This document shows positions 1-32,000 of a stretch of DNA of 32,000 nucleotides, piece by piece. The notes under the pieces were generated by a model that had not been told where the DNA came from, made no database searches, and saw only the letters and a program-made list of their open reading frames with translations. Position 1 is the first letter of the stretch. Each line of letters begins with the position of its first letter. Position numbers and translations under genes: made by a program. Source of the stretch: Pirellula staleyi DSM 6068 (lineage in GTDB: Bacteria; Planctomycetota; Planctomycetia; Pirellulales; Pirellulaceae); assembly GCA_000025185.1 (NCBI GenBank), contig CP001848.1:5700001-5732000 (forward strand). Reading direction: 5' to 3'.

Positions 1-27
1 CAGGAGGATCGAGGTGAGCCACTTCAT
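1..27 (-). CDS. 5' end of an unidentified gene running off the window (MKWLTSILL...)
   Basis: ATG at 27..25 on the minus strand, preceded by GGAGG (plus-strand cctcc 33..37) with a 5-nt spacer. The N-terminus is hydrophobic. Same orientation as the upstream gene. Only 9 codons are visible. Confidence 0.3.
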
Positions 28-110
28 GGAAGCCTCCGGGAGAGAGTTGCGGCAGGTTGGGCGCTGCTGACGAATCGTGCTGCGGCGCGGCGGGAGGAAA
101 CTGGGGCGGA

Positions 111-151
111 GACGAAAACAGCCGCACCGAGATGATTTCGGCAGCGGCTGT
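111..151 (-). terminator. Putative intrinsic terminator downstream of the TPR/DPF-repeat gene
   Basis: 8-bp outer stem ACAGCCGC/GCGGCTGT (118..125 with 144..151) plus inner stem CCGA/TCGG. On the minus strand it is followed by TTTTCGTC. The U-tract is only 4 nt. Confidence 0.4.
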
Positions 152-215
152 CGCTCGTTAGTCGGCGAGTGCGAAGAGGGGAAATCGCACGCGCCTCATA
201 AGGTCGTCGTGAACG

Positions 216-2255
216 CTATTCAGCAAACGGATCGTCGCTCGGCGCTGGGGCTGGCGCAGGTGCCGGAGCAGCTGGCGCGGCTGGAGCAGCAGGTTCCTCA
301 GCGAACGGATCATCGCTCGGAGCAGCGGGAGCTGGGGCCGGTGCGGGAGCCGCTGGTGCTTCTGGAGCATCGTCAGCAAACGGATCATCGCTTGGTGCTG
401 GGGCTGGAGCAGGTGCCGGAGCAGCAGGCGCGGCTGGAGCAGCGGGCTCCTCGGCGAACGGATCATCGCTCGGAGCAGCGGGAGCTGGGGCTGCAGGTGC
501 AGGAGCGGCGGGTGCTGCGGGTGCTGCTGGTTCTTCAGCGAACGGATCTTCCGAAGGTGCTGGAGCCGGTGCCGGTGCTGGTGCTGCAGGCGCTGGAGCG
601 GCTGGTGCCGCTGGTTCCTCGCCAAAGGGATCATCGCTCGGTGCAGGAGCTGGTGCTGGCGCAGGAGCTGCAGGCTTCACAGGAGCAGCGGGAACTGCTG
701 GTTCATCACCGAAGGGATCGTCACCAGCGGGAGCTGGTGCAGGTGCTGGCATCGGAGCAGGAGCTGCGGGGGCAGCAGGCTCTTCACCAAACGGATCGGC
801 ACTGGGTGCAGGAGCAGCTGGCTTTTCTTCGGCTGGCATCTCAGCAGCAGGTGCTGCGGGGGCTGGAGCTGCCGGTTCAGCGCCAAACGGATCATCGCTC
901 GGTGCTGGGGCAGCTGGTGCGGCTGGCTTCACAGGAGCAGCGGGGGCTGCTGGTTCATCACCAAAGGGATCGTCACCAGCGGGAGCTGGGGCAGGTGCTG
1001 GCATCGGAGCAGGAGCTGCGGGGGCAGCGGGCTCTTCACCAAACGGATCGGCACTGGGTGCTGGGGCAGCTGGCTTCTCTTCGGCTGGCATCTCAGCAGC
1101 GGGTGCTGCGGGGGCTGGAGCCGCTGGCTCGGCGCCAAACGGATCATCGCTCGGTGCTGGGGCAGCTGGTGCGGCTGGCTTCACAGGAGCAGCGGGGGCT
1201 GCTGGTTCTTCGCCGAAGGGATCAGCAGCGCCTGGTGCAGGTGCTGGCATCGGAGCTGGGGCGGTTGGCTCGGCACCGAAAGGATCGTCACCAGCAGGTG
1301 CAGGAGCAGCTGGCTTCTCTTCGGCTGGCATCTCAGCAGCAGGTGCTGCGGGGGCTGGAGCTGCTGGCTCAGCGCCAAAGGGATCCTCAGCGGCGGGTGC
1401 CGGTGGAGCTGGCATCGGGGCTGGTGCAGGAGCAGCGGGGTCAGCACCAAACGGATCTTCACCAGCAGGCGCTGGCATCGGAGCCGGTGGAGGCGATGCT
1501 GGGTCGGCTGGCATTGGGGCTGGAGTGCCAAACGGATCTTCACCAGCAGGCGCTGGCATCGGAGCCGGTGGAGGTGTTGCTGAGTCGGCTGGCATTGGGG
1601 CTGGAGTGCCAAACGGATCTTCACCAGCAGGCGCTGGCATCGGGGCCGGTGGAGGCGTTGCTGGGTCGGCTGGCATTGGCAGCGGAGCAGCTTCGCCCGA
1701 CTCAGGCAACGTGGCAGGAGCCTCGGCACCACCAAACGGATCGCTTGGGTCGGCCTTCGGCGTCACACCTGGAACTGCTGGAGCCGTGCGCGTCGGGTCG
1801 CGAAGCACTTCGTCTTCAGCACGTTTGGTCTCTTCGTAACGAGCTTTGTCGCGCGTCGTTTCTTGGTTGTAAACACTCAGGCGGGCCGAGCGGCGGGCCC
1901 CTTCAATCGCCATCCGATCGCCACCTTGGATGCGTTCCAAGCTGCGACCAATCGGAATCGGCAATCCACCCACGACTTCGAGTTCGGCACCCGTTTTGAA
2001 GTCGGCCTTGGCTTCATCAGGTCGGCCTGTCTTCGAGAAGACAAGGCCTCGGTAGTAATAGACCCGCGGATCGCGGCTACCACCACTAATCGCTTCCGAG
2101 AGCAACTGGTGAGCATCGGCGTAATCATGAGCAAAATAGGCGTGAACGCCTCGCCCATAGAGTTCGTCGAGCAGCGTGTCTTGCGACCATGCCGCAGGGG
2201 CACAGCACGTGAAGATCACCGCTAAACACACAGCGCTAAGTGCGCGTCCAGCCAT
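216..2255 (-). CDS. Secreted TPR-like protein with a long Pro/Ala-rich tail carrying 19 DPF(G/A) motifs
   Basis: ORF 216..2309. I prefer the internal Met at 2255, which gives a signal peptide (MAGRALSAVCLAVIFTCCAPAAWSQ) and has GGAG about 10 nt upstream. The helical TPR-like head includes YYYRGLVFSKTGRPDEAKADF. A tail of about 510 aa repeats ...PSDDPFGEEPAAPAAPAP... and ends in DDPFAE-stop. Confidence 0.8.
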   Translation of the reverse strand: MAGRALSAVCLAVIFTCCAPAAWSQDTLLDELYGRGVHAYFAHDYADAHQLLSEAISGGSRDPRVYYYRGLVFSKTGRPDEAKADFKTGAELEVVGGLPIPIGRSLERIQGGDRMAIEGARRSARLSVYNQETTRDKARYEETKRAEDEVLRDPTRTAPAVPGVTPKADPSDPFGGAEAPATLPESGEAAPLPMPADPATPPPAPMPAPAGEDPFGTPAPMPADSATPPPAPMPAPAGEDPFGTPAPMPADPASPPPAPMPAPAGEDPFGADPAAPAPAPMPAPPAPAAEDPFGAEPAAPAPAAPAAEMPAEEKPAAPAPAGDDPFGAEPTAPAPMPAPAPGAADPFGEEPAAPAAPVKPAAPAAPAPSDDPFGAEPAAPAPAAPAAEMPAEEKPAAPAPSADPFGEEPAAPAAPAPMPAPAPAPAGDDPFGDEPAAPAAPVKPAAPAAPAPSDDPFGAEPAAPAPAAPAAEMPAEEKPAAPAPSADPFGEEPAAPAAPAPMPAPAPAPAGDDPFGDEPAVPAAPVKPAAPAPAPAPAPSDDPFGEEPAAPAAPAPAAPAPAPAPAPSEDPFAEEPAAPAAPAAPAPAAPAPAAPSDDPFAEEPAAPAAPAAPAPAPAPAPSDDPFADDAPEAPAAPAPAPAPAAPSDDPFAEEPAAPAAPAAPAPAPAPAPSDDPFAE
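619..1371. repeat. Three tandem units of about 261/252/240 bp inside the DPF-tail coding region
   Basis: The unit start 'gcgccaaacggatcatcgctcgg' recurs at 880 and 1132 (period 252). Related unit starts lie near 619 and 1372. Shadow ORFs 677..895 and 929..1147 are exactly 252 bp apart. Confidence 0.85.
1447..1689. repeat. Three tandem 81-bp units (27 aa each) inside the DPF-tail coding region
   Basis: 'ccaaacggatcttcaccagcaggcgctggcatcgg' begins at 1447, 1528 and 1609. The units differ at only a few positions. Confidence 0.9.
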
Positions 2256-2728
2256 AAACAGAAGCTCCGAAAACAGGTCGAAAAGATGGATCGAAAGCCC
2301 GAAAACCACTGACTCATCCGCGGGCCAATCGCGCGTCCATGCCTGCCTCGCAGCGCTCGTCTTGTCATGAAGCAGAGACCGGTTCGTACATGCCGAAACA
2401 GCCGCCAGACAATCGCGCTCGTCGATGAGAAGTCGCCACCAGCATCATCCCCGCTGGCACGAAACCGAACTTGCCCCACGCGCATCAATAGCAACGCCCT
2501 GGCATTTCCGGTCAGGCGTTATCCTAGTTCCCCGCTGTCGCCGCCGCAAGCAAATCTGCGTGTTAGGCAAGTTAGGTGTGGAGCTTCTCCCCGTCTCCAT
2601 ACAGCAATCAACCTGCACACCCCTCAAAAGAAGTGTGCAAGCGAGCATTCTGCGGACACGATACGCAACTCTCCTGGGTGAATTCCAAAAGGAACTCACC
2701 CCCCACCAATTAAACAGGAACCGCGCGC

Positions 2729-2768
2729 AGCAAAAAGCCCTTGTGCTTTTTGGGAACTCAAGGGCTTT
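2729..2768 (-). terminator. Intrinsic terminator after the DUF1080 gene
   Basis: On the minus strand: AAAGCCCTTG, a 15-nt loop, then CAAGGGCTTT followed by TTGCTG. The 10-bp stem pairs 2734..2743 with 2759..2768. It lies 53 nt after the stop at 2821. Confidence 0.55.
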
Positions 2769-2820
2769 AAATCTTCCGAATGAAACGAGCGAGCAGGTCA
2801 GCTCTCCGGCGAACGCGAAC

Positions 2821-3429
2821 CTAGTCCAGACGCTTCACGCGGATGTTGCGATACTTCACGGTGCTGCCAGGATCGTGAGCCTGCAGCGCGAAGGTTCCTT
2901 CGCTGATGTGCATCGGGCCAGCCTTGTCGGCTGCTTCTTCATACTCGTTGGCAACCTTGCCATTGATCGTCACCGTCACCTTGCGATCCACCACCTTGAT
3001 GTTGTAGGTGAACCATTCGTTGTCCTTCGCTGGTGCTTCGAGCACATCCTTGGCGCGATAAACACTGGCGGTCTTGCGCGGGTCGCGCTCGAAGGTGTTG
3101 TTCACCTGGCACTCGTGACCCTGCTGTGGCCAACCTTCTTCCTGCACCTTCGTGTGGAAGAAAATGCCGCCGTTGCTGTTCTCGAGCGTCATCACTTCGC
3201 ATTCGAACTCAAAATTCTTGAACGGCTTGTCGTCACCCACGTAAAACGCGTGCGAACGATTCCCCTTGGCGACAATCGCCCCATCCACCACCTTGATGCT
3301 CTCTTTGTTCTCGGTAACCTTCCAGCCATCGAGGGTCTTGCCGTCGAAGATGGTTTTGAAATCTTCGGCCACCGCCACACCACTCAGCATCAAACTGCAA
3401 ACAAGCGACCAGGCCAAGCTGCGATACAT
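2821..3429 (-). CDS. DUF1080 (3-keto-disaccharide hydrolase-like, concanavalin-type) secreted protein
   Basis: ORF 2821..3552, with the start moved to the Met at 3429 so that a signal peptide (MYRSLAWSLVCSLMLSGVAVA) leads. The sequence 'EDFKTIFDGKTLDGWK' ... 'GGIFFH' ... 'ALQAHDPGSTVKYRNIRVKRL' is the typical DUF1080 pattern. Confidence 0.8.
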   Translation of the reverse strand: MYRSLAWSLVCSLMLSGVAVAEDFKTIFDGKTLDGWKVTENKESIKVVDGAIVAKGNRSHAFYVGDDKPFKNFEFECEVMTLENSNGGIFFHTKVQEEGWPQQGHECQVNNTFERDPRKTASVYRAKDVLEAPAKDNEWFTYNIKVVDRKVTVTINGKVANEYEEAADKAGPMHISEGTFALQAHDPGSTVKYRNIRVKRLD

Positions 3430-3642
3430 CGTTGGTAAACTCCCAAGGAAGAGGAAAACTGCGATTGCGTGGAGCGATCCCCACGCGCAGATGGAAATGT
3501 TCGGCAAACACATCTTGCGGCAGAACTGCTGTAGTGTGATCAGTCGCCGCACCTAAGGCAATTGCCCCGCCCGTACGCTGCTCTCATGCGTAGACGCAGC
3601 GTCTATCTCGCGCAAGCGCCGCCTGCAAATTGGCTGAATCCC

Positions 3643-4350
3643 TTAGTCGAACCGATATTCTCCCACCACCGGCTCGTCTACGATTCCGAGGTGATCTTCC
3701 AGTTTCTGCTCGAGAAACAGGGCAAAGTCTTCATCTTCGAGCGCCGTGAGGAGCTTGATCTTCTCTTCGTTTTTCATCAGCACGTGCAGTTCGAACGAGC
3801 TTTGCCGCGACTTCCGCGAGCCCCGGTTCTCGACGCAGTAGAACTGCTCAATATCAATCACTTGCAGCACGCGACTGCCCGGCCATGGCAGCGGGCCATG
3901 CCGCAACTCAAGCTGCCCCAGGGCGACGACGATGCTCGTCCGATTCACAAACGTGCTGATCACAAAATAGGTCAGGCCGACACCAATAGCGACATGGATG
4001 ACGGGGAACAGCAGCATCACGATGGCCCCGAAATCGCCCCCTTTGGCCCACAACTGGGCCAGGCCGATGCCATACCACATCACCAGAAAGCCGTCCCAGA
4101 AAATACAGAACAGCAGCAAGAACCAGACCGTGTGGGTGAACCACTTCCAGCGAATCGCCAGTTCAGAACCGGTGTCGACAATTTCGAGCCGCTTCGGGGG
4201 CTTTGCCTCTGGTTTGCGTCGACGCTTAGCAGCGATCGTCTCCGAGAAATTGAACACGGCATTGCAAGCCCGGCACTTGGCAATCGCCAGTTCGATGTTG
4301 ACATCCTCGGCCAAGATCATTTTTTCGCACGACTGACAATACAGCTGCAT
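3643..4350 (-). CDS. Hypothetical membrane protein: N-terminal 4-Cys zinc ribbon, 3 predicted TM helices and an acidic C-terminal domain
   Basis: ORF 3643..4395. The likely start is MQLYCQSC at 4350. The sequence has CxxC...CxxC (CQSC...CRAC), a basic linker KRRRKPEAKPPKR, and the hydrophobic segments WFLLLFCIFWDGFLVMWYGIGL and AIVMLLFPVIHVAIGVGLTYFVI. I do not recognise the family. Confidence 0.6.
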   Translation of the reverse strand: MQLYCQSCEKMILAEDVNIELAIAKCRACNAVFNFSETIAAKRRRKPEAKPPKRLEIVDTGSELAIRWKWFTHTVWFLLLFCIFWDGFLVMWYGIGLAQLWAKGGDFGAIVMLLFPVIHVAIGVGLTYFVISTFVNRTSIVVALGQLELRHGPLPWPGSRVLQVIDIEQFYCVENRGSRKSRQSSFELHVLMKNEEKIKLLTALEDEDFALFLEQKLEDHLGIVDEPVVGEYRFD

Positions 4351-4628
4351 CGCTCGTCTGTCCCCTTTCGGACTCTCTGGTAGCCACCTTGCCAACTAAC
4401 CGGGCGGAAAACGAAGCCAGTTTCTCGATCCAGCGGCAGGTGAACCTTACTTCGAAATCCAGCCTCCTGTCCCTAGCTCAGCCGCAAGTCCGGCAGCAGA
4501 GAAACCAGAACCTAGCTGCCCAAACCACCCGAGCAGACAATTAGCCGGCATCCGTAACTCACTGACAGCATAAGACTTACAGCCTACAGTTCACAGCCAA
4601 GTGCTCAGACCCGTCTCCGAGAGCACGC

Positions 4629-4657
4629 TTGACCCACTGTGCCGAGCAAAGTAAGTT
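4629..4657 (+). promoter_or_regulatory. Sigma70-like promoter for the leuA leader
   Basis: TTGACC (4629..4634), a 17-nt spacer, then TAAGTT (4652..4657). It lies about 30 nt upstream of the leader-peptide ATG. Confidence 0.45.
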
Positions 4658-4686
4658 AGTAGAAGAATTTACGCAAGGAAATCTGC

Positions 4687-4746
4687 ATGTTTTTGGCTCT
4701 ACTTCCACGACTTCGCCTAACCGCCCTTTGCCGGGGTTGGTCGTAG
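4687..4746 (+). CDS. Candidate leucine-rich leader peptide MFLALLPRLRLTALCRGWS (19 aa)
   Basis: AAGGAA (4675..4680) lies 6 nt before the ATG at 4687, and the stop is TAG at 4744..4746. Six of 19 codons are Leu, all TTG/CTA/CTT. A terminator follows, and leuA lies downstream. The ORF is too short for the ORF track. Confidence 0.5.
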   Translation: MFLALLPRLRLTALCRGWS

Positions 4747-4788
4747 GGAATTTGTAGCCGAGAGCCGCTTCAATCGCCTAACACCAAA

Positions 4789-4819
4789 CCCCGGGGCATC
4801 GCTGCCTGCGGGGTTTTTT
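4789..4819 (+). terminator. Intrinsic terminator / attenuator inside the leuA leader
   Basis: The stem pairs 4789..4798 with 4803..4813 (CCCCG/CGGGG, then a one-base bulge, a G-U pair and 4 more bp). The loop is the tetraloop TCGC, followed by T6 (4814..4819). The 5' arm is also complementary to 4729..4741 inside the leader ORF. Confidence 0.6.
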
Positions 4820-4982
4820 AATGCCCACGTGCTGGCAGCAGGCACCGCTCGCAAAACAACAGCCCAGCACACCCACAACGCTTTAACACCACCGCAGTGA
4901 GCCGACGACGTGAGTTCTTTCCATCCCCACATCGATAGCCCGAGGAGCAAAGAGCCGTTGCTTTTGCGACTCCCCCTTCGCG

Positions 4983-5010
4983 TGCCGGCGTGAGGCCGGC
5001 AGTCCTTTTT
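4983..5010 (+). terminator. Second terminator-like hairpin in the leuA leader
   Basis: TGCCGGC, loop GTGAG, GCCGGCA (7-bp stem, 4983..5001), followed by GTCC and TTTTT (5006..5010). It lies 76 nt upstream of the leuA ATG. Confidence 0.4.
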
Positions 5011-5085
5011 CAAGGATTCGCAAGCTGGTTGTTGCTACCGATGTTTGTGAGGCAATGAACGTTAGAACTCAAGGATTTAATTTCC

Positions 5086-6630
<1,545 letters not shown>

Positions 6631-6680
6631 TTTCGCGGCCAATTACCCTTTGTCGCGAAACTCGAAAACAGTCTCTTTCT

Positions 6681-6723
6681 GCCCGTTTCCTGGCGTTATC
6701 GCCGCGAGACGGGCAATTTTTTT
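6681..6723 (+). terminator. Intrinsic terminator of leuA
   Basis: 15-position stem 6681..6695 with 6700..6714 (14 pairs including 2 G-U), loop TTAT, then AA and T7 (6717..6723). Confidence 0.8.
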
Positions 6724-7023
6724 GACTTTTTCTGCCGTCGGCGTGGACTCGCGCTGGTCGGACCTACGGCAACGCGACCGCCTCTGGAGCGGTCAATTGT
6801 GGCCGCTGCGCGGGCCGGTTTCACATTAGCCGCAATGCCATGGCTCGGCGCGAGTGTAACAAGGTCGTAAGTGCGCGCTGAAATGCACGGTTAGCTCTGG
6901 ATAAAAGCCAAATTTCGGCAACATTGGTGCCTAGCGACATCGATAACTACGACTGTTGCCCATTCATTGCTGCTGAGATTTCAGCCAGCCCCTTTTTCCT
7001 TTCTCTCGCTGCAGGGTCTACCA

Positions 7024-7965
7024 ATGCACTTTTCACCTCTTCCCAAGCGGAGACCTGCGTTCACTCTGGTCGAACTGCTGGTTGTCATTGCCATTATCGG
7101 CGTGCTGGTCGCGCTACTGCTGCCAGCCGTTCAAGCTGCTCGCGAGGCGGCTCGTCGAACCCAGTGCACCAATCAGCTGAAGCAAATCGTGCTGGCGATG
7201 CACAACTATTTCGACACCAACGGTCGTCTGCCACCGGGGCGCATGGGGTGCGACTGCTGGACCGCCGATGTTTGCGGCACGCGTCCCGATAGCACGCGCC
7301 CAGGGACCAGTGGATTTGCCATGATCCTGCCGCAACTCGAGCAGCAAACACTGTACGACCAGTTCGGCTGGCAACTCGGCGCGGTCGAACCAGCAACAGG
7401 CTGCGGCGGCACGGCTGACACCAGTGGCTGGAAGACAGCCGCCGTGGCGGCTGCGATGGCGACTCGCCCCAAGGTCTTTGTTTGCCCAAGCGATACGTCG
7501 CAGTCGCAGCGCGGCGGAACCGCCACCGGCTCGTATGCCATGGTGCATGGCTCGGTCGGTCCCAGCCGAGGCACCGATCAGAACATGAAGCACTACAACA
7601 ATGGCTCGTTCATGTACCGAACCGAGATCCGCTTTTCGGACATTCTCGATGGTCTCTCCAACACGATGTTCGTCGGGGAAGTGATCGAGGCGCATACCTC
7701 CCAATCATCGAACCGCTGGATGATCGCTGGTCGTCACGTCGACAGTTTGCGAACGGCTGAAAACCCACTCAACACCAAGCCGGGGCAAGGAATTCTCAAC
7801 ACCGCCACCACTGGTCAAGAGAACGGCGCTTTTGCAAGCCGACATCCCCAGGGTGGCAACTTTGCCTTTGGCGATGGCCGTGTGCAGTTCCTGAATCAGA
7901 ACATTGCCCTGGCCACCTACCGTGGTTTGGCAACTCGTAACGGCAGCGAAACGGTTCAGCCGTAA
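7024..7965 (+). CDS. DUF1559 / H-X9-DG protein with a prepilin-type N-terminal methylation motif
   Basis: The start is moved to the ATG at 7024 ([45 protein letters not shown]). The C-terminal '[12 protein letters not shown]' matches H-X9-DG. This is a typical expanded Planctomycete family. Confidence 0.9.
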
Positions 7966-8142
7966 GTTCGCGCGACGATCGATTCGCCGCGTTCTAGAAG
8001 TGTTCTATTGTTCTGAGGCAGCTGGCATCGCGCGGCAAGCTGCCCGTGGCAGGTTCATTTCTGCAAGCGCGTTCGATCTTCTTCGCTTGGCTGCTCGATT
8101 TGACTTCTCCACTTCATTGCTGGCGTCGCTAAACATCCCCCT

Positions 8143-8601
8143 ATGTCACGCTACATCGCTACTCTTGTTCTGCTTCCACTCATGCTCGCGATCATCGCTG
8201 CGGTAGGCTGCGGCGACAGCGCCAAGCGTTATCCGGTAAAAGGAATCGTGCTGATCGACGGACAGCCTTTGACGCAGGGCTATATCACCGTCGCGCCGAG
8301 CAACGATCGTCCAGCGATTGGAAAAATCAACTCCGATGGCACCTTCTCCCTCACCACCGAGAAACCCAACGACGGCTGTGCCCCGGGGACTCATCCGGTG
8401 GAAATCACTGCGAGCGAATCACTGAACAATGGCACCGCGATTCGCTGGCTCGTGCCACCGAAGTATCAGAACATGAGTACTTCGGAGCTGAAAATCACCG
8501 TCGATGGCCCCCAAGACAATCTGAAGATCGAGCTCACTTGGGCCGGTGGTCAGCCGTACGTCGAGACCACTGTTGGCGGCGGCGATCAGATCCCCGAGTA
8601 G
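8143..8601 (+). CDS. Small lipoprotein with a carboxypeptidase-regulatory-like beta-sandwich, the usual partner of DUF1559 genes
   Basis: Signal peptide with lipobox (LAIIAAVGC). 'VKGIVLIDGQPLTQGYITV' ... 'DGTFSL' is the CarboxypepD_reg-like pattern. Confidence 0.7.
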   Translation: MSRYIATLVLLPLMLAIIAAVGCGDSAKRYPVKGIVLIDGQPLTQGYITVAPSNDRPAIGKINSDGTFSLTTEKPNDGCAPGTHPVEITASESLNNGTAIRWLVPPKYQNMSTSELKITVDGPQDNLKIELTWAGGQPYVETTVGGGDQIPE

Positions 8602-8629
8602 CAGCGCGACGACTTACTCGCTCGAGCAA

Positions 8630-10975
8630 CTATTCTTTTGCCGGAAGCGGCGGAAGTTTAGCGCTATAGTGCACGGCGCGATGACGATTGTCGTCGAAAG
8701 CGAAGTGCAAGAACTGTTTATCTTGGCTGACGAAACCATCGGGATAGTTGATTCGTCCCTGCGGACCATCCACGCTTTCGGGATGCAGCACACGTTGATA
8801 GGGCCAGGTTTTCATGCCGTCGAAGCTGATCCAGAGCGATAGCGGGCTCCGATGCTTGCTGTTGGGATTGTGCAGCATCGCAACGTTGTTCCCTCCCAGT
8901 GGATAGAGGGTTGCTTTGCTCCCTGGATTGGGAACGCGCGTGACACTGGCATACTCGGGCCAAGTTTTGCCTCCATCTTTCGACTCGGCGTAGAAGAGCA
9001 TCCCTCCCAAGCGATCGGCGCGAATGATCATCGCGATCCGACCATTGGCGAGCTCCACAATGTTGTTCTCAGCCCAGCCATGGTAGCGTTCGTCGGGTGT
9101 GAGACGAATGTTGCCATGCTCGGTCCAGGTTTTGCCACCATCGCTGGAGATCATCACGCCGTTGCGCGGATTGCTGACGTAGTGCCGCAGCGCACCGTGC
9201 CATGGAGATTTTTCTGCGGCCGGTGGAGGGGTTCCTTCGGGCGGTCCTACGTAGTGCTGAAACGGGATGAGGATTCGACCGTCACGCGCGACGATATGGT
9301 TGCGAATGAAGGTGAACTTTCCGAGTCGACCCGGGACCGGCTCAGGCTTGGTCCAGGTGTGGCAGTTATCGTCGCTGTGCATGATCCACGATTGCCAGTC
9401 GCGCCCCCAGGTTTGCGAATGGGTGCTGAAAAACGCCGTCGCGCGCTGGCCACGGATCATCACTTCCGTGATCCCCTGCCCCGCTGTGACGCCGCTACGC
9501 GGAAAACCACTTTCGACCGCTTCGATCTTCGTCCAGCTCTTCCCTTGATCGCTGCTACGGACCACGCCGATGTAGTTCTTCGGCGACGGCTCAAAATCAT
9601 CTCCCGCCAGGAAGAACAGGGCCCAAGAGCCGTCGGGCAATTCGCGTAGCGTGGTGTCGCACACCATTTTGTTCGGCGTGACACCGTCGTAGGGAATACT
9701 TCGAAAATCTTGTTTGGCATCTTCCTCGGCTTGCTTGGTCCACGCAGGGTCGGGCTGAATGGCGCTCGGCAAATGAGGGGCATACGCTTTGTTAACCAAG
9801 ATTTTGGTCTTCGCTCCTGGGGAGCTGAACGTGCCAGCCTTGATATCCGACTCGCGAAACCGCGCGAGCAAAATTTCGGCATCGGTGTGACGATTCCAGT
9901 CGTAGAGGAGATGAATCACTCCATCGGGCGATTCGACTGCATCGGGGTACGAAACCTCGGCGCGATCGTCGATCAGCAATTGATGCGGCCACGTGGCGCC
10001 GTCGTCAGTCGACAGGTAAGCGGTCATGCTCGAGCGGCGTGGTAAGCGGACGTCGAGTGGTCCATTCTTCACCAGCAGCAAGTTGCCCGAGGTGAGCCGA
10101 CGAATAAAAAATCGAGCGCTCGGGTTGGCAATTTTCGACGGTTCGGGTTTCGACCAACTCTTTCCACCATCGCTCGAAAACGACTCGCTAATCCCCTGCT
10201 TAGTGCGCGCAAGCATCCACAGTCGGCCATCGTTTTTTTCGACGATCATATGCTCGTCGAAGTCGGTACCAGGAAACTCCACACCACCGCGCCGCGTCCA
10301 GGTGGCCCCTTCGTCGGTCGACACAAACACGTTGGCCATCCGAATGACGTCGAGGTTTTTGTGGGCCTCTTTCAAAATGGCAGGGCCGATTCGATCGCGC
10401 GTCCAGAGCGAAACCGGCAGCAGCCACTCGCCATTTTTGAGCACCGTCGGTTTGTTGAGTGTGCAGCCATCGGCAAAACGGACCGGCGCGGTCCAAGTCG
10501 GTTCCTCAGCGTCGGGATTATCGCAGCGGATATACCAGTCGCCACAACGACCATCGAAGTAGCCGAGCGATTGATCGAAAAAGCACCAGAGACGTCCCCG
10601 TGGATCGGTCCAGAGATTTCCGACCAGCGCGCGACGCTGCGGTGTCCCGGCGGGATCGGTCGGGTCGATCACCACGCGTGGCTTGCTCCAGGTGTTGCCA
10701 CCATCGTCGCTCGTCGCCAGCATGAAGAAGCCGTTGGGACTATCGCCATTGCCGACCCAGCAGCTCCAGAGACGCCCTTTCGGCGTCCGCTCGATCCCGA
10801 TGATCATGTTGCCGATGCGAACTTTGTCGTCGTACTCGCGCCCCGGACTGGTGTTGACCAGCGGCGCTTCGAGCGCTAGATCGAGTTGCTGCTGGGTTAG
10901 CTCCTCGGCCGCGAGAATGGCAGCGAAGATCCCGAGCGCAAGGAGCGCCGCAGTACGTGAAAGCATGGAGTGCAT
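8630..10975 (-). CDS. Secreted protein with two tandem BNR/Asp-box (sialidase-like) beta-propellers
   Basis: ORF 8630..11089. The likely start is Met 10975 or 10966, which gives the signal peptide MHSMLSRTAALLALGIFAAILA. There are nine SxDxGxTW-type boxes (4+5), for example TSDDGGNTW, STDEGATW, SSDGGKSW, STDDGATW, SSDQGKSW, SSDGGKTW and SKDGGKTW. Confidence 0.85.
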   Translation of the reverse strand: MHSMLSRTAALLALGIFAAILAAEELTQQQLDLALEAPLVNTSPGREYDDKVRIGNMIIGIERTPKGRLWSCWVGNGDSPNGFFMLATSDDGGNTWSKPRVVIDPTDPAGTPQRRALVGNLWTDPRGRLWCFFDQSLGYFDGRCGDWYIRCDNPDAEEPTWTAPVRFADGCTLNKPTVLKNGEWLLPVSLWTRDRIGPAILKEAHKNLDVIRMANVFVSTDEGATWTRRGGVEFPGTDFDEHMIVEKNDGRLWMLARTKQGISESFSSDGGKSWSKPEPSKIANPSARFFIRRLTSGNLLLVKNGPLDVRLPRRSSMTAYLSTDDGATWPHQLLIDDRAEVSYPDAVESPDGVIHLLYDWNRHTDAEILLARFRESDIKAGTFSSPGAKTKILVNKAYAPHLPSAIQPDPAWTKQAEEDAKQDFRSIPYDGVTPNKMVCDTTLRELPDGSWALFFLAGDDFEPSPKNYIGVVRSSDQGKSWTKIEAVESGFPRSGVTAGQGITEVMIRGQRATAFFSTHSQTWGRDWQSWIMHSDDNCHTWTKPEPVPGRLGKFTFIRNHIVARDGRILIPFQHYVGPPEGTPPPAAEKSPWHGALRHYVSNPRNGVMISSDGGKTWTEHGNIRLTPDERYHGWAENNIVELANGRIAMIIRADRLGGMLFYAESKDGGKTWPEYASVTRVPNPGSKATLYPLGGNNVAMLHNPNSKHRSPLSLWISFDGMKTWPYQRVLHPESVDGPQGRINYPDGFVSQDKQFLHFAFDDNRHRAVHYSAKLPPLPAKE

Positions 10976-11088
10976 TGTGATGCTGGAGGCTTCTAGAGCA
11001 AAACAGGATTTGCCCGAGGAGAGAGAGGCAAGCAGCGTGACGCGAGTAGCGTACGCCAACAGCCGAGCCATCTCAAGCGAATCACGCA

Positions 11089-11718
11089 CTAACCAATAAT
11101 CACGCGACGATAGCTGTGGTCGTCCAGCAGCGCGCTGGTGATAGCGCGAGCGATCTTCGCCCCACCAGCGACAGACGGTTCAATCGGCGAGAGCGAGGAG
11201 TAGTCTGTTTCCTCTTGGCAAACGATCCGCAGGTCGATCAGCCGCGCGCCGATCTCAAACGCGTTACGCGTGATGATGTCGTTGAAGATCGTCAGCCCCA
11301 CCATCTCGGCATCGCCAAGCCCCGGCACATGGTCGTAAATGGTGCAGATGGTGAGTGGTAAACCTAGCAGCACCAGTTCTTCCAGAAGCGCGCGATACTC
11401 TTTGCGAAACGCGCGAATGGCATCAGCAACTTGACTGAGCGATTGACGCACCGACGACGAATTGGCGTTGAACACGTGATACGCCACGCCCAGCGCATTG
11501 TTGCCCCCAACGCTCAGCACCAAATGTGTCGTGTCGCTGGGGAGGCGCTCAAGTTGCCGCTGGACCGACGAAACCACCGCACCATCGACAGCCGCTAGCG
11601 AAGCGTGCCAATCGTGGGGCAAGATCTGCTGCAACTGTTTAATGAGCGAGGGTCCACCAGGGACATACATGGCGTTATCGAAGATCGAATCGCCAATCAG
11701 TACCACATGATTTGCCAT
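11089..11718 (-). CDS. SGNH/GDSL-family hydrolase
   Basis: The start is moved to the ATG at 11718 (MANHVVLIGDSIFDN), with AAGGAAG upstream. Block I is GDS and block III is SVGGNNA. Block V looks atypical (SPIEPS). Confidence 0.75.
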   Translation of the reverse strand: MANHVVLIGDSIFDNAMYVPGGPSLIKQLQQILPHDWHASLAAVDGAVVSSVQRQLERLPSDTTHLVLSVGGNNALGVAYHVFNANSSSVRQSLSQVADAIRAFRKEYRALLEELVLLGLPLTICTIYDHVPGLGDAEMVGLTIFNDIITRNAFEIGARLIDLRIVCQEETDYSSLSPIEPSVAGGAKIARAITSALLDDHSYRRVIIG

Positions 11719-11866
11719 CGTAGCTTCCTTTTTCGCGGGTGCGCTCGGGCAGCCCAGGTTGCAGTGCAGCATCAACGATGCAGACAACCTTGTTGGTAGC
11801 TGAGTTCGCGGCGACTTGCTACGGGTGATGGGGATTGCTGGGGCGAAACGGCTGGCTCGAGATGCA

Positions 11867-11897
11867 CACTGCTGGACTAGCCAGCTAGTAGCCACCC
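11867..11897 (-). repeat. Copy A (inverted) of the 31-37-bp intergenic box GGGTGGCTACTAGCTGGCTTGTCCAGCAGTG
   Basis: The reverse complement of 11867..11897 matches 18013..18043 and 19739..19769 with one mismatch. Confidence 0.9.
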
Positions 11898-12095
11898 TGC
11901 CGAATAACCCAAGCCAACGGCTTTGCCGTCGATAGTGGCGCGCTCCATCATGATGCGATGCAGTTTTATCCCGGGAAAACGCGGCAAATCGGTTGGGGCC
12001 CGCTGAAATGCCCCAAAACAGGATTGCTCTTTTCCGTTTTCGCTACATGCGCAACGCATGGGCGGCAGAGCCGTCGGCTGGGGTGAGACAAGAAA

Positions 12096-12132
12096 CGAAA
12101 AAGCCGGAGAGAACACGAGGTTCAGCTCCGGC
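12096..12132 (-). terminator. Intrinsic terminator after the 467-aa secreted protein gene
   Basis: On the minus strand: GCCGGAG, a 16-nt loop, CTCCGGC (12103..12109 with 12126..12132), followed by TTTTTCGTTTC. A second 8-bp hairpin (12154..12174) lies directly after the stop. Confidence 0.65.
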
Positions 12133-12183
12133 CTTGAATGATTGTTGTTGGGCGATGGAACGAATGGTTCCATCCAGTGGCAA

Positions 12184-13587
12184 CTAATCCCACCACCACT
12201 CGTCGGCCTTGAGTTGGTCGAGTGTGGTCTTCTCGCGAAGTGCCTTCACTTCTCCTTGTTCGTCGGCGAGGAGGTTTTCCTCGATCAAGGCGTCGGCTGG
12301 TTCGATATGCACGCCGCCACCGACGGGGGTCATCAGGGTCTTACCCTTCCAGATGGCGATGCAGGCGGTCTCGACTTGCTTAGGAGTTTCGTAGGTCTCG
12401 ACGGGGAAGCTCTCTTCGTTGCCGAAGAAATCCATCTTCCAGTTGCATTGACCGTAGAAGTCTTGCTGCTGGATGTAGGCGGCTGCGATCGAAATGTCGA
12501 TCAGGTTCTTCAGCTGAGCGTACACGGCGCTCTTGGCGGCCAGCTGAGGGTAGTTCTGGGTGAAGGTGGTGCAGAACGCTTCGCTGGCACGGTTCACGGT
12601 GCCACCCGCAACTGCGCGGCTGCCATCGCCATTGACCATTTCATTCTCGCCAATCAGCTTCACCCCTTGGCCGACGAGTTCCATCGCCATTTTGTCTTCG
12701 GTAACGCGAACGCATTCGTAGTTAGGGGTGAAGTACCACCGCTGCAGAGCGTTGCGCGACACATCGCGTGGGCTGGCGCGATCGACGTAGCTGACGATCT
12801 TCACGGGTGGCTGTTCGATGCCGATGCCGATCAGCTTCATACGATAGTCGGCTTCAACCATCACCTGGGCAAAGTGGGTCTTCGACGAGATGCCACGGAC
12901 GGTGACGTTTTGCAGACCGAGGTTTTCCTTCAGGCCAGCGACGATGTTATTGGCATCGCCCGGCTGTACGCGTCCGCTGATATTCACCAGGAACTGCTGC
13001 ATCTTCTGCAAGCCTTCCTTGGTGGGATCGATCGAGACAGCGATGATTTGCGTCTGTTTGCCAGCTGGTGGGTATGCACGCAGGGCAGTCACAACGTCTT
13101 GCAGTTCGAGCACAGCCCGGCCACTTTGAATGCCGAGCATTCGGCCAGCAGCATCGGGGGCAAAACCTTCAGCAGGTCCGGCCAGGACGATGTCGCCCGT
13201 TTCAGGGTAGAAGAAAACGTACTGCAGACGGGTAAGACCGGCGAGGAACTTCATTTCCTCGGCGATCCCTTGGTTATTGGCCGCACGCTGGGCGATCACG
13301 CGCTCGAGACGTGTGAGCGAGACCTTGCGAAGTGGACTGGCGGTGGCCAGATCGGCACCGAGACGGGCCTTCGCCTGAGCCTGCCACTGCTTGCTGAGAG
13401 TGCCGGTGGTGTCGTTCAGCATACGGGTGCGAAGCACGCCGCTGGAATCGACTTCCACACCAGCCGCTGCGACCTGCGCGTGGGCGATATGGGGGCAAAG
13501 GGTTGCCGCAATCGCCGCAAGGGCGAACGCACGAATGGCATGACCAATAGACAACTTGCTCACAGGAATAGCCTCAATCTCTTGCAC
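12184..13587 (-). CDS. Conserved secreted protein of unknown function (possibly the Planctomycete DUF1598 type)
   Basis: 467-aa ORF with the signal peptide ...AIRAFALAAIAATLCPHIAHAQ and a non-repetitive, globular-looking sequence. The DUF1598 assignment is from memory only. An in-frame GTG (VSKLSIG...) is an alternative start. Confidence 0.7.
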   Translation of the reverse strand: MQEIEAIPVSKLSIGHAIRAFALAAIAATLCPHIAHAQVAAAGVEVDSSGVLRTRMLNDTTGTLSKQWQAQAKARLGADLATASPLRKVSLTRLERVIAQRAANNQGIAEEMKFLAGLTRLQYVFFYPETGDIVLAGPAEGFAPDAAGRMLGIQSGRAVLELQDVVTALRAYPPAGKQTQIIAVSIDPTKEGLQKMQQFLVNISGRVQPGDANNIVAGLKENLGLQNVTVRGISSKTHFAQVMVEADYRMKLIGIGIEQPPVKIVSYVDRASPRDVSRNALQRWYFTPNYECVRVTEDKMAMELVGQGVKLIGENEMVNGDGSRAVAGGTVNRASEAFCTTFTQNYPQLAAKSAVYAQLKNLIDISIAAAYIQQQDFYGQCNWKMDFFGNEESFPVETYETPKQVETACIAIWKGKTLMTPVGGGVHIEPADALIEENLLADEQGEVKALREKTTLDQLKADEWWWD

Positions 13588-13619
13588 CGGGAGCCCAGAA
13601 AACTCGACAAGTCCCCTTT

Positions 13620-13648
13620 AGATTAGTTGGACTTGGCAAGATAGACAA
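13620..13648 (-). promoter_or_regulatory. Sigma70-like promoter for the 12184..13587 gene
   Basis: On the minus strand: TTGTCT (13648..13643), a 17-nt spacer, then TAATCT (13625..13620). It lies about 30 nt upstream of the start. Confidence 0.4.
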
Positions 13649-13791
13649 GGAATTTTGGCTAATCTGGGCGAATCTTGAGGTGCTAACCGGGGTCCATCGC
13701 GACAGCTCGAGAGGGTTGTAGCGACTGCAGGAACAGTCACACCACCCAAAGGAACTAGCGATCCGTTCTGCCGGGCTCCTCCAGCGATCCG

Positions 13792-14871
13792 TTAGTAAGC
13801 CGCTTCCACTACCTGAGCGCGGCGCACGCCGGCTGCCAGGTCCTGAGCCACTTCCACGATGATCTCGCCGGCGGTTTGGCACTCTTCAGCGGTGACATCC
13901 AGGTGCGTGACGAGCCGAATTTGCGTTGGGCTGGTCGCGAAGCAGAGTACCCCACGCGATTTCAGCTCGGCTGCAAAGATCGCTGCCCCGCCGAGTCGCG
14001 CGCTCACCTTGAAAATGATGATGTTGGTGTCGACCGGCAGGAGCGTGAGGTGCTCGCTACGGCTGACCGCAGTGGCAAGGATCTGCGCGTTGGCATGATC
14101 GTCGACCAGTCGCGCGACATGATGCTCGAGGGCGTAAGCAGCAGCTGAGGCGATCACACCGACCTGCCGCATTGCTCCGCCAAACAGTTTACGGTGACGG
14201 CGTGCTTCGACGATCATTTCCTTCGGTCCTGCGAGCGCCGAACCGATCGGGGCGCCGAGTCCCTTACTAAAGCAAATGCTGACGGTATCGAACAGGTCGC
14301 ACCAGCGGTCGGCCGCAATTCCACTGGCGGCAACGGCGTTCATCAGGCGTGCACCGTCGAGATGCACGCGCAAGCCTTCGCTCCGTCCCCAATCCGAAAT
14401 CTCTTTCACCACGTCGAAGGGCTGAACACGTCCCGCCCCACGATTGTGCGTGTTTTCGAGGCAAACCATGCGAGTCCGAACGAGGTGATCGTTCCACGGG
14501 CGAACGGTTCCCTTGAGCTGATCGACAGTCAGCACCCCCTGCTCGCCATCGAACGTGCGGGCCACGACGCCGCTCAGCTGAGCGAACGCGCCTTGCTCGT
14601 AGTTATAGATATGACAGCCCGACTCGCACAGAAACTCATCCCCCGGCTTACAGTGAATGCGAACGGCGATTTGGTTGCTCATGGAGCCCGAGGGCATGAA
14701 GATCGCCGCTTCTTTGCCGAGCAGTTTGGCGGTCATTTGCTCGAGCCGCTCGCAGGATGGATCGACATCGATCACATCGTCCCCCACTTCCGCAGCAGCC
14801 ATCGCGGCCCGCATCCCTGGAGTTGGCTTGGTGACGGTATCACTGCGCAGATCGATGATCGAAGGGGCCAT
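13792..14871 (-). CDS. ltaE: Low-specificity L-threonine aldolase
   Basis: 'IDLRSDTVTKPT', 'MPSGSMSNQ' and the PLP-lysine motif 'SICFSKGLGAPIGS'. Length is 359 aa. Confidence 0.9.
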   Translation of the reverse strand: MAPSIIDLRSDTVTKPTPGMRAAMAAAEVGDDVIDVDPSCERLEQMTAKLLGKEAAIFMPSGSMSNQIAVRIHCKPGDEFLCESGCHIYNYEQGAFAQLSGVVARTFDGEQGVLTVDQLKGTVRPWNDHLVRTRMVCLENTHNRGAGRVQPFDVVKEISDWGRSEGLRVHLDGARLMNAVAASGIAADRWCDLFDTVSICFSKGLGAPIGSALAGPKEMIVEARRHRKLFGGAMRQVGVIASAAAYALEHHVARLVDDHANAQILATAVSRSEHLTLLPVDTNIIIFKVSARLGGAAIFAAELKSRGVLCFATSPTQIRLVTHLDVTAEECQTAGEIIVEVAQDLAAGVRRAQVVEAAY

Positions 14872-14969
14872 CAGTCGAAGCTCGTTATCGCAAGAGGTGG
14901 GATTGTCGCGACACGCTTGATGGTGCGCGACTAATTGCTGCTAACGATAACGCTCCGCGAAGCCGCTGG

Positions 14970-16145
14970 CTACAGCTTCGAAAAAGCGTCGAGGGCTTGG
15001 GTGATGTGGTCGTCACTAAGGGCGGCAGAGACTTGCACGCGAAGGCGAGCTTTTCCTTTGGGTACCACGGGAAAACCAAAGCCGATCACCAGCACGCCGA
15101 GCTCCAAAAGTCGCTTGCTTTTGGCAATCGCTTCCGCCTCGTCGCCAATCATCAGCGGGATGATGGCGGTGGGTGAATCGTGGACTTCAAAGCCCAATTT
15201 TTTGAAGCCCTCGCGCAGGGTTTTCACGTTGGCATGCAAACGAGTGGCGCGCTCGGGTTCGCGCTCGAGGACTTCAATCGCTTTCCGAGCGCTCATCGCC
15301 ACGGTGGCGGGAACAGCATTCGAAAACAGGCTCGGCCGGCCGCGCTGCTCGAGTACTGAAATAGCATCGGGACTAGCCGCAACATAGCCGCCAGCCGCAC
15401 CGCCGAGCGCTTTGCCAAGCGTGCCAGTAATCACATCGATTTGACCGAGCACGCCAAAATGTTCGGGCGTTCCCCGACCAGTGGCGCCTAGCGCGCCGAT
15501 GCCGTGCGAATCGTCGACCACGAGCATCGCTTCGTACTCGCGGCAGAGCTTGATGATCTCGGGAAGTGGCGCGACATCTCCTTCCATGCTGAAGACGCCA
15601 TCGGTCACCACCCAGCGGACTTCTTTCTCGCGCGTGGCCTTGAGCTTGGCTTCGAGATCGGCCAAATCGTTGTGCTTATACACGCCGCGCTCGGCCTGTT
15701 TATTCACGAGGCGAATGCCGTCGATGATGCTCGCATGATTCAGCTCGTCGGAGAGAATCGCATCATTGGGGCCGACGAGTGTCGGGAAGACAGCTTCGTT
15801 AGCGCACCAGCAACTCACGTACGACAAAGCAGCCGCGGTGCCGACGAGTTTGGCGATCGACGCTTCGAGTTCGCGATGGCACTGGAGCGTTCCACAGATG
15901 AAGCGTACCGAAGCTGTTCCGGCCCCATATTTTCGCAGCCCCTCGTGCCCTGCTTCGATCACTTCTGGATGATCGGCCAGGCCCAAGTAGTTGTTCGAGC
16001 ACAGCACGATCGCCTCGCCGACACCAGCGATTTTGGCAGTGGCGCCGAGAGGTCCAATCAGCTCGTGAAAGGCCTTGAGTTGACGCGTCTCGCTCAGCCC
16101 GCTGAGGAGGTCGCGAGCACGGAGGTCGAAGCGGGCGTTTGGCAT
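14970..16145 (-). CDS. kbl: Glycine C-acetyltransferase (2-amino-3-ketobutyrate CoA ligase)
   Basis: 'CSNNYLGLADHPEV', 'SDELNHASIIDGIRL', 'VDDSHGIGALGATGRG' and the PLP-lysine motif 'TGTLGKALGG'. Length is 391 aa. Confidence 0.93.
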   Translation of the reverse strand: MPNARFDLRARDLLSGLSETRQLKAFHELIGPLGATAKIAGVGEAIVLCSNNYLGLADHPEVIEAGHEGLRKYGAGTASVRFICGTLQCHRELEASIAKLVGTAAALSYVSCWCANEAVFPTLVGPNDAILSDELNHASIIDGIRLVNKQAERGVYKHNDLADLEAKLKATREKEVRWVVTDGVFSMEGDVAPLPEIIKLCREYEAMLVVDDSHGIGALGATGRGTPEHFGVLGQIDVITGTLGKALGGAAGGYVAASPDAISVLEQRGRPSLFSNAVPATVAMSARKAIEVLEREPERATRLHANVKTLREGFKKLGFEVHDSPTAIIPLMIGDEAEAIAKSKRLLELGVLVIGFGFPVVPKGKARLRVQVSAALSDDHITQALDAFSKL

Positions 16146-17194
16146 GGGAGAGCTTCCTCGTGAGGGACTTCGAGCACCACTTTAATTGCTTCGCCGTTCT
16201 GCATCAGGCGGAAGCCTTGCTCGAAATTGGCGAGCGGCAATTGGTGCGTAATGATCGGAGCAAGATTGAGTCGACCCGACAGGACAAAGTTCTCGACCTG
16301 ATACCAGGTTTCGAACATTCGTCGGCCGTTGATGCCAAGGACGGTGGCACCTTTGAAGATGATATCGTTTGGCAAATCGAGCGCCACAGGCTCGCCGGGA
16401 ATTCCGAGCAGAGCCGCGGTGCCGCCGTTGCGCAGGGCCGCAAAGCCTTGACGAATCGCTACCGGATGGCCGCTCATTTCCAGCAGCACTTCCGGACCTT
16501 GATTGTGCGTGAGTCTGCGTGCTTCAGCGACCCAATTTTCGTCGCTCGAATGGAACGCGACATCAGCTCCAAGCTGTTTCGCAAGAGCGAGCCGCTTGGG
16601 ATCGCGATCGGTTACGAGAATCGTCGCAGCACCAGCAGCGCGAGCGATGGTAACAGCCATCAGGCCGATGATGCCGACGCCGGTAATCAGTACCGAGCGA
16701 CCGCTCACTCCAGCTGCCATCACGGTGTGCATGGCGTTGCCGAGCGGATCGAACACGGCAGCGATGTGATCGGGAATGCTGGGGTGTACGGGCCAGATGT
16801 TTTCTTCGGGAACGGCTACGTACTGAGCGAAACAGCCGTTGCAGTCGATGCCGAGGATATCGACCTTCTCGCAGATATGGCCATTGCCGGTACGACACGG
16901 CTGACAGACGCCACAGCCGATGTGTCCTTCGGCGCTCACACGCTGTCCGACATGGGCTCGCGTCACAGCATCGCCGATGGCAACAACCCGCCCGACGAAC
17001 TCGTGACCGGTGGTGATCCCCACCAGCACGCGGCTGCGGCTCCAGGCGTCCCATTCGTAGATGTGGCGGTCGGTGCCGCAAATGCCAGCATGGGTGACAG
17101 CAACCAGCACTTCGCGCGGACCGATGCGTGGAACTGGTGTATCATCTTGCCACCACAGCCCGGGCTCGCTCTTGAGTTTACGAATGGCGAGCAT
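16094..17194 (-). CDS. tdh: L-threonine 3-dehydrogenase (Zn-dependent MDR family)
   Basis: This is the real part of ORF 16094..17716. Starting at Met 17194, 'MLAIRKLKSEPGLWWQDDTPVP...HAGICGTDRHIYEWD' aligns with the E. coli Tdh N-terminus (alternative Met at 17236). 'GHEFVG' and the structural zinc site 'CGVCQPCRTGNGHIC' are present. The 3' end overlaps kbl by 52 nt. Confidence 0.9.
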   Translation of the reverse strand: MLAIRKLKSEPGLWWQDDTPVPRIGPREVLVAVTHAGICGTDRHIYEWDAWSRSRVLVGITTGHEFVGRVVAIGDAVTRAHVGQRVSAEGHIGCGVCQPCRTGNGHICEKVDILGIDCNGCFAQYVAVPEENIWPVHPSIPDHIAAVFDPLGNAMHTVMAAGVSGRSVLITGVGIIGLMAVTIARAAGAATILVTDRDPKRLALAKQLGADVAFHSSDENWVAEARRLTHNQGPEVLLEMSGHPVAIRQGFAALRNGGTAALLGIPGEPVALDLPNDIIFKGATVLGINGRRMFETWYQVENFVLSGRLNLAPIITHQLPLANFEQGFRLMQNGEAIKVVLEVPHEEALPCQTPASTSVLATSSAG

Positions 17195-17274
17195 GGTTGC
17201 TGGCAGTTTCGAAGGGGCTGCGGGAAGCGAAGTCATGGCGAACCTCACGAGTCGAGTGGTCAGGATCGAGGCTG

Positions 17275-17292
17275 TATTCCGATTTCCTGGAA
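17275..17292. promoter_or_regulatory. Operator-like 18-mer, site 1 (TATTCCGATTTCCTGGAA)
   Basis: It resembles site 2 (17347..17364) with 12/18 identities and shares the TATTCC...GGAA ends. It lies in the tdh / XRE-regulator divergent intergenic region. Confidence 0.3.
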
Positions 17293-17311
17293 AGCGGCCT
17301 TCATTTCTGGT

Positions 17312-17340
17312 ATAGTAGAACCATCGACTCCGACTTACAA
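17312..17340 (-). promoter_or_regulatory. Sigma70-like promoter for tdh-kbl(-ltaE)
   Basis: On the minus strand: TTGTAA (17340..17335), a 17-nt spacer, then TACTAT (17317..17312). Confidence 0.4.
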
Positions 17341-17346
17341 GACCTT

Positions 17347-17364
17347 TATTCCAATATTCCGGAA
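17347..17364. promoter_or_regulatory. Operator-like 18-mer, site 2 (TATTCCAATATTCCGGAA), containing the perfect palindrome ATTCCGGAAT
   Basis: The 10-bp palindrome lies at 17356..17365, 10 nt upstream of the regulator ATG and just upstream of the tdh -35 element. Confidence 0.3.
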
Positions 17365-17374
17365 TTCCTCTCCG

Positions 17375-17983
17375 ATGTCCCGTGAATCTTCCGAAATACC
17401 GTCGGGCGAACCGCTGCAGCAGTTGGTGTGCGATCGGGTTCGCTCGATGCGTAAAGCCAAGGGGTGGACCCTCGAGCAGTTGGCCAGCCTGAGCGGCGTA
17501 AGTCGAAGCATGCTCAGCGAAATCGAACGCGGCAGTGCCAACCCCACACTGGGCGTGGCATTTCGCATTGCGCAGGCTTTTGGGATGACCCTGGGGGATT
17601 TGGTCGACTCGCCCGAGCCTCCCAAGCCTCGGATTGATGTCATCCGGAGCGATGACCGCAGCTTCATGTTCCGCGACGATAGCGACTGCCGCATCCGCAC
17701 GCTTTCGCCGCTGCACCTCGAAAAAGATGTCGAATTCTACGAGCTAACCCTCCGCACGGGTGGAAAACTCGAGAGCCAGCCCCACTTCGAAGGGACTCGC
17801 GAGTTCCTGACGGTCGAAAAAGGGGTCGTCAGGCTGACTGCTGGGAGCGAAACGTCGGAACTCAAGCAGGGAGATTCGGCCCACTATCCCGCCGACGTGC
17901 CGCACGAAATCCGGAATATCGGACGGGGCGAAGCTGTCGTCTTCCTCGTCGACATCTACGGCCGCCCGAGCCAGCGGCGGTAA
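17375..17983 (+). CDS. XRE-family HTH plus cupin transcriptional regulator
   Basis: This is the C-terminal 202 codons of ORF 16139..17983. The rest of that ORF is antisense to tdh. The HTH is 'WTLEQLASLSGVSRSMLSEIERGSANPTL' and the cupin motif is 'GDSAHYPADVPHEIRNIG'. Confidence 0.85.
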   Translation: MSRESSEIPSGEPLQQLVCDRVRSMRKAKGWTLEQLASLSGVSRSMLSEIERGSANPTLGVAFRIAQAFGMTLGDLVDSPEPPKPRIDVIRSDDRSFMFRDDSDCRIRTLSPLHLEKDVEFYELTLRTGGKLESQPHFEGTREFLTVEKGVVRLTAGSETSELKQGDSAHYPADVPHEIRNIGRGEAVVFLVDIYGRPSQRR

Positions 17984-18010
17984 AATGTATCTTACTAAAG
18001 ACTTGGGTGT

Positions 18011-18047
18011 CTGGGTGGCTACTAGCTGGCTTGTCCAGCAGTGAGCA
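18011..18047 (+). repeat. Copy B of the 37-bp intergenic box CTGGGTGGCTACTAGCTGGCTTGTCCAGCAGTGAGCA
   Basis: Identical over 37 bp to 19737..19773. It contains the small hairpin GCTGG-cttgt-CCAGC and starts 28 nt after the regulator stop. Confidence 0.95.
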
Positions 18048-18074
18048 CTTTACCGGGCACTTCCACAGCTAGTG

Positions 18075-18112
18075 CCTCGTGTGAACCCAGGTTGCGAGCA
18101 ACCTGGGGTGAA
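18075..18112 (+). repeat. Palindromic element cctcgtgtgaaCCCAGGTTGCGAGCAACCTGGGgtgaa
   Basis: 10-bp arms CCCAGGTTGC/GCAACCTGGG (18086..18107). A similar element lies in the opposite orientation at 19650..19688. Confidence 0.85.
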
Positions 18113-18254
18113 ATGTCAGCCGCTGCTGCGGTCTAGATCGGTGCCACCCGCCTAGCGACTCTCGGCAGGTCCGAACACAATAGAATCCTGCGTGTCGTTA
18201 TCGCTAGCGACCGCCCCAAGCCAACTTTCGCAGGATGCTCCCTCAGGATAATTA

Positions 18255-19619
18255 GTGCCGCGCATGTCCGAGCCGTTTTCGATTCGTGTGATTGACGCCC
18301 GCCAAGAGCCCCTCGCCCCAGCGCTGGCTGAACTTCGCGAGCGACTGAGCCCGCGCGGCAACATCGTCAGCGAAGCTGGGCGCAAGCGGACGATCGACGT
18401 CTTTGGCAAGCCGCTCAGCCCCACCGAAGTGGTCGAGACGATCTGCCGCGACGTTCGCGAACGCGGCATCGCCGCGGTACTCGACTACAGCAAAAAACTC
18501 GACCGGGCCGATCTCACGCCGGAAACGATTCGCGTCTCGCAGGCCGAGCTCGACGCCGCTCACGCAGCTGCTGATCCAGCGTTTCTCGCCGCCATCGCTC
18601 GCATCCAGCAAAACATCCTCGAGTTCCAAACGGCGATTCTTCACAAAGAAGTCGAGGTCCGCCGCAACGGCGTGGTGCTACGGCAACGCTATCAGCCTCT
18701 GGAGCGGATCGGCATTTGCGTCCCCGGCGGCGCTGCTGCCTATCCATCGACGGTCCTGATGACAGCTGTTCCGGCCCAAGCTGCTGGCGTCTCTCAAATT
18801 GTCGTCATCGCTCCGCCGACCGATTTTGGCGCTAACAACCGCGATGTGCTTGCAACGTGCAAAGCGATCGGCGTGACCGAGGTCTATCGCATGGGTGGCG
18901 CGCAAGGTGTCGCGGCACTCGCCTACGGCGTCGAAGGGATTCCCAAGGTCGATAAAATCGTCGGCCCGGGCAACTTGTTCGTCGCGCTGGCGAAGCGACA
19001 TGTCTACGGCGAAGTCGATATCGATTCCATCGCCGGACCTAGCGAAGTAGTCGTCATTTCCGACGAAACGACCCGCGCCGACTTCACCGCTGCCGATCTT
19101 CTCGCGCAGGCCGAACATGCCCCCGGCGCCAGCATCCTGATTACTTGGAGCCGCACCGCGCTCGAAGCGACCAAGCGCGAGCTCGAGCGACTGGTGCAAA
19201 CGATTTCTCGCAGCGAGCTCACCCTGCAATCGCTCCGCGATTTTGGCTGTTTGATTCTCGTCGACTCGCCGGAAGAAGCGTGCCGCGTCACCAGCGAAAT
19301 CGCCCCCGAGCACCTGCATATTGCTACCGAAAATGCGGGCGCACTACTGGCCAAGATTCGCAACGCCGGAGCTACGTTCCTCGGAAACTACAGCCCCGTC
19401 GCCCTCGGCGATTATGCCGCGGGACCTTCGCACGTGCTGCCGACAGGCGGAACCGCTCGCTGGGCTTCGGGACTTTCGGCCAATCATTTCCTCCGCAGCA
19501 GCAGCGTGATCGACTACTCCGCGGAAGCCTTGAGAGACATCGCCCCCGCCATCCAAATGCTCGCCGATAAAGAAGGGCTCACCGCCCATCGACTGAGCGT
19601 CGACCTGCGTGTGGAGTAA
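18255..19619 (+). CDS. hisD: Histidinol dehydrogenase
   Basis: 'IGICVPGGAAAYPSTVLMTAVPAQAAGV', 'VGPGNLFVALAKRHVYG', 'DSIAGPSEVVVI' and 'AQAEHAPGAS'. The start is GTG at 18255 (AGGA 6 nt upstream) or ATG at 18264. Confidence 0.95.
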   Translation: MPRMSEPFSIRVIDARQEPLAPALAELRERLSPRGNIVSEAGRKRTIDVFGKPLSPTEVVETICRDVRERGIAAVLDYSKKLDRADLTPETIRVSQAELDAAHAAADPAFLAAIARIQQNILEFQTAILHKEVEVRRNGVVLRQRYQPLERIGICVPGGAAAYPSTVLMTAVPAQAAGVSQIVVIAPPTDFGANNRDVLATCKAIGVTEVYRMGGAQGVAALAYGVEGIPKVDKIVGPGNLFVALAKRHVYGEVDIDSIAGPSEVVVISDETTRADFTAADLLAQAEHAPGASILITWSRTALEATKRELERLVQTISRSELTLQSLRDFGCLILVDSPEEACRVTSEIAPEHLHIATENAGALLAKIRNAGATFLGNYSPVALGDYAAGPSHVLPTGGTARWASGLSANHFLRSSSVIDYSAEALRDIAPAIQMLADKEGLTAHRLSVDLRVE

Positions 19620-19649
19620 CGACATTAGCTAGAAATCACTCCCCTCTTC

Positions 19650-19688
19650 TTCAGCCCAGGTTGCTCGCAACCTGCGCTTCACAAGAGG
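19650..19688 (-). repeat. Inverted copy of the palindromic CCCAGGTTGC..GCAACCTG element
   Basis: The reverse complement reads cctcttgtgaagcgCAGGTTGCGAGCAACCTGGGctgaa, against cctcgtgtgaaccCAGGTTGCGAGCAACCTGGGgtgaa at 18075..18112. Confidence 0.8.
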
Positions 19689-19736
19689 CCTATACCTTGC
19701 ATCACTTGTCATCAACGCCGGGTGGCACTGCTGATG

Positions 19737-19773
19737 CTGGGTGGCTACTAGCTGGCTTGTCCAGCAGTGAGCA
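19737..19773 (+). repeat. Copy C of the 37-bp intergenic box
   Basis: 37/37 identity with 18011..18047. It lies between hisD and hisC. Confidence 0.95.
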
Positions 19774-19840
19774 GTTCGAACCAACTCAACCATTTCAAAT
19801 CAATCGCCAGATTTCCCATCCTTCGAAGTAAGACTTGATC

Positions 19841-20893
19841 ATGTATTTTCGTCCTGAAATTCTGGCAATGGCGGGCTATGTGCCGGGCGAACAGCCTCAA
19901 GCGGGCAAGTTCATCAAGCTCAACACCAACGAGAATCCCTACCCGCCACCTTCGGGCATCAAGCAAGCGATCGACGAGTGCCTGACTCGCGGATTGCAGC
20001 GCTATCCCGATCCGATGGCGAATGCTTTCCGCACGCGTGCTGCCGAGATTTTCGATCTGCCGAGCAAAGACTGGATCATGGCCGGCAACGGCAGCGATGA
20101 CATTCTGACGATCTGCACGCGAGCTCTCGTGGGCGCGGGAGATTTATTGCGTCTCCCCTATCCCAGCTACATCCTCTATCGCTCGCTTGCTGAGATCCAA
20201 GGGGCGCGCTGGGAAGAGATCGATTTCCACGCCGACTGGACTCTTCCCGAAACGTTCGCCAAGCCAGCCGACGGGCTGAAGCTGGTCTTTTTGCCCAATC
20301 CCAACAGCCCCACCGGCACGATGATTTCGCGCGAAACGATTCTCGAAATCGCCGACGCGCTCCCCTGCCCGCTGCTGGTCGATGAAGCGTATGTCGACTT
20401 CGCCAGCTTCAGCTGTATCGACCTCCCGAAGCAAAACGAAAAGATCCTCGTCAGCCGCACGCTCAGCAAGTCGTTTGGCCTGGCGGGCCTGCGGTTTGGC
20501 TACGTCGTCGGTCAGCCGCACATGATCGAGCAGCTGATCAAAGTCAAAGATTCCTACAACTGCGACTCGCTCAGCATCGCTGCTGCAACCGCTGCCATTC
20601 ACGACCAAGCGTGGCTCGCCGAGAACCGACGCAAGGTGATCGCCACCCGCGAAAAGCTAGCGGCTGGCCTGGCGCAACTCGGATTTGAGGTCATACCGTC
20701 AGAAGCGAACTTCGTTTGGTGTACCCACCCGTCAAAACCGGCAAAACCAATTTACGAAGCACTGAAAAACGCCAAGATCTTGATCCGATACATGAACTAT
20801 CCGCGTTTTGGCGATGGGCTGCGGATTAGCGTGGGAACCGACGACCAGAACGACGCCCTGCTCTCCCTCCTCGCCAGTTTGGTACAAGCATGA
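19841..20893 (+). CDS. hisC: Histidinol-phosphate aminotransferase
   Basis: '[11 protein letters not shown]', 'NPNSPTG', 'VDEAYVDF' and the PLP-lysine motif '[17 protein letters not shown]'. I prefer the ATG at 19841 over the TTG at 19835. Confidence 0.93.
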
Positions 20894-21486
20894 GCCGCAC
20901 AGCAACGATCGACCGCACCACGCGCGAAACCCAAATCCACCTCGAGATCAATCTCGACGGCACCGGCAAATCGACGCTGGCCACCGGCGTGGGGTTTCTC
21001 GATCACATGCTCGAGCTTTTCGCCCGCCACGCTGCTGTCGACCTCGTCGTCCAGGCCAAGGGCGACTTGCACGTCGATCAGCATCACACGGTCGAAGATA
21101 CGGGCATCTGCCTCGGCCAAGCGGTGAAGCAAGCGCTCGGTGACAAAGTCGGAATCCGTCGCTACGGCCACTTCACCCTGCCGATGGAAGAAACGCTCGC
21201 CACCACCGCGATCGACCTTTCGGGACGCTACTATCTGGTCTTCAATGCTCCGCTCCCGAGCCAAAAGATTGGCGATTTCGACAGCGAGCTGATCGAAGAC
21301 TTTTGGCAAGCGTTTGCTGCCAACTCGCTCTGCAACTTGCACGTGCTGGTGCACTACGGCCGCAACACGCACCACGTGAGCGAAGCCATCTTCAAATGCC
21401 TCGCCCGCTCGCTGCGCATGGCCATCGAAATCGACACCCGCCTCGCCAACATCGTCCCCAGCACCAAAGGGACGCTCGTTTCGTAA
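20890..21486 (+). CDS. hisB: Imidazoleglycerol-phosphate dehydratase
   Basis: '[13 protein letters not shown]', '[15 protein letters not shown]', '[14 protein letters not shown]' and '[19 protein letters not shown]'. An ATGA overlap joins it to the hisC stop. Confidence 0.95.
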
Positions 21487-21598
21487 GAGCCCGAGCAGCC
21501 CACGAAACGCCCACAGCCACGAAACCAGCTTCACGCGATAGTACCCACGCCCACGTTTCACTGCCACTGGTTGCCGCTGCGCCGTACTTTTCGGGTGC

Positions 21599-21629
21599 CA
21601 TGCTCCTGTCGCGCAGCAGCAGGAGCATG
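21599..21629. other. Perfect 10-bp hairpin between the convergent hisB and SUKH genes
   Basis: CATGCTCCTG (21599..21608), an 11-nt loop, then CAGGAGCATG (21620..21629). There is no U-tract on either strand. Confidence 0.6.
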
Positions 21630-21709
21630 TGAAGTGTAGTAAGACGCCAAAACGTTGATGATTGTCCTAGGCTGTGGGAAAACCACTGTTCCAAGTTGCC
21701 GTTGAACGT

Positions 21710-22210
21710 TTAGTTAACGATGCCTGGATCACGTAGGCCGGCGATATACTCGGTGAAAGAGTTGGCGAGCAGGGTGATGTTGCCAGCTGACTCAACGCTA
21801 CCATTCCACTCCTCGTCGGGTTCATCCTCATGATCCCAAAAGAATATGCGCCCGCGAACGGACTCGGCGATGCCCAGACAGATCGCGTTGCCAAAGGGAT
21901 CATCATGAATCCAAATCAATGATTCCGGAATGCGCCCCTCGTAACGCTCGCGCGCCCGATCCAGAGAAAAGTAGGATTCGTCTCGGAAGCCACCGATGTG
22001 GTGAACGCCAGCTTCAACCACCTGCCCCTCTTGATCCTTCCCTTGATACCAATAGCGACCGCCGACGTAACCGCCATTGCAATGGATCAAGAAATAGCGG
22101 TAGTCCTCCGGCAACTTTCCGCCAATCTCCGCCTCGAACCGAGCCACCTCATCTGCCGAAGCTGGGGGCGATTTTTTCTTCACCTCAGCAATAAACTCAT
22201 CGATCTTCAT
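21710..22210 (-). CDS. SMI1/KNR4 (SUKH-1) family protein, an immunity-protein-type fold
   Basis: 'VARFEAEIGGKLPEDYRYFLIHCNGG' ... 'DDPFGNAICLGI' ... 'GRIFFWDHEDEP' is the classic SUKH-1 pattern. Length is 166 aa. Confidence 0.85.
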   Translation of the reverse strand: MKIDEFIAEVKKKSPPASADEVARFEAEIGGKLPEDYRYFLIHCNGGYVGGRYWYQGKDQEGQVVEAGVHHIGGFRDESYFSLDRARERYEGRIPESLIWIHDDPFGNAICLGIAESVRGRIFFWDHEDEPDEEWNGSVESAGNITLLANSFTEYIAGLRDPGIVN

Positions 22211-22261
22211 AACTACACTCCACCGCTAAACGACTCTGATTCCCTGATTCAAGTTTGTAGT

Positions 22262-22287
22262 TCGTAGGTCGGCTACCCTGTAGCCGA
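22262..22287 (+). repeat. REP-like hairpin cgtagGTCGGCTACcctGTAGCCGAC
   Basis: Perfect 9-bp stem pairing 22267..22275 with 22279..22287. The reverse complement matches 22386..22411 at 24/26 positions. Confidence 0.9.
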
Positions 22288-22385
22288 CATAGGGCTAACC
22301 GTTGCCCCTTGGAGCATCGTAGGATTGGCTCGTTGGCAATCCAGCAGCACGTCGTGGGCGGATCGCATTAGCGACGCATTTCAAT

Positions 22386-22411
22386 TGTCGGCTACGGGGT
22401 AGCCGACCTAC
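22386..22411 (-). repeat. REP-like hairpin GTCGGCTACgggGTAGCCGACctacc, the inverted partner of 22262..22287
   Basis: Perfect 9-bp stem pairing 22386..22394 with 22398..22406. The pair encloses 98 bp that contain a third hairpin, GGATTG..CAATCC, at 22321..22341. Confidence 0.9.
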
Positions 22412-22438
22412 CGATGCCGACGCAGTCGGCTAGAGGCT
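22412..22438 (+). repeat. 27-bp box GATGCCGACGCAGTCGGCTAGAGGCTT, copy 1
   Basis: 25/27 identity with 23249..23275. It contains the hairpin CCGAC-gca-GTCGG. Confidence 0.9.
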
Positions 22439-22464
22439 TTGTTCCGCGCTACTGGCCCATCGAA

Positions 22465-23142
22465 CTAAGGAACGGGCGCTGCAGGAAACAGTCGTGGAGA
22501 TCTCAGCGAGGGTGGTGAATCTGCTGGTATTGGTCCCTCGTCGGCGGAAGCTCCCTCGAGGGCAGTGTTTCGCGATGAGATTGAACCACCCAGGACGATC
22601 AAGTCATCGCGCAGCATCGCGCGATAGTAGGGATCGACACCGCTGAACTTCTCGTTCAACAGCGCCGGCAGCACCACAACATGCCGGGGCTTTTCGAACA
22701 ACTTTGCTAGTTCAGCAGCTTCCATAGGTGTGCCGTCGATCTTCCAGGCTAAGAGCGATGCGTCGATAGCCACGTGGGTTCGAGTTTCACCTTGAACGGT
22801 TTTCACTGGAACGACGAATGTTTCCATGACATTGACATATTCAGTGTAGGTCTCTTCCTTCATCACACCATTTCCAAGATCAACTAAGCGACTTCGCGTT
22901 TCCGGCACCTTCCTCTGAATCATGCCAGGCCTTTGTTCGACCTTTAGTTGTGGACTCAGCAACTCCAGTCGTGTCCCATCTGCCGAAATCTTGGCAACCT
23001 GCAAGCTCATGAAATCAAAAGCAGGAAATTCTTTGGGACGAAGCGCAGGCCTCTCGACTTTCGCCTCTTGAGCCAATGCGAGCACTGGACAACAAATCAG
23101 GCTGACCAGCAGTATCGCTATACTGTGAACGTGACGAGACAT
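22465..23142 (-). CDS. Hypothetical secreted protein (225 aa), family not recognised
   Basis: Signal peptide MSRHVHSIAILLVSLICCPVLALAQE. No motif recognised. The central part is AT-richer than its neighbours by hand count. Confidence 0.6.
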   Translation of the reverse strand: MSRHVHSIAILLVSLICCPVLALAQEAKVERPALRPKEFPAFDFMSLQVAKISADGTRLELLSPQLKVEQRPGMIQRKVPETRSRLVDLGNGVMKEETYTEYVNVMETFVVPVKTVQGETRTHVAIDASLLAWKIDGTPMEAAELAKLFEKPRHVVVLPALLNEKFSGVDPYYRAMLRDDLIVLGGSISSRNTALEGASADEGPIPADSPPSLRSPRLFPAAPVP

Positions 23143-23248
23143 GCATTAGTCCTCGCAGCAGGCAAAGAGTCACCAAGGTTTTCTATTGTCAGCAGCTAGC
23201 CTAGCAAATACCGTACAAAACACCAATTCAACCTTGGTAGTTCGCATT

Positions 23249-23275
23249 GATGCCGACGCAGTCGGTGAGAGGCTT
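23249..23275 (+). repeat. 27-bp box GATGCCGACGCAGTCGGTGAGAGGCTT, copy 2
   Basis: Direct repeat of 22412..22438. Both copies are preceded at different distances by a GTAGTTCG motif (22257..22264 and 23238..23245). Confidence 0.9.
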
Positions 23276-23365
23276 GCCTTGAGAAAGATGGCCGGCAAAT
23301 TGGCCCAAGGAACTGGCTACAAACCTAGCAATGAATTTTTAGTACGACTGGAAAGAGAGACATCG

Positions 23366-24901
23366 ATGATGCGCATTTTTGTCTTGGCTATGTTGGTCGG
23401 CGCTGCGCTGGCGAGTGCGGGGCCGGATTTTGTCGCTGCGAATGATCGTCCGAATGTGCTGATGATTTTGGTGGACGACCTTAAGCCAGCGCTAGGCTGT
23501 TATGGCGATCCTGTTGCGCAAACGCCCAGTCTCGACAAGCTTGCTGAGCGTGGGATGCGGTTTGAGCGGGCGTACTGTAATCAGGCTGTTTGTGCGCCGT
23601 CGCGATTTACCTTGATGCTCGGTTCGCATTCCACGTCGACCGGCCTGTATGGGCTGGGGAGTCAGCTGCGTCAATTCATTCCCGATGCGGTCACCCTGCC
23701 GCAGTACTTTGCCAAGCATGGCTATCGAACTGAGTCGCTGGGGAAAGTCTTTCACATCGGGCATGGCAATCAAGGTGATCCTGACTCCTTTAGCGTCCCG
23801 CACTTTCACGACAAAGTGATTGAGTATTTGGACCCGGCGAGCACCGATGGTGGCAAGCTAACGCGTGAAGAAGCCTTCTTTACGAATCAGCGACTGGGCG
23901 AGATTGGATCGCTCCCGCGTGGCGCCGCATTTGAAGCGCCAGACGTTGACGATCTGCAGTATGCCGATGGGCGCGTCGCTTCGGAAACAATCAAGCGACT
24001 GCGCGCGGCAAAGCAACTTCGCGACCAGGAAGGGACACCGTTTTTTATCGCTATCGGTTTTGCTCGCCCGCACTTGCCGTTCTGTGCTCCGAAAAAATAT
24101 TGGGACCTGTACGATCGGGCGAAATTGCCGATGCCCGAGTTCGAGCAGCTTCCCATGAATGCGCCGCCGGTAGCGGGCAAACGTGGCGGTGAGATCAGCA
24201 ATTACAAACCGGTCCCCGAGAATGGGAAAGCAGAGTTCAGCGATGAGCTAAAGCGGAATTTGATCCACGGCTATTACGCGAGCATGAGCTTCGTCGACGC
24301 CCAAATCGGGAAGGTTCTGGAAGAGCTGAATGCGTCGGGGCTGGCCGGCAATACCATCGTCGTGCTGTGGGGCGATCACGGCTTTCATCTGGGCGATCTG
24401 GGTATTTGGACGAAGCATACGAATTACGAGCAGGCCAATCGCATTCCGATTGTGATTGTCGCGCCGGGGGTGACTCAGCCTGGAACCGCTACGAAGCAGT
24501 TGGCCGAGAGCGTGGACATCTTCCCCACACTTGCTGAGCTAGCTGGCTTGCCTGCACCTTCGGGTCCACAGCCAATTGACGGCGTGAGCCTAGTGCCGGT
24601 GCTCAAGGACTCGTCGGCTCGAGTTCGCGACCATGCTTATCACGCTTACCCCAAGGCAAAACTGGGCCGAGCGATCAGGACGGACCGTTATCGGCTTGTT
24701 GAGTGGCGAGCGATTGGTGCCGCGCCCGAGTCTGCCGTGTATGAACTTTACGACTACGATGCTGATCCGCTGGAGCGCGAAAACCTTGCTGCAAAGCAGC
24801 CCGAGGTGGTGGAGTCACTCAAGATGACGCTGGCGAAATATCCACAGCCTGTTTTGGGAACTCCTCGCGGAGCAGCGAAAGATCGAAGCCCCGAAAAATG
24901 A
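23366..24901 (+). CDS. Formylglycine-dependent sulfatase (iduronate-2-sulfatase-like)
   Basis: The start is moved to the ATG at 23366 (MMRIFVLAMLVGAALASA). Motifs are 'PNVLMILVDDL', the signature 'CAPSRFTLMLG', and 'GDHGFHLGD...WTKHTNYE'. Confidence 0.9.
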   Translation: MMRIFVLAMLVGAALASAGPDFVAANDRPNVLMILVDDLKPALGCYGDPVAQTPSLDKLAERGMRFERAYCNQAVCAPSRFTLMLGSHSTSTGLYGLGSQLRQFIPDAVTLPQYFAKHGYRTESLGKVFHIGHGNQGDPDSFSVPHFHDKVIEYLDPASTDGGKLTREEAFFTNQRLGEIGSLPRGAAFEAPDVDDLQYADGRVASETIKRLRAAKQLRDQEGTPFFIAIGFARPHLPFCAPKKYWDLYDRAKLPMPEFEQLPMNAPPVAGKRGGEISNYKPVPENGKAEFSDELKRNLIHGYYASMSFVDAQIGKVLEELNASGLAGNTIVVLWGDHGFHLGDLGIWTKHTNYEQANRIPIVIVAPGVTQPGTATKQLAESVDIFPTLAELAGLPAPSGPQPIDGVSLVPVLKDSSARVRDHAYHAYPKAKLGRAIRTDRYRLVEWRAIGAAPESAVYELYDYDADPLERENLAAKQPEVVESLKMTLAKYPQPVLGTPRGAAKDRSPEK

Positions 24902-25004
24902 AGGCGGTCTTCGGCCGGTCGAGCCGGCCTTACTTTCGATTCGTCGACGAGCGATGTTCGAGGGCGCCTGCAGCTGCGCTGCTACGGTATTCAATGGGCC
25001 GTGA

Positions 25005-25919
25005 TTAAGGTGACGAGGGGGATTCGTCGGCGATTGGTAGTGGGTGAGTGGCGAGCCAAGTGCGGAGTGAGGTTTTGCCATCGGCCAAGTAGCTGGTGTC
25101 GAGAAACATCGCACCAAACTCCTGCGAGACGGAACTAGCGCCGGTGAGGCAGATTTCGACGTAGGCCGGGTTGGGCTCGATGGTGTTGTCGATCACCTGG
25201 CGACCTTCGACCACTTCATCCTCGGCACAGAGCACGTAGGCCAGAAACGGCTCGTCTGTGGGCGAGTCCCAGCGAATGCTGGTGACAGGACGCAGATGAT
25301 AGCCGTGCTCGCGCTTCCGTAGGCCATCCAGATCTTGTACAGCGACCGAAAGAATGCGGCCGTTGAACCAATCGTTGCTGCGACCGGTCGCCACCATGTT
25401 GAGCGCCGCACGCTCGTCGGGCTGCGGGTTGCCTCCGAGTTCTTCCAGGACGCTGCCTGGAATCAGGTAGTTAAAGAGCCGCTTTGCGCCGACGGCAACG
25501 ACTGGAAAGAATTCCTCTTCGTTTACCCCTTGGATGTCCTCCGCAGCGGACTCCAGATTGAGCAGACTGCCAATGCCCACAATCAGCACACGCTGGTTGG
25601 GCTGCTGGCGAATATGCTCCTCGAGATTCGTCCAGGGGAAGTCAAAGCCGCTGGCACTACGATGCTGCTCATGGGCGGCAGTCAGCTTATCGAGCAGAGC
25701 CTGTGGAACCTGCGAGGTGGGAGCCGTGGCGGGTGCTGCGGGAGTTTCGGCCAGCTGGCCGCACCCTGCGAATAAGAGACAGAGCACAGCAACAATGGCG
25801 CTGCGAATCAAATGCCGAATAGCTTTTTCGATTGTATCCAACACAAACGGGCTGTCGACGCGCGAAAGCGAAGACCATGGCGTTAAACGCATGCGACAGC
25901 CCTTTGTGCCCCAGTGCAA
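25005..25919 (-). CDS. Lipoprotein with a gamma-glutamylcyclotransferase/ChaC-like core (tentative)
   Basis: Lipobox LLFAGC. 'VLIVGIGSLLN' resembles the YGSL motif of the GGCT fold, and 'LRKREHGYHLRPV' resembles the catalytic-Glu segment. The true start is probably an internal GTG/TTG just before DTIEKAIRHLIRSAIVAVLCLLFAGC. Confidence 0.55.
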   Translation of the reverse strand: MHWGTKGCRMRLTPWSSLSRVDSPFVLDTIEKAIRHLIRSAIVAVLCLLFAGCGQLAETPAAPATAPTSQVPQALLDKLTAAHEQHRSASGFDFPWTNLEEHIRQQPNQRVLIVGIGSLLNLESAAEDIQGVNEEEFFPVVAVGAKRLFNYLIPGSVLEELGGNPQPDERAALNMVATGRSNDWFNGRILSVAVQDLDGLRKREHGYHLRPVTSIRWDSPTDEPFLAYVLCAEDEVVEGRQVIDNTIEPNPAYVEICLTGASSVSQEFGAMFLDTSYLADGKTSLRTWLATHPLPIADESPSSP

Positions 25920-25980
25920 CGCAACCCGGGGGCGATGTTTTCAGCAGGCGAGTGACACTCGTTCGTTGGCCGGTGCAGCC

Positions 25981-26040
25981 AGCCCTACGATGACTAGCCC
26001 TACGATGACTAGCCCTACGATGACTAGCTCTGCGGTGATT
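25981..26040. repeat. 15-bp tandem repeat AGCCCTACGATGACT: 3 perfect copies plus 1 degenerate
   Basis: The perfect copies are 25981..25995, 25996..26010 and 26011..26025. 26026..26040 matches at 11/15 and touches the pfp stop codon (26039..26041). Confidence 0.95.
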
Positions 26041-27343
26041 ACTCGTTGACGTAGGTTTCGAGGAAGCGGGCGAGGCGGTGGAAGTCGCTGCCTGTTTCGA
26101 TGAAGCGAACGACGGTGACGAGGGTTTGTGGGTCGACCAGCTTTTCAAACGGCACATAGTGCAGCTGCAATTGGCCGGTGACCGAAACCATGACGCCGTT
26201 GTGTCCTTCTTCGACCAGGGCGCGATAGGCACCGACGCCGAGTTGGCTGCCGAGCATTACGTCGAAAGCGTGTGGTTTGGCACAGCGCGATTCGTAGCCC
26301 AGCTGCAGGCCGGTGACCTTGCGGCTCTTGCCCGATGCTTTCTTGTAAGCATCACTCACCAGCTTCGAGAACATGCGGCCCAGGTTGACGTGCGAAATCG
26401 AGATATGGCCGTGATCGTCGCGCGGAATCCCTTCGAGGTATTTCATCGGGAGGAGTTCGGCGAGTCCCTCGGCCATGACGATCACGCCAAACTCTTTGCG
26501 CTCGTCGTCGCGGGCCATCATCAGCTTGACGATGCGGCCGACGACGCGCTCGACGTCCATGATGTCGCGAGTATCGTTTTCGCCCGTCTTGGGATTGGGG
26601 ACGGTTTCGGTCGTGCGATAGCTGCCGATGATGTCTTCAACGCTGATCACCAAGCTGGCTTCGCCGGCGATGGCGGCACCGTACGACAGCCAACCTGCGC
26701 TGCGGCCCATCGTTTCGGTGAGGAAGTAGGCGCGGCTCGCTTCAGCATCGGCCAGCAGGTTGCGAATTTCGGAGGCGAGCGTTTCGACAGCGGTGAAATA
26801 GCCGAACGTGAAGTCGATCCCCATGTAATCGTTGTCGATCGTTTTGGGGAGATGCACGACCGGGATGCGCTTGGCCGAAGCGGGCAAGGTGTCCTGGTAC
26901 ATCTTGAACTTGTTGGCGGTTTTGAGGGTGTCGTCGCCACCGATGGAGATGAGGGCATCGACGCCGAGCGAGCAGAGCCCTTCGTAGACGCGGCGCATCG
27001 GGGCCGACAGCTGCGGGTCCTTCAGGTGATCGGGGTGCGAGATGTGCTTGCCGGGATTGGCGCGGGCGGTGCCGATCATGATCCCTTGCGAGCTGCGGGT
27101 TCGCTTGAGGACTTTGTGGGTGATGTTGACGTAGTGCTTGTCGGCTTCGAGCGGCTTCTCGGGGGAGTAGTCGATGAGGTTCGAGTAGCCGTACTGAATG
27201 CCGTAGACCTCGATGTTGTTTCGCAAAAACGAAACAGCGGCGGTCGAGATCACGGCGTTAGCGCCGGGAGCTGGTCCACCTGCAAAGAGGATCGCCACAC
27301 GTTTAATGGAGGTGTTTTTTTTCACCGGAGTCGTCATGGACAT
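26039..27343 (-). CDS. pfp: Pyrophosphate-dependent 6-phosphofructokinase (PFK family)
   Basis: The start is moved to Met 27343 or 27337 (MSMTTPVKK). Motifs are 'FAGGPAPGANAV', 'SIGGDDTLKTA', 'LPKTIDNDY' and 'ETMGRSAGW'. The GGDD plus PKTIDND combination is the PPi-type signature. Confidence 0.88.
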   Translation of the reverse strand: MSMTTPVKKNTSIKRVAILFAGGPAPGANAVISTAAVSFLRNNIEVYGIQYGYSNLIDYSPEKPLEADKHYVNITHKVLKRTRSSQGIMIGTARANPGKHISHPDHLKDPQLSAPMRRVYEGLCSLGVDALISIGGDDTLKTANKFKMYQDTLPASAKRIPVVHLPKTIDNDYMGIDFTFGYFTAVETLASEIRNLLADAEASRAYFLTETMGRSAGWLSYGAAIAGEASLVISVEDIIGSYRTTETVPNPKTGENDTRDIMDVERVVGRIVKLMMARDDERKEFGVIVMAEGLAELLPMKYLEGIPRDDHGHISISHVNLGRMFSKLVSDAYKKASGKSRKVTGLQLGYESRCAKPHAFDVMLGSQLGVGAYRALVEEGHNGVMVSVTGQLQLHYVPFEKLVDPQTLVTVVRFIETGSDFHRLARFLETYVNE

Positions 27344-27693
27344 GCAATTAAAACCTTCACGCGGAAACGAAGTCGCCCGAGATTGCCAGCAACCATAGCG
27401 CTGGCTCATGCCTGGCGGAGAAGCGCCAGTGGCAGAGGTGAGGAGAGAGTTCCGCACAGGAGCCGGAGAATCGCTGTTGGCAAACCGTAGATTGTAGAAA
27501 CGGCACCCGCTGGAGCCAAGCGGCCTCCGGAGGGTGCCGGCGATCCGTGTGAGGTGAAGGTTCCGCGTAGTAACCGCGCCGCTGGGGGCAATAAAAAGCG
27601 TTACTGTGGCAAGGCTTAGCGCAGCAATTCGAGAGCCAGGAAACAGGGTCGGATCCTGGCTGCGAGTCGCTATAGCAATCGTGGCGGCCGGCG

Positions 27694-28392
27694 CTAGCGG
27701 CCGAGCGCGGGGACGATCACCTGCTCGGCAATGGTCGAGGAGATGCCGAGGGCGGTGGCGATTTGACTGGCGAGCTGCCGTTCTTCCATCGTGATGCTAC
27801 GCCCCCCGGCGATCATGCCGGTGATGGCCTGCATGATGGCCGACAGCTGCTGGGGGGTGAATTGCCCGGAGACTTGCCGCGCGTAGGGGACAATATTCTG
27901 CCCCGACTGAATCACCTGCTGCCATTCACCATTGACTTGGTCGGGGGTCAAGGGCTGCCCGACGAGTCGATGAAACTCGTTGCAAAGCGAGGTCATGTGC
28001 CCTTCGTTGGGGCGCGGAAGTGCCGCCAGGGAAAGGACCAGCAGCCGACGACTGGTGGCCACCATCTGCTGGCGCACGGCGTTGGGATCGGGCTCGTCGA
28101 AAGGGATCGCCCCCGATGCAGCAGCAGCGCCGCGGGCAACCATCATCGGGTCGCTCACCTGCTGCGATGGCTCGGGCGAATAGTTCAGCACTTCGGGGCC
28201 GAACGTGGCGCCGCAAGTGCCGCATTCGATGTATTCCCCGGCCCGGTACATCGGAAACACGGGAATGAAGTAGAGCGTGAACCAGCGGCGAATTTCTTTG
28301 TGAGTAAACACGCGGCTGGGGCCGCACCGAGGGCAATGAAAGTTTCCCTGGGTCACTGTCCGCTCAATACCACGACTTCCGTAGATGATCAT
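27694..28392 (-). CDS. Zinc-ribbon protein fused to a TerB-like C-terminal domain (tentative)
   Basis: The N-terminus 'MIIYGSRG...FHCPRCG...FTLYFIPVFPM...ECGTCG' is a 4-Cys ribbon with an embedded hydrophobic hairpin. The helical C-terminal half ends 'ITGMIAGGRSITMEERQLASQIATALGIS', which resembles TerB/DjlA-N. Confidence 0.6.
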   Translation of the reverse strand: MIIYGSRGIERTVTQGNFHCPRCGPSRVFTHKEIRRWFTLYFIPVFPMYRAGEYIECGTCGATFGPEVLNYSPEPSQQVSDPMMVARGAAAASGAIPFDEPDPNAVRQQMVATSRRLLVLSLAALPRPNEGHMTSLCNEFHRLVGQPLTPDQVNGEWQQVIQSGQNIVPYARQVSGQFTPQQLSAIMQAITGMIAGGRSITMEERQLASQIATALGISSTIAEQVIVPALGR

Positions 28393-28542
28393 CGCGCTGC
28401 ACTCCGCCTAGTTACTGATCCCAAAGACTGCCTGCTCGCTCCAAGGTGCAATCCGCACTTTCGGGGGACGTAGAATAATCCTTTACGCCGAGCCATTACA
28501 AGCTTTTTTTGGATCAAAATCTCGAAGTGGAGCGAGTTGCTT

Positions 28543-29655
28543 TTAGCGCAGGACGCAAAACGGCGAAAGATCGACCGCCGGCGTGATCCCCGAAATCAAG
28601 TCGCTCATCACCATGGCTGTGGCGGGAGACAAGTAGAGCCCACTTCGAAAGTGTCCGGCGGCGACAAATGCGTTGGCTAAATTCGGCAGCTTTCCGAGGT
28701 ACGGAAAACCATCGTACGAAGCGGGCCGCAGGCCAGCCCACGATTGCACGACCTGTGCGCTCGCGAGGCTAGGGACAAGCTCGATGGCAAACTGATGCAA
28801 GTCGGCTAGAGCTTCTTCGGTGTTGCGTTTGTCGAAGCCGACTTCTTCTTCGGTGGCGCCGATCAGCAGATGGCCATCGTCGCGCGGCACCATGTAGCGC
28901 GGGCCTTCGTTCACAATGGTGCGGAGGATCGGGGCGTCGGTTTTGAGCAGCAGCATTTGTCCGCGTATCGGCAGAACACCCACTTCAAAACCGAGCTTCT
29001 GCAGCAGAATGCCGGACCACGCGCCGGTGGCGATGCAGTAGTTTTTGGCCCGCAATTCGCCTTGCGAGGTGATGGCGGCCACCACTTCGCCACCGTGCAA
29101 CTGCAGATCGACGAGCGGGCTGTTTTCAATCAGCTCGACTCCCGCTTGCTGACAGGCGCGAATGAGCGACTGCAGATGCCGAGGATTGCGAATCTGACAT
29201 TCTTCCGGCAGAAAGTAGGTGGCGCGGAGCGGCTTCGACGACGGGGCTGGGGCGATGGCCGGTTCGATTTCGCGAAGGCGCGCGGGGGTGAGTTTTTCGA
29301 TCTGCACCTGTTCGTCGCTGGCAAGCTGGCTCCAGGCGACTAGCGAAGCAACTTCGCCAGCCGAGCGCGCGAGATAGATAGCCCCGTTTTGCTGATAGCC
29401 GTTGTGAATGCCAGTTTCACGGAGGAGTCGCGCCGACCATTCGCGATGCATTTCAAATGCCATGGCGCGAAGCTGATCGTAGGGATGAATCGCCAGGGGA
29501 CGTGCGGCGGGAGGAAGAATTCCGGCACCGGCCCAGCTTGCTTCACGCGCCAGTTTTCCCTGGTCCACCAGCTGCACCGATTGGCCACGACGCGCGAGCT
29601 CCCAAGCGATCGAGAGTCCGATCACACCACCACCAATCACCAGGCAATCGTTCAT
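28543..29655 (-). CDS. thiO: FAD-dependent glycine oxidase
   Basis: Rossmann motif 'DCLVIGGGVIGLSIAWELARRG'. 'WAGLRPASYDGFPYLG' and 'AAGHFRSGLYLSPATAMVMSDLI' closely parallel Bacillus ThiO. Confidence 0.8.
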   Translation of the reverse strand: MNDCLVIGGGVIGLSIAWELARRGQSVQLVDQGKLAREASWAGAGILPPAARPLAIHPYDQLRAMAFEMHREWSARLLRETGIHNGYQQNGAIYLARSAGEVASLVAWSQLASDEQVQIEKLTPARLREIEPAIAPAPSSKPLRATYFLPEECQIRNPRHLQSLIRACQQAGVELIENSPLVDLQLHGGEVVAAITSQGELRAKNYCIATGAWSGILLQKLGFEVGVLPIRGQMLLLKTDAPILRTIVNEGPRYMVPRDDGHLLIGATEEEVGFDKRNTEEALADLHQFAIELVPSLASAQVVQSWAGLRPASYDGFPYLGKLPNLANAFVAAGHFRSGLYLSPATAMVMSDLISGITPAVDLSPFCVLR

Positions 29656-29726
29656 CGAAATCGCTTCAAACGATGGAAAGAAAATTGAGTACCGAGAAGG
29701 TCGCGGCCCCCTCCCCTGCTCTGCGC

Positions 29727-30464
29727 TTATTGCTGCTGCATGGCTTGCGAATTGGCTTGCTCACGAAGCTCGCGGAGCTTTCGCTCGAGCGCTACTAAAT
29801 CGGGTTCAGCCCGATCGGGATCGGCAACCGAGCGACGCGCTAGTTGCTGCATCAGCCGCTCGAGATCGCTCGGCTCATCACAATCGTACCATGCGGGGAG
29901 CAGATGCACGGAGAGCCCAGCGGCGGCGATGCGCGCGAGCGTTTGCTGCAGAACCTGCGGGGTGCTCCAGGCGATTGATTGAAAAATCGTGATGGCGGGT
30001 TGCGAGAGCCCCACGAGATAGTAGCCACCATCTTCGCTCGGACCGAGCACGATGTCGTGCGTCGCCAGTTGCGCGAAAGCTTCGTCTATATAGTCGCGGG
30101 GAAGATCGGGCGAGTCGCTGCCGATCAACAGCAGGCGCTGACAACCGGCGTGGAACGCAGCGCTAGTGCAGCTGATGAGTCGCTCGCCTAGATCGCCCGG
30201 CGATTGCTCGGTGAGGTGCCAGGCTGCAGGGGCAAGCGATGCGATGAGCGCGGCGAACTGGTCGCGGGCGGTCGCCGGAGCAAAACAGATCGCGCGCTCG
30301 TCGGCCACCGATTTCCAGCGCGCAACTACTGCCTCGACCAAATATTTTTGCACGAGCGCCGCATGCTCGAACCCCAGCAGAGGCGCGAGGCGTGTTTTGG
30401 CGCTCCCGGCCTGCCAGTACTTGGCCATCAAGACCAGGCGCGATCGCGCTGGGCTGGTTGTCAC
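29727..30464 (-). CDS. DUF2064 / TIGR04282-type nucleotidyltransferase-fold protein
   Basis: GTG start at 30464. Motifs are 'AKYWQAGSAKTRL', 'LLIGSDSPDLP' and 'VLGPSEDGGYYLVG'. Confidence 0.75.
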   Translation of the reverse strand: MTTSPARSRLVLMAKYWQAGSAKTRLAPLLGFEHAALVQKYLVEAVVARWKSVADERAICFAPATARDQFAALIASLAPAAWHLTEQSPGDLGERLISCTSAAFHAGCQRLLLIGSDSPDLPRDYIDEAFAQLATHDIVLGPSEDGGYYLVGLSQPAITIFQSIAWSTPQVLQQTLARIAAAGLSVHLLPAWYDCDEPSDLERLMQQLARRSVADPDRAEPDLVALERKLRELREQANSQAMQQQ

Positions 30465-30790
30465 TGGGGCGCAGCTTCAGCAGCCAAGATGCGTTTGAGC
30501 AGGACTTCGTTCACCTTGGCGCGGAAACGGATCTTCCCATCGATTTCGACCACGGGAACGCAGCTGGTGTATTTGCCGCGCAGCTCGGGGTCGGCATCGA
30601 TATCGATCTTCGTGGGAGTAAGTCCATGGCGGACGAGGATTTCGATCGCCTCGTCGCACAGGTGGCACCCCTGGCGCGTGTAGACAACAGCCGAATGCTC
30701 GCTCGGAGCGACTTTGTTTCCACCACCACAAGCGGCATCGGCCGAACTGCGGCTGCCGAACAGACTCGAGAGTTGCGAAAGCAGGCCGAT
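30461..30790 (-). CDS. Glutaredoxin-like (DUF836-type) thioredoxin-fold protein, not in the ORF track
   Basis: Hand translation gives ...SAVVYTRQGCHLCDEAIEILVRHGLTPTKIDIDADPELRGKYTSCVPVVEIDGKIRFRAKVNEVLLKRILAAEAAPQ-stop, with a CxxC motif and a cis-Pro VP. The frame is open only from 30802 (TGA at 30805..30803) and has no ATG/GTG/TTG before the fold. ATC at 30790 lies 6 nt after AAGGAG. The stop overlaps the DUF2064 GTG as GTGA. Confidence 0.7.
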   Translation of the reverse strand: MGLLSQLSSLFGSRSSADAACGGGNKVAPSEHSAVVYTRQGCHLCDEAIEILVRHGLTPTKIDIDADPELRGKYTSCVPVVEIDGKIRFRAKVNEVLLKRILAAEAAPQ

Positions 30791-31425
30791 GACAGGCTCC
30801 TTTCAAGCGGGAGGGAAAGAATCGTGTGCCTAAGCACTTATTATTGACAAAAGGGGGGCGTTGACCACATGCTTCCGACTTCATGGTGGGGCTAGCAAGT
30901 GGGGTTCTGCCAGCATGCGGATTGCTTCATTTTGTCGCAAACCGTGTTAGAATACGAGTGTTGATGCTTGATGCCCGGAAAAACTCGGTGTAGGTTTGGC
31001 AAGCAATCCAAGGTTTTTCTGGGAAGAAACTGCTAGTTTTTTGTGAGATAGTCACTGGATTATCTGGTCGTCTTGCGAACGAATCACGCCCTGAAAGGCG
31101 GCTTTCGGCTCGCAGCGGACAGTTGTCGTAGCGACGACCGAATGAAAATGCGGCAAATCTCCACCAGCACGTCGAGCCGATAAGCATTGTGGCACGAAGC
31201 CTCTGTGGCCCAAGGTGTCCTGCTGAGCGTGACTTGTTGACCTGCCCTTTGTGGCAGCTCACGAGCTTCCGCGATTGCCCGGCGCGGAGTGTTAGTGGTT
31301 GGAAGCCGGTTGCCAGTAACAGTGAATTCGCTGCAGCGAGTGAAAACTTGGCTACAGCGGCGACAGTTGTCGGCGGTCTTTGGGGGACTGCCGAACTCCC
31401 GTGCCTCGAGGCGGATTTGAGCGGC

Positions 31426-32000
31426 ATGGCAAAGCTTAGCGTCGACGCGTTTCTCGATTACGTCCAGAAAAGTGGTCTGGCCGATAGCGGTGCGCTCGAA
31501 ACGGCCCTCGCCCCTCTGAAGGCGAAGCATGGCGGATCGCTTCCCGAAGATGCCGATCTCGTGGCGGCCGAGTTGATCGACGCCAAACTGATCACCAGTT
31601 GGCACTCGGAAAAGCTGATGGACAAGAAGTACAAAGGCTTCTTCCTCGGCAAGTACAAACTGCTGCGGCACATTGGCAGCGGTGGTATGAGCAGCGTTTA
31701 TTTGGCCGAGCATCTGCTGATGCGTCGCCAGCGGGCGATTAAAGTACTTCCCAAAGCGCGGGTGAACGACTCGAGCTATCTGGCCCGGTTTCATCTCGAA
31801 GCGCAAGCAACAGCTTCGCTCGACCATCCGAACATCGTGCGAGCCTACGACGTCGACAACGATGGCGACACGCACTTTTTGGTGATGGAGTACATCGAAG
31901 GGCGCGATCTGCAGAACATTGTGAAAGCAGAAGGACCGCTGCCACTCGAACTCGCCTGCAACTACATCGCGCAGGCTGCCGAGGGACTCGACTACTCGCA
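31426..32000 (+). CDS. Hanks-type Ser/Thr protein kinase, 5' part; the gene continues beyond the window
   Basis: Hand translation from the ATG at 31426 gives [14 protein letters not shown]... The G-loop is '[10 protein letters not shown]', the catalytic-lysine motif is 'RAIKVL', and 'HPNIVRAYD' and '[11 protein letters not shown]' follow. No stop codon occurs before base 32000, so the ORF is absent from the track. Confidence 0.88.

Follow-up and report, generated by a model that had tools for sequence, protein, structure and literature searches.

In the window (the whole 32,000-nucleotide stretch of Pirellula staleyi DSM 6068 that was analysed), leuA, the gene for 2-isopropylmalate synthase, occupies 5086..6630 of the plus strand; it matches the NCBIfam models NF002086 and TIGR00973 with 760 and 731 bits, respectively, both above the cut-offs. 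The gene carries a Shine-Dalgarno sequence of its own (AAGGA, 5071..5075, 10 nt before the leuA ATG) and is apparently monocistronic, the next gene encoding a DUF1559 pseudopilin. Its upstream neighbour is divergent and starts at 4352 on the minus strand. A first inspection of the letters, referred to here as the sequence-only reading, had described 690 bp without a credible long ORF ahead of leuA; the lack of such an ORF holds, whereas the extent has to be corrected to a divergent intergenic region of 733 bp (4353..5085). A 98-aa ORF on the minus strand of this region (4717..5013) has no Pfam match and a negative codon score and was treated as spurious.

On the plus strand, the intergenic region contains the parts of a candidate attenuator; the five elements listed in the sequence-only reading were all recovered here by direct reading, at the coordinates given there. 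The putative promoter, TTGACC-N17-TAAGTT (4629..4657), consists of a -35 box (TTGACC, 4629..4634) and, after a spacer of 17 nt, a weak -10 box (TAAGTT, 4652..4657) that matches TATAAT in 3/6 positions and received no call in a promoter scan of the window. Transcription is predicted to start at ~4664, leaving a 5' UTR of ~23 nt that includes the Shine-Dalgarno-like AAGGAA (4675..4680), located 6 nt before an ATG at 4687. This ATG opens an ORF of 19 codons plus TAG (MFLALLPRLRLTALCRGWS, 4687..4746, stop codon at 4744..4746), so that a short ORF with start codon, loading signal and Leu enrichment is found whose translation is predicted. The ORF contains six Leu codons (TTG 4693, CTA 4699, CTT 4702, CTT 4711, CTA 4717 and CTT 4726), while leuA, in line with the CTG/CTC preference that had been ascribed to the neighbouring genes, uses CTG 13, CTC 13, TTG 6 and TTA 2 times among 34 Leu codons and CTT or CTA never. 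The codon-usage score of the leader ORF is -0.33 bits per codon as compared to +0.36 for the neighbouring gene. Five of the six Leu codons keep a distance of 14 nt or more from the antiterminator core described below; the sixth (4726) is just 5 nt away, and stalling there would favour termination, not read-through, because it is too near the antiterminator.

The ORF is followed by a predicted intrinsic terminator, a stem-loop at 4786..4816 with its GC core at 4789..4813 and T6 at 4814..4819. The core is the 10-bp hairpin of the sequence-only reading; it has one bulge and a dG of -15.6 kcal/mol, and A-U pairs lengthen it to 4786..4816. As had also been noticed, CCGGGGTT at 4731..4738, within the ORF, is exactly complementary to AACCCCGG at 4787..4794. 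The proposed extension of this pairing, 4729..4741 with 4783..4798, is correct but too small: folding extends it to 4723..4748 with 4776..4798 and, therefore, the antiterminator includes the stop codon. The energy of this duplex is -23.3 kcal/mol (z = -2.6 for the window). The leader can thus be described by four segments on the plus strand: segment 1, the Leu-codon region (4689..4712), pairs with segment 2 in folds of the ribosome-free RNA; segment 2, the 5' strand of the antiterminator (4723..4748, core CCGGGGTTGGT at 4731..4741), holds the stop codon; segment 3, the 3' strand of the antiterminator (4776..4798), overlaps the 5' arm of the terminator (AAACCCCGGGGCA); and segment 4 (4804..4816) is the 3' arm of the terminator, followed by T6. 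The pairing of 4689..4712 with 4737..4765 is of the 1:2 type and refines the sequence-only reading. A predicted terminator hence lies between leader ORF and structural gene, a mutually exclusive antiterminator shares one of its strands, the stop codon falls within the 5' strand of the antiterminator and the Leu codons lie upstream of it. The minimum free energy (MFE) structure of 4664..4820 (-52.7 kcal/mol) combines the 1:2 pairing with the terminator; the antiterminator is the MFE structure of 4720..4803 (-32.3) and of 4720..4820 (-38.9), that is, with the 5' part masked. For 4660..4825, the MFE z-score of -0.98 falls short of significance, and single-sequence folding is uninformative. The evidence for an attenuator from the window sequence alone is weak.

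The comparative evidence for an attenuator family is strong. The comparison set comprised 80 related Pirellulales leuA loci, making 81 upstream regions including the window. In 51 of the 80 loci and in the window, three features coincide: a Leu mini-ORF (~19 codons, 35% Leu), a conserved GC hairpin that runs into a T-tract and, across the stop codon of the mini-ORF, a complementary segment. The carriers include, by the names of the database records, the cultured strains Stieleria tagensis, Stieleria magnilauensis, Novipirellula herctigrandis, Roseiconus nitratireducens and Rhodopirellula sallentina. In the family consensus, GGCCnTAGGGGTT in the 5' strand of the antiterminator opposes AACCCCGAGGCC in the terminator arm, i.e. 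segment 3. The mini-ORF, which the sequence-only reading had expected to be conserved, keeps its position, length and Leu richness: it has an ATG or GTG start in all 52 elements, its median length is 19 codons, and 44/52 leaders have at least five Leu in seven codons. The window leader, whose LLPRL core recurs in one relative (MNLLPRLPLQLLTLALGRP), is among the weakest of the family, with six Leu in 19 codons, a maximum of two consecutive ones and four Leu in its best seven-codon stretch (typically 5-6 in the family). Across the family, 305/363 Leu codons are at least 14 nt 5' of the antiterminator strand. All six Leu codon types are in use, and CTA accounts for 23.4% of the leader Leu codons versus 2.3% of those in leuA; selection on the leader ORFs appears to act at the coding level. 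Background mini-ORFs as Leu-rich as the leaders are rare (59, or 1.8%) and, judged collectively and not ORF by ORF, are consistent with being the leaders and their nested in-frame starts. None of the 27 terminator-free leuA regions shows the combination of a Leu-rich mini-ORF with a terminator behind it; one of them (L028) has a TTG-start ORF with four Leu in seven codons ~500 nt 5' of leuA.

A hydrophobic, Leu-rich peptide encoded between its own promoter and terminator resembles small membrane peptides, and the mini-ORF might then be an independent small gene for a micro-protein that merely adjoins leuA. We consider this exceedingly improbable: the peptide sequence is unconserved except for its Leu content, rare codons such as CTA are abundant (23% versus 2%), the 15-21 residues are in most cases too short for a membrane span, the stop codon sits in the very segment that is complementary to the terminator arm, and, whichever gene lies upstream, the ORF always directly precedes leuA in the same orientation. 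The upstream neighbours indeed form 44 unrelated clusters in both orientations, and the element appears to travel with leuA regardless of them.

For the RNA structure, a covariance model of 96 positions (R1) was built from 42 relatives with the window left out. R1 matches the window at 4723..4820 over positions 1-96 of 96 with 40.7 bits (E = 2.6e-9 on a rough calibration), on the same strand as leuA and ending 266 nt before it; relatives outside the training set score 35-56 bits, and the second-best match in the 64 kb searched has 12.3 bits. In the 80 loci, all plus-strand matches of R1 are directly 5' of leuA. The terminator helix covaries as the sequence-only reading had anticipated: 91.7% of the alignment cells are paired, 62 double changes contrast with 18 in shuffles, and 0/500 shuffles reach the observed values. 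As regards the antiterminator, the upstream segment that pairs best with the 5' arm of the terminator overlaps the leader stop codon in 41/52 elements (mean z = -2.1), and 28 double changes compare with 14.9 in shuffles. On MAFFT columns the covariation of the antiterminator is modest (73.5% of cells paired, a value that 6/500 shuffles reach); by eye, lineage-specific compensation can be followed in GGCC...GGGGTT:AACCCC...GGCC, GGCG...GGGTTT:AAACCC...CGCC and TTGCGA...:...TCGCAA. A small hairpin just 5' of the stop codon (P1), which seems to covary by eye in a Thermoguttaceae-like group, has a family mean z of -0.67 and is not general.

The promoter 5' of the leader ORF is, by its recurrence, probably a conserved part of the family: TTGAC[CGT]-N17/18-TAnnnT with a score of at least 8.5 of 12 is found in 33/52 loci, where shuffles lead one to expect 4.5, and relatives have TAnnnT hexamers (TAAGCT, TAACTT and TAAAGT, among others) that resemble the -10 box of the window. 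A Shine-Dalgarno-like sequence occurs in just 12/52 members, and 17/52 are apparently leaderless: there the leader ATG comes 6-9 nt after the -10 box, a promoter geometry that implies a leaderless mRNA for the leader peptide. Leaderless short ORFs that respond to cysteine exist in mycobacteria, and the 17 leaderless-looking relatives may be likened to them on account of this promoter geometry, while for the window a 5' UTR of ~23 nt with AAGGAA is predicted. Alternatively, hairpin and T-tract might form a constitutive insulator, which would stop transcription entering from the divergent promoter region or from a small RNA further upstream and leave leuA to a promoter in the spacer between terminator and gene. 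With 266 nt (4820..5085), the spacer of the window is a long one, in many relatives a conserved second motif is located in it, and the terminator is the favoured fold at equilibrium, all of which would suit an insulator. The element as a whole lies 18-295 nt 5' of leuA, but in many relatives the T-tract ends just 18-60 nt before the leuA ATG, leaving no room for a separate promoter; in the window, the promoter scan called no sigma-70-like promoter in 4820..5085, and an insulator would leave the Leu-rich ORF, the complementarity spanning its stop codon and the Ile/Val variants described below unexplained. A purely insulating role is hence hardly credible.

The variants emerged from an unbiased metagenome search that used the RNA pattern alone. 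The search retrieved 56 loci, of which 50 are Leu-rich and 6 Ile/Val-rich. Downstream sequence of 450 nt or more is available for 50 of the metagenomic loci, and in 46 of them a close leuA (66-84% identity) follows immediately 3'; citramalate synthase, an enzyme of the isoleucine pathway, is encoded 3' of the Ile/Val-rich element in 4/6 cases (L096, L116, L118 and L083). One RNA chassis thus seems to bear two codon flavours, Leu before LeuA and Ile/Val before its paralogue CimA. The Ile/Val-rich versions before citramalate synthase support the leader-peptide model, which is the sole model that predicts a match between codons and pathway. A riboregulator that binds a protein, a tRNA or a metabolite in the manner of a riboswitch, a T-box or the LEU element, and that works the terminator while the mini-ORF is incidental, would not predict such a match. 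It has a precedent in the actinobacterial leuA leaders, in which a conserved structured LEU element is present and mutations of the leader peptide behaved non-classically (PMC1262725). In Pirellulales it is very unlikely: the ORF is open, with a start codon and ~19 codons, in 52/52 elements, its nucleotides vary freely among the six Leu codons, the codon run turns to Ile/Val exactly where citramalate synthase is downstream, and no further conserved aptamer-like structure is seen between ORF and terminator. Neither 4300..5200 of the window nor 2560..3010 of the related locus L055 has a relevant Rfam match at E <= 10, the T-box riboswitch model included, and the whole window has none at the gathering score. 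The sole Rfam matches of the window, asX2 and sR10, have E-values of 7-8 and are attributable to chance.

How a ribosome on the leader ORF may control the terminator was modelled by folding. In full-length MFE structures with a ribosome masking the Leu run, the terminator is still present in 40/52 loci; since it wins at equilibrium even in these 'stalled' states, the switch must be kinetic. The equilibrium test was replaced by a co-transcriptional one in which the 3' arm of the terminator is omitted. The sequestered fraction of the 5' arm then amounts to 0.80 in the family when the ribosome occupies the Leu run, to 0.29 when it is at the stop codon and to 0.57 for shuffled upstream sequence; in the window, the respective values are 0.9, 0.4 and 0.64. 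The predicted alternatives accordingly behave as the sequence-only reading had suggested: a ribosome at the stop codon would free the 5' arm of the terminator, and one stalled on the Leu codons would leave it sequestered. Family-wide, segment 2 is captured by the sequence of the ORF to 0.71 as compared to 0.51 in shuffled controls (p = 8e-8). Folding fits a four-segment kinetic switch.

By computation, the parts of this switch are present, show conservation and covariation and are found together with leuA, and their alternative folds are those predicted. We consider it highly probable, from these comparisons and models, that they constitute a ribosome-mediated transcription attenuator with a leader peptide, which makes leuA respond to charged tRNA-Leu; all comparative tests that the sequence-only reading had proposed for its attenuation scheme, with the terminator following from a ribosome at the stop codon and the antiterminator from a stall at Leu, support it. 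The attenuator could operate in the following manner: Transcription would begin at ~4664 from TTGACC-N17-TAAGTT, and a ribosome would load at AAGGAA/ATG 4687 and translate the 19 codons, including the six rare Leu codons. When leucine is plentiful, the ribosome would reach the TAG at 4744 and cover segment 2, allowing segments 3 and 4 to form the terminator, and transcription would stop at ~4819. When leucine is scarce, the ribosome would stall at the early Leu codons (4693..4719) and mask segment 1, leaving segment 2 free; it may then pair with segment 3 as the latter emerges, so that the kinetic competition is decided against the terminator and the polymerase continues into leuA. If the ribosome is absent, the 1:2 and 3:4 pairings would both form, resulting in termination.

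Several features of this scheme are familiar from other bacteria. In the enterobacterial leu attenuator, the leuL leader has 28 codons with four Leu codons in a row and employs the rare CUA. The window element resembles it in its ORF with Leu codons biased to CUA, alternative hairpins, U-tract, downstream leuA and presumed read-through upon stalling; it differs in its 19 instead of 28 codons, in the dispersed Leu codons and in the apparently monocistronic leuA. Sequence or structure homology is not detectable between the two, and the conserved chassis is a different one (GGCCnTAGGGGTT / AACCCCGAGGCC). The Rfam models Leu_leader (RF00512) and Leu/phe leader (RF01743) do not match the window element, which is, therefore, to be regarded as analogous and not as a member of these families. 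With the trp attenuator of E. coli (trpL), the element shares the four segments, the 1:2, 2:3 and 3:4 pairings, the masking of segment 2 by a ribosome at the stop codon and the formation of 1:2 and 3:4 in ribosome-free RNA; here, the regulatory codons are Leu instead of Trp, the sequences are unrelated, and the stop codon is inside the antiterminator helix (41/52 members). Outside Proteobacteria, leucine leaders of actinobacteria (Streptomyces leuS attenuators and the LEU element of leuA) were predicted by comparative genomics (Seliverstov et al. 2005, PMC1262725) and likewise have an ORF with Leu codons upstream of a leucine gene. The LEU element is a pseudoknot in which the Leu codons pair with the Shine-Dalgarno sequence of leuA, and a terminator is not evident there, whereas the Pirellulales element is, by prediction, a classical terminator/antiterminator switch. 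Short uORFs with codons for branched-chain amino acids (BCAA) control a terminator in the S. aureus ilv-leu attenuator peptide (PMC5794164), the Corynebacterium ilvB uORF (PMC10272879) and the Lactococcus leu/phe leader (RF01743). These BCAA-rich uORFs are alike in that related motifs have differing codon mixes; they belong to other lineages and sequences, and in Pirellulales two flavours occur on one chassis before LeuA and CimA.

On balance, it seems reasonable to assume that Pirellulales possess a modular, previously undescribed family of leader-peptide attenuators, with one RNA chassis, a stop codon embedded in the antiterminator, the consensus GGCCnTAGGGGTT...AACCCCGAGGCC-loop-GGCCTCGGGG-U6-7, sensor codons that are swapped (Leu with leuA, Ile/Val with citramalate synthase) and some leaderless members. 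The sequence-only reading was not aware of a description of leader-peptide attenuation in Planctomycetes, and our literature searches agree, having within their limited coverage found no published description of such an attenuator in Planctomycetes/Planctomycetota; if functional, it would be the first that can be found for Planctomycetota. Gene regulation in this phylum is almost unexplored, and the element provides a concrete, testable cis-regulatory case. The Leu and Ile/Val versions before LeuA and CimA suggest that the specificity of an attenuator can shift by replacement of codons. Because an attenuator of this type needs a ribosome close behind RNA polymerase, its conservation argues for coupling of transcription and translation in Pirellulales. 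If true, this would be genetic evidence of tight coupling in a phylum whose cell plan has long been argued to separate the two processes, the compartmentalisation of planctomycetes being an old debate (e.g. PMC5394234, PMC6212462). In annotation, the mini-ORF and terminator should be entered as a leader, neither as a hypothetical protein nor as empty intergenic DNA.

The spacer between terminator and leuA holds two further plus-strand features that are absent from the sequence-only reading, namely a second mini-ORF with a GTG start (4910..4993, ...EPLLLRLPLRVPA) and a hairpin (4983..5001). The second motif that is conserved in the spacer of many relatives is not matched in the window by a covariance model of it (R2; E > 1). 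As a protein-coding segment it was rejected, no frame having a consistent start and stop, and as a sigma-54 promoter its GG/GC spacing is, by eye, unfit. The hairpin at 4983..5001 is probably not a terminator: the T-run begins 4 nt past the stem and pairs into a hairpin of its own (GUCCUU-UUUC-AAGGAU), and homologous hairpins of relatives are devoid of a T-run. Over 17 nt, it is identical to the hairpin of one relative (L001).

The leuA gene, on the plus strand at 5086..6630 of the window (NCBIfam NF002086, 760 bits; TIGR00973, 731 bits), is preceded by a leader that is very probably a leucine-responsive, ribosome-mediated attenuator. The sequence-only reading had proposed such a leader from five plus-strand elements, all of which were found in place: TTGACC as -35 box (4629..4634, read in the sequence) with TAAGTT 17 nt after it as -10 box (4652..4657), which a promoter scan of the window did not call; AAGGAA (4675..4680), 6 nt 5' of an ATG; a 19-codon leader ORF, MFLALLPRLRLTALCRGWS, from this ATG at 4687 to TAG at 4744..4746; the segment CCGGGGTT (4731..4738), complementary to AACCCCGG (4787..4794); and a GC hairpin of 10 bp with one bulge (4789..4813, dG -15.6 kcal/mol) followed by T6. 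The deviating codon choice it described also holds: the leader encodes Leu by CTT three times, CTA twice and TTG once, and CTT and CTA are absent from the 34 Leu codons of leuA. The upstream gene is a minus-strand ORF with its start at 4352 (0.36 bits per codon vs 0.08 for the overlapping plus-strand ORF); the 733-bp region thus lies between divergently transcribed genes, and the terminator cannot be that of an upstream gene. Taken alone, the window is statistically weak, with a fold z-score of -0.98.

Scanning one genome per species with LeuA as anchor yielded 80 loci from Pirellulales or other Planctomycetota (68-81% amino-acid identity). In 51 of them, in addition to the window, leuA has a strong GC hairpin with T5-10 on its 5' side, and each of these hairpins is preceded by an ATG/GTG mini-ORF ending 27-53 nt before the stem. 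These mini-ORFs (for example MATLNLLRLLLLALRERRP, MLPPQFLLPLLLLLPKP and MMTTNLNLLPLLLLCGRGP) have a median of 19 codons and 35% Leu residues, typically 5-6 within 7 codons; all six Leu synonyms occur, and the rare CTA is ten-fold enriched (23.4% vs 2.3% in leuA). As background, at least 5 Leu in 7 codons were found in 59 (1.8%) of 3,342 mini-ORFs from all loci, which, judged by number alone, is consistent with the leaders plus their nested in-frame starts. A Leu-rich mini-ORF followed by a terminator is absent from all 27 terminator-less loci; in one of them, L028, a TTG-start ORF about 500 nt upstream contains 4 Leu in 7 codons. A covariance model of the leader (R1), built from 42 relatives with the window left out, matches 4723..4820 end to end (40.7 bits, E = 2.6e-9 by rough calibration), the second-best match reaching 12.3 bits; its plus-strand matches in the 80 loci all lie directly 5' of leuA. 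Weak matches in this position at L008 (2646-2734, 27.9 bits) and L014 (2857-2949, 22.2 bits) are probably decayed attenuators: both keep the terminator, L008 also GGCCGTAGGGG, and the Leu-rich ORF is gone from both. Upstream of the element the neighbouring genes differ, with 44 unrelated clusters and both orientations represented; the element thus travels with leuA.

The family consensus is GCnGGCCnTAGGGGTTnG ... AACCCCGAGGCC-loop-GGCCTCGGGG-T6-7. As anticipated from the window, alignment of the relatives revealed not only the conserved Leu-rich mini-ORF (51 loci plus the window) but also a strongly covarying terminator helix, in which 91.7% of cells pair and double changes number 62 vs 18.3 in shuffles (0 of 500 reaching this value); slid controls collapse. 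The terminator 5' arm has its complement in the region of the leader stop codon; of all possible partners in ORF and spacer, the thermodynamically most favourable one covers this codon at least in part in 41 of 52 loci (mean z = -2.1). Lineage-specific compensations are visible by eye: GGCC..GGGGTT/AACCCC..GGCC, GGCG..GGGTTT/AAACCC..CGCC and TTGCGA/TCGCAA. For the antiterminator, fixed MAFFT columns give a weaker signal (73.5% paired; 28 double changes vs 14.9) because of register shifts. In the window, the antiterminator pairs 4723..4748 with 4776..4798 (duplex -23.3 kcal/mol, z = -2.6).

Folding of the window RNA recovered both alternatives on which the proposed switch depends. The antiterminator is the MFE structure of 4720..4803 (-32.3) and remains so for the longer 4720..4820 (-38.9); when 4720..4758 is blocked, mimicking a ribosome at the stop codon, the terminator remains (-19.9), and ribosome-free RNA (4664..4820, -52.7) combines the terminator with a pairing of the Leu-codon region and the antiterminator 5' strand (4689..4712 with 4737..4765), a pairing that scores 0.71 family-wide vs 0.51 in shuffled controls (p = 8e-8). 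In a co-transcriptional test of the family with the 3' arm absent, a ribosome in the Leu run leaves a fraction of 0.80 of the 5' arm sequestered; with one at the stop codon the value is 0.29, and shuffling the upstream sequence gives 0.57 (p about 1e-9). At equilibrium the terminator is still favoured in 40 of 52 cases; the decision must therefore be kinetic, as in classical systems. Of the 363 Leu codons in the family, 305 are separated from the antiterminator strand 3' of them by 14 nt or more, as are five of the six in the window, the sixth (4726) being too close. In one clade (L046, L048, L050, L055, L057, L062, L069 and L070) a small hairpin with apparent compensatory changes sits between Leu run and stop codon, in the last ~30 nt of the leader ORF (for example GCGCT-TCGCG-AGCGC, CTGGC-TTT-GCCAG, CTTGCC-AGG-GGCAAG); this is a possible pause hairpin for RNA polymerase and is not significant over the whole family (mean z = -0.67).

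The promoter suggested for the window finds support among the relatives: TTGAC[CGT]-N17/18-TAnnnT with a score of 8.5 of 12 or more was found 5' of the mini-ORF at 33 of the 52 loci, vs 4.5 expected. Two layouts were distinguished. In 17 loci, which include the Rhodopirellula, Rubripirellula, Stieleria, Novipirellula and Roseiconus group (the 70 nt upstream of the leader ATG in L007, L012, L015, L017, L018, L019, L024, L025, L026, L029, L033, L036, L041, L043, L046, L054 and L070), the -10 box of a good TTGACN-N17/18-TAnnnT ends 6-9 nt before the leader ATG, a spacing which implies that these peptides would be translated from leaderless mRNA. An SD-like sequence precedes the leader in 12 of 52 loci only. 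The second layout, shared by the window and about 17 other loci, has 27-61 nt between the end of the -10 box and the ATG; for the window this distance is 29 nt, giving a predicted start near 4664 and a 23-nt UTR with AAGGAA. The ribosome-binding site of leuA itself is AAGGA at 5071..5075.

Metagenome contigs were searched by RNA pattern alone, without use of leuA, which yielded 56 loci. A Leu-rich frame ends at the motif in 50 of these, and a close leuA (66-84% identity) follows immediately 3' in 46 of the 50 loci having at least 450 nt of downstream sequence. In the other six loci the leader is rich in Ile/Val, as in ...GNVVVIAIIIGEHGP, ...RAVIIIRPQEWP and ...DVIGIIGIVYWRP, with runs like NVVVIAIIIG, AVIIIRP and VIGIIGIV. 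Citramalate synthase, a LeuA paralogue, starts the citramalate route to isoleucine; its gene (cimA) lies directly 3' of the leader in L116 (4816-4884, minus strand; TIGR00977, 671 bits vs a cut-off of 450), L096 (522-589) and L118 (123-190, minus), and further 3', behind a DUF5695 gene, in L083 (3586-3656, minus). In L097 (1578-1647) a TPR protein gene follows and runs off the contig, and L092 (3-71, minus) stops at the contig edge. Such a match of regulatory codons to the downstream pathway is predicted by the leader-peptide model and not by rival models; together with conservation, covariation and folding simulations it supports the interpretation as a leader-peptide attenuator.

The mechanism itself is classical, the proposed working mode being that of the enterobacterial leu and trp attenuators. 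The element nevertheless belongs to no Rfam family, with no match at E <= 10 to Rfam including Leu_leader, Leu/phe leader and T-box, and the leuA LEU element of Actinobacteria is of another type, a pseudoknot that acts on the Shine-Dalgarno sequence (PMC1262725). In 2010 a survey extended leader peptides to Firmicutes and stated that until then they had been known from Proteobacteria and Actinobacteria alone (PMC2965389); for Planctomycetota, one paper gives no more than counts of short uORFs near genes (PMC4833913). In agreement with the suspicion of novelty voiced earlier, a full-text literature search, which did not cover the Lopatovskaya 2010 survey, turned up no account of leader-peptide attenuation at leucine genes in Planctomycetes or Planctomycetota. 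New and directly testable are the lineage, the conserved antiterminator/terminator RNA with swapped codon specificity and, likewise, the implied transcription-translation coupling in Planctomycetota.

The 266-nt spacer to leuA holds a second, GTG-start mini-ORF (4910..4993, plus strand), MSSFHPHIDSPRSKEPLLLRLPLRVPA, which has 5 Leu in 7 codons towards its 3' end and may have arisen as a tandem copy of the leader that then degenerated. The TGA stop of this mini-ORF, at which an ATG ORF of the relative L001, MFAIALVLPGPA, also terminates, sits in the loop of a hairpin (4983..5001, TGCCGGC-GTGAG-GCCGGCA) that is unlikely to be a terminator; the T-run after it forms its own small hairpin. Between attenuator terminator and leuA, 19 genome loci (L046:2866-2929, L055:2885-2948, L061:2887-2950 and 16 more) and 21 metagenome loci (such as L106:1108-1171) carry a second, conserved motif of ~64 nt, captured by a model of its own (R2): TCGAGGGCGnGGTTGGTGTTGCCCGG, then the hairpin GCCGAC-CWRGG-GTCGGC, whose stem has compensatory changes and no T-run after it. 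This motif, which has no Rfam match, is confined to leuA loci and missing from cimA-type loci; the window, not an R2 match, retains the hairpin only, with 17 nt identical to that of L001.

Elsewhere in the window, the second-best R1 match, through the terminator part only, is a minus-strand terminator-like hairpin with T-run, GCCCTTGAGTTCC...GCACAAGGGCTTTTT (2731..2765), just 3' of a 3-keto-disaccharide hydrolase gene on that strand (2821..3552). Several long ORFs have a partner on the opposite strand that overlaps them almost completely: 77..1999(+)/216..2309(-), 12142..13626(+)/12184..13587(-), 16094..17716(-)/16139..17983(+) and 26039..27457(-)/26078..27490(+); in the first pair, neither strand is clearly coding by codon usage, and weak TPR matches occur on the minus-strand ORF only.
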